From assembly GCF_041146345.1 (NCBI RefSeq), contig NW_027191409.1:868001-932000 (forward strand): a stretch of DNA of 64,000 nt. The letters run 5' to 3'. Shown in pieces: positions 1 to 64,000 of this stretch (its first letter is position 1; each line of letters starts with the position of its first letter). A program made the translations under genes and the position numbers. Under the pieces are notes generated by a model that saw only the letters and a program-made list of their open reading frames with translations, made no database searches and had not been told where the DNA came from. The stretch is from Neodothiora populina. Taxonomy: Eukaryota.

Positions 1-1852
1 CGGATCCGTATGCTGCGTACGACAAGGCGCCGATGGATACCATGACTACGGTCACCACTGCCATGACCACTCCGAGAACTTTGGGGAATTTCTCTGGGTT
101 CTTCATGCCTGACTGGATGGGAATGATGAGTCCTATTCCTTCGAATGTGAAGATGGCGGTTCCGATGAACAGAGTCCAGTCGTTGCTGTTGAAAAGCTCA
201 ATGTCTGCTATGCCGTGATTGGTCGCCAATGTGAAAATATCGTAGTAGTACAAGTAGACAAGACCGAGCACGATAAAAGCGTCAGCAACTAGTGCTGGTT
301 TCTGAATGTTGTTGATATTGCGGTAGAGACTCAGGGGCATGAAAATGACAATTTGCAGCAAGATCAGCCATTTAATGTCGACGAAAGTGCGACATTTCGT
401 CACTGCCGAAATAAAAGCTTGCAGGTTCTCGCCGACGAAGACGATATATGCAGCTGCGAATCCTATTTGACTGACGACAAGCGAAAAGTTGATGAGGTTG
501 CGGAAGTGCTTGCCGTAGATTTGTCCTCCCATGTCGCCGAATGAGGCGTGGATTCGCAGTCGGACGTTGACCAACAGAATAAAGCACCAGAAGCTGAGGG
601 CGGCAATGAGCAAGAGAACGACGTTGCTGAAAAGCATACCACCGTTGAGAAAAGCTCGAGGCAGAAAGAGGACACCGGTTCCGACAAACGACTTCAACAG
701 AAGCAGAGCGGCACCACCAGGACTGGCACCACCGGCCTTCTTGACCTTTCTTCTTCTCCTTCTCTTGCTCGGAGTCAGAAGAGCACTGTCTTCTCCGTAC
801 TCTTCGTCTTCGTCGCGCTCTTCTCCATCCGTAGTGGTGTCGTCGTATTCGGAAGAGAAGTACTCGTCGGGGCCAAGATTCTCGTCATCCTCGTCAAGCG
901 TCTCACCAGCGAAGTGCCCGTAAAGCGTGAGAAACTCGATGAAGTTATTGGCGACAAACTGAGGTTTGTTCCTGGGCGGTTCGGTGACAGAACGGGAATT
1001 GGAAGGGCGAGGTTCACGCCCGCTGTCGGGGCTCGGAGATGCAGCAGTTCTGCGGATGAATTCTCTTCGCAGACCACCGGGTTTCTTGATGTTTGCGACT
1101 TCGGGATCCTCATCATCGCGCGGCAGATTCATACTCAAACTTCTCCTCAACCGGCCATCCCGACGTTCGTCCTCCTCGGCAAGCTGCCTCTCTTTCGCAT
1201 CCGTGTAGCGGTAGATGTGTCTCGTCATGTCTCCACCTTGCAGCTGCAGACTGTCGAACGCATCGTCATCTTCCTCATCCTCTTCCTCGAGTGCAGGTCT
1301 GGCGGGACTGCCTTCAGCCTGCGCTCTGAGATTGCTGCCAGAAGATCTGGTTCCGGGCCCGACGAGATGTCTCCTCAATACCTCAATGTCTTCGGTCCTA
1401 CCCGGACTGCGACCGACACTGCTGTCACGGTGAGACCCAGCAAACGACCCGTAATTGCTCCTCGGTCCGGCCCCAGCTCGGAAGGACGAAGGGCCACTCG
1501 GAGATTCGGAGGGACCAGGAAGGTTTCCGAACCGGGGCGGGCTTTGTCCGAGAGACTGCTTGATGGCAGCAGAAAGGGAAGACGGGCCGGGTCCCGACCC
1601 GGCAATGTTGTGTGGTCTCGAGGCAGACCTGCCGGGCAGAGGGGTAGCGCTTTCCGAGTTGTCGTTAGAGCGCTGGGTAGCTATCTGTCGCACAGTCGGT
1701 GGTGTCCCGGGGACAGGTGAAGCTAAACGGGCTGTGGAGAAGCTCCGTGTTGATGGTGAACCAAAGGGAGAAGACTCGCGGCGAGATGAAGACGTCTGAG
1801 CAGGTTGGGCCTGAGATGAAGTCGAGGCGCTCCGGCTGTGTGATGATGCCAT
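1..1852 (-). CDS. Vacuolar amino acid transporter, Avt3/Avt4 (AAAP) family; 3' end truncated by window edge
   Basis: Minus-strand ORF from ATG at 1852 (MASSHSRSASTSSQAQ...) running off position 1, so it is absent from the ORF track. Long Ser/Pro-rich N-terminus, then family motifs LQGGDMTRHIYR, LLKSFVGTGVLFLPRAFLNGG, hydrophobic TM segments and FIGTAIFTFEGIGLIIPIQSGM. Confidence 0.9.
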   Translation of the reverse strand, partial: MASSHSRSASTSSQAQPAQTSSSRRESSPFGSPSTRSFSTARLASPVPGTPPTVRQIATQRSNDNSESATPLPGRSASRPHNIAGSGPGPSSLSAAIKQSLGQSPPRFGNLPGPSESPSGPSSFRAGAGPRSNYGSFAGSHRDSSVGRSPGRTEDIEVLRRHLVGPGTRSSGSNLRAQAEGSPARPALEEEDEEDDDAFDSLQLQGGDMTRHIYRYTDAKERQLAEEDERRDGRLRRSLSMNLPRDDEDPEVANIKKPGGLRREFIRRTAASPSPDSGREPRPSNSRSVTEPPRNKPQFVANNFIEFLTLYGHFAGETLDEDDENLGPDEYFSSEYDDTTTDGEERDEDEEYGEDSALLTPSKRRRRRKVKKAGGASPGGAALLLLKSFVGTGVLFLPRAFLNGGMLFSNVVLLLIAALSFWCFILLVNVRLRIHASFGDMGGQIYGKHFRNLINFSLVVSQIGFAAAYIVFVGENLQAFISAVTKCRTFVDIKWLILLQIVIFMPLSLYRNINNIQKPALVADAFIVLGLVYLYYYDIFTLATNHGIADIELFNSNDWTLFIGTAIFTFEGIGLIIPIQSGMKNPEKFPKVLGVVMAVVTVVMVSIGALSYAAYGS

Positions 1853-2417
1853 GATGGGTTGGATGATTGGTCAAACTTGTTGATGTTTGGTAATTGTATC
1901 ACACACACAGAGACAGACGCTGATCGAAGGTATCCAGCCCTTGTCAGCTTAACGTCGCCGAGTATAAATTGATTGATTTGATTTCTTGTGTCGACAAGGG
2001 AGTGGACAGCAAGGAGAAGGAAAGAAGACGGCACGAGGTCAATATCCAGTGCACCTGACACTGAACAACCAAATCAGTGACCGCCTGACGGCTCCCGTCC
2101 GGGGAGTCGTGGTTGACGAGTAGTGGTGGTGATGGCAATGTGCTTTTGATAGCGTCGGTCTCGGCCTATCGGGACCAGTGCATGAATCGACGTGGATCTA
2201 TCTCTGTGGATGCAGATGCAGATGCAGGTGATGCAGTAAATAGACACTGCAAGTAAGTGGATGCGAAGATAAGAGTGTCGCAGATAAGAGTACGGTAGGT
2301 ATATACAAGACAGACTGAAAAGAAATACAAGTGCTTCTGTTTTGCACAAAGAGACTTTTCGATGCTTTGTGTAGAGTAAGGTATCCACTTCCAAGTGTTT
2401 ATGCTGACGGGAGTGCA

Positions 2418-2466
2418 GACTCGGACTCAGACTCAGACTCAAACTCAGACTCAAACTCAGACTCGG
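2418..2466. repeat. Imperfect hexamer microsatellite (GACTCA/AACTCA)n
   Basis: gactcggactcagactcagactcaaactcagactcaaactcagactcgg upstream of the AVT-like gene; a (GATGCA)n run lies at ~2209-2235. Confidence 0.85.
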
Positions 2467-2978
2467 GGCTCATCAGCACCTTGCAGTATCTCAACTACAG
2501 TATCTTACCTTAAGCTTCCACTGACAGCAGCCAAGTAAAAGGGTCAAAAGGAGCCGGATGTCTGTCAACCCCAGCCCCCTCGTCTTGCTAAAGCGAACGG
2601 CCAGTCCGCTTCTGCCGATTGATTATATTGCTTTGCTTCAACGACCTAAATAGCCGAGGATATCCCTCCCAAGAGACGTCAGCCTTGGCAAATCAGTCCT
2701 TGAAGAGGCAGGACAAAACTAATCCTCTATCGGCGCAGCTCTAGTGTCTTGTAGTACTGTACAGTACCGTGCTGTATCTTAGCTACAGCGAGATAGCCTA
2801 CAGTGCTTCGCAGCTACAGTATACTAGTCGTGTTACAGGACGACGCGAATTGAATAGAGATTTGATAGGCAGGTCACGCACACAAACGGGCCGAAAACAG
2901 GTTCCACGCGTGCTGCTGAAAGACGAGAATCCGTCGGCTTGTCCGCGTTCTATTTTCTTGCTCGTACAAGTAAACATC

Positions 2979-4643
2979 CTACTCGCTGTCGCTAGCGCTA
3001 ACCTCGTCGACCGCTCCGTCCTCGTCCTCGTCTTCCTCACTGTCCTGCTGCTCCGTAGGCCCATCCATGACGAAGGCGGCGAGACACGTTATGCGGTGTC
3101 CGGTCTCATGTGCTCCGATTAATGTCCCCACCTGCGCGTGCTCTCCTGCTGCTTTCGCAATCTCTTCGTCGCCTTCCACCTCCGCTGGTGCCGAGAGCTC
3201 TGACGCGCTGAACTTCCACACCCGCACTGCGCCGTCGCTGCTGCCTGTTACTATGAGCAGAGGAGCAGTCACGCCTGCATCGTCTGCGGCAGCTGGTAGG
3301 ACTACGAAATCCTTGATTCTGCCAATGAACCCGGATGCAACACCGCCAATCTGAGCAATCGCTTCGCAGCTTGCGAACTTTTGTTTGGGTGACGACGGTG
3401 CAGTAAGTTTCTTGACATCGTACAGCATGATCCTTCCATCCTCTGTTGAGACTGCGAGAAGACTATGGCCCTCTGGCACATGTGAGGCCGGCAGGAAGTG
3501 CATCTGGTGGATCTTGGTGAGTGGAGATGGTCGAATGGTTGCCTTTGGCACAGAGTCCTGCATTACATGTTAGTCCATCGAACACATGATAGATGGTATC
3601 AGAAGAAGACATACCATGCCATATATCACCGCTCCTCGCTCAAATCCCACGATATATTCTTCACCATCCTCACTCCACAGCACTTTCCTTCCCTCTCCGC
3701 TGCCGTACCTGCCCTCGCCGACAGCTTGTAGGAGCTCTCGGTCGAAATTGAGCACACCGGCCTTCTTTCCAGTCACCAGATTCCATAATCTCATGCTCTT
3801 TTCTCCCTTGCCAACGCTGACCATGACCTTCATGCTTGGATGAATGGCAAAATCATTGACACCTGCGGGCACTTCTCCCGGCCCTGCAGTATCGCCAGAC
3901 GGCCTACCCACAGGCTTCGGGATCGGGCATTTGATCGTAGATAGCACAGTCCAGTCGCGCGTCCGTGAGATGGCAACGGTGTTGTCGTCGGCCGCACTGA
4001 AGAGCTTGCCCTTGGTGGGAAACTGCAGCTTGTTGACGCTGCGCGCGTGATGTAATAGACTGCCCAGTTCGCGGTTTCTCGAGTTCTCGGCAATGCTAGT
4101 GTTTGCTAATGATGGTAATTGAGGCTCGTTGGAAGTCACAGGGGGGGATGTCGAGAGGTTGTAGAGGTTGATGCGCTCGTCTGTGCTGCCGGTCGCGAGG
4201 ATTCGCTTGTGGGCTTCGGTGGGAGGAGAGAGGGCCAGACATCTCAGAGCAGACGAGTGTGCTGCGAACAAGAAGGTATCCGTCACGGCAAGCTTGGTGT
4301 CTGCTGTTGCTGCTGCATCCTTGTCGCTCTTGGCTGTGGTCTTTTGGGTGATGCGGTTGGTAGGGAAGGTAGCTACGAATCCATGTAACACGCGCTCGTA
4401 GGATCCAGTGACAATCTGAATGGAGAGCTGTTCGCTTCTTGCGTCCAATGCTGTGGTTTCGCCATTCTTTACTGCAGCACTGGAAGACTTCTTTACTACA
4501 CTCCCCGTCTTGGGAGAAGCTATCGACTCCGAAGTCTCAGATGACTTTTTGCTTTTCTTTGTGGCTGCATCACTTGCAAATCTGGCATTCTTCTCTGTCT
4601 TAGCCCGCGCAGCCTGCAAATCTTCTCTCTTTCTTTTGACCAT
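2979..4643 (-). CDS. MAK11: WD40 60S ribosome biogenesis protein Mak11 / PAK1IP1
   Basis: Starts MVKRKRED at 4643. Motifs IQIVTGSYERVLHGF, LATGSTDERINLY, VNDFAIHPSMKVMVSVGKGEKSMRLWNLVTGKKAGVLNF, RIKDF and RITCL. One GT-AG intron at 3558-3614; acidic tail. Confidence 0.92.
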
Positions 4644-5079
4644 TTTGAGGAGATTTGTGTTATAATTCGAACACTGATAATCACAATGTTTATTTCTCTG
4701 ATGTACCCAAAGAAAAAAAAAGTTCAGTGAGATCACAGGCTTGGGGTATTATCGATCAGAAGAATCCGAAGCCAGTATCTCTATGTGGTCTGTGCGTCGC
4801 TTGAACCAAACCCTTTCCTGGTCCAGTCCCAAAAGTCCCCCTTTGCAAACACGGAAGGGCAGGTGCACCTCAAAGCAGCACACATACTGTACACGTACTT
4901 TGTACAAAGCAGAAAGCGCACATCCCCCGCGACGCCCGTGAAGAAACACCATCTCATTCACTCGTCAAGACGCGAAACTCCCATCGCCACACATATAATT
5001 TCTTACAGCACGCGCCTCAGCCCGTCATCATTTGTTTGAATGACTGGTGCTGTTGAATGCTTGATTGACTGCTTCTTCT

Positions 5080-8000
5080 ATGTCACTAGCATCATTACGT
5101 GATGGAACGCTGTCCGCAAAGTCATCCGATAGAGCGTACGTGTTTTTGCAATTTTCTCACGGGCGCATTTATCTGCAGTCTATTATTTGTTCTCTTGCGA
5201 AACCGAAAAGTCGCTCCGCTTGTATTTTCGACGCGTTGTTGTGAAGTTATGCTGATTTGATTGCAGGGCATCGCTCAGGAAGCGGTCGTCGAAGCTGCGC
5301 GCATTGAACGCCATCACCGCAACCATTACCCAGCACTGTGGTCTCTCCCCGAGCCTCAACACCGACTTCGATGCCATCCCTGCCCCACCACTCACTCCTT
5401 CCGAGTCCCGCTTTCTCGATGAGAACGATTTAGAGAAGTATGTCATTTAAGAATCACGTGCACTGGTCATCTCAATTCTTTATGTAGGCTTACCTTTCCC
5501 TTCTTTTGATAGAGGGCGCTACTTTCGGAATGATAGTCTGCCTGTAACACTAAAGGCCCTTGAGTCTATCTCTCCATTTAAACTAAGGCCCAAGTCGGCA
5601 GGCGACGAGGCGTCTGGTGTGGCAAAAGCCTCCACAGAGAATGCTGCTCCTGCTTCGCATCCGACTGCGAATGGTATCCGGGATGTCGTGGACTCCAAAC
5701 CCCCTCTTGACCTTGCCAAGGAGGCACCATTGGATCAAGTGCCTACGGACTTCTATCCCAAACGTGCTGATAGTGGACCCATCAAGCCATCCGACGTCGC
5801 GAGGAAGAATCCTGACCATCATGCGAAGACTGTTCACTTACCACCCAGGGAAGTCCAGGAAGAACGTCTTAGAGCAAGACGGCAGAGTCGAGATGAGCTT
5901 CGCGCCGCGCAATTGCGTGAAGCTGAGCATGTTCCTGTCGATGTTGCCTCTTCGCCATCGTCCACTGTAGGAGGATGGTCCGCGGCGACTCCTGCCCCAG
6001 CTGATCATTCACCCATGACTAGCGTTGGGGATGAAGCAACTGCGGTAGCAGACCGTCAGGACAAAAAGTCCGATGACAGCCAGGCTATGGCTATCGATGA
6101 GACTTCCGAAAAGCGTGAGCACGACAAGGCCCTTGATGCGCAGAAAGAAGCAGCTCGCCGAGAGATCCTTGGCCCAGATCTGGCATCCCCTGGTGTTCAA
6201 TTACGCCTAGAACAGGAACAGGCAGCCAAAGCCAGTCAAGTTGCGCAGGCCGCGGGTGCTGCGGCCTCAGCCGCCACTTCTGCTCTTGAAAGCGGCCCCC
6301 CTTCTAAATCAGAAGCAGCTGTTCCGGAACCTCACGACTCGGCTTCAGGACCGCCCAAATCAATCACTGATGGCCCTACTAAGACGCTTGACGCTGCCAA
6401 ATCCCAGCCTCCTCGACCAACAACCTTGAAAGATTCCTCCAGCGATCTAACGCAGCCACCTCTGCCAACCCCGTCCACTCCGGCTTCCGACAAGGCAATT
6501 GTGAGCAAGACGCCAACGACTGCCGTACAGACGACACCACTTGTGCCATCTGGCTCGCTGCGCCAGAAGCCGGTCTCTGACGTCATCAGCAAGAGCCCAA
6601 AGTCGTCACCATCTGGCATTCGACGTGGACCTGGTTCCGAGGCAGTCGCCACTATAGACCCCTCGAGGCTCTCGCACAACCCCCAGACCCTTTTACGGCA
6701 GGAGCGCGCAAAGCCAGAGCAGCGCATATCCGAAGCTCAAGATCAAGTCCGCTCAACCAGCGAGTCGCATCGCTACGATGATCTTCCTCTATCTTGCGAG
6801 GGATATGAAGCTTTGAGAGGCGCTCCCGAGGATCCAATGAGAGATTATCTGGAACCACTCTTCCGCATGCAAACCCACGACAATCTTCCCATTAACAAGA
6901 CGCTAGCTGAGCTTTTGACCAGGGCGAACAAGGTCGTAAGTACGTCAGATCAGTTCGCAGGCATACACGAGAGACAAGACCATAGAATACTTCGTCGGAT
7001 CTATGCTCTGCAGAATGCGAACAAGTGGTCTCTGAGGCAAATGCAGCCAGCTGAGGAGCCTGAGGCACCTAAGACCCACATGGATTACCTCATTGCCGAG
7101 ATGAGATGGATGAGGACCGACTTTCGGCAGGAGAGGAAGTACAAAAAGCAGCTTGCAAAGTACTTTGCCGAGGAGTGTGCTGCGTGGGTCAACTCTGACG
7201 CATCGGGGAGATTCTCACGACAGATCGCTGTTAAGGCATCGAATGAGGCGAAGACTACTTCTAACGCTCCTCATTCTCCCGCCGAGACAAATTTCGAGAA
7301 CCATGATCAAGGAAGTCAAGATGCCACCTCACTGCCCGAACTCGAGCCAGCGGATGAGCGTGACGCCTCTTCTCCGGAATCTGATCTACCAAGGACTCCT
7401 AATCATATCTACGTGCCCAAGGACATCTTTCCGGCTATGAGTATGGACAAGGACAACCTTCACAATCTGGACACTGATCAATTCCTCGGCGCTATAAATG
7501 AACTCCCGCTTTATACGACATTTGACGACGACCCCCCACACCCTGATGCCATCGTGCAGAGACCTGTTCCTTCAGTATCGAAGTTCTGTGAAGCAAAGCT
7601 TATGATCAAGATACCCGATCCCATCAAGAAAAGGAGCCGCTACGACTATTCCGAAGAAGACGAGGATGATGCACTATCGCAAATCCCCAAAGTCAAACGT
7701 ACCCGCGCTAAGGACGGTGGCGGTCTCGACCCGGAGCAGACCGACGTGGCTCTCTTCGATCCAGAAAACAAGTTATTGCGAGACAGGCTTCATTCGAATA
7801 CTGCGTTCCGTCCTCCATCTGAGTTTCCAATGCCAGCGTCACATTTCTACGAGTTCCGTACCTCCTCGCAATGGATTGCAGAAGATGATCAGTTACTCAG
7901 GCGACTTGCCAAGGATTACTCGTTCAATTGGTCCCTTATTGCTGACGAGATGTCTTTGCCGTCTAAGTTGGCAGGTGCCGCGGATCGTCGAACTCCTTGG

Positions 8001-10025
8001 GAGTGCTTTGAACGGTGGGTCGAGCTTGAGAGTCTTCCTAATGAGATGCGTAAGACACTCTACTTCAAGACCTGGAATCAGCGGATCGAGACTGCGCAGC
8101 GGAACAATGATCTACGCTACCAAGCCCAACTGCAGCAACAGTCACAAAACGGAGCGCAGCCACAGAATATCCAGCGACGTAGAACGCAGCCCGTACGGGT
8201 TGAAAAGCGCAGGACTAGTCGATACCTGCATGTCGTCGATGCAATGCGGAAGAACGCTCGCAAGAGGGAACAGCATGCGCATAAGCAGGCAGAAGGTGAG
8301 CCAATCTTTCGTGGGAAGCAACTATGTTACGCACCATCACTGACACATCTCACAGCTCAAAAAGCGGCCTCGTTGCGCAAACAGCACGAAAGCACTGCCC
8401 CGAAGGGTGTCATGCATTCACCCGCCGAGTTTAGTCGACTTCGCCATGAGAGAGACGTGCAATACGCTCAACGACAAGAACAATATCGACAACAAGTGCT
8501 TGAACGTCAACGGCAGGCAGCCTTGCAACAACGATCTGGACAGTATGCAGGTCAGGCGGGCCACCCTAATGCGAATCAACAGAGACCTGCCAATGGCCAG
8601 CAAGCGCAACCCGGTCACCCCACGCAGCATGTCGGCCAGAACGGTCAGATGCAGCCGCCTGCACAAGGCCAAGCACCCAGAGGCAGCAATGCACATCTCG
8701 CGAACGCACAGATGGGCATGCAGGGCAATATCCCTCAAGCACAGATGCAAGCCAATATGCGTGGCGGCAGCAACAATGTTACGAGTCACGGCCCAGCAGA
8801 CAGCATGCAACAGCAACGTCTCGCTCTCGAACAAGCCCATCGCCAAGCTCAGCTTAAGCAGCAAGCCCAGATGAATGGTCAGCAGTTCCAGATGGGCCCT
8901 CCAAATCGTGCGAGCCCTGGCGGAGCTCATGTCCCGAACGGAATGATGAACGGCCAAGCCAACCCCGCCATGATGTCGGCTATACAGCAGCAGCAACAAG
9001 TCACTTCGCATGGCTCAGCCCCAAATGGTACCTCGATGCAGCAAAATTACAATGCTCATACCAACGGTACCGCAGTATCTGCATCGCCCCACGTGCCTAC
9101 ACCTCCAAACCCGTCCGTCCAGCCCAATCATCCGCAGCAATCGCAGACGCTGCCTCAACAGCAGCATTCCCACCAGCAGGGACAGCAACACCAAAACGTG
9201 CAGTCGCAGACGCCGCATCCTCAGCAGCTATCCTCAGGCCATGTTCCTGCCATCACTCAAATCACACATCAGCTTCAAGCCAAACATCCAAACGCCACGC
9301 CAGAGCAGATCAAAGAATTGACTAGCCAGCATCTGAAACAGTTCTACAGCCAACAGCAAACTCACCAGGCTCGACAGAATGCCATGCATGCAGCCGCAGG
9401 TACACAAGGTGTCGCGCACACACCATCGACCCCGGCCGCCTACAACCAGAATCAAGCACAATCTCAGACTGCCTTCCAGCAAAACACCAATGCTACTCCG
9501 AACGGACACCCAAATGGCACTAACAATGTTCACCAAACTCCTAACATGCAAGCCAATGGCCATCAAGCGTATGGTAACAACCCCGCCAATGGAGTCAGCC
9601 AAAATCAGTACTCTTCAGCTATGCGACAACAATTGATCCAGCAACGGCAAAATCAATTGCAGACAGCAGCGGTACAGGCAGCAAATGGCAGTCCCCGTGT
9701 CGCTCAGGCAAGTCCTAACGTCACTCACGCGAGTCCGAGCATGAGCCAAGCCGTGCCCAGCAACATGAGTACCGGCGGCGCTGCACAAGCACAACAACTG
9801 AACCGTACACCTACACCTCAAATGGCTCGACTCAGCAGCGCAGGCCCAAATGTCACTGGCAATGTCAATCTCACCAGCAACAATAACACGACTCCGACCA
9901 ATCAAGTCAATGGACAAGGAAACGTTGTTGTCCCTCCTAATACCAACCACCAGAGCCCTGCGTCTGGTGGAATGGCGCAAGGTAGTCCCAGAGCCGTTGC
10001 TGCCGGAGTAGCTCAGAGACAGTGA
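5080..10025 (+). CDS. EAF1: NuA4 scaffold subunit Eaf1/Vid21 (HSA + SANT/Myb domains, Q-rich tail)
   Basis: HSA region KWSLRQM...EMRWMRTDFRQERKYK and SANT region W..EDDQLLRRLAKDYSFNWSLIA...RRTPWECFERW. The ORF-track start (5619) is internal. Inferred start is ATG 5080 (MSLASLRDG), with introns at ~5136-5266, ~5438-5511 and 8296-8355. Confidence 0.9.
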
Positions 10026-10546
10026 AGATAGATTGTAAGATGTATGGATGGATCGCACGGGGATGGACTGTATTGCGTCGGAAGCTTCAATAGAGCAAAG
10101 CAGACAGGCAGCAACTGCCTCACACAAACAAATCAGAAACAGACGAAGAGATAGCACAATACGCAATAGCATAGCATAAAACAAGCATCCGAGTGGAAGA
10201 AGGAAAACAAAAAAGAACTCCAGAATCTCCCCCTCTGCTACCTTGATTGAATTGAGTTGCAAGCGACAAGCAAGAACGCGTAGCCCGTGAAACTGTATGT
10301 GACTCTGGTTCTTGCTCTTTCCATGTGTCTTTCACTTTTACTCTCAGCCAAAATTCTCGAAGATCGGCATCGAATGGTTTACAAGCGTGAGGTGGTCATA
10401 TCTTGTCTGTTATCCTGATGCGCTGTTCTATCCTTGACACAAGTAATCAAAACGAGACCGAGAGATACTCCATGACCTCTGCGCCTCCCACTCCGGCGCC
10501 AACCAATCTGCTTCCCTGCGCTTGCCCCTCGCACACACACGCATTC

Positions 10547-13423
10547 TCAATAAGGCGGAGCCGTAGTCGTCTCCCGTGCCGCAGAGGCGAAATCCTCGCC
10601 CTCCAGCATATCAGCGTAGATCTGCAACGACGTGCCAATAACGTCGACGATAGCCCACGTCTGCGCGCCTCGGAAGATGGTGGCCCAGACTCTCAGGACG
10701 CCGGCGCTCAGATGTCTGTATTTGGCAGTTGCGGCCATTGCCTGCTGCTGCTGCTGCTGCTGATGCTGCTGGTGACGGTGGTGGTGATGGGTCGACGAAG
10801 AAGCAGAGGACGCAGACGCAGGCAGAGGAGAAGGGTAGCGAGGCGCGTTCCACAGCGCGGGAGGGATGGCGAATTCCGTTTCGTCGAGCATGGTCTTGAC
10901 TAGGCCTACGATGCGCTTCTCGTCGTCTGTCATTGGTGGATCGAGGGGTTGAGGGCCGGTTGAGAGTGCTTCGAGCCATTTGGAGAGCAGGAAGGCGCAT
11001 TCTAGTGAACACAGTGAGTGTTGGATCGACCAGATGAAGGTCTGGGTTTGGGCGACTAGTCGCACGCCGATCTTGACGGGGATTGATAGCGCGTGGGCGG
11101 AGTGTAGTACTGCGCGCACGAGTTTGGGCGTGCGTTTGATGGCGGGCGATTCGCGGAAAGCGTTTGCGATTTGGAACGGGTCGCGAGAGTCGAGGGCTCG
11201 TCCGGGCCCTGTGTCGATGTTGAGTCTGATATAGGCGAGTCGTAGCAAAGCAGTCGAGTTGAAGGCGAGTGGTCCGTTGGGGTCCATGGGGTCGAGAGAG
11301 GATTCCGGGTTGCGTTTCCAGCCTAATTGCCAATTGTACAAGGCCTGCTCCAAGGCGGTGATGTCTTCTGGTAGTAGGTCTCCATCGCCATCGTAGCGAC
11401 ATTTCGCGGTTTGACGCACGAAGAATATGTGTTGGATTATTGCATGAATCATGATGTAGTTTCCTAAAGATGTGTTCCACTCGGTTATGTCTCGGCCTCC
11501 TTTGACAAAAAGTCGACCAAGCGCGTCTTCGAACGTTGTTGGCTTCACTGCTTTCTTTCGCGCTTCCCGCCAGTCTTGTTCGCTGGATGCCCTAAACTCT
11601 TCAGAGCTTGACGGAAGTATCATCTTCAACTCGGCTAGTGGAAGTCAGTAAGGTTCGTCTCGCTGCACATTGACAGAACATACAATTGAGTATCAGTGGC
11701 GGTATATTGTAGACGATGCAATGAAGGTTGAAGAAGCAGAACACGATGAACTTGGTCCTCTTGACAGTCTCCAGGCGCACCCATTCATCCCAGCTTGAGA
11801 CGTCTTCTTCAGCACCGGAGCTTCGTAGGCCATCATCTCTCACAAGTGTCGCTAATGTGGAGGGGATAGCAAGAGCTTCTCTCAATATCTCTCTATGCTT
11901 GGCCCAAGTTGCCATTGCCATTAGTAACAGGAGCGCCTGCGCAGTCTGCATAAGGTCCTCTGGACCTGAGTCGTCCGGCGTCGCAGCATAGGACTCCATC
12001 CCAGATGGTGCGGAATGAGAAAGACTATCGCGTGAATACATTGAGCTTGATCGATAATTGCTGCGTGTTGCTGCTAGTCGAGCATCTCTCCTGCGAAGGC
12101 GTTTTGAGACAATAGCTTGACTGGCATGAAATAGCTCTACCCCTCGATCCGGCTCGAAACAATACTGAGCGCCGACTGCTGCCATTGCTAGGATAAGCTC
12201 GATGGAACAAGATTCGAGGGTGATGGTTGGAATGTGCAGAAACGGCAGGTGCTCGTGAAATCCACTGATATATGCAGCTAGGTAGCGAGAAAGTCCTAGA
12301 CGTGTAGGTAGCCTACAGTCTGGACTGACCACGGACGCGAACGGGCTGAACTTGTCCGCAAACGTCTGCATATCTGTGACTGACAGGTCAGAAAGAGGGC
12401 GTCTCCTCGGCTTACGATTCCGGCTGTATGGTGTACGTTCTTCTGGCTGAAGTGAGGGTAGCCTTGAGCCGAATCGTGAAAATGAGACCTGGTCCTCTAT
12501 CCGCGAAGGACTCGAGAGAGGATTGAAGGGAGCCAAGCGTGGACCATGTCCGCCAGCAGGTTCGTCATTAAGACTTAGCGATTCCGGCGAAAAGAATGGT
12601 ACAGGTTGCTCGGCACTGATGACTGACGAGAAATGGTTTGATGAAAAGGCTCCATTGTCCAGGAATGCAGCAAGATTATCAAGAGATCCTTCGAAGTCGG
12701 GGTCATTATGCACTGTCAAAGCTAAATTTTCGGCCGGAAGGTGAGTTGTTGTCGACAACGATGCAGAAGGACCTGGAGCAGAAAAGTCGGGTCGGCCATT
12801 CGGGATTTGAAATGGATGAGGTGCAGTTTGAGCTCTATACGGCGTTGTTGGTTCTGCCAGACTGTGCATGCTTGCCGCGGTAGCAGCCATAGAGTCCTGG
12901 AGCGCAGCTTGTTCGGCAGCAAATGATAAGGTTGCCAGGAAGTCATGGCCATGGTCTCTATTTGCCGGATATGTTTCCCTGTAAATCGAATGACTGCTGT
13001 GAGCTGGCCGTGTCACTATAGGTCGCTGGATCAGGGTCGGTGACTCCCAAGGCAGGAGACCGTTCTGCTCCTCCCCATGGTTGTTATTGGGGGGGTTCCT
13101 CTTGCGTTTCTTGCCTGCCGGCCTAGAGCCCTCCGCTCGTCGATCTGTGACATCCTTCTTATGTGTAAGTCTCTCATGACGGACAAGCAAGTCGCTGTGC
13201 CTGTCAGAAAAAATCTAAAGCAAGTCTACGTGAATTTGGTGATATACCTTCTGGTGAAGCGGCTCTCACATTGGGGACAATGAAAAGGTTTCTCCTGGGT
13301 ATGGGTCCGTTCGTGTCTGTCAGCATGCTCTTTCCTTGCAAACAGTCTGTCACAGAAACTACATCCGAATCGCTTTTCCTTCCCTCGAGGACTGCTCCCT
13401 TCGCCGCTTGCAAAGTCTTCCAT
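10547..13423 (-). CDS. C2H2 zinc-finger transcription factor (two Adr1-like fingers) with fungal-specific TF domain
   Basis: Spliced fingers [50 protein letters not shown]. Middle region YISGFHEHLPFLHIPT and W.EWVRLETVKRT. Introns at 13195-13247 and 11635-11683; poly-His/Gln insert near the C-terminus. Confidence 0.9.
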
Positions 13424-14457
13424 CACGAAATAATCTATGTATGCATGTGATGCGGAGAGAATGCAGCTGCGGGGTGAAACGCGGAGAACTTTCGCTCGCC
13501 AAGCGCTTGTCCGTTCCCCTCCTTTGTTTTGTCGCCGATGACAACATGGAGCTACTGTACTTTTACCGTATCTTACCGGCAACACTCGGACGCGTCTCGC
13601 TGCCACGCGCCACCGTCGTCCTGCTTGTCAATCATCTTAGGAGTGAGATTCTGTGTAAGAGACAGGTCTCTTTCATATCATTATAACGATTTGGGCGATT
13701 GAAGAGGTCGAGATAAAGATTCATTCCCGAGTCACACAGCAAGCATGCCGAGTCATGGACTTGTAAGACGTCTTCATGCTGTGAAACAATACTGTCCACC
13801 CACAGCAAAGGCGCGTCCTGAAGCTCCTATGTCTGTGCTACTGGATCATCATCCTGGAAGGATGGGTGTCTACAAATCGCACTCTTTCAATGCTTTCTCC
13901 AACCTCTCGAAATCCTTAATCACCATGGCGCATTACGGGTCAAAGTTCACAAATCCAGATGTAGATTGTCTCTGCAGCTGATCCTACCTCCACTGGCTAC
14001 CAATCCAAACATTTATGCCTTCTCTACTTCCGGGCCACGTTCATGGGCAGTCCTGTACCTGATTGATCGCCATAACCTATGTTTGTGACCTTGCGGCCTG
14101 TATCCACTTTGGGGTATGTAAAGTCTTGGCAGTTGGGGAAATGGGTAATTTGAAGTGTATCGAGGGACACCCTGTGCATTGGACTTACTACTTTCACACT
14201 AACCGCATTGTATTCTACAGCAGGCAGTATAGTGAAGTGTATTGCAGCGGACTTGAATTGTATTTGCTATTTCTACTCATCGTGATGCTAATGAATTCGA
14301 TGGTCTCCCGCATTTTAATTCCCCATAGCCGAAGTAAACGAGTCTGCAGAACTATGAAGGTTAACGATGGTTACCTGAGATGCAATGTCAAGGTGTCCAA
14401 TTCAAGCATTTAATAGCCATGATCAAGTGTCCCTCAATATAATTTGTCTCCCCTACC

Positions 14458-17400
14458 TTAACCAGCCTCTTCGAACGCATTGCCTCTTACCGCCTTGCCA
14501 TTGACCAATGATCCCATATGCGTGTGACTGAAGTCTTGGGCGTGCATACGAAGCGCGAACACCTGTCTGAAAAAAGCTAGAGGACTTGAAGTGAATGGAC
14601 AATGTTCTGGCCAGCCAATCTGCTTCCGAATCTCCGGTGCAGCGAAGCCATCACTACCGATTTGTTGGTCTTTGGGCCGACGTGATGGGGTGACAACGCC
14701 AAGGAAATGGCAAAGCTTCTCGTACTCTGATAGTGACTTCAGATATAGAGCGCCCGAGAAGAGACTTAGGTCTCTCATGGCCTCTGCTGGTGGTCGACGG
14801 TCGCTTGGCCTGGCACTAGGGGTGTAAAAGTCCATTCTGTCAAAAGATGCCATTTTCTTGTTGAACCTAGCGGCGTAGGTCCGTAGCCGGACCGTTTGAG
14901 ACTTCCTGATGAGCGCCATCAGCTCATTGGCTTCGAATGGACTTATGATGAGGACATCATCTCCTGAGAGACTTGTCAGGCTCCAGCTGACAGGCTTGAG
15001 AAATTCATCCATTCTGTGTTCCTTGGACAGCTCGACTGAATCCGCGAAGTCCTTGGTAACGTTCAGAGAGAGCATTTCCGGCATGATGTTGTCACCCCTG
15101 GCTGCAACTTCTGCCGATGTACGCATGAATATGGTGAGTGCATTGACGATTCTTGAGCCTTTTCTTTTGTCAAGACGCCCAGTCTGCACAAAGTACTCCG
15201 CCCCAGGGCTTATCCTTGGGACTAGAGCTTTCATGTTGCCGGGTCGCTCGATCTGTCGCTCTCTCTCAACCTCATGAGCAACCTCTCGTTCTTGTTCATT
15301 GTCCATACAATAGTCCTCCAGAGGCATGCTGGTCATCCTGTCGACCCCTCTTACCAGATGCGCCATAACTGGGTCGGTAGAGCTGCGGTCCAGAAGATGG
15401 TTGAAAGGATTTACCGACTCCGCCCGAACCCCATACATCTGTTCAAGCGTTTGCGACTCGTCTTCTCGTACCGCGTCCCAGAAGGCCATGACTCTTGATT
15501 CGTCATCGGCTGCGTCCTCAAGGTTTATGTCGGAAGGAAACCAATCATCTATGGCAGTTTGTCGATGCAAGTATTCGAGACCTTGCATAACGCGCAGCGA
15601 CCGAGCGGATTCCATTGCCTGACAAGTCTGCTCCATACACCAGATGAGTACGTCTTTAGAAGTTATCGTGGCTGAGGGTTCTTTTATTCCGCTACAGATA
15701 CTGTTGTGTACTTCCGGAGGCGATAAGTAACATAGTGAGTGGCCCTTTCCAAGCTTTCGTAGACGCATACAAGCTGTGGACGCATTAGTACACCAGTATT
15801 AGACGATCGAGCATGATCGAGCTTACCTTGCACAAGTCGATCTTTCACTAAGCGAGGTCCCAATGTCACGGCAGCTCGAGCTCCTATAGGTATAGCAAGA
15901 TCTACACCTCTCGTGTGTACATCGTCAAGATATACAAGGCAATCTGTCAGATTAGCACGGTAGGCTGAAAGACGAAGTGCAACAATGACATCGCTTCGAT
16001 CGAGGACCATTGACTCGTCGCTATCATCGAAATACACTGCTGCCTTCGCTTGGGTGGCAGGGACATGTTTGAGCCACTCTTGGGCAACCTGAAGATTAGT
16101 CATCCTAAGGACCTGAGCACCCACATCAATGAGAACATTGACACGAGGAATCTGCTCCGACACAAGAGCAAGGAGATCTCTCGATAAGGTACAGCTATAA
16201 GACAGCGACTCGGGTCAAGGCCGTACTCCACGTGCCAGCGCTTCTGCTGAAGCGCGAACATCAGGATGCCATGAGCTATCATGTCCCTGAACATCAACAG
16301 GATCTTGAATAGTTTGGGATTGCTGCAGGCTTCAGTGATCGTACCGAGCTCTTTCGCAGAGAAAGATCGGTCGCCGATGAATATTGACATAGCCCTTCGC
16401 GTGTCTGCACTGCAGTAATCGAGAGAGAATCCCATATTACCATCCGTGATGTCCTCCACAAGCAAATCCAATAGTACGTCACCAATACCATGTTGTATGA
16501 ATCGCATGAATGGGAAAGAACCACTTTTCCCCTCCACTTCGAGACTTTCTGGATGCGAGCTTGCGAGTTTGGACACGTGGTAAGCGGTCCGCGCCAACAA
16601 TGTTTGTGCGATAAGCCAACGATCTGGTTGGCCGTCAAGCATTTGTTGGGTGCCTACGGTGTACACTAGCTGGAAGCGAACGTCGAGGATCTCATCGCTC
16701 TCGTCTAACACATCACGACAATGGGATTGAAGCCATCTGTCAACTTCGAAGAGCTCGACAGCAAGATCTTGGTCCGAAGACATCTTTTCTATGCCCATCA
16801 ATCTGAATGACAGGATATGCTCGGGAAGAGATATCAGAGCGCCACGGTTGGTCTGACATTCGCAGAAAAGCGACGCCAGCCGTCTGGTCGCAGCTCCATC
16901 AAGCTTCGTTTTCCTGGAGAATGGAACGTGGTAAGTTCTCTGATCGAGCAACCCACCGAGACGCTGAGAAAGAAGTTGCATAGTCTGACGTAGCAAAGGG
17001 TTCAAGACTATGACACGGACAAGTCGTTTAGTATCGGCCAAAGCAGCGATGACCATCGGAATGATGACAGAAGATTTGCCCTCGGCCATATTAAGCTGAA
17101 GGACAGAATTACGATGCGAATGGGGCATGATCATTTCATGAGCCACCTCTGCTTGAGTAGCACGTATCGTGATGTTGTTCTCAATTTCAAGCAATAGCCA
17201 GCTTGGGTATTGACCCATCGACCATCCCTGTCGTCCAGTAGAAGCAAGTTCCGTCAAGACACTCCGATTGTCCTGCCTAAGCAATGCCTTACGGATTCGA
17301 ATCATACGTTGAAGATCGGAAACAGCCTCGCCAACATCCAGTAATATCCTTTTCCAATCATCGTCAAGGCTGTCGAACCGACTGCTACTCAAGTGACCAA

Positions 17401-20400
17401 GTAAGCATCGTTTGGTAATGCAGGGCCACAATCCAGCAGCTTGAAACACAATCTCTGACGGAGTCGCAGGAGCGAGTGCGGTCTGGACGGAGTTGCATAC
17501 GGCGACTACTCGTTCTTGTAGTAGTCGGTACATTGTGGCTGCCGTATTGCTTTTATTCTCTAGGGCCTGGAGACTTTCTTCAAGCACCTCGCGAAAGTTT
17601 TGACGTCTTTTATCATCATTGGATGGAAGTCCTTCGATCATCGCCCTCACCTCTGAGTAATTCGATGGGTTACTCATTCTCGGATTCGATTCAAGAAGTA
17701 ATCCAGAGTGCTTTTGCCGTACTTTGACACGACCTGACCTGATACCATCTTTGAGGAGCTTTCCACGAGTGGTAGCAAAGCGCGGACGTAATGGTATGTC
17801 CACGAGCTCAGACGCGATACATGGTGGCAAAGTCCTGTCGACATGTTCGCATTGTATTGCTTTTAGCTTCACCTCGAGTCGACCCACGAACTGGACGTAT
17901 TGCTCATTCTTGTGCCACGTGTTGAAGAGCTCCTGGCATGCACTAATTGCAGCGCTAACATCAATGTACTTGAATAAATGTGGATTGGGTGGGTGCCTGA
18001 TACGCGTCCTAGGCCACTGAGACTCGATGTGAGATATTAGAGATGTCTTCTGCCTGCTAAGCTCGTCGTTGACGCTATTCAGATGATTGCTTCTCTGCCG
18101 GCGTCGTCGACCATTGTAACGACTTGACTCGACATTGTATGCATGACTGAGATGTTCGTCTATCTTCACATAAATGTCCATTTCTTCCCAGTCCCATCCA
18201 AGACCCAGCTGGTACGAGTCGTGGCCTTCTGGGGGGTCTATTTCGTCTAATTCGCAGAAGTCGTAGTGAAAAGCAAAGCTGAGTAATGTTCGAACATGGA
18301 CTACATCCTCACTTCTGCAACCGAATGCGATAGCGCAGGATGTGAACATCAACTTGAACATATCATCGTCTCGTTCAGAGAAGCGATACCATTCATATAG
18401 TGAGCCCCATTGGGAAGAGAGTTCAAGTTCTGTGAGGGAGGGGTATGGAACCAGCTCGAAAACCGTATTGAATCCAGAAACAGTAGACCATTCCTGTATC
18501 AACTGCTGCAGATTGGTATATGTGTGCACTTCGTCAGGCCATTGCTTTACTAGGCTTGCCACGCCAAAAACCCTTTGTGTGCGCTCATGATGGCCGTATC
18601 GATCCCGAGAAGCATAAATGACGTCTTTTGGCTTCTTTCCTTGCTCATCATATGCAGAGGTCGAGCGTCGCGTATATCTGTTACGTGTACGGGCTCTTGT
18701 GAGTAATCGTGCCTCACCTCGCCCATGTATGAAATTGCTTCTGGCGTCCGTGTCTATCACCCCTTCATAAAGCCCAGCAAACTTCTCGTTGTGATCTAAG
18801 ATCACCCTGGCAGCTGGATAGAAGTCGTCTGCCTGGGACAATTGAGATAGATTCTTATCCCACGAGACAATCTGCATCAACTTTTTGAAGGGTGGATAAT
18901 AGGTTCGTCTTGGCGTTAGTTGTGAAATGCCTTCGAGAACCCTCAATGAATCTTCTGCAAGTGGCATGCATGTGAAAGTGGACGCTTAATTGACAATCGC
19001 GAGCGCCTCTTCAGTGCCAGTCTGGCTAGTGAATGGATCCGGGACGATATATGATGTGACGGCATGCAGGTAGGCCTTATAAAGCGTACTTGAACTATCT
19101 GGTGCGCCGCGTAGTTTGCCCAGATGAGGATCAAGTGTGTACGCAAAGTGCTTCTGTGATGCACAGTCATCTAGTGTGATGCAGGAACACACATAGTTGT
19201 GTCTTCGTTGCTACATGACCTGACCATAAGGTATGAGCATTGTTCGCTGCACAATGTTCAGCATTTCGGGCTTCTGCCATAGCCTTAGGTCTGTCGACGA
19301 GACATCGTCTCGAAGTATAATTTTACTCCTGAGTCCTAGTAAAGTGCCGGCATCTTGGTTTTCATCAACGATCGCATCGTATTCGATCGATCTAAGCTGG
19401 CCATCTGCCGTGACGACAAAGTGAAGATTGAGTCGGTGAAGATTCATCTCAACCTGACCAGATCGGGAGAGAAAGACATGTATATGGGTATCTTTGTCTA
19501 TGACTCCAAATACACGGAAGAGCGACGAGCACAGGGCGTTCGAAGGCTCGAGTAGCGTTCTCTGACCTACACTCGATTTTGCTTGTGCACATTTCAGATC
19601 CGTGTGCGAGAGAATCAGCGTAGAGTCGCTGCTCATGGGTTGCCAGATCCGATCCCACGGTCGAAAATAGACTGTGGCGGCAGCTTCTTCAAACCAATGA
19701 ATGTATGACTCGACAAAATGCTCAGGAAGATCGTCACTCAAGGTAGTTGAGAGGTCTTGCTTGCAGTATATGGCCGTCAAGCCTCGTCTTCACTATCACT
19801 TTGTGTTGCAGAAACCCAAGATGCACCTCATTGCCATGAATGGGACGCGATGCCCTGTAAGACATTCCAGTCATGTCAGACACGAACACGCTCAAGACTG
19901 TAGATTCGAACAGCTTCTGAAAGAATGAATCGTTTTTGAAGTGTTCAGGTACCTTGCCGATTGGCTGTCCGTCCACCAGTAATTCGCCTGTAAGAAGACA
20001 GTAGTGGACGGCCTGGACCCTTGAGTTCTCCATGGGCAGAGTATAGCAGTGGAGCCATTGCCCTCCTGTAGTCTTATCCATTTGCCACGAAGACGGCAAT
20101 GCTGCGCCATGCCAAAATCGCTGGAGGGCTCTGCTGAGCCTGGAACCTTTCTTGGCTATGAGAAGTCGCATTCGCGGCTCAAGTTTGTGAGATATCTTGT
20201 CGCGACGTAAGAGACTACTCCTCAGACCGCTACTAAGACCCCACTCTTGGATCGGAACGCAACTCCGTATGACACTGTTTGTCTCAGCGGCAAGGGCAAC
20301 GCCCTCGGCATTTTGTAGTGTTGTAAGAATGGCTGAGTCGTCTACATCGAATGTCTGATAGCACAGAAGAGCAGCAATTAGTTGAAGTATATTGCCACCT

Positions 20401-23283
20401 TCTTTATGTGAGGTATCGAAAGATAATGCGTCTTCCATCTCTACTCGACAGTACCAATTTGCAGTCGTGTTGCGTGCACTCTCGAGGAGTACAAGACATC
20501 CTTCGATGATATCATGACAGTCGGTTTGTCGCGGAGCCAACGAGAACAGTCAAAGCGTAAGTTGGATGATTGTCGACATACTTTTATGCTCATTCCAATT
20601 GCTCTGAATAGCATAGAACCTCTTTTGCAACATTTGTAAAAGCTTACGACAAAAGCCTGGATATTGCAGCTCACTGTGTTGAAGTCGTGAGCTGGTGGTC
20701 TCAGGACGACCTACTTCAAATGCTGTCTGGAGGAACAGGGTGTTGACAGCGGCTGCATTGTGACTGATATTATCGTATCCCAGCTCTTTTACGATATGGA
20801 GCCATTGGATCCTTTCCCCTGCACGCAAAGAGCCAAATGCCACAAATTCCTTTAGCGATATCTCCACATCACACTCGCTGTGCCATGCTAGAACATCATT
20901 CAAGTTATGGTCACAGTCGTGTACCGTCCATGTAAGATTTGTATATGGTCCTGGTTCGAGCTTCAGCGTACAGAGTGCTTTCAGCTTAGACGGCGCAGTC
21001 GACTGGCGGAGCCATAATCCTCGCTCTCGGTCCCACAATTCGTACTTCAGGCCGTTGTTGACGCTTACAGCTTTCTGACCTGCAGGCAAGGGTAAAGTGC
21101 GGTAATGTGCAGCCAGAAAGGATTTTGTAGTAGATGCCAGAGTAATCCGAGGTTGACGATGTTGGTGGGCATTGTGCTTGCTTAGCTGATTATAATTAGG
21201 CAAGCACACCCGGCCGTCAGCATGAGACTTTACAACATGGCGTTGGCCAACGTCATGCAGCAGTAACCATGTAACATCCCTCCATATCATGAATTCCGGT
21301 GGTGACGATAGCTCAAACACTGCCGCCTTGCGTTGAACATCATCACGCGGCAGAGAGGCCTCATCTGGAGTTATTGTCAGTACTTGTGTGATGGTCAAGG
21401 GCTGCCGCTTCATCCGTCAGGCGCTTGTGCGTAGCGTTCGCCGACGCCAGTTCTTCAATCTTATGGTCTCTCTTCGCTTTGTCGTCCTTGTCGATTCGAT
21501 CCTGGAGATCCTTGAGTTCCTGGCACTGATAGAAGTAGCGTACAGCGAAGCTACTTGATTTGAGATCTGTGAATATTCATTCTCGGGGTGAGAGTACAGC
21601 AGACGCTTGGCAGTGTCTCTCAGCAAGATGAAGGTCAACAACATGTAAGCGCTGCATCTGTGCCAATCTCGGCAGCAGCAACGGCTCCAGCGTGGCGGAA
21701 CGGATCTCGGGAGAGTACTCCCACAACAGAGGTAGTCTGTCCAAGCAATTTCTGTCCAGGGTAACCCAAAGTTCGTGTATTACAAGCAGCGCCTCCGACA
21801 TCTCTATTGGACTGGATGTGTATGCGATCTGCACCAGGGACCAGTAGTCCTGGACAAGTTCGGCTAGACCTTGACAACATTGTAACGAGAACGGATCGCT
21901 ACGTCGCCCGTCTGTCCAAGTTTGAAGGTGAGCCACAACCCAGAACTCGATGTCAGCAAGGATCCAAGCTGTAGCTTGTGAGGAGAACTTCTTCAGGGAT
22001 GGGAGTTGCTGAGGAATCTGCTGAGCTCGCTGTTTCACAGTGCGAGCAACCTCAGTCGGTTCCTCTGATAGCTGTCTCGAGATTGCTGACATCAGAAGAG
22101 GACGAGTTCTAGGCAGGACCAAAGAAGTTGCGTTATCCCACCCGACCGTAGGAAATGAAGATACTTTCGTTGAGTCTTCGCGCTGTATTTTTGACCAACG
22201 TTCTGAAAGTATCAGGTTGGCTCTTCTGGAGATGTCCACAATTATGTCTACATCGATCTCACCATGCTCATGTTCAAGCTTGTGGATGCGCTGAGCAAGT
22301 TTTGCGTGGATGACTGCGATTGTATCACTAGGCAAGTCCGATGACACACTTATGTCCAGGAGACATGCCACTAGAAATATGCCAAATAGTTTGTAGTTCT
22401 TTGTAGCCTGTCTCATGTCTGTAGATGTTATTAGGGTTCTTTGTATGGCGACTTTGAGCACAAGCAGGAAGGGTAAACGACGCCATGGTGTCTTTGCATC
22501 TTGCCATAGGACCTCATCGCGTATGCGCTTCTGCAGCGTAGCAGGATGACCAATCCTGCCTAAAGCTAGGAGCATGGTCATGAAGTAGTCCGACACAAAA
22601 GCGGGAACAGTAGTGTCTCGTTCTTCCTGCACACGACTTCCTGCCTTCATCGTCGTGGCAGCTAGACTCTCGATGGCCTCGCTGTTCATGTCGCATATAC
22701 ATTTGACCAGTTGAGTGCAGAAATTACTGTCAGATAGGAGATCTGCAGGACAGGTCACAGCATGCCCCGGGAATGTCCTCAGCAAGCGTCCTGTGGTAGA
22801 AACAACACTCTCATTCGTGGCAGAAGCTTCAAAGCTCTCGAATGTAAGGTCATCCTTATGACTGTGAAAGATCAGGAGGCCAGAGTCCTGCGCAGTCAAC
22901 GATATTACGAAATGCTCTGCTCACGTTAGCTATAATACCTTTGTGAAGTCGAACAGGACAAGAATTGTTTTAGGCATACCGCCAGGAGGAGAATCCAGGA
23001 GTTGATCGCGGAGAACGTCTTCCAGCAGATCATCGTCTTGCCTGATCCTGGCCAAATTTGGCAACATCTGAAGCACGGGCTGCCATGTTTGCAAAGAAGC
23101 GTTGTCATGCGAACGTAGTGATATGAGAGTTTTGACGACATGTATGAACAGGCACAGGACATCCCGTTCGATCACCCATGTATTATCATCAGCATGTTGT
23201 GGTAGTTGAGGAGGCAATATAACGTGTTCCAACACCGCTTGAAGATTATCAAGTTCTAAGTTGGCGACCTTTAGAGGATCCAA
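14458..23283 (-). pseudogene. Disabled large DUF3638/DUF3645-family protein gene (P-loop/DExD-like core)
   Basis: Family motifs LEHVILPPQLPQ, KRIRDEVLW..PWRR, SFAVRYF, FGSLRAGERIQW, YLHAVTSYIVPDPFT, WLLLEIENNITIR, LQLNMAEGKSSVI, RDVLDESDEIL, DVGAQVL, EQEREVAHEVE. Normal introns at 22917-22979 and ~15774-15826. Disruptions: in-frame stops at 21577, 20550, 19211 and 18986; frameshifts at ~21380, ~19760 and ~16185; TTG at the expected start. Confidence 0.85.
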
Positions 23284-23900
23284 TTTCGTCGCGGATATTG
23301 TTCGTCGTTAGGCTGTTCAGGAAAGGTTATGATTGTAGGGAGGGAGGGACTGGCGCTTCTAGTAAATAGAGATGTCAGGTGTGAGAGTGACTGAACTAAC
23401 AAGCACACTAACACAACTTGCTTCTTCCATTCTGTACTGCCTAAAGCGATGTTTGTAGTGTAGCAAAGTAAGGTAAAAGGAACTAAGTGGTGGCGGGGGG
23501 TGGAGAAGCAACAAGGACAAACTCGTCGCAGCGAAGTCGCTGGAAGGTGTTGACCTCGCTTAGACAGAGGTCGCATGTCTAAGTGCCCTGTTTGCCTTGT
23601 CTGCCGTCGCTCTTGCTCTAACCTGCGAATAGTGGAGCTTGTGCCTGAGATCGCACCCAACCTTAGACTGAGCCTACTCATTTCCTGATGCTCTGCTAGT
23701 AGAGACCAAGAGCAGGACTTGTAGGTTCGCGCCGTCTGTCAGCATTTTACTTCAAGCACCTTAGCACGAAAAGAGGTAATGCCTGTCGAACGAGGCGTGG
23801 GTAACCTTGAAAAGGTGGGTGAGGACAACAACCACGAATCCGCAAGCCTATACAACATATAATTTCATACGAGGTGTCGCATGACATACTCGTATGGTCT

Positions 23901-24487
23901 TCAGCCGCCCATAGAGCGATTGGTGGGATTCTTGCGGACCACGCTGCGTACCCACCGTTCGCCATCCCAGTACTGGCGACGGCCAGTGAGTGAATCATCA
24001 GCCTCATCCTCGACGAAAGCTAGATCACCGCTATCTCCAAGGTGTTCAGCGGCAGCTTCCTCGAGAAGGATCCCAAGGGCCAGCAGTGCCGTCTCGTCCA
24101 TACTTCTCCAGTCGCGCTTGCCACCCGAAGGGGTAGCGCGCTGGTAGAAGCATGAGGCATAGGAGTGAAGTTGCTTCAGGAGGTCAGACTCTGGCAAGCG
24201 CTGCTCCGCACTGAGCTTTTCGTTGGCAAAATAAATGTCACTTTCTTCGTAACGAATTGGAGCACCTTTCCGTCTGAAAAGGACTTCCTCGGGCGGTACA
24301 GCTTGCTTCGACACAATTGTTGTATCGCGGTATTTCGTAGTTCGATCCACTTGAGGGAGCAAAGACTCATATCCAGCTCGACCTACAGAGATAAATTAAC
24401 ATCAGTCAATAGAGGAACAGTTTGAGTTGTACTACCTGCGACTGCATCGAAGAGCGTGATTTTGCGTGTTTGTGATTTGTCCTCCAT
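23901..24487 (-). CDS. RRN10: Probable RNA polymerase I upstream activation factor subunit, Rrn10-like
   Basis: Exon 1 MEDKSQTRKITLFDAVAG, intron ~24383-24434, then VPPEEVLF...LPESDLLKQLHSYAS...SMDETALLALGILLEE, which matches my recollection of the Rrn10 family signature. Confidence 0.65.
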
Positions 24488-24666
24488 TGTTCGCACTACT
24501 TCTCAGATGTATGAAGTGAGCTGCCTCTCATTTATATCTAAAGTCATGTTTCGACTCGACAGTCTCGAACTAAGATGTCCTATCCAGATTACTCGGTATT
24601 GGACAATGGTAATATCTCTGTACAATGATTCCCAGCGCATCAGATTTGGAGGAAATAAAGGCTTGG

Positions 24667-24678
24667 CACGTGACGTCA
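24667..24678. promoter_or_regulatory. Overlapping E-box (CACGTG) and CRE (TGACGTCA) in the RRN10/CKN1 bidirectional promoter
   Basis: cacgtgacgtca sits centrally in a ~350 bp divergent intergenic region. Motif match only. Confidence 0.35.
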
Positions 24679-24834
24679 AGTGCTATATGCCACCACTAGA
24701 CAGGTACCTTCCATTACCATCACAACGACTTCCTACCACTTACTATCTCCTTGCAATATGTTATGTGGAGCTGCGACTTCTTGATGAACAAAATAGATAG
24801 TTGTTCCAGCGAGCTATTATGAATTTGGTGTTGA

Positions 24835-26307
24835 ATGAATTCGTTCCTGTTGAACCGTGCTTTAGGCACGATAAGTCCACAGCACCTTGCAAGAGCACAG
24901 AACTCGCGTCTGCTGCATGCATTGCAGCCTTCTAACGACACCGCGCTAAGTATAAAGTCACCTAGCGATGAAGCAATAGCAGGTCAACCAGATGAAGTCA
25001 ACATAGAGCGAGGATGTGTCGCGCATCCAGCTGGTGTGAATAGCATTACTATCGATAAGTTCGAAGGCAGATAGTAAGTGCAAAATGAGGTTCCTCGGCA
25101 CGCTCTGGGAGTGCCTAATCTAATATGTGTTATTACAAGTTTACTATCTGGAGGTGCAGACTCTTCGATTGGCATATGGGACCTTGAGAGTACCCACTCT
25201 GGCACAGGCGAGTCTAGTGTTATCAAGCCACTTAGTTATGCACCGAGGACAGCACGAACACATAATCTTGGAGTAACACATCTGAGCTTCTACCCTTTTG
25301 ATTCTTTGGCATTTCTTGCCAGTAGCTATGATCACACGCTCAAACTTTTCTCATCCGAGACGCTCGAATGCTCGGCGACATTTGATCTTGCCTCGGTCGT
25401 CTATTCCCATTCGGTATCACCGATAGCGTCTCATCTTCTGGTAGCGTGTGCAACTCAACATCCGGCCGTCCGGTTGGTGGATCTACGATCTGGGGCAAGC
25501 ACACACTCGCTTGCTGGCCATAGCGGTGCGGTGTTGACGACGGCATGGCATCCTAAACGTGAGCACGTTCTCGCTAGTGGCGGGTCTGATGGACTCATCA
25601 GGCTATGGGATGTGAGACGTAGTGCGAGCAGTCTAGGCGTGTTAGACATGGATGATAGCTCAGGTCTTCTAGCTGACGCGAATACATTGCAAAGGCCCAG
25701 GGAGCGGGGCAAGGCCCACGCAGGCGCTGTGAACGGACTGACCTGGGATGCTGAGGGCACCTATCTCGTTTCTTGTGGGCACGACGAGAAGATCCGCATC
25801 TGGGACGGTATCAACGGCGCAAACACGCTCACGAACTTCGGACCAGCCGTCAAGAACGCTAACACCACAACATTGCTGCCACTGGTCAGTCCAACGCACC
25901 TCACAGGATCGAGTAAAGAGGTTTTGATATATCCTAATCCTCGGGAATTGCTGGTATACGAGATGCATACTGGAAAGCTGTTGACCCGGCTAAGGACCCC
26001 AAGCTTCGCGTCCAAGCGTACTGCTGTGAGCGCAGGGTCGGGAACCAGAAACGTCGTCAACAGGACCACGAGCTTGGCTTGGAGAGCTCACACTATCGAG
26101 CTCTACTCTGCTCACTCCGATGGGACGATCAGAAGCTGGAAACCAAAGACCTGGGAGGACAAAGCGACCGAAGAAGAATCAAATGTGGATGCTGACGGCG
26201 ATGACAATAATATCGATGACCATGATGCTCGTGAGCGGAAGCGTAAGCGCGAAGAGCTTGACGATATTGTGGACAGTCTGACAAAGCGCAAAGTCACATA
26301 CAACTGA
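24835..26307 (+). CDS. CKN1: Cockayne syndrome A / ERCC8 homolog WD40 protein (Ckn1/Rad28), transcription-coupled repair
   Basis: AHPAGVNSITIDKFEGRYLLSGGAD (spliced across intron 25074-25139), FYPFDSLAFLASSYD, VRLVDLRSGASTHSLAGH and LWDVRRS. Confidence 0.9.
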
Positions 26308-26395
26308 TCAATTATGGCTCTCCGAAAGCCTTGCATAAACTTCATGGGTATCTTCAGACATTGCAAAGACCCAGCGCTAGCTTCCTCTGGCAAGC

Positions 26396-27524
26396 TCAAC
26401 CGAGCATCATAACTGCGATGTGCAGAAAGCCATCTGTGTAGCTAGCGGCCCGGAGCAGTTCCTCGACGGGTGCACTCATTGGCACCATAGCCCCATGCAT
26501 GACAGGCCGGGCAAGGACTGGGTTCCGAGGGCTGGGAAAGACAGCGGGTAGAATGGTTTTAAGCGCCTGCCCTAGAGTCACGACTTGGCCTGTAATTGTT
26601 ACTTTACATACTCGACATCATCTACTGGCATACACTTACGAGAGGGCGTCAAGGGGGCTACGAGGCTTTGTACCACACGGATTCTACCCGCTTGTGGCGC
26701 TTCTCCTGTAGACGCGTCTGTCTCCGGCGGGGCTGAAGGTAGATATAGCTTTATCGGCGTATGTCGTAACGCCGAGCCAGGAGGATTTAGGAACTTGTTG
26801 TTCACGGAGTTGAAAGATGTCAGATTGTCTGGAAAGTCTGTCAATCGGGCGTCGCATAGCTAGCGACACTGTAGGGGGAAGGCATACGTGTCTGAATCGA
26901 GTTCAACAACGTTACTGAATCGCTTTTGCTCATACCCATAGCAACCTTCGCAGTGCCATTTCGAATGAAGTCTGCCTCTTTTACGCTGTTTATGAACGTG
27001 TCCAACAGCACCTTGTACTCCTCGTCCATGCGCATAAGCTTTTCCAGCGGATAGTCGGTGAAATGTAGCGTGATCTTCCAGGGAATAACATCCCCATTGC
27101 CCTCCTCTTGTCCCAGGTCTTGTTCATCACTATCGGCCTGCATGCCACAGTGCAGATCATATAGCAGGCCGACAGGATAATGCCATTTCAGAGGAACGCC
27201 TTCGAAGGAGAGCCATGCTTCATGCGGCGCAACAGTCGGGTCGATGAGTGATGAAGAGAAGAAGGCATGGAGTCGGGGGAATATAAAGGGCAGATAGGAA
27301 AGACGCGGCACATTGATCTGGAAACAACAATAATTTACTTAGCCAAGTTCGATCATACTTGATATGTAATCGCATCTTTTTTTTCTTATGGGCGCGCGCA
27401 CCAGGTATGGATCAGCCTGATCGTAACTTCTGCAGTCCGATGCTGCCAGTCTGATCTCGAGCGGTAGATGGCCCGACCAGACTTTTGCCTGTAGTTGGCT
27501 GATGGCAGACGCTGAAGCTGGCAT
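26396..27524 (-). CDS. ATG5: Autophagy protein 5
   Basis: VWSGHLPLEI, PRLSYLP, PLKWHYPVGLLYDL, PWKITLHF, FINSVKEADFIRNG (conjugation Lys), TLGQALKTILP and HGAMVP...DGFLHIAV. Introns at 27318-27401, ~26830-26887 and ~26588-26639. Confidence 0.95.
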
Positions 27525-27690
27525 CACCAGCTGACGAATGCTCTGCTATGTTGTCGTCTGCGATCGACGACGATATGTTATCGCATGTCTGTTCGATATG
27601 TCTAGTCCGGGTGATCGCGTTTGTTATAGACTGAAATGTTGTTAGGCGTCACTGTTTGTCGGAGTGGGGACGCTCGCGGGCGTCAACACC

Positions 27691-27698
27691 TGACGTCA
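27691..27698. promoter_or_regulatory. CRE/ATF palindrome upstream of ATG5
   Basis: Perfect TGACGTCA ~170 bp upstream of the ATG5 start. Motif match only. Confidence 0.35.
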
Positions 27699-27998
27699 CC
27701 TGCTACCAATCACTACCTTACCTTAAGGTACAGTAAGGTACACAGTCTTGTCGTCTCGGTAGACGAATCTTCTACCTTGTGGTGTGACTGATGCCTTTAC
27801 ACACCGGTTATGAGAAGCTATGGAAGTACAAGTCTAGAGAGTTGCAATGGTTGAAGCTTGCGCGCAGCATTTGAGATGTATCACCCTACAGCTATCTACT
27901 CATGTGTACATGTTCGGCTTCAGGCCCTCAAATCTAGGGGTAGATGGAATTCTCCATCATCTTCATGCTTGATCGCCGAACCACAGATAGGTACACAC

Positions 27999-29009
27999 TT
28001 AAGAGGACAGATGCTTGGCAATCTCTTGCTCAATGAACTTCTTGTCTTCCTTGGTGCCACCGTAGCCGCCAGCGAGGTGGCCCCAGATACTTTCAATCAC
28101 ATGGAGCTCGCCGTTCTTGAGATGCTTGACCTCGAACTCCGAGTCCTCAGGCGGGAAGTACTGGTCGGTCCGCGAAGGCATAAGAGCACATCTCGCCTTG
28201 ATTCTAGGCAAAGTCTTGGATATATCGCCACCATCTTCAGGGTGATACAAGCCTATGTCTCCATGCTGCCACGTCCATAACAAGCAGAGTAGATCATTCG
28301 CATCACCCTTTCCGTTCCAGTAAGCCTGAAGGTATTCTTCGAGACTGTCGAAGCCCAAGGTCTTCCAGCACTGTTGGCGGTACCATTCTTGACAGAGCGC
28401 CCAAGTCGAGTAGACCCGACTGAAAGCCCTCGCGCCTCTGATCGGTGGTGATGTATAATGACCATCGTGAAAGTCAACAGAATTTACCAGTGCAGCTTTG
28501 GGTCCTTCCAGGAACGACCAATTGTGCCATGATGTCTTGGCTGATCCTGCCAGTACGCCGATACGCTCGACAAAGTCCGGGAAGAGTGTCGCCATGTGGT
28601 AAGCCTGTTGCCCTCCCATGGAGAAGCCAATATAAGCCGAGAGCTTCTTCACCCCGAGATGGTCGCAGAGTGCCTTCTGAAGCCTTATGTTGTCCTCATA
28701 CGTGACATGGGGGAAATTCGGGCCATTGTACGGCGCAGCTTGGTTCGACGGCGATGAAGACTCGCTGCCACCCAGAAGTCCAACCACAATCACGAAATAT
28801 GCCGATGTTGAGACTGGTGCTTGAGGGCCTTCATATAGATTTGGAGTAGTTGTTGCTAAAGTGCCTGCAAAACACGTAGGCAGCATCACAGCTGGGTTCT
28901 TGACATCTCCGAAAGTCCAGTATGCTAGCTTTGCAGGGAACTCGATACCCCTGGGCTCAGAGAGCTGCGAGAGCTTGAGCGTGTGCTCAAAATATTGAGT
29001 TTCGGGCAT
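27999..29009 (-). CDS. Homoserine O-acetyltransferase (MetX)-like alpha/beta hydrolase, substrate unknown
   Basis: Intronless 336 aa ORF with nucleophile elbow GFSMGG, acid TDQYF and His in IWGHLAG. Also YFVIVVGLLGGSESSSPSN and VTYEDNIRLQ. Confidence 0.85.
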   Translation of the reverse strand: MPETQYFEHTLKLSQLSEPRGIEFPAKLAYWTFGDVKNPAVMLPTCFAGTLATTTPNLYEGPQAPVSTSAYFVIVVGLLGGSESSSPSNQAAPYNGPNFPHVTYEDNIRLQKALCDHLGVKKLSAYIGFSMGGQQAYHMATLFPDFVERIGVLAGSAKTSWHNWSFLEGPKAALVNSVDFHDGHYTSPPIRGARAFSRVYSTWALCQEWYRQQCWKTLGFDSLEEYLQAYWNGKGDANDLLCLLWTWQHGDIGLYHPEDGGDISKTLPRIKARCALMPSRTDQYFPPEDSEFEVKHLKNGELHVIESIWGHLAGGYGGTKEDKKFIEQEIAKHLSS

Positions 29010-29988
29010 GATTTGATGCTCTCTTGGACTACAAGAGCTCTGATACTTTGTCCGTCGCTCTGCAGAACTACTTCACAATCACGGGTCGGGCAAAAGGTTG
29101 ATGATTGCAAGTAAAGGAGTTTGGACTCGTGAATGATTCAGATTTTGACATGGATCAATGGTTTGTCACGAGCGTGTAATCGTCGAATGAATTTGGTCTT
29201 GCTGTCATCGCCGGCACCGTATCAGGAAGGAGCGGCGGTAGCAGGGGCGGACAGCCCGTCTATTACAGCCACTTTGTCGCACACGACTCCGATACATCTG
29301 GGATTCTCGACGCCAGCATTGGCCTGAGTGTTGAAATATAGTATACTGGTAGCAGACCTAGCGATATCCCTTTCTTGAGGACAGACGGGCAATATCGCAA
29401 CAGGCACTATCCGAATTGTATACTGCAGTGTGACCCTGGCGTCCTTTACAGAAGGTACAAGCGGCGCAACGTCGTAAATACAGGTTTGTGGACACCATTT
29501 GCCTTCGTATTATCACGGAGCTTTGTCATAAACCCTCTGCAAAACTCGGAGAAATGATTTCGGGTGAAAGGCGAGCGAAGCGAAGAGAGACCGATGAAAT
29601 GCTTGGCGATAACATGTTTCAAGGGTGAGGGTGAACCGAATGTCCTCACATTTTCTACCTGTCCGGTAGAGCAAGTCTGGACCTTTGAGACCAAGCGGGG
29701 CGGCCTCCTATAGAGTTCAACTATCAAATTGAACACGAGTAACCCTTACCTTCCGCATTCATCTCCGGTCTTCCTCATTGGACCCGTATTGTACACTGCG
29801 TACTGCCGAGCTACTGTATACACCACACGTCGCTAAGCACCTATTTTGATGCAATGACGATTGTTTGGTAACCGATACACAGACGGATGGTGAAATTGAA
29901 TAGGCATCTGTTCAAAGGCAGACATCTAGTTGATCAACTGAATGATTAAAACAACGATCTAGATCGGTCTACATATCTATCTGAGTTC

Positions 29989-31650
29989 TTAAAGCAGGCT
30001 CTTGCTCTCAATCGCCTTCTTTCTCACGTATTCATCGAAATCAAATCCAAGCTGTTCTACCGTCTGCACCTGATGCCTGCTTTCACCTCTATCTTGAAAC
30101 GCTTTCTTGATTGCCGGAAACTGCTCCCGAAGCCAGCACTCCTTGTCTCCCCACCTCGGCGGCTTTTTCCCCTTGATCTCCGCGTCGGGTGCGCTCATGG
30201 CCCAATCGTGCATCATGTTGATGTAGTTAGCGTCCTTGGGGAAACTGAGGAGGTGGAAGTCACGGCCACCGCCTGTTTCTCCGTATGTTTTGTCCTCCCA
30301 CAACTTCATCTCTTCCTCTGAGGGTAAAGAGAGCCGACCCGACCACAAGCGGGCAAATACCGAGGCCTGCACCTCAGACATCGGGAAGGGTATGACTCTC
30401 TGTTGACAGACAGGGAACACCATAGTTGGGTGTTGTCTGTATATCATGTGTAGATAGAGGTTTCTCACATGCGTGCCATCCTCGATTAAGGGAGGGTCAA
30501 TATCCCGTAAGAACGGGAAAGAATAGAAGTACCCGGTAGAGTAAAGTATGACGTCGATGTCCTTCTCGACACTGCCATCGGCAAAGCGAACAGCGCGGTC
30601 GTCCAGGATATACTCTACTATCTCTGGTTTCTCTAGCTTGTCAGATGATACGTCGCTCAGAAGGTATGATTCCGATTTGGTCGACTGAAGCACAGGCTTC
30701 TTGCAGTCAACCGACATGATCTGCGCTGCGATATCGAGACCAGAAGGACCATTGCCTACGACTATGACTTTCTGTGCCTGGTAAGCCTCCGTACGTGCGG
30801 GTAAGATGTCACACTGATGACCTACCTTGCCTGCATAATCTTCTGGCCACTTGTAAAACATTGAGTGTGTCAACACGCCAGGATACTTGCCGCTCCATTC
30901 CCGCATACCTTTGACATTTGGGATGTATGGTACAGAAAAGTGTCCGCTAGCAACGACTACTGCGTCGTACACATTCTTGGTTGAAGCGGCGGGTTCGCCT
31001 GACTTTACCTCTTGGGTCTCTACTAGCCATCGTTCTTGACTGCTGCCCTCGGCCTTCACTGGTGTCACGTTAAGTACCTGTGTGCGGAATTGTATGAGGT
31101 GTTTCACCTCCTCAGCATGCTTCTCAAGATACTCCGTGACGGTTTCGTGCTTGGGGAATAACTGGGCATCTTCAGGCCATTCTTGGTCCGAGAAGCCCAT
31201 CAGAGTACGAGGAATATTAGTCTCGAGGCGGTCATACAACGGACTTAGAAAGCGCATGTCTTCCTCTACACCGGGGCCCAGAGCTTGCTTGGTACCGCTC
31301 TGATGCCATACAGGTTTCGCGAGTCCGGTATGCGGACTTAGCAGTGGGGGAGTAAGCGGTTCCAGAAGTTCCTTTGAGTCATTATGATAGTCCCAGACGC
31401 CTCCGACGCTTGCGCGCTGCTCAAAGACGTCGATCTTTGCAAAAGCCTGTTCAGAAACAAGATATCTGCAATGCACTCAATATTGCCATATGCTGATCAA
31501 AGTCGTATGACATACTCACTTGGCCGCTGCGACTCCAGAAGGTCCGGCTCCAATGATTGCGACGGAGTCTACGTTGAAATGATGCGGCGTCATGGTCACA
31601 CGCGCGGTCGAGAAGGCCCGGCAGCGGATGTTATGCAATGCTCTTTGCAT
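29989..31650 (-). CDS. Flavin-containing monooxygenase (FMO1/thiol-specific monooxygenase-like)
   Basis: FAD motif VAIIGAGPSG, FEQRASVGGVW, LYDRLETNIP, VVVASGHFSVP, HSMFYK and NADPH motif VVGNGPSGLDI. Introns at ~31466-31519 and 30772-30825. Start at 31650 or 31593. Confidence 0.9.
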
Positions 31651-32122
31651 ATGAATATGTTCCTTCACAGACGGAGAAAACGTTCCGACTTGAGTGACAC
31701 AAATCGAGCGGATAATAGCCAGTGGTTCGCAGGTTAGTACTGATAGACAAAAGTATGGAGCGGCAATGCCAAGTCGCGTCATCCGTACTAAGCGTTCGTG
31801 CTCACCAACTCTCATGACTAAGATCTCACTAGACAAAGCGACACGTGAGACCGGGTGATCTTTGGCGATCTGCACCAACAGTGGTGGCATAACAAACCTG
31901 AGCGAATACAGTGGTCGAGAGACAGGAAAATTGTTCAGGTGAAAAATTGTGGTCATACACCACTACTACTAATACTACTGCTGTGAAATGCTATGCTCCT
32001 ATCGTAGGGACTCGAGCCTTCCCGCTGTAGATATCATCCCAAGACATCGAAACGCCACGCTAATCCAAAATCACATCCATTCATTAAGACATCGTTCAGT
32101 CATGCAGGTCGTCGAAGAATCA

Positions 32123-33379
32123 TTAGTTGCTCTTCCGAACCTTCGCATGCGTGTTACGAATCCACTCGTCAAGTAGTGCGGCACCATAGTCGCCTCGGTT
32201 GGGTAGTCTCTGGGTAGCCACGATGCGATATTGTGACAGGCTTTCCGTTTCCTGGTGCTCGAGCTCATCCAGCACGACCGGACTATGCACACGGAAGTAG
32301 TAGGGCGAGTCTTCTGCGACCAGCCCCGACCATGCAAAGTAGGTCTCGTCCAAATGCTCCACTACTCTTGTCATAAATGTGTTCAGTGCAGACTCCGGGA
32401 GAGATTCGTTGAAACTGCGTACAGCTTCAAGAAGTACCTCGATCTGTAAGTCGTTCATCTCGGATGCGCATATGCCTCGGTAGGGAAGGACACCATTGTC
32501 TTGATGGGCACCGCCCACTGTTCGTACGAACGAAGTACCATCTAGGTCATCAATCGTGTACTGTAGGCTTGCCCGGGCCTGTTGCTCGAGACTAAGCGAG
32601 CGCATCAAGGTCAACCCGGCAACTTCGGCTCTCTTGAGAAGTTGACTTCCTCTGCTCACGTCCTGAGCCCCAACGTTGACGGAGAATGGACCGACAATGA
32701 GTTCACCATTAAGCGTAAACGCATTCAGGCATACGTTACGCCCGAAAAGATTGAATCCCCAGGGTGCTTCCATCGACGGTTCACCGAAGAGACAGAACTT
32801 ATAGCTTGTAGATTGCTCGCTGAAGATATCGTCGAAGTCCATGTCGACATCATCGTCGGCTGATGACCGCGAGGCTAGAGCAAATCGTATCTTGGCAAGT
32901 CCCTCTGGAGCGAGGGTGGCCTGCAATAGGTCGGAGATTGCGTTTTGGGTGGCTTCCCTCATTTCTTCGACACGTATGCCACTGTCGATGACCATAACCT
33001 AAAAGTATGTAAGTATGTGTGTAGTAACAGAGTACATTCAACGAACGAGGGTGTTATTTACATCTGGATCAGACCATGCCCTCCATTCGCGTGCCGTAAC
33101 AAGGTAACGGAACCGTTTCTTCTCATGATTCGTTGCCACTGCTAATAATTTATGTGCTGCTTGGACCATATCTCTCGTAGGCCCATTGGCTGACGGCTTT
33201 GCTTGCCAAACAGGATGAACTACACCATCCGAAGTGAATCCTCGATACGGCTGCCAGTAATTTCGAAGCCATCTTTTGGCCGTAGATGAAATTAGAAAGC
33301 TGTCATGTCTATGTGTTCGTGGCTCGCCAAGTCCCCGGTCACCGGACTCGAATCTGGAGTAGTCTTGTGATTGTGGCAT
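32123..33379 (-). CDS. Divergent DUF3500-family protein
   Basis: PYRGFTSDG, EWRAWSDPD (intron 32999-33061), GIRVEEM, YKFCLFGEPS..PWG, VGGAHQDN.VLPYRG, HLDETYFAWSG, YYFRVHSPV and RLPNRGDYG. Start codon uncertain. Confidence 0.8.
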
Positions 33380-33610
33380 TGCAAAGCTGCAGGTGCTTCT
33401 AATATCTCCGAGCATGCTTGGTTTTACAACAATGAGGTTACCTTCCAATCAATGAACAGAGTAATAATGCTTCTGACAAAACGAGGGCCTCAACGGCACG
33501 GTCGTAGGGGCGGAGGTCACCCTCATAAGTGAAATTCTTGTCGGTTCTTCTCTCGGCCCATGACCATGGCCTCACTACGGGCGGCTATTCGATAATTTCT
33601 CCAGATCGAT

Positions 33611-33630
33611 CCCCGGTCTGCCCCGGTCTG
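33611..33630. promoter_or_regulatory. Tandem direct repeat CCCCGGTCTG x2 in the DUF3500/monooxygenase divergent promoter
   Basis: Exact 10-bp duplication containing CGG triplets, which are typical Zn2Cys6 half-sites. Function inferred. Confidence 0.4.
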
Positions 33631-33965
33631 AACAAAGAACGCTAATTGAGGTAGAATACGCTAGCTCAGACGGACCGAATATGCTTTACATCCCACGTGT
33701 AAACGGCCGAGAGGCGTTCATGGGACTCTGGACCCGCGCTGTTGGCGTCGCACCTTGGGATCTTCTCCGCCCTGCGTCCCCACTCACTCCCCACAAACGT
33801 TAGGGCTTTAGCATACGGTAATCGAAATCGGCCGTGGGGGATGACAGCGAATGCGATATGCTCCCACAATGAAGTCTAATTCAGATGCTATATACATAAG
33901 GCGATATCGTAGATTAGTGATGGTGAGTGCCTTTCTTCATAAATTGCATGTATATCCCTGCAGTC

Positions 33966-35443
33966 ATGTCTTCTATAACGTACAAGGATCGACCACTGGA
34001 TATAATCATCATTGGAGCCGGACTCGGAGGCCTCTCCGCAGCGATATCATGTGCACTTGGAGGCCACAACGTGAGCTTGCTGGAAGGTGCAAGAGAACTG
34101 GCAGAGGTAGGAGCTGGACTACAGATCACGCCGAATGGATCGAGACTGTTTCAGCAATGGGGCATCGATCAAGTGTTAGCACCATTGGCTGCTGAGCCAA
34201 CATTATTAGCAGTGCACCGCTATTCAGATGGAAAGACTTTGGCATTGCAGGAAGACTTCGACAAGAAGATCCGGCAACAATACGGAGCACCATTCTGGGA
34301 TCTTCACAGAGTTGACTTACAACGCGCCATGGCTGAACGTGCGCAAGAACTCGGCGTCAAGCTCGAGCTCGGCGCACGAGTGAAGGATGTCGATTTCGAA
34401 ACCTCCTCTCTCCGCTTGGAGAATGGCACAGAGTATATGGCCGATCTCCTCGTCGGCGCAGATGGCTTATGGTCCAGGTGTCGAGAAGCGTTCCTGAAGT
34501 TGGATGGAAAAGCAGACAAACCACTTCCCACAGGAGACTTAGCCTACAGAATCGTCCTGAACGCTGAAGACCTAGACGATCCAAAACTCAAGGCCATGAT
34601 CTCGAAACCTCAATGTCACTTCTGGGTCGGACCGGGGGCACACGTGGTGGCCTATTCAGTAAGAGGAGGCAAGCAATACAATATTGTACTTCTAGTACCG
34701 GACAACCTTCCAGAGGGTGTAGCAAAACAAACTGGTGAACTGAGTGAGATGAGGGAACTGTTCACCACATGGGACCCCATATTGAACCGGTATGTCGCCT
34801 CTGCCTTTATGATTGTTGATACTTATAATCGGATATAGCTTCCTGGACAATGTAAAGTCAGTCGACAAGTGGAAGTTGATGCACAGACCTGAGCTAGAGA
34901 GTTGGGTCAGCAAGCAGTCAAACTTTGTCTTCTTGGGCGATGCATGCCACCCCATGCTGCCATACCTTGCTCAGGGTGCAAATTCATCTCTCGAAGACGG
35001 CGCCGTCCTGGGTAATTTGCTAGCGGTGGTAAAAAGCAAAAGTCAATTGCCGGAGGCACTGCGGTTGTATGAGACATTACGAAAAAAGCGAGGTGAGGCC
35101 ATCGTAAGGGAAACATTCGCCCAGGCAAGTGCACCGTCGATCTATTACCGGCTAGAAGCAATGCTGACTACGGTAAAAGAGGAGTGACTTTCACATGGGA
35201 AATGGCCCCGAACAACAGGCACGCGACGAACTCTTCCAATCGCAGCTCGGCAAGGAATTGAACGACGTCAAATTTCCGAGTAGATGGTAAGCAAAAGTGA
35301 TCCAAACGCCGAGATGCCTCCAGCTTTAGGCTTTGCCGCTTACCGAATGCAGGACGTGTCCGACAGTGCAGCCCTGGCTTTATGGCTATGACGCGAAGCG
35401 GGAGACCGACGTTGCGCTTAAGGGCTCCTCGCTTCTGAGTTGA
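33966..35443 (+). CDS. FAD-dependent aromatic monooxygenase (salicylate hydroxylase-like, group A)
   Basis: IIGAGLGGL, EVGAGLQITPN, LHRVDL, LVGADGLWS, TGDLAYR, GDACHPMLPYLAQGANSSLEDG and terminal VQPWLYGYDA. Introns at 34790-34838, 35125-35179 (GC-AG) and ~35287-35352. Confidence 0.92.
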
Positions 35444-37413
35444 GTGGGAAGTGTCCGACGTAATAGTCCGCTCATTATTGGGTGAGTGACAACGCCACCC
35501 TTGCAGGTTGGCTTCTTACAGGCTTTGTGTAAGACTGAAGTCCCGGTGTCAATGCATTCGAGGGTTTGAATTTCTCCGCGCCCCTCCATTAACCCATAGC
35601 ACCCGCTCTTTTCACGCAGTGGGGTTGCTGATCCATCCGGTCGGAAGAAGCGGTAGCAACGGAACCTGGGTGTTGTCGGAAAACTGGAGCAATACATCTC
35701 TGATGACCCCAATTCCTTGTATTTCCGTTCGGCTGCGGATGCGGCATTCGCATAATTAGACGAGTTGACCAGTATTCGACCACTCGTGGGATTTGCGCAC
35801 CGAGCCCATGACTTGGATGGCTTTTCAAATGACGGCACAAACTCGTAGGATGACTCGTAATTAGCGATACAAGCAACCCGTCTCAACTCGTACACTTCGA
35901 CTCGTCGTCGACTTTAGCCATCAGTGCTTTTATCCGATCAAACTTAGCCACTTCTTCGGTCTCGGTGGAATTGTTTCAATCAGTCTTGACAATGCCCCGG
36001 ACTGACTGCGGCGCTTACGACGGAGTTTATGAATTGGTGAGACCCTGGAAGCAGGGAATCCGTCCCTGAAAATCATATGATCTTTTAGGGCCTAATGTAT
36101 CTCGCTGTCTGGGCTCTCCGCATTGATGTGCTTTGCGTTCTTCGAGAGTCTGGGGTCCCCGTTGATCGTGGCGCTTCACGCATAACATCGCACTAAATCC
36201 TGCGAATCTGCCAAATAACCTTATAAGGAAAGCGACCGTCGTTGCTCGACTCGGAGAAGTGCTCCTGTCGATAAGATCTTGCTCTTCGGACAGATCACGA
36301 TCATTTCGTCAATCTCAAAGGATTTTCGAGATCTGTGGGTTGGCTTATGATCAAGTTATTCGCGTACGGCTTCATCTCGAGGCCTTGAGTTGCATGTGAA
36401 GGCTGCCTTGACTGCTAGCCTCACCACAGAATCCTCATACAGAATTTATAGCCAGGTCAAAGTATGAACGACATCTTCACATGCTCAATCTGACCTCCTA
36501 CACCGCTAGGACGAGTCCATAGTCCCCCGACGTCGATCATCGAAAACCGAGCGGTTGGTCGACACTGCGAAACATTCTTCTCTACTTACGAGGAAGGCAC
36601 CTGGGATCTCAAGAGGACTCGCTGACGATCACGCCACACAATTGATCTCCGCTTGGCCAAGATCAGAGCTCAGTCTCACAGCTTCTGATTTTCCAGTATG
36701 TCGCGCGGTCATGTGATAGAATCTACCTCGGACGTTTCTATGGAACTTTTGCAGTGAAAGGCCTCCTATTACCAGCGACTACACGGCTTGGCATAAAGTG
36801 TATACTACTGTGCAAGAAAGCCCCCATGTCTCAGCCTTTGTCACCGAGTCCAGATGGCTGTCTATGTGAGGAAGTCTAACAACTTTCATGTATGAGTAAT
36901 GCTACACTGCAAGTGTAGCATACCTCCGGCTGTACTAGCATGACAGCCACAAACACTAACACTTCCTTCGTCCGCCTCGCCCGCCAGCATATAGATGATC
37001 TATGGTCTACTCTTGCTTTCATCTCGTTTTCCTCTTAGTTGCCTGTAAGAGGTACAGACATCCTTAAGATATTTGGGCTAAGGAAGTGCCATGTTGGTCT
37101 TGGCACGGCTATATGGAGAGCGCTCGCTCATCATGCGTGCGGCTTCACAGCCGCTGTCGGAGCTCTCCTATTTCGTCAATTGATCTTTCAAATATCTCTC
37201 AGAATGCTGTGGGGACATAGCCCAGATCCCTTGCCTGGCTCTTTCAACCCGCACATGCGTGTAGATTGTCATACTAAGGGATGTCACGGCAAGAAACCGA
37301 GTATGATGCCTTGAGACAAGAGATCAATAGAAAAGGCTCAAGCTTTGTCGTTATATTCTTCGGCCATTGGAAGCTTCAATCCTGGCAATCTCGTTCTGCT
37401 GTGATGCTGTACT

Positions 37414-38974
37414 TTACAGATGTGCCGATGGCCTATCTTGGACTTCTGTCCATGCAGAAGCATACCCACAAGACCTGACCCACCTGGGTGGCGGACTCTC
37501 GACAGAGTCGATGGCCATGTGACCAAGCTTCAACCACATGTCTCCCTTGATCCTGAATGAGTCCTTGTTGTGTTCAAACGGCTTACAAACCTGCTCGCCG
37601 TGCGCCAGCGCCCTTATCAGCTTGCATGCGTGTCCGTCGTCTTCGTGTTCCGTGACTCGGTCGATGATCTCCGCCCACCCGGAAGGACGCTTCGGCTTGT
37701 AGTCTGTGATCTCATCGAGAAGCAACCTGGCACACCCCCGAGATGCGTACAGAGCGGCATCGTTACGGACTTTCCATTCCAACAACCTGATTTTGTTTTC
37801 ATCGCTCAACCAATTTTGCTTCAAGAACGCAGAGAAGAAAATAGAAGCGTTGATGCTGTGCATGTAGAAGAAGTCCATCTTGACAAGCTTGGGTGGGTTC
37901 TGCGCCGCCGCCGTGAAGTACGCTGTCGTGTTGATCATTTCTGCGGTTCGTTCTTCCAGTTCGTCCGCAGAGGAGATTTTGTACTGGCTCATCATGTCGA
38001 TCATGGTTTTCGAGTCCGTTCTCATAATGCCGTCGCGGATGCGATTGCCGTCGACGTCTGCTGCGTCTCTTAGACTAATGGTCGCTTGGATCTGATCGAT
38101 GATCTCCACGAAGCTTTTGGATGGTTCGCTTGATCTAGATGATGCTGCGTCTTCGGCGGAAATCAAGAGATCTTTCATCCAGCCTTCGTGCACGGCTGTT
38201 TGCGCCAGACTCTCGGCGATTATGGCCGGTTGGTTGAACTCGACTCCGAACCCTAGATGGATTTGAGGATGCAGGAAGCCTGATGATCATGATCATCAGT
38301 CTAGTTCACGTGCCACCTTACCTTTCCTTCTCATGTGAGAGCAGATTGACACAGACGTCAGACTCACCGGCAAATAATCTCCCAAGCATAGCCTCAGCCC
38401 TCTGATCCCTCCGGAACAAAACCTCATCGACCACGCTCTCCCACCCCTTAGTCTCAATCTCCTGCTGAAAATACCGTAAGAAATCACTATAATACCTCGC
38501 CTTCCCCAAGAACCCTACGAACTTACTCGCATCACTCATCTCGTGCACAACGCCCTCCTTGGCCTTTCCAGCAGGCCGCTGATAGCTCTCGTTGACAGCA
38601 TACTGCTTCTGGATCTGAGCCGGCGACGCTCCCAGCGCGTACAGCGTCAGCAGGTGATGCACGATATGGTTGTGGAAGCCCGAGCTGTTGAAGAAGATGT
38701 CGTGGTCGACGTGGTTTTGCTGTAGTAGTGCTGAGGTCCGCTGCGCTGAGGCAGGGGTTATGTGCTCTGGGACTGAGTAGCACAGGCTGGTGGCGTCCGC
38801 GGATGAGAGCTGCACGTTGGATGCCGTGGACATTTTTCTGGCTTGGTGCTGCCTCTGTAGGGGTTGAGCAAGTGTGAATGATGTTGGGCTTGTTGATGTT
38901 GTTTCTACTCGTGTCTGGGTTGTTGCTGCGATGGTTCGGAGACCACTACGCAGTCTGCCAACCCGGTGGAACAT
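37414..38974 (-). CDS. HypA/AflY (questin oxidase, DUF4243)-family oxidoreductase
   Basis: GFHNHIVHHLLTLYALGA, YYSDFLRYF, (G)FLHPQIHLGFGVEF, DFFYMHSIN and DDGHACKLIRAL. Intron at 38280-38367. Alternative start at 38833. Confidence 0.88.
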
Positions 38975-40136
38975 GGACATATACACCTTATATGAGGTAT
39001 ATAGTAAGAAGGCGGGGTGCGGCGAAAAGTGAGGAGATGCTGCAGCAAGCACTAGCATTCACTCATACACGCGATGAAAGCATATGCATGTACAAATTCG
39101 TGGAATAATAATACCGTACTGTAAGACCAATGGAGTAATGAGGGGTAGCAAGGCTTTCTAGATTTCGATTTGTCAAGTGCTTTGTGCGAGAAGCAATGAA
39201 TTCACAACCCATACCTACTGTCTACCTAAAGATGAAGAAGAACGTACTCTAGGCAGAGTATCACAAGACCACCACGCTTAGCAATAGCGATAGCAACACC
39301 ACCCGCGACCTCTGTCAAAGTCAAGACGGCAATTACCGCCCACCTCGAGCAGACCTATACCGAGCGCTGACTAAAGACAAAAGACCCGACTATTCACACA
39401 TCACCGCGATAACAAGGCATTCATCGCACTAAGTAAAGTAAAGTAAAGTAAAGCAAGAAGCATAAAGCCAGGCAGCCGACCATACAGTACTGTACAGTCC
39501 TTCGGACGCATCGGTCTCAAAGCACGTCCGAGGTATCGCTTCAGCAATTAATGCAGCGCTACAGTCAGTTCAGCGTATTCGTGCAACGCATGCGTGCTTA
39601 CAAACCCGCCTTATACCGCTTACTGTATGAACGCGGACAGTCCCATGGCACGAAACAACGAGGGAGTCGCCGTTGGCCGTGGGGGTTATTTCCGTCGTCC
39701 TCGAGGGTCGTGTGACTTCCGGTCAGCGGGATGAGGAAACTAAAGTTGAGGCTGTTTTCGAGGAATGGGGCTGTATAATGTCTGTTACGCGATGTGTGAG
39801 GCTGTATTTGCGAGGTAGAGCCTGGTATATGGGACAGGATTTGAAGAGATGAACCCGGTGATGGGTCTTTGAAGGAAAATGTGATCGTTGGGTTATTTTT
39901 TCATGGACGAGTTGTGTCGATGTGATGAGGACAGGGTTCCCCTTCTGGTTCCATGACCCTGTAAGTTATGAATATGAGCTGCGATTTTTTCTGATCGTAG
40001 CTAGGACGGATAGAAATTTACGTGCAGACTGAACGGTCACTTGGTAGAAATGTATATTTGTCACTATTGGATATAATAAATCATATGATTATGTAGCAAG
40101 AACCCTCCTTACAGCTTCCTTCAAGACGATTATTGT

Positions 40137-42266
40137 TTACCGTAGCTTAAACCACGCGAGGATATCATGTCGAGCGAAAAAGGCGCGATTACGTTTTCCG
40201 AAAACATCTATCTCAAAGGTCAGTCAGAGCGCCCTTTCGTGTGAATTGCGAAGCCAAAAGGCAAGCAGCAGGAAAAAGGGGATACTCACACATGAGAACA
40301 GTACTCAATACCAAAACGCCCAGCTGCACACTAGCGACAGCGATGAAGACCTTTCTGATGCCCGCTTCCACAAGCCAATCATATCCTGACCAAGTGAGAC
40401 CGAACGAGAAGACGTTTTTGAAGATCAGCATTGCGGTGAATGCCTCAACTTGCAGCCCACCACTGCCTCTGGCGGATGCACTGTCTTCAGTACTGCTACT
40501 ACCGCCACGGTGAACGCTATCGTCACTGTCTCCGCCCGCGCATGAATCAGCCACATACAAGCTAGCGGCGACAGCGCCAACGACCATGCCAGCGACTTCG
40601 AGCGCGAAGAAAAAGTCTGGCCAGAACCAGCCGTATTTCCTGACGTCGTTGCTCACGATGCCAAACCCGTACAGACCAGCGCATCCCAAGATGACCTGAG
40701 GAATGACGAGGATGAGACGAAATTCAGGCTCCCAGACTCCGTTGTTGTATTTCTTCGCGATGATGCGTGTCGGAATGTAGTCAGCCATGAACCCGCTGAT
40801 TGCAAAGCCGATGAGGGCGCCTATGAATGCGCCCACATACATGTAGCCTGTTTCTACCTCATTGAATGATAGCGGAGGGAGAAGCATGATGGCCGCAAGG
40901 ATGATACCGATTAGCACTGTCCAGCCAATCAGGAGACCCTGGGTTACAGAAGCATAAAGGATCGTGGGGTGAGATATGAGCAAGGGCAAAGGTCGGAGGA
41001 GTAGAAGATGATAGGGTGTCTTTGTGAACCGAGTTCGAGGAAACAGCCGTAGTGTTTGGAGGTAGGGCGTACGTTCTCGCTTCGTCGCCAGTGTTGACGG
41101 TGTCGAGGTCGCCATGGTCGTTGGAGATGAGCTCTTCACGGCGAAGTGAGCAGTCGTATCATCTTTCTCTAGCCGGGAGTGTTGGTGCTGTTGTCCCTTT
41201 AGCTCGTGAGATAGTGCTGCGTCACTATTGACGCTGCCGTTGTTGCTGTAATCGAGCATCTCATGAGCAATGCCGTCTCGATCGTCATAGCCTGTCGATG
41301 ATGATACACGATCTTCGACGCCATCGCCAGAATATGCCTGTCTCTGCCGGTCTGAATCTTCACCTAATTCAAACATCTCTCTGCCACCGTCTGCTTCATT
41401 GTCTCTCACAAATGTTGTCTCAGGACAGTAGAATATCACGAGCGGCAACATACAACCCGTAAAGATAGCGATGAACCAAAAACACCATTCCCATCCCAGC
41501 GTACTGGTCATTTTACCCACCACGACTGGTGTGAAGAAAGCACCTCCGAACAGCGCCAGCGCACTAAGCGCCATACGCTTACCTCTTTCATGAACAAAGA
41601 ACAGATCAGCCACGCTAGCATTGACGAGGGCTTCGAATGGCGCGAGGCCGATGCCTTGGAACACACGCGCCCACAGAAGACTCGTGTAGCTGTGACTCGA
41701 AGCACCACCCCAGATACTGCTGAAGATGACGATGACAGTACCAAGGAGGTAGAGGTGACGCTTTCCCCATACGCGGGCGGAGGGAACAAAAATCAAACCA
41801 CCCACAGCAACACCAAGAAGATGATAGCCTGTAAGCAGCGCGATATCAGTAAACGAACGCCGAAAGTGAAGCGTCAGTGTCAGAGTGTTTGCTGCTAGTA
41901 ACGGTGATAGCGTCGAGGCGATGACGGAGAGGACGCAGAGGATTGCCAGGATTCGGTCGCGCTCAGCAAGAGGCCAGTTGAGAGGATCGTTTGGGTCGTC
42001 GCTAGGCTGTGGGACCAGTGCTACCGGGTTAACTCCGTCGCTGTATTTGAGATGTCGTCGTGGCTGTGACGGGCCGGTCTCGTGTGAGGTGTCATTGTGC
42101 AGCCTTCCGCCTAGCTGGTCCTCCTCAAGGTCCGCAGTGCCTGCGTAGTACTGTGTGAGTGAAATCTTTCCGTGCCACTCCATCGGCGAGATGATATGCG
42201 GAGGAAAGCAGCTGTCATACCTGGTACTCGTTGCGACCCCTTGACTTCTAATATACCCAACCCCAT
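40137..42266 (-). CDS. MFS transporter (Hol1/DHA1-like)
   Basis: Inferred start MGLGILEVKGSQRVPG at 42266, intron 42141-42220. Motifs LVPQPSDDPNDPLNWP, WGKRHLYL, ARVFQGIG, DLFFVHERG and EPEFRL. Last intron 40208-40289; ends YVFGKRNRAFFARHDILAWFKLR. Confidence 0.9.
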
Positions 42267-43636
42267 TTTTGGTACTTTTGTTACAAGCCAATCCCTCGCC
42301 TTGCGCACTCACGATAAGCCAGTATGCGCCTGATGTTGCGGGTGGCCAACCCAAGCACGTCGTCTTCTTCACTGTTCGAATACCCTCAAGTGGCAAGAAA
42401 CGGAATAGATTCCCTTGCTCTCCAAGCGGATCCTCCTTTTGACCGAGGAACACGAAGAGACGCTGCTCCGATGCTCGATGGTATGCCAAAGGCCCTCACA
42501 AAAGACGTCTTTTGACGGTATCAAGAAGAAGCGAGAAGAAGAGAAGATAGAACCAACAGCGGACTCGAAAGAAACCTGGAATGCACCCAGCAATATATCT
42601 CTTCCCCTCGCAAGTAGCGCGCTACCACACTTTAATACAGCACCTGTTTCCTGGTGCCGCCTCAAGATGTTTGACCCGAATGAAAACGAGCACAAAGCGC
42701 AAGATCACAAACAAACACACGACCGTACAAGAACCGCAAAGGCTGGGTAAGGTAGCTAGCGCAATGTGACCTCTCTGTCTTCGCGTCGACAAGGTATGTC
42801 TTCGCAAACCTGTAATCTACCCACAAAACGTCGTACGACAAAGTAAGTCGGTCAAGCAAGGCAAAGACCAAGAGATAGAAAACTCATAGTAGGAAACACT
42901 CAGCAATTCTCCTAAAGAAGAGGTGCAGAGACAGAAACAGACCAGGAAGAAAGTACAGACCCAATCAAATTCGAGCTGAAACCCAATCTCAGAAGGTGAA
43001 GGTACTTGACTTGTACATATGCATGTACCCTGGGGGCCACCTACACACGCTACAAGTACCTACCTTACATAGACAATCTTCTGCCTACAAGCACAGCAGC
43101 AGTGGTAAACTCTAAAAATCTAGATGATTGCAACGCGAGCTGAAAGAGCTGAGCTGAGCTGAGCTGAGCTTGCTTGCCCCGGACCAGACCTTAACCAAGA
43201 AGAGACCAGACCCTAATTACTTGTTTGCGAGTGAACAGACAGCAGCAGCGCCACACTTGGCTGCCCGTGCCGTCGCGGCGGTGTTTTGATGTTTAAGGCC
43301 AATCATAATTCAAGGAACTCAGGGCATGTTACGCTATTCGTAGACAGACTACCCTCTCTTAGTCTCTGTAAAGACGAGGTCTTCTCATCGTCTAATCTCT
43401 ATGATTACGAGATTGGAATACAGCTTGTCTGTAGGTTACATCCAAGAGTGACGAGGAAAGAGAAGGATATGGTTGGATTACAGTGTAGTAGTAGTGATTT
43501 ATTTGCACCATGAGGTAGTCTGTGGTATCACAAAAGAGCAATCAGGCAAAAAAAGTGTGAGCAAAGGAAAGAGCCGACATCATATCAATCCGATCCGATC
43601 CCAATCATTCAAATCGAGTCGGAAAGACAGAAGAGA

Positions 43637-46500
43637 TCAGTCCTCGTCCATCTCCTCCACTTCGGCCTCGACCTCTCCTTCTGCTTCTCCTTCTCCCTCA
43701 TTATCACCCTCGCCTTCACCATCGTCCTCGTCGTCGCTCTCGTCCCCATCGGCTTCTCCCAATAGTTCTCGATCGTCGTCATCGAGTTCGCCAGAGTCGC
43801 CTGCCGGAGGAGCGCCGGCTTCGGTGAGGATCGTCTCGTCACCGTCGAGCATGGTCTCGTCTTCATCGTTTGCCGGGACAGGTGTGGCCGTGGCGGACGC
43901 GGCGGCAGCGGCCGCTGCAGCAGCAGCAGCTGCTGCTGCCGCGCTCCCCTTTTACCCTTTTTGCCATCACCGGCAGGGGTCGAAGCACCGCCCTTGGACT
44001 TCCGTCCTGCCGCGGCGCCGGTGGCGCGTTTCCTGGCTTGACGTGGACGGGGTGTGAGGGTGGCAGTGAGTTCGGCGTCGAGCTCCTGGTCTTCCTTTTC
44101 CAATTCTGCTTCGTAGGGGATTTTGCGTTCTGGCGGCTCTCGTAGCGGTGCTCCCTTGTTTGCGCGCTCGTCCCAGACTTCCATGCGTTCGTAGAAGCGG
44201 CGCAGTCCGTCTGCGTAGTATATCGCCTGCTCTCCGTAGTCGTCATCGTCCTCCGGGTCTGGTTTGAAGATGTCGCGAGCCTTCTCTCGCTCAATCTCCT
44301 TGTCTGTCCTCGGGAGACGGAAGCCGCCGAGAGTCCTTGTGCCGGCGCCAGCTTTTCGAAGAGCTGCTGCGGCCTTTTCTTCCTCCCTGACTTTGTTTTT
44401 CCCGTTGTCGTCCTTGTCCTTGTCCTTGGAGTCTTCCTTGGGCTTGTCTAGACTGTCTTCTTCGCTGTCCCAGCCGTCGGGAAGCATCTTGATGCGCTTC
44501 CATGCCTGAACGATAGGGCCCTCCTCGTATCTTTTCTTCTTCGCGTCTCTGAGCCTGGTGCGATGACCGAGGTCGAGGATAGAGTTGACGCGCGTGCGAC
44601 GATGATCGCTGACTGCCTGCTGGTGGGATGTCAAGGGCCGACTACGCTTGGAGGATTGATACGAGGGAGTGGGTATGTGGTCCTTGATGTTGAGCGGCTG
44701 GAAGGAAATGCTGGCCGAAGGAGAGGCCCGAGCGCCAGGTGTGTTCGGTGCCGGGGACTCGTGGACGAAGCCGAATGACGGTGTGTTGGGCAGGATGGGC
44801 TGCGGCTCCGATCGCTCGCCCTTGCTTCGTCGCCAATTGCCCCGGCCAGGGCCCTTCTTGGGCACGGCAGCGGGTGACGTGTTCATGGCGGGATCGTCTT
44901 CGCTCAATAGGCTCTTGATGCCAATGGCTGTACCTGGGGTCTTTTGACTTCTGTTGATGGCTTGAAAACCAGAGGCTGGCGGTGAGGGCGAGCGGGTGTG
45001 TTCGCTGCCGGCGTAGCCGTCGCCGTGATCGTCATGGCTGTATGCCGAACCTGTGCTGTCGTCAGCCATGATCACTTCCTGCACAGGGAGGGGGCGAGTG
45101 GGAGCAGTGGAAGTGGAATCAAGTGGAATCGAGAGGGCATGGTGCTCACCACCAGGTACGGGCGAGTGAAAGTCGCGACTTGGCGTATTGACGCCTTCAG
45201 ACCCCTCACCCCCGGTTGCGAACAGACTCCGCTCTGCACCTGCAGTGTCAGTTTGAGAAGTAATCCACACGGACGGAACAGGATGCGACGTTACCTTTCC
45301 TCGCGCGCTTCAAGGCGGTCATGGCCGGGCTGGGTTCGCTTGCGACAATGGCTGTGAGGTAGTCAGAGACAGAGTCAGCGATAAAACATCGACGAGACGA
45401 CCGCACTCACCAAGGCGCTCCTTGCGCTTGTTGTCTCCAAACTCCTCCTCCGACATGGTGTCGACGTTCTCTCTCTCGGCTTCCTCCTCGGTCAGCGCTT
45501 CGAGGTCGGGAACCTTGATGGGCATGCCGCCCGAGCCTGGGCCTTCACCGCCGCGGCCGAAAGGGTTCTGCAGCACGCTTTCACGGGCGAAGTCGCTCTC
45601 GAGATAATGCCACATCAGCCACAAGAAAGCGTTGGCTCTACTTTTGCTGCTCAGCGTCGGTCGCATGACAAGGTCGAAAAAGTCGCGCGGGGCGTGGAAG
45701 TGAAGCTCGGAGATCTTGGGCGCATACTGGGCAAGCACGAAGATCAAGTTGACCGGGTTCGTGCGTGGTTTGTCGGCGGCTTTGATTTCTTCAATGGTGC
45801 CAGGCTGAGGCGAGTCTTCGGTGGCACCCTTCAAGATGGACTTGAGACGAGGCGCATCCTGGAGTTGCTTGTAGGCGTTGGGATCTTGCCTGGCCTGGAG
45901 AGCTGGGATGGAGTGGTAAGTGCGCAGCTGTGCGCGCATCTCGGGAAAGAAGTTCAAAGTAGTATTCATCCTGCCGACATTGACCAGCAGACACACCATA
46001 GCCATAGTAATCGCAGAAGGCACATCTTGCGCCAGCTTCTCCTTGAGGATCTTGCTGCACTTGCTGCTCTTGGACATGGCATCGATGTAGATGTCGGCAA
46101 AGGTGAAGCCCTCCTTGCCGTCCGAGTAGCGCGTGAAGACCTTCTGCTCGTTGTGGAAGACCAGACACAGGAACTCGTACTGGATGTCCTTTCTCCACAG
46201 CGGAATGCCATCCTCTTTCTTCAAGTGTCGTATCTTATTGCCCGAGTAGACGGATGACACGCTGCCGTTGGCATTGCGCCGCGTGGTTTGTGTCGTCGAT
46301 GTGTAATGGGGAGCATCGGCGTCGTCCCGAGTCTCGTCGACAGAGGCGGCCTTGCCATTCTCGTCAGAGGCTCCTTCCGGCTGCGCGTTCGGTGTTGCTG
46401 CAGCTGCTGGCGCTATTGTGGCCTGCGCGGTCGGCGTGGGTGGTGTGGGTCTGGCACTCTCTTCTGGTTCATCCGCCAGGATGTGTTTCAAGCTCGACAT
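43637..46500 (-). CDS. IES1: INO80 complex subunit Ies1 (apparent 1-nt frameshift near 3' end)
   Basis: KIRHLKKEDGIPLWRKDIQY, LVNVGRMNTTLNFFPEMRAQLRTYH, KQLQDAPRLKSILKG and RANAFLWLMWHYLE. Introns at 45352-45410 and 45240-45294. The acidic tail is in a different frame after ~43950. Confidence 0.88.
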
Positions 46501-46507
46501 GTTGGAG

Positions 46508-46540
46508 ATGATGATGATGATGATGATGATGACAACAACA
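46508..46540. repeat. (GAT)n trinucleotide microsatellite just upstream of the IES1 start; (TTA)n at ~46816-46832
   Basis: Directly visible tandem repeats. Confidence 0.85.
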
Positions 46541-48593
46541 AGAAAGGAATGAAGGCTGATGGATAGTAGACTGGAAGGGAACGGCAAGGGAATGGCAAGC
46601 GCATAAGGGCGCCGGACGTCGAGACAGCAGCACCTGGCGAGACGATGGGCGCGGATGCAAAAGAGAGAAAGAAGATGTGGAGAGAGATGTACAAGGATGT
46701 GCTGTGTGTGCTGTATACAACAACGCCTGTTGAGTCTGGTGGAGACCTTGTTTGAATGTGCTCTGGATTGACACGAAGAACAGTTGCTGCTGATGCCGCT
46801 GTCGATAATGATGAGATTATTATTATTATTATTGTTATCGACAGAGCCAAGCTCCATGCATGTATGAGAGAGAGGTTGTTGCTGTTCTAAACCCTTTTTA
46901 AACCAGCTCCTACACTTCTGTGCATGTGCTGCGAATAAAAAGTACTGTGGAAGGTATTATTGTCAAGGAACTGCTGTGTCGCTGACTGCTGATCTGATCA
47001 TCAATTGCATCGAATAACTCTCTCCGCCCTACGGATTCACCGAGACAAAGTACAAGAAGCCGCTTCGAGCTTCAGCTCCTCCTCGCTCCAGATCCACATC
47101 CGTTTCCTCATCGCTTTTTTCTGATGATACAGCAGCAGTATTACTTTGCCTATCTTGCTTGTTATGCCGATGTCCCGACATGACGCCGTCTGTCCCACAG
47201 ATCCGGGGGAGACGCTTGGATGACTGACTTCTACACATGGGGAAAAGCTTCTCTGCCTTACTCGTGTGATAATATAATACCTTACTCTGCACGCACATAA
47301 GGTAGGTACTTTATGGTGACCATCTTGACGTGCACTACTTCAGGCGCAGGCATATGTCTACATCTCGTGTTCTCATGTCCAATTATAAGTAACGATGATG
47401 TCGCTCTGCGTGCATTAGTAACAATCCATAGCATGCGATTTGTGAAGTTGACGTGATAACATGCAGCCTACCTTCCCATGCTATATGTGCAGTAAAATGT
47501 CATGCATCCTTGCGTGACGCGGCTCATAACACTTGCATGCTCGCCCCCGTTCTTCTTCAGCTGCTTCATCTATAATTGATTATTCACAATATGCACGAAC
47601 AAGAGAATCCCAGTGAGCACTATATGTTGCAAAGTACAATTGAAAGTCTTTCTATTGGAGCACGAGCGACATGGAAAAAATACATATAACTTTTTTTTTG
47701 GGGGGGGGGCGTTGATCCTGCCGAAAGACCAGCATATCCCACAGGCCGCGATGCATATTCTGCCGCGCCCATATAACTCCCAGACGAGACCTGATCTAAA
47801 TATGGTATCATCCGAAAAGTCGTCTTGCGCTGCCTGTCGCTCCATATAACAGCCGTAATAACCATCTTGACCCCACATCAGGGGGGGAAAGACGGGTATC
47901 TCTGTCCGTCCGTCCGTCTGTCTGCCTGCCTGCGCTCTCCTTGTCAAAGAACGCCTGAAGCAGCACACGTGGGGTATCATCGCTGCACAGAACCGAAAAG
48001 CAGCTTTATATAAATGCGCTGCCAGAAAATAGCCCTGAACGAGGCTTCCATGCCACGTCAAATGCCAGGATCGTTTTTGCTGTAATGGGGGTCCATGTGA
48101 GAAAAAAGCTAGGAAACAACGCGCGTGTGCAAGGAAAATGTGAGAATGAAGAAAAGCTGGAACCGAAGCAGGCCGAATCTATCGTTGCAACAAATGCCCA
48201 GAGCCGTGATGCAGACGAGTGCGCTCGCCGCGGCTGTATCTCTCCCATGGTATGCAGGCGGCCTCGTAATCAGAGAAGCCAAAGCACGCGCCGGGTGAAA
48301 GAGTTTGCCGCGAAATAAGTCATAATCGTTAAGAGCGCCGTCTCCGTACGATGCAGTCGAGCCCAAAGGAGGAGATAAAGTCAACGCTTTCTATCATGCT
48401 GATTGGGGTATGAATAAAAGACGATCTTTCGAGACTTTGTCGCGCCAGTGATTCGTGTGTTTCGAAGTCCAGTGTACCGAAAAGCACGCAATCGATATAA
48501 AAAAACAAAAACCAGATAATGTAGGAAAATGCATGACCCGTTTGCCAGTGTAGGTGCTGGCTTGTCATGAAGACGTCAGTGGGATAGGCTGCT

Positions 48594-50686
<2,093 letters not shown>

Positions 50687-53600
50687 ATTGAAAAGTAGTG
50701 TTCAAGTAAGGAAGAGAATGTGCAATGTCGCGTAGAGCGAAGTGTAGATATAAAATTCTGGAGGACAAAAAAAGAAGATTCTGGCAAAGGCTTAAGTAAA
50801 AAAGACCAACGGAGAGGATCTCTGTAAGCCTATGAATTACGTGGGAAGATGTACCGGGACTGATGAAAAATCCTAGTGTTCCCTGAGTGAGTGAGCGCGC
50901 TGCAAAAAATGCCAACGAACTCCAACAAAAGCCGAATAAAGGTTCCTGGTGAGTTTGATTTTTTTTGAGAGGTAGAGGGGATAGTGTAGTGAAGGGGAGG
51001 TGAGAAGAAGGTGGGTTCGTACAAGGTAGGCCTCCTACTTCTTGAAGATTCAGGTTGTTCTGATTTTCTTCGACGGCGCCACTTGTGCCAAGACTTTTGT
51101 TGTCACCGCCTTGCAAATAAGGGGCGTGGACGAGTTTCCGTGGGGTTTGGTGGGAAGATTTGCCTGTGAAGGCTCGAAATGGCTCGAAAATCTCACTGTG
51201 CGTTGAAGCCGCTAACGCCGAATGGGGAGAGAGTTATTGGGCTGGAATGCGAGTGATCCGATTGGTGGTGAAGCAAGAAGCGATAAGGTACAGGTACAGT
51301 ACGGTGCCCCAGGTCTCCGTCGCACTTACTGTAAGGTAGCAAGAAAGGGACAACGCTTGTGAAGAGAGACACTTGTGGCTCAATCTATCAAGTCGTAATC
51401 GGCTATCACTTCGCATGCAGACAGGAGGTGCTGCAAGTAACACTGCAGAGAAGGCACGGCAGGTCACTTGCGTTCTCGACATCGGAGTGAGGGAAGGAGT
51501 GAAATAAGCTACGACTTGTGCTTACTCTTTCCGGTGAGTCCAGGTCAAGCACCCCAGACTTGCAGTTTACTTTTCAAGGACATTCCAAGGACAACCTTAC
51601 AGTGCCTTGCCTGTGCAGCGGAAAAGCCAGCGACCGGTCTCGGGTCAGATGTTCGACAGAAACGGTCCCAGTCATCTGTCTAGCTCAGCACCGAATGCAC
51701 CATCTATGATATCCTAGCCCTGGAGCCACTTTTCTGAAAGGGTCAAGACCAATGGAAGGCCGACATCCCTCCACTCCACCTGGCTGACCTTGTCGGGCTA
51801 AACCTGCAGCCTTTTATCGGATTTCAGGTCATTCCATCTTATTGCCGGTAATGGTCCAAATCCACTTCTTTCAATCGAAGTCTGGCCGTAAAATCTGCAC
51901 GAAGCCATTGCCCAGTGGCGTTGTGGTCCATCCATGTGAATGTTACTCTATGGCTTGTGTGTGCTGGCATTGAGAAAGCTCAGTCGTGGACAGACTTCGT
52001 GACCTGTCAATCTTTAAGCTTGTCATTCAGTACGCAATTATCGTACCTACGATTATGGCAGGAGAGAATATCGACCAGATCTCTATGTTCATTTTGCCCT
52101 GCACACGGGACTCCCAATGCTGTGAAGCCTTTCTGTTCATGATGCGGCACTTACGGGACGATTATGCGCCACAGTTTCTGCCATTCGGCACTCAACCGAC
52201 ATCTGAACCCATCCAAAGTGGGCGCAATTCAAAAGCTCACCTGGTGTGTTTCCTTGCGGTTTGTGAGTTCAGTCCATGTTTGTCTTCAAACTCATACAAA
52301 GAGGGGGACTTGCTTGTCAGCAATGCATCATGTGTAGGAGAGTGGCAGGCTGATATGATCAAGCCATCACAGTGCATGCCGAACGACGATAATGCCGGAT
52401 GGGTGGAGTTGTAATATCCCCTTACGCATCATCGATTTCGTGCAGCCTGCCTGCAACCTAGTGTTACTTCATCAGCCACCCTGGACAAGCTGTTGAGACT
52501 CACGCCACGGAATTGACTACTCTCTGCAATGTTTTCGAGGGATGTACGAAAGGCTCCTTTGTGTCTTCTTGCAGTCATTGTCAGAGAGTTATACTTCTTC
52601 GCGAATTGATTTCTCCTATCATTACAAGTCTTAGCCTCGTTACCACAACTGTCTGAAATCTTCTTCTGCTTTGGTGGTTTTTCATGAACATGTTACGAAG
52701 TAATGCTCACTCTAGCATACAAAGTGGAGAACAAGCCGCGGCTGTTGGGGGGTGGGTGAGATGCGGAACTCTCTATGAATTAGGGGCGCCGTAGCTAACG
52801 AAGCCACATCTATGCTGGCTCTTCGTTGCTGATGATCTAAGTCAGCAGCGCTCGATGATCGACTTGGAAAGATACAGATGCGAAGGTTTATGCACGACAT
52901 GAAGACCGACGTTCGCTATCATTTTACTACGCTCGGAGGTATCATGCCTTGCAACATTCATCTCACGACTGCGCCCAGCTCCTGCCGCACTTCCGTGGTA
53001 ATAGGCGCAGTCCAAAGACCATGATACTGCACCGCCCACAGCAAGCTCTTGCTCACCTTACGCACCGACAGAGCGAGCCTGCCATGCTCAAGGATGGCTG
53101 ACAGACTCTTACCCACGTTAAGAAGCCCAACTTGCAGTGCCACGATGCTTTCACCAAGCTCGTCACTATTCCATCTCAAGTCACTCCACTCGATAAACCG
53201 AAGGGCCCTCTTACCCACGAAACGAACCTGTGCCAGCACATTTGTTTCAGTTAAAAGGATGGCGAGATACTCATATTCCGATTGGACTGAGATCTTCACC
53301 GGTATTCTTGGTAGGGAGGGCTCGGCTGTACGTACCATACAGGGAAACAATCCAGGTACTGAGAACCTTTCGACGACCACACCGACTATACAAATCTACG
53401 AGGCTGTTCAAGCGACATCTTGCCGCACACCGACTTAACAGCTTTATGGGCCGCTGCTCACCCAGAGATAAAAACTGCCTTTCACAAATACTGCCTTTTA
53501 TCGAAGGGCATGCCAGCGCCTACGATATTCCGATACCAAAGCAAGATCTCAAACGCCGCCGCTAACCCCATACACACACAAGATGACCCGAACAGCTCCA

Positions 53601-55902
53601 AAGACCAACCACAACGACAAAGGGGCTAAAACCATGTCACGCCCAGTGTCTCAAAATGAGACCGATGATCTGTTTGTTGGTATCGGTGCTTGGGCAGAAG
53701 AATGCCTTAACCGTGAGACGGAGTCGCGAGACCCAACTGTGACAGGCGAGGACATGGATCTTGACGCTGATCAGCCCCTTAAAGGCGCTATAGAGCACGA
53801 TGTTTCGTCTCGGGCTTGCGATCCCCCGTTATACCTGCTCAGCCACTCATCTGGCCATGACGACGAACACCTGAAATGGATGTCTAATGCTACAGCGAGG
53901 ATAGCAGCAGGTGTCGATGCCCGAGTGCACTTCGAATCTGAGGCACTCCTGTCTACCCGTCCGAGCAATCACTCTTCATCACCACTTGATCGACTGGCTA
54001 CCATTTCTGAACATGCACCACACATCAAGCTTGCAGGCTCCACCAAGGGATTGACTGAGATCATACAAGCAGAATCAGGCAAGCTCGAGACTATCGAGGG
54101 CGAGCGTCGTCACACGGGCGAGCCGGTCGGAAAATGGCAGCCATCTTGAGAGGACATCACTTCCGTCGATACACATCTGCAAAAGAATAATCCCAGCACG
54201 ACACGCATCACCACAACCACGCCTAACGACTATATCTATACTACGAAGCTATCGATGATTCCCTCACTCGAGTGTGCACAGTAGCCCTTAAAACAAACAT
54301 CGCTTGACAGGCTCACTCCTACAACACGTCAGCACTCTCGAACTACCGTAGTGTGACTTCTTCTTCTAGACAACTCGGAGCAATCTCAGACACCCTGGTC
54401 GATTTCTACATCTCGACCAGCCTTGTCAACACCATGTCGATCCTCATCTCATATTGATGACGGGATATCTTTACTTCCCTTTCACCACGAGACATCTTCG
54501 ATGTTTGACACTTTCACGAGACGTGCATCTACACGTACCGATTACACTATACCGAACTCAAGTAGGCTTCACAGCCGAAGTTGTATCAAATCTCACCTGC
54601 GGATTGCCCCATCCTCACATGGCGTCATTCTATGAGAGCTCCCGGTCTACGCACCATGTATGTCTGTCGTACCTGCGACTTCTCTAGGCCTGTCGAGGAG
54701 AATATGATAAGCACCACAAAGTCCTCGGGCCGTTCATGCTCGACGCATCTGATCACCATCAGAGGCAAGTGCATATGTCCTAGAGATGCCAAATGGCACA
54801 GGAGTGCCTTTAGCCTGCTCCCACATAGCCTAGGAAACAGTCCGCACCCTGATCGAGAACGACAGTGTCGGAACCAACATGAGCATGGAGCAGTGCCACA
54901 TCGTGTGCATACTCGCCGCCACGAATCATTTTCTTGCCTTCACTTAGGCCGCAATAAACGTTACTTACCTTGCTCGCCATCACTTTGTCTTACAAGCAAG
55001 AGTCGCCAAGGTGGATAGAGCAATCGCAAATAAACATACACTCCATAATCTTATCATTTTTTCCCCTGATCGCTACAACTCGCTGTGCTCCTGATATTTT
55101 GTTGCCATCTTACCATCATTAGACTACAACACTTCACGGCCCTTGATGAACTTGGGCTTCTCTCACAGTAGATTACCTCGCTCCTCACATACATCTGAAG
55201 GAATTTAAGGGGCAACGAAAAGGGGGAGTAAGAGAAAAGACGCTCACTCTACACAAACAAAGCTCGATTGAGCCGCAGCGTAATCAGAAAAGAAAAAGAG
55301 GGGAAAAGGGGTAGCATAAGCACCAGCATAAGACGTACCTGCGTCGCACTACATGCCGTGGCCATGCTTACGTTTACCAGTAGCACGACATATATCGCCT
55401 AAAGAACTTTCCCATTCCTCCGTCGAGCGTCTGTTTCGCTACTCGGTCAGCCTTTAGAGATGGAGTAAGAAGCATAGAAAGTGCACATCTAGCCGTTTTC
55501 GCACATCGCTCTTGCTCACTTACGTCTACTTATACATTTCATATGCTCCCTTACATACCCAATTACAAAACCTCCCTTAGGAACAGTAGAGAAAGAAAAG
55601 AGAGAAAAAAGGTGGGTGACACCAGTACGACCAACACGACACCAGCACAGCGTCATTACTACCAGCACAACAAGTACCTGGCAGGTACCTGCATTGTATC
55701 ACACACACCATCTACATACATAATTTTACATTATGCAGTAGTCAGCTTCTGCGAGCAGATACTACTTCCTGGCGCACGACATGTGTTCTTGCGTCTGTAC
55801 CTTTTTGGCGCTCTTGTTCTGTCGGGGTTTTGACTCTTTGACTTTTTGTCGTTGTTCCACTTGCTGTTGATCGTTGGTCTGTCGTGGCTTTGCCCCTGTG
55901 TT

Positions 55903-55949
55903 ACTACTGCTGCTGCTGCTGCTGCTGCTGATGCTGCTGATGCTGATGC
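55903..55949. repeat. (CTG)n/(CTGATG)n microsatellite
   Basis: actactgctgctgctgctgctgctgctgatgctgctgatgctgatgcc downstream of the cyclophilin gene. Confidence 0.85.
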
Positions 55950-56310
55950 CTGTCGCCTGTTACTACCACTGCTGGTGCATGTCATGGCATGGATGTCGTG
56001 GAAGTTGAATGTAGAAGTTTGGGTCGAGAATGGGTTAGAGAAATATGTTGTGTTTCTTTAGCCCGAAGTGCACACTATACGATGTGATACATGCGGGAAG
56101 ATGTATCGCATAGGCAATGGTTCCTCCAAGGTCAAGGGTGACATTCACAGACTAAAACGACGGACTTGTCACGTATGCATAGGGCTATGGATGTGTTACA
56201 CGAGAATGGTTGAGAGTTGCACGACAGACTAATCTTACAAACACATGTTTGTGCAACACTGACAGACAAGAGCTGACGACTTTGACTTTGACTTTGGATT
56301 TGATAATCGT

Positions 56311-57569
56311 CTATGCGGATACTTTCTCATAGGCGCCGGACGAAGACGAACCTCTAGCGCCAGCCGTGGCTTTGACGAAGACGGCACACACGGCAACGAC
56401 GACCGCGAGAGCCCCAATTTTCTGGAAAACAGTCAATCCGTCCGAAGATGAGACGTCGTGAGATTCTTGGATCTCCTCTTCGTGGTGGTTCAGAGGCTCA
56501 TCACCCTTCTCGTTGACGGGAGCGTCGGTCGCTGGAGCAACAGCAGCAGCTGGTACATCAGCATCTTCGTGGAGGTCCGAGACTGGTTCAGCAGAGCCAA
56601 TGAGCGCTGACAATATCATCAGTATGCTTTTATCCCCAGCTATTATGGAAAAAGGTGCAAACTAATCCACCATTGACAATACATACTGTTTGTCAAAGTA
56701 GATTAGAGCTCAGCTCTAATACCTTCTTCGGGGACCTCAAGCTCGCCAGACTTGGCAATTTTGACCGTCTTGAGGGGCTTGTTGTTGCCCGAGCTAGTGG
56801 GGAGCTTCTCAATCTTGTCGATGATCTCGTAGCCCTCGAGGACCTCGCCGAAGACGACGTGGCGGCCATCGAGCCAGGAGGTGATGACGGTAGTGATGAA
56901 GAATTGACTGCCGTTGGTGTCCTTGCCAGCATTGGCCATGCCTGTGGGGAAGTGGTATGAGCATATTTCATTGACCGATGTCCATCAATATACATACTGA
57001 GCAGGCCCTTCTTGCTGTGCTTGAGCTTGAAGTTCTCATCGGGGAACTTGGCACCGTAGATGGACTTGCCGCCAGTGCCATCACCCTTGGTGAAGTCACC
57101 ACCCTGAATCATGAAGTCCTTGATGACACGGTGGAAGGTAGATCCCTCGTAACCGAAGCCAGACTCGCCAGTAGCGAGGGCCCTGCGCCTGTCAGTATCT
57201 ACGGTCTTTCCTTCGGTTCCTTCGGAATGGATTCACCTGAAGTTCTCGGCAGTCTACAAGGTGTCAGCATGGTTGTAACAAAAAGGCTGGCCGGAATACT
57301 TATAACATACCTTGGGGACGGTCTTGCCGTAAAGTCCCATGACTACACGACCCAGAGGCTCATTGTCATACTCAATGTCAAAGTAGACCTGTTACGTTCA
57401 TTAGCCAATGCTCGTCGTGATGATCTCGAGTCGAGTAGGACCATCACTAAAGTACCTTGTGAGTGATCTTGGGTCCCTTTCCGGCAGCCTCGGTGGACTG
57501 GGCAAAGTAGATGAAAGAGAAGGTCAAGATGACCAAGAGAGAGATGATGTATCTCTGAATGCCGGCCAT
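56311..57569 (-). CDS. cypB: Cyclophilin B-type peptidyl-prolyl isomerase (secretory pathway); short isoform ends at 56703 (RAEL), long isoform at 56311
   Basis: Signal peptide [28 protein letters not shown], then [32 protein letters not shown] and [17 protein letters not shown]. Introns at ~57390-57455, ~57256-57310, ~57183-57236 and ~56942-56996, plus an alternative terminal intron. Confidence 0.93.
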
Positions 57570-57997
57570 TGCTACTGCTCTTCGTCCAGATCAGATCAGA
57601 TCAGATCGGTAACAATTGAGGTATGGAGAGGGAAGACAAGTTCGGGGAGGGGTCAGAGTACAGTACAGATAGACCAGATGGACCAGATAGACCAAGCTTG
57701 ACCATGTTGGAGAGCTGAGACCCTGCCAAGATCAGGAACCTGACTCGGACAAATGGCCCGTGCGCTATACCGATGTTCCGCGCTGCAACTTGTGTATGGA
57801 CCATAATTCATCCATGACTTTTTGATATTGGGAGATTACAGCACACCGCGACAGTTGAGTACCTCTTGCGCATATCGACAGCGCTGTAACATTCACTCGC
57901 CAGTCACTGGGACTATCAGAGAACGACCAGCTAAGCGCCATACGCTTGCCGATACCACTCTTCTACACAAAGTCAATCGCCTAGATTATTTCCGACC

Positions 57998-58513
57998 ATG
58001 GTGGTAAGCACGCAGCGCGAACCCTCTCGGAACGACCATCGCCAGTACTCAGATCTCAGAAACACTAACAACAACTCTCAGTTCATCTTCGGCGCCAACT
58101 TCCCCGAGTCTCGCCTCGTCAAAGGCGCCCTCGAATCCTTCTACGGCATCGGACCCAAAGTCTCCCAGCGCCTCATGGCACGCTTCTTCATCCATCCGAC
58201 GGCGCGAGTGGGATCACTAGGCGACAAGCAAGTCAACGATATAGCCGCCGAATTATCAACGATGAAAATTGAGAACGATCTGCGGCGGTCATTGCAAGAC
58301 AATATCAAACGCTTGCGTGACATGGGCACATATCGGGGTCGTAGGCATGCCATGGGTCTACCTGCGCGGGGACAGAACACAAGGTCACAGGTCCGTCTCT
58401 TATCTCTATAATGCTCTCTTATGCTGCTGTGCGATGCATGCGAGGAATCACTGCTGACCGAAACACAGATCGCCACGGCGAGGAAACTCAACAGGACCGT
58501 ACGAAGAGGCTAG
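57998..58513 (+). CDS. SWS2: Mitochondrial small ribosomal subunit protein uS13m
   Basis: MV|FIFGANF...ALESFYGIG...IENDLRR...GTYRGRRHAMGLPARGQNTRSQ|IATARKLNR. Introns at 58004-58081 and 58391-58468. Confidence 0.93.
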
Positions 58514-61500
58514 ACGAGGAAATCCCAACTTCTGTTGTACCATTACATTTCTTCCGTGTACAAAATATATTCATCATCCCTCTCGGTTGCTTGGACCGGG
58601 GGCGGCAATGGCGTAGAGCGGCGTTCACAATTACCAGAGGAAACAAGAGAAATGTCCATCAAAACATCCTTCCTGCCTCGCTTCTTCTCTAATTGAACAC
58701 ACTCACGCACGAAGCTGATATCTTGCTCGTGGCATCACGTTATATGTGATGATCCATGCAGACCATTCCGAGCAAAACGCTTGGTTCCCCTTGTGCCTTA
58801 TTTCGCTCCTGCAGAGCTATTCGAGCAATGTATGTATATATGTCTCTGTGCAGTGTGCACAAGAATAAAACTCAACCGAGGGGTTCCATCCTATCGGGTT
58901 CACTCGTCACGCTGCAGGAAGGCCCAAAGGAGTAGTATAGTCGTACAGGAATGGGAACGTCGTCCCGAAAACAACACACTACACATCACACTACAGGCCG
59001 ACTAAAAAAGAAAGACATAATCACCTCGGCACTGTTCGAATGTTCGAAGAGAAAAGGCAAGTGATCCGGCCAAGTGGTTTGTCAGGAATGTGCAGAAGAA
59101 GACGCAGAAAAGTAATATCCCAACAATATCGGGACGCACATAGGATATGCAGGACTTTTCCTCCCGCCCATGCAATGGAACGCTTGGATCATCGACACGC
59201 GTAGTCACAGAGCTCAGGGAAAAGCGTGCGTCGTACCTTCCTTACAACAAAACATTGCCTTCCTATTAGCGAATGTGCTTTGTTGAGAGAGGCATCATCG
59301 ATAGCCAAGGTGATGATAAGAATGGATTGGTCAGTCAGTCATCACCATTCTTGTCCCTCAGCGACGGATTACTCAAATATGGCGGAGCTGCAGCCGCAGC
59401 AGCAGCGACGAGCGAAGCCACCTCCGTAGGTCGAAGCACGGGATTACGCGAGGCCTGCGTGAGGTGGGTTGGTTGGAGAAACACGGCATCTGTATAGTCT
59501 CTAGACCTGCAGAACATGTCGTGACAATCCCTCTGCTTTCCACCTCGGACCGCGGCCGACGTTGCATTCGGGCTATTGGATAGCAAGCAAGCAAGCAACC
59601 CAGCCAGCAAGCACACGCAAGAGAAATCTTGGTAGGGAGAAGGAACATGATGCATTGACGGTGCAGATAATCTAGAGGCGCTGTGCATATGGGGAGGCTT
59701 CGCAGATCCGTGCATGTTCCTGCGCTTTGCCTCTTTCTCAACCACTCCTGGTGATTCAGGTTTTCATATTGTGGAGGTGAGAAATGTGATGTTGTAGAAG
59801 GATTGAGACGGACCGTAGTGTATGTTGTGGCAATGCAATTGATCACCGATGACGCTCCTACCGATTGACAAGCTGCTGTGTACAGAATGTGAAGGTACGA
59901 GGGGTCATTGCCTAGAACAAGCAACAGCCACTTCTTCACTTCTGTCCGAGCTAGATGCCCAATACCCGGTTCCTGATCTTCGGGGCGGAAGCCAGCAGTA
60001 CTCGCTCTATGTTGGAGATTCCAGGGGGTACTATCGTTCAAACGTAGCAAGGGAATTCAAGGTATTGATGATTCGTGAATAAGGTATATAATGTACAGAG
60101 CAAACGTCTCCAAATATAACTCCAAAGCCAGATGCATTCCAATGCCAATCCATCATGTTCCCTCAATAGCGCGGGAAGTTGTGCTGGTGTGTACTGCAGT
60201 GATACATGTCTGTATCCCCTGTCTTAATGATTGACCCTGAAGCGCCTCAATGCCGATCATGGTTCCTGAGTCTCCGACTGCGTCATGCTGTGACCTGCCG
60301 ATCAGCGATATGATGATGATGATCATGATGATGCCCATGAATGTGATGATGTCCGCTGAGTGTAACGATGCGCCGATATAATGACGATGACTCCGAAAGA
60401 GATGCCCAACGACTCGCAGTATACAAGTGCCAGAAGACGACAAGATGGTTCAACGAAAGTGATGAGTATTGGGCATAAGTGAATGATAGGAAGTGTATCC
60501 GCTGCGCCTTGCTATCAAAGCCGGAGGCTTAGCAAAGGCTGTGCTGACTTAGCTTATGGGCAGCCTGAAAATGTTGAAGGATATGTTTACCTCGTCATTG
60601 CCAGAATCACAATTATCTGGTGGGATTCGGTCTGGTACTGCCATTACCATCGTCCTTGGGACCTTGCTTCATCATGAGGACTGAGCGTGCAACGAAACCT
60701 GATCCATTGCCATCGTCCTTATCGTTTCCGAGAAAGCACAACATTTGGATGTCTTGTTTGTGCGAATTCGATTGGGTGCGAGAGAGTAATATGGGATGGA
60801 TATTGAGTAGAAGAGAGGAGACTCGGTGAATATAAGAAACTTAATGTGAGGTGGACAGGCATATCTTATGCTTCTTATACTTACCACAAGAGTGACCGAG
60901 GCAGGAGCAGATGGCACCAGCTGCCGTGTAGCGTAGCCATACTGAGGCAATTTCAGCAGGCCATCAAGGCGATTGCCCAATGTCAAGGCAGGAGTGCCAA
61001 AGCAGAGCTGAAGCTATGTGCAACATTACTTACATTGGCTAAACCCGCGCCATTCTGCTTTTGTCCTACGTCAAAAACGAGTCGAGTCAGATGGCTAATA
61101 GACCATTTCAAGTTCCCTATAGTGACTTTCCGCGGCCGAAAAGGGTTGTAGGTATTCCTCGATAAAGCTATGAAAGCAAGTGACAGCCAAAAAAGCGCGT
61201 CCTAGAATTCTGCTGGTCGCACTGGCGGTCGGTTGGGCCCATAGCGTCAGGACCAATGCAGCGGCCCTCGAGATGCAAAGCAGTTGAATGCCAGGCGCTG
61301 GCTACTACACGTGGTTGCCATGTGCTGCGGACAATGCCTCGTGTGACAGGCATCCAGGGAATACTGTAGGTACTGTTTGATGCGGCTTTGCTAGCATGGC
61401 TTAGAGAATGTATCCGATGACGGTTGTGTAGAGTAGGCACAAGCTGGTGAATTAGAAAAGTATAAGCCGGCGGTGACCGAATTTGTTGGATTCTCTTGCC

Positions 61501-62966
61501 TTGTGGTCGTAGTGAGTTGCTTGAGGGGTGAAGTCCGACGTCTTAGCCCGGACTTCCCAGCTGTGCTTCGGATGGTAAGGTAGGTACAGTAGGTAGTCAG
61601 GTAGCCGACTGCCTTGTAGACGGGATACAACGACATTAAGATCAGTCTTTAGCCACAGCCCCCCACCGCTAAGTTCTTTGCGCAAGCATACCTTAAGGTT
61701 GATGTCCTTCAATTTCTCAGGAATCGCGTTTGCGCATTTTGCACTGCCACGATTATGACTACAACATGCTGTGGCTACATTCAGTATGTGCTCGTTGAAC
61801 TTTCGCTGCACAGAACTAGCAACACCCATTGCAAGAAGTATGGCTCGCAGGTTAATCACGCACTCGTACACATTTTTACTGCCCTTGCCAGGCTATTGAA
61901 GTATACCTACTTCTGTGCGACGCAGCTCTTTACTATCCTTGGAACGTCATTCATACGCCTGGAAGCATATGCAAGACCGTTCCTTGAGCCCAGCAGACGA
62001 TTATTTCACGTCATTTGAGCTGCAACAGGCCGTTCGGAGCTATCAGATTCGCTATACTCGGTGCTTCGTGGATAATATTCGTGGTTTCGCTACAATTCTC
62101 GTAATCTACTATTGTCTTCTTTGAGAACGCGGCCCGTAGCCGTTGCTAGAAGGGTGTCAGCATGGCATATCACATTAAGGTAGCCTTAGGTAAGGTAGGT
62201 TGATTGCCCAAGCTAGGCAAGTACAAGGCGCTGCATTTACGCACGATGCTCAATCATGTAAATCTATCAAAGTGAGCCTCAACAGTGTGTTGACATGACT
62301 TCATGACCCAAGTGCTCGCCTTTCTCACGGCGAATTCCTGGCGGGGTCCTAGTCTTCTTCGGTGTCCTGACCGGGCTCTTCCTCCTTCCAACCTGTAATG
62401 CAGGACCGCTCTCCTGCTGATTCCATCCGCAGCAACTTCCATTACGTGGCGGGGTAATGATATGAGCGCAAATCTCGGATGTCATTCCATGCTCACTGCT
62501 AAGTCTCATCGATTCTCAGGTCTTTCCTTGAATAAAAAAGGAAAGATGTCTAGACCTGCAGAAATTCAGCATCTGTCGTCGCATAATGGAGCTTTCCACG
62601 AATCAGAACCAGGTCGATCAAGTACAAGGTGAAAGGCCATCACGAGTCTGCAGATTTGGGCGCCAATAGATATCTAACCACTCTCATTGGGCAAAACATC
62701 TCGATTTGACCGGTGCTGCATTCCTGCGGGGGGCATGGAGCCTTTGCGAGCTACCTTTCTTAAATGCACTTCGCGTCGTTGCTGTGCCATGTCTCTGTAT
62801 TACACGGACATCGTCTTGTCGAGAAATGCCATTCCGATAGTATCAATAATTTTGGTGCGACCTTGGAATGTGTTTCGACTGACACCGATTCGCACTCACT
62901 TGCTGTGCATCCATCCGCCTTCGTTAACGGGTGACGACATCACAACCTAGGCGAGAAATTATAAAT

Positions 62967-64000
62967 ATGACCGCAACACAACAACAGCAGCATGATCATC
63001 CTCCGTCGTTTGGCGGGTTTGTGTGGGTGCAGTCTGCCCAAGACACCCCAAGTCCTCTCGACTCGTGGACTATTGTCTCCTCCAATGGCTCTCCAAAACA
63101 ATTGCTGAGCATCTCGTCTGCCTCTTCAAGCCATTACTTGCGTAACCCATCGACAAGCCCGAGGCACTATACACCAGAACCCGTGCTGCTCGAGCAGCCT
63201 CGTGCATACCCTTCCACAGATTTGACTACAGATTCTAACGATGCCGGACATTCCTCGAGGGTTAGGTCCACAACGACCGCCTCCTTCAATTCCATGTATG
63301 AAGATCCAACTAGCTGTGAGCTAGCTCAAGGCTTTGAAGGACATATGCCAGTTTTAGCCTCGACTCGGCAGTATTGTTGGGACCCGCAATGGACCAATCA
63401 ATTCCAGTCATCTCAGCTTTCAGTAGGTGGACCACCGATGTCCATGTTGCAACAAATTCCATTCACCTCGCCGGGCGACTTTTGGCCCGGCCAATACCTG
63501 GGTCCTCAAGTCTTCTTTCGAGAGACCGCGATAGGCATGAATCCATTCAGTGCGGACTTACACCAGCCATTGGAACAAGACATGTTCACCATGGGGAACG
63601 ACATGGGTATCTTCTCGACACCACCCAACGGATGTAATTATCATGATATATCAAGTGCGGCTACACAATCGGATGGTGGAAGACAAGTACGCAACACAGC
63701 AAGTGAAGCCACCACCGAGCCGCCCCTTGGTTTTGTATATGGCGAAAGTGATCCATGGAATGCACTCCATCTCGCCCAAGATAACATCAATGTTCAAGGA
63801 CATTGTATGTCTAACGATGGAAAGAGACTTCACCGGAACTATGTGACTGCACAGAGGAATCTACATGTTCCTATAGCCCCAAAGCCTGATGGGAGGACCT
63901 CGGTAGCTCCACAACGAAGCGACAATAAGATAACGAAGACGGGTAAGAGGAAAGGGCCTTTACTTCACCCTACACGCGAGAATGCCAAGATCACTAGAGA
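62967..64000 (+). CDS. Hypothetical protein, probable transcription factor; truncated by window edge
   Basis: Stop-free frame from ATG 62967 (MTATQQQQHDHP) to the window end, >340 codons, absent from the ORF track. Ends VPIAPKP...GKRKGPLLHPTRENAKITR, a basic segment of the kind that precedes Zn2Cys6 clusters. The cluster itself is not visible. Confidence 0.6.
   Translation, partial: MTATQQQQHDHPPSFGGFVWVQSAQDTPSPLDSWTIVSSNGSPKQLLSISSASSSHYLRNPSTSPRHYTPEPVLLEQPRAYPSTDLTTDSNDAGHSSRVRSTTTASFNSMYEDPTSCELAQGFEGHMPVLASTRQYCWDPQWTNQFQSSQLSVGGPPMSMLQQIPFTSPGDFWPGQYLGPQVFFRETAIGMNPFSADLHQPLEQDMFTMGNDMGIFSTPPNGCNYHDISSAATQSDGGRQVRNTASEATTEPPLGFVYGESDPWNALHLAQDNINVQGHCMSNDGKRLHRNYVTAQRNLHVPIAPKPDGRTSVAPQRSDNKITKTGKRKGPLLHPTRENAKITR

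Follow-up and report, generated by a model that had tools for sequence, protein, structure and literature searches.

The cypB locus

The window analyzed here is a 64,000-nt stretch of Neodothiora populina DNA (NW_027191409.1:868,001-932,000, forward strand), and all positions below follow its own numbering. On its minus strand lies the cyclophilin gene cypB, rebuilt as five exons that encode a 210-aa cyclophilin with a signal peptide and the ending GIRAEL, the stop codon of which ends at 56703. In the direction of transcription, the features of the gene and of the sequence behind its stop codon are:

57456..57569, minus strand: exon 1, with the start codon and a putative hydrophobic signal peptide (gene model; N-terminal KD mean up to 1.85)
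57311..57388, minus strand: exon 2 (gene model)
57237..57253, minus strand: exon 3, 17 nt (gene model)
56998..57182, minus strand: exon 4, with the catalytic Arg/Phe/Met/Gln motif [13 protein letters not shown] (gene model)
56723..56941, minus strand: exon 5, the part common to both forms, with the end of the PF00160 domain and closing in VPEE (gene model and domain match)
56717..56725, minus strand: donor 1, AAG|GTATTA, hidden in Glu-Gly-Ile codons (GT at 56722); weak, no +5 G
56703..56723, minus strand: read-through tail GIRAEL of the soluble form with its stop codon, an HDEL/KDEL-type end (gene model)
56662..56706, minus strand: RNA hairpin over the stop codon and donor 2, with GTA in the loop and TGT in the stem (predicted only)
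56681..56689, minus strand: donor 2, ACA|GTATGT, 16 nt past the stop (GT at 56686); from the sequence, its use leaves the soluble protein unchanged
56607..56623, minus strand: branch site ACTGAT (56623) and acceptor CAG (last G at 56607), common to both donors (from the sequence)
56419..56606, minus strand: membrane exon, acidic Pro/Ala luminal stalk ending in a conserved G-L-[ST]-x-x-x-K cap (predicted)
56374..56418, minus strand: one transmembrane helix, I268-V282, with K267 and K283 on either side (predicted)
56311..56373, minus strand: 20-aa cytosolic tail ending YEKVSA, a variant of a conserved [YK]EK[ST][ML]A end, with stop at 56311 (predicted topology)

The initial annotation had pointed to the GIRAEL-ended frame with its stop at 56703, to a weak donor at 56722 within the Gly-Ile codons, and to a GTATGT donor at 56686 behind the stop that could use the same acceptor at 56607; all were located in the rebuilt gene. 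The further claim, that donor 1 joins G|CG in frame to a 98-aa exon with an acidic stalk, a hydrophobic helix, and a YEKVSA tail, likewise holds. Donor 1 falls within the Gly205-Ile206 codons, and joining 56723 to 56606 removes a 116-nt phase-1 intron, creates an Ala codon (G|CG), and yields an open frame of 302 aa. The 98 added residues begin with the acidic Pro/Ala stalk; the hydrophobic helix after it spans 15 residues (I268-V282) and reaches a 19-residue Kyte-Doolittle mean of 2.38 at best, and the 20-aa tail closes the protein. The predicted layout of this long form is that of a type I membrane cyclophilin, consisting of a signal peptide, a luminal PPIase domain, one C-terminal TM helix, and a short cytosolic tail. 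Weak AG|GT donors evidently work in cypB, since two of its constitutive introns use them without a +5 G.

By its sequence, the gene is an ordinary CypB of Group G. The PF00160 PPIase domain is matched in the last exon with an E-value of 2.4e-20 and is complete in the spliced model, and the translated protein contains every one of the active-site residues R55, F60, M61, Q63, A101, N102, F113, W121, L122, and H126 (CypA numbering; [29 protein letters not shown]). Residues 8-26 are hydrophobic in the manner of a signal peptide (KD mean 1.85), and the last exon is 77-86% identical to named fungal CypBs. The gene is single-copy: among 11 cyclophilin matches in its own genome, one is identical (100%) and the next paralogue reaches at most 62%, while the extra exon (P0001) matches itself alone. 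The fungal orthologues in Group G include N. crassa Cyp3 (Q7S7Z6), F. graminearum Cyp4, A. nidulans Cyp6, and S. cerevisiae Cpr5 (Pemberton 2006, PMC1618848, available text). Like the window gene, Group G CypBs carry a signal peptide, PF00160, and an xxEL end; those of N. crassa and Fusarium end in EGIHVEL, much as the short form does here (PMC1618848, available text). The RAEL end of the window protein does not fit the PROSITE retrieval pattern [KRHQSA]-[DENQ]-E-L. Judged by its letters, it does fit the wider tolerance reported for human cells, in which any residue except Pro is accepted at -3 and HVEL is a strong motif, RAEL not being among the motifs mentioned in the available text (PMC2140024).

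Several neighboring features were also recorded. A plus-strand frame at 57935-58411 lies head-to-head with cypB, the two starts being about 430 nt apart; it resembles mitochondrial ribosomal protein S13 (SWS2-like), and the arrangement suggests that the two likely have a promoter in common. Simple repeats occur at 55880-55950 (a CAG/GCA run) and at 56270-56300 (four copies of GTCAAA, likely in the cypB 3′ UTR). Elsewhere, a 624-codon antisense open frame (48588-50462, plus strand) overlies the minus-strand frame at 48594-50426, presumably a DEAD-box helicase of the Ded1/DDX3 type.

Conservation of the membrane exon

A search of 1.84 billion representatives gave 15 homologues of the extra exon at E<=0.001; the closest named extension is that of Aureobasidium, with 51 identities over 94 aligned columns. 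A Pfam search of the exon returned no family, and an ESM Atlas search gave matches all below 0.85 and no lead. From three protein searches, with the best 120 matches of each retained, 107 short and 112 long forms were parsed; 41 matches that were other cyclophilins or could not be parsed were left out of the junction count. The named sources of the long forms are Dothideomycetes, Sordariomycetes, Leotiomycetes, Lecanoromycetes, and Eurotiomycetes (Exophiala). The suggestion of the initial annotation that other ascomycetes share the extension is thus well founded, the exon being present in five classes and 112 listed long forms.

The junction itself is uniform. All 112 listed long models diverge from the short form directly after VPxE, and their first new residue is D (47), G (45), E (11), A (6), or V (3), all residues encoded by GNN codons, in keeping with a phase-1 join after the G of a Gly codon. 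The 107 listed short forms end in G[IT]xxEL-like sequences, mostly HAEL, HVEL, RAEL, or RGEL. Among the long forms the stalk is variable; what they have in common is a G-[LW]-S-x-x-x-K cap, the helix, and the end of the tail. Seven long models, all from Sordariomycetes (P0106, P0183, P0237, P0242, P0255, P0271, and P0274), are fused to a Trm112-like protein (PF03966); these are probably mis-joins with a conserved downstream neighbor, and they were left out of the tail counts. The other 105 of the 112 listed long forms have one hydrophobic helix followed by a tail of 6-27 residues. In an AlphaFold model of the Aureobasidium long form P0165 (83 alignment rows), the PPIase domain is followed by a stalk (about 212-262) that is unstructured and of low confidence, and then by a helix at 267-289. 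Since the long forms are mostly gene predictions, which themselves depend on the donor signal, they are evidence of the conservation of the exon, not of its expression.

A hidden donor kept weak

Conservation at the donor was assessed with a degenerate pattern that covered ten to twelve codons before it, left the last Glu free to be GAA or GAG, and put no condition on the downstream sequence. The scan found at least 116 metagenome loci in 62 clusters; these are redundant and related, and counts drawn from them overstate independent events. The last Glu codon before donor 1 is GAA in 116 of 116 listed loci (62/62 clusters), compared with 6/116 and 23/116 for two control Glu codons in the same pattern and 58/249 (23%) upstream. 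Where the next residue is Gly (112 listed loci, 58 clusters), its codon is GGT without exception; control Gly codons are GGT in 36/210 (17%), and a control upstream Glu-Gly dicodon reads GAAGGT in 1/62. In the remaining four of the 116 listed loci, the sequence is a spliced join (three) or runs out at the end of the contig (one). AAG|GTA is invariant in 58/58 clusters and a +5 G occurs in 0/58; even where a Thr codon (ACN) would permit a +5 G, ACG appears in none of 16 listed loci. AAG|GTA is therefore fixed at synonymous sites: donor 1 is conserved, and conserved weak.

By an automatic rule, an in-frame TM exon is present in 57 of the 58 listed loci with a GT and at least 450 nt downstream; one of the 57 (L019) looks unrelated, and the single miss (L011) shows the exon on inspection. 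The expectation that the frame and the helix would be kept in orthologues is thereby borne out. A branch-supported acceptor lies in phase 1 in 49/58 listed loci, versus 13 and 3 in the other phases, and the length of the intron, 74-314 nt across loci, is unconstrained modulo 3.

One could suppose that both the downstream ORF and the GT arose by chance and that the gene makes the soluble enzyme alone, and indeed the RNA evidence for splicing at donor 1 comes from orthologues only. Neither element looks fortuitous, given the 15 homologues of the exon and the synonymous-site constraint on the donor; the in-frame TM exon, the listed long forms, and a Botrytis porri locus annotated with both proteins (see below) speak against chance as well, and we regard it as exceedingly improbable.

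Splice outcomes in orthologue transcripts and annotations

Transcript-like contigs were taken as those metagenome loci of at most 1.4 kb that are colinear with the protein over all upstream sequence present (28 contigs); L103, open over 100 codons but missed by this filter, was added to give 29. Colinearity extends over 160 residues in fifteen of them and over 100 in the others, the shorter length letting two genomic contigs through as well. The whole intron is retained in 18 of the 29, which places the TM exon in the 3′ UTR. Five others are spliced from a donor just past the stop to the acceptor of the TM exon, as judged from gaps relative to genomic partners or a relative:

L070 and L100 against L017: 26>94
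L108 against L016: 34>108
L048 and L102 against the relative L064: 26>98

Donor 1 is used in three (L037, L092, and L103). Two more are without branch site and without partner, and one ends at the junction and is uninformative. An in-frame join of stalk, TM helix, and tail is found in two of the 29, L092 and L103, the former with one in-frame stop upstream; loss of the intron in these species is possible, since neither contig has a genomic partner. In L037 donor 1 is joined 54 nt too early, to an acceptor upstream of the one for the TM exon, and the frame closes after three residues; its product, having neither xxEL nor anchor, would be secreted or degraded. Complete long forms of 284 and 287 aa are encoded on contigs of 1,013 and 985 nt, which leave little room for introns, and the retained and donor-2 forms are both present for an L017-like species. 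Small gaps in the tail-coding region, about 400 nt past the donor, separate L060 from its genomic partner L055 and perhaps reflect a further small splice or a strain difference.

Public annotation already contains both isoforms. The Botrytis porri locus EAF01_007507 (NCBI) carries a 208-aa (KAF7900204.1) and a 292-aa protein (KAF7900205.1) that share their sequence as far as VPEE. The consecutive accessions KAF7920494.1/5.1 form another such short/long pair, and in Alternaria alternata and Colletotrichum graminicola the two lengths occur in separate assemblies. Taken together, the codon constraint on the donor, the three splice outcomes in orthologues, and the doubly annotated Botrytis locus support the earlier proposal that one gene gives rise to a soluble and a predicted type I membrane form. 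An assembly shows whichever splice path dominates, which makes the long form probably the minor product.

These data also bear on whether the downstream frame might be a small membrane-protein gene with its own start, mis-joined to cypB by gene predictors. An in-frame ATG does lie within the branch site (56620; ORF 56311-56661), and the frame is often called alone (P0209-P0223, and an 89-aa Exophiala model). Among 33 distinct loci, though, a Met occurs in the open intronic stretch in only 7 and in the stalk in only 10, with no conserved start, and independent translation of the exon is on these counts largely refuted. A separate gene would also leave the invariant AAG|GTA unexplained, and it is at odds with the position of the frame in the 3′ UTR of cypB transcripts and with the existence of spliced joins (L092, L103, P0164, and P0199). 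We consider this account very improbable.

A more serious possibility is that the membrane form is ancestral or the main one in some lineages, and that the apparent switch is inefficient splicing of a constitutive intron, with the xxEL tail rescuing unspliced transcripts and no regulation involved. The assemblies display the dominant path alone, not ratios or responses to conditions, and the long forms are mostly automatic gene models; both points leave room for this account. It sits poorly, however, with the retained or donor-2 form in 23 of 29 transcript-like contigs, with the strong conservation of the soluble tail in 107 listed short forms, and with a donor kept weak even where Thr ACN permits a +5 G (ACG in 0/16 loci); we judge it unlikely, if far from negligible. 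Whether or not their ratio is regulated, the pattern of conservation indicates that both products are under selection. The explanation that we find highly probable is a single cypB with an optional last intron, the hidden weak donor determining whether a soluble or a membrane product would be made.

Donor 2 and its predicted hairpin

The initial annotation had framed the switch as a choice between donor 1 and donor 2. This stands insofar as a donor past the stop is spliced to the same acceptor in the five orthologue transcripts above; it needs amending in that retention accounts for 18 of 29 contigs and that a donor-2 motif, GTA[CT]G[TC] within 30 nt past the stop, occurs in 8 of the 57 distinct loci listed, the window included. 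Donor 2 is lineage-restricted, and the soluble form usually comes from intron retention.

Donor 2 goes together with predicted RNA structure. The window RNA from 56706 to 56662 is predicted to form a long stem (-20.7 kcal/mol, z -4.22, 0/200 shuffles), and each of the eight loci having donor 2 has a predicted stem that contains this site or carries it at its tip. The mean z of the hairpin is -2.72 in these eight and -0.39 in the 49 loci without donor 2 (p=1.4e-4, kinship ignored), and z falls below -2 in 5/8 versus 5/49. The stem sequences differ among lineages, and an 11-pair core in a group of three shows pair-keeping one-sided changes only. In one relative, whose exon is 60% identical, a gene call begins with VNGGLVC, the peptide that the 3′ arm of the window hairpin encodes in one frame; conservation of the intron stretch under the hairpin is suggested, because this peptide is shared although the exon is only 60% identical. 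Any masking of donor 2 would be at most partial, since the donor is used despite the stem in L108 and L070.

Two broader readings were discarded. A general post-stop hairpin in all orthologues is not borne out (z<-2 in 9/56, versus 6/54 in an upstream coding control), and an RNA thermometer finds no support, since in the predictions most of the window hairpin remains paired between 15 and 60 C. As a separate observation, the I-R-A-E-L-stop codons of the window (56703-56720, minus strand) pair into an 8-bp hairpin that covers positions +3 to +10 of the donor-1 intron and competes with the foot of the donor-2 hairpin for the same bases; orthologues do not generally have such a donor-1 hairpin (mean z -0.3). 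A different hairpin directly after the stop, with mostly pair-keeping one-sided changes, occurs in five loci without canonical donor 2 (L033:62-115, L035, L039, L063, and L024).

The junction formed by donor 2 lies 4-16 nt past the stop, inside the 50-nt limit for EJC-type NMD, a pathway that operates in Neurospora (PMC6173133, available text). Being within 50 nt of the stop, this junction would thus be expected to escape such decay. We entertain, at slightly less than even confidence, a model in which donor 2, where present, competes for the common acceptor and would commit the transcript to the soluble form, escapes NMD, and has its competition damped by the hairpin.

The putative cytosolic tail and the possible fate of the membrane form

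The tail that replaces xxEL has its own consensus, [YK]-E-K-[ST]-[ML]-A-COOH. Among the 105 listed long forms, K is at -4 in 87, E is at -5 in 69, A is last in 86, and K[STN]PhiA closes the tail in 72. The initial annotation had read the window tail as an AP-adaptor YxxPhi signal. YEKV does fit that motif, which is found, however, in only 6/105 listed tails (4/105 without Val), so that its presence in the window is incidental and the idea that it sorts the protein beyond the ER falls with it. The YEK motif survives as part of the conserved [YK]EK[ST][ML]A end, of which YEKVSA itself is a variant. A COPI dilysine reading fared no better, as a C-terminal KKxx or KxKxx is present in 0/105 listed long forms and K at -4 stands alone in 87. 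Nor did pattern searches point to a wider class with this tail in the N. populina genome, although distant look-alikes may exist: a strict EK[ST][LMI]A-end pattern matched 0 proteins genome-wide, and a looser pattern gave 11 matches versus 7 for a control, none of the 11 resembling a relative with TM helix and tail except one unrelated frame.

The proposed sequence of events runs as follows. The intron would usually be kept, or else be removed through donor 2, the latter route applying in some Dothideomycetes and likely in this fungus, to give a soluble enzyme of about 208 aa ending in xxEL; both outcomes are seen in orthologues. Use of the hidden donor, also seen in orthologues, would instead replace the xxEL tail with stalk, single hydrophobic helix, and short tail, and identical anatomy suggests the same switch in N. 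populina. The long form would be type I, its luminal PPIase domain carried on a flexible acidic tether of about 60 aa, and would presumably exchange receptor-mediated xxEL retrieval for a cytosolic [YK]EK[ST][ML]A-COOH signal. The tail would most likely act as a coat-binding signal that cycles the long form through the early secretory pathway, at ER exit sites and the cis-Golgi, where it might fold or escort membrane and outgoing cargo as NinaA does; we would put this sorting step at roughly an even chance.

Nearly as likely, though a little below even, is a static role, in which the short TM helix would keep the membrane form in the ER membrane near translocon or calnexin-cycle clients and the tail serves as a retention or partner-binding motif. 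This alternative accepts the splice switch and differs from the preferred explanation in sorting alone. The hydrophobic last residues of the tails look like export signals, which counts against it, as does the lack of canonical KKxx or KxKxx in all 105 tails. The brevity of the hydrophobic core (in the window, 15 residues with a Lys on either side) and the K at -4 in 87/105 tails, half of a KKxx motif, point the other way, and yeast Cpr4, with its putative TM domain, has been reported in the ER (PMC1618848, available text).

Relation to known systems

Among secretory cyclophilins, Cpr4/Cpr8 join a luminal cyclophilin domain to a C-terminal membrane anchor, the Cpr4 group being reported in Saccharomycotina only (PMC1618848, available text), and Drosophila NinaA is likewise membrane-anchored (PMC2447506, available text). 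The long form is like them in layout, a luminal cyclophilin with a C-terminal anchor. NinaA and Cpr4/Cpr8 are separate genes, whereas the anchor described here is an optional exon of canonical cypB; by analogy, the long form would work like NinaA or Cpr4 rather than being one, its nearest named relatives all being CypBs.

The closest fungal splicing precedents are PTC7, in which retention of an intron adds or removes a TM helix (PMC7491326, available text), and the conserved alternative splicing of SKI7/HBS1 (PMC3597508, available text). In these, as in cypB and in cryptic PTS1 isoforms, one gene gives two proteins through a long-conserved splice choice. Unlike them, cypB splicing adds a TM helix and at once deletes an ER-retrieval tail, and its donor overlaps codons of the soluble form. 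The cryptic PTS1 isoforms were reportedly described by Freitag in 2012. In immunoglobulin mu, a donor inside the last coding exon decides between a soluble tail, made by read-through, and a TM exon, reached by splicing, and it is in this sense that IgM resembles cypB. The IgM choice is set by competition with an intronic poly(A) site. The soluble-form transcripts of cypB, in contrast, continue through the TM exon, so that retention or a second donor must decide.

For the same family, the Swiss-Prot entry PPIB_NEUCR (Neurospora CypB) reportedly lists a long membrane and a short ER-lumen isoform. The available text of the Group G survey makes no mention of a membrane isoform such as the window gene would produce; it classes N. 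crassa Q7S7Z6, manually re-annotated, as "PPIase only" at 22.6 kDa, and the Aspergillus, yeast, and S. pombe CypBs in it have other ends and no VPxEGI donor context (PMC1618848). No Aspergillus long form was among the matches listed, in searches that were biased to the VPxEG context and cannot show absence. The best-studied CypBs, those of Aspergillus and the yeasts, thus appear to lack the donor context, and for this reason the switch may have been overlooked.

Implications

In the literature searched, no description of a membrane CypB isoform arising by splicing was found, though supplementary splicing tables may list the event. The word "cyclophilin" is absent from the main texts of PMC3577648, PMC7749757, bioRxiv 10.1101/2021.11.08.467853, and PMC10906886, and the available text of the review PMC13162259 does not mention such an isoform. 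The splice switch is real and deeply conserved and has apparently gone unstudied. SKI7/HBS1 is the textbook case of conserved alternative splicing in fungi; to our knowledge, alternative splicing that keeps two selected proteins across a whole subphylum is rare in these organisms.

A bolder proposal, which we offer tentatively, is a regulated switch throughout the Pezizomycotina, in which the weak codon-embedded donor, joined in some lineages by a hairpin-masked decoy donor, would set the ratio of soluble to membrane CypB according to secretory load or temperature, the membrane form being the filamentous-fungal counterpart of NinaA/Cpr4, sorted by an undescribed [YK]EK[ST][ML]A signal.

The switch affects a core ER foldase that figures in the engineering of strains for protein secretion. 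For one and the same species, databases give a 208-aa protein or one of approximately 270-310 aa, so that studies by cDNA overexpression, deletion, or proteomics may have handled one form only. The locus further offers a new candidate cytosolic sorting motif and a possible case of control of donor choice by RNA structure.
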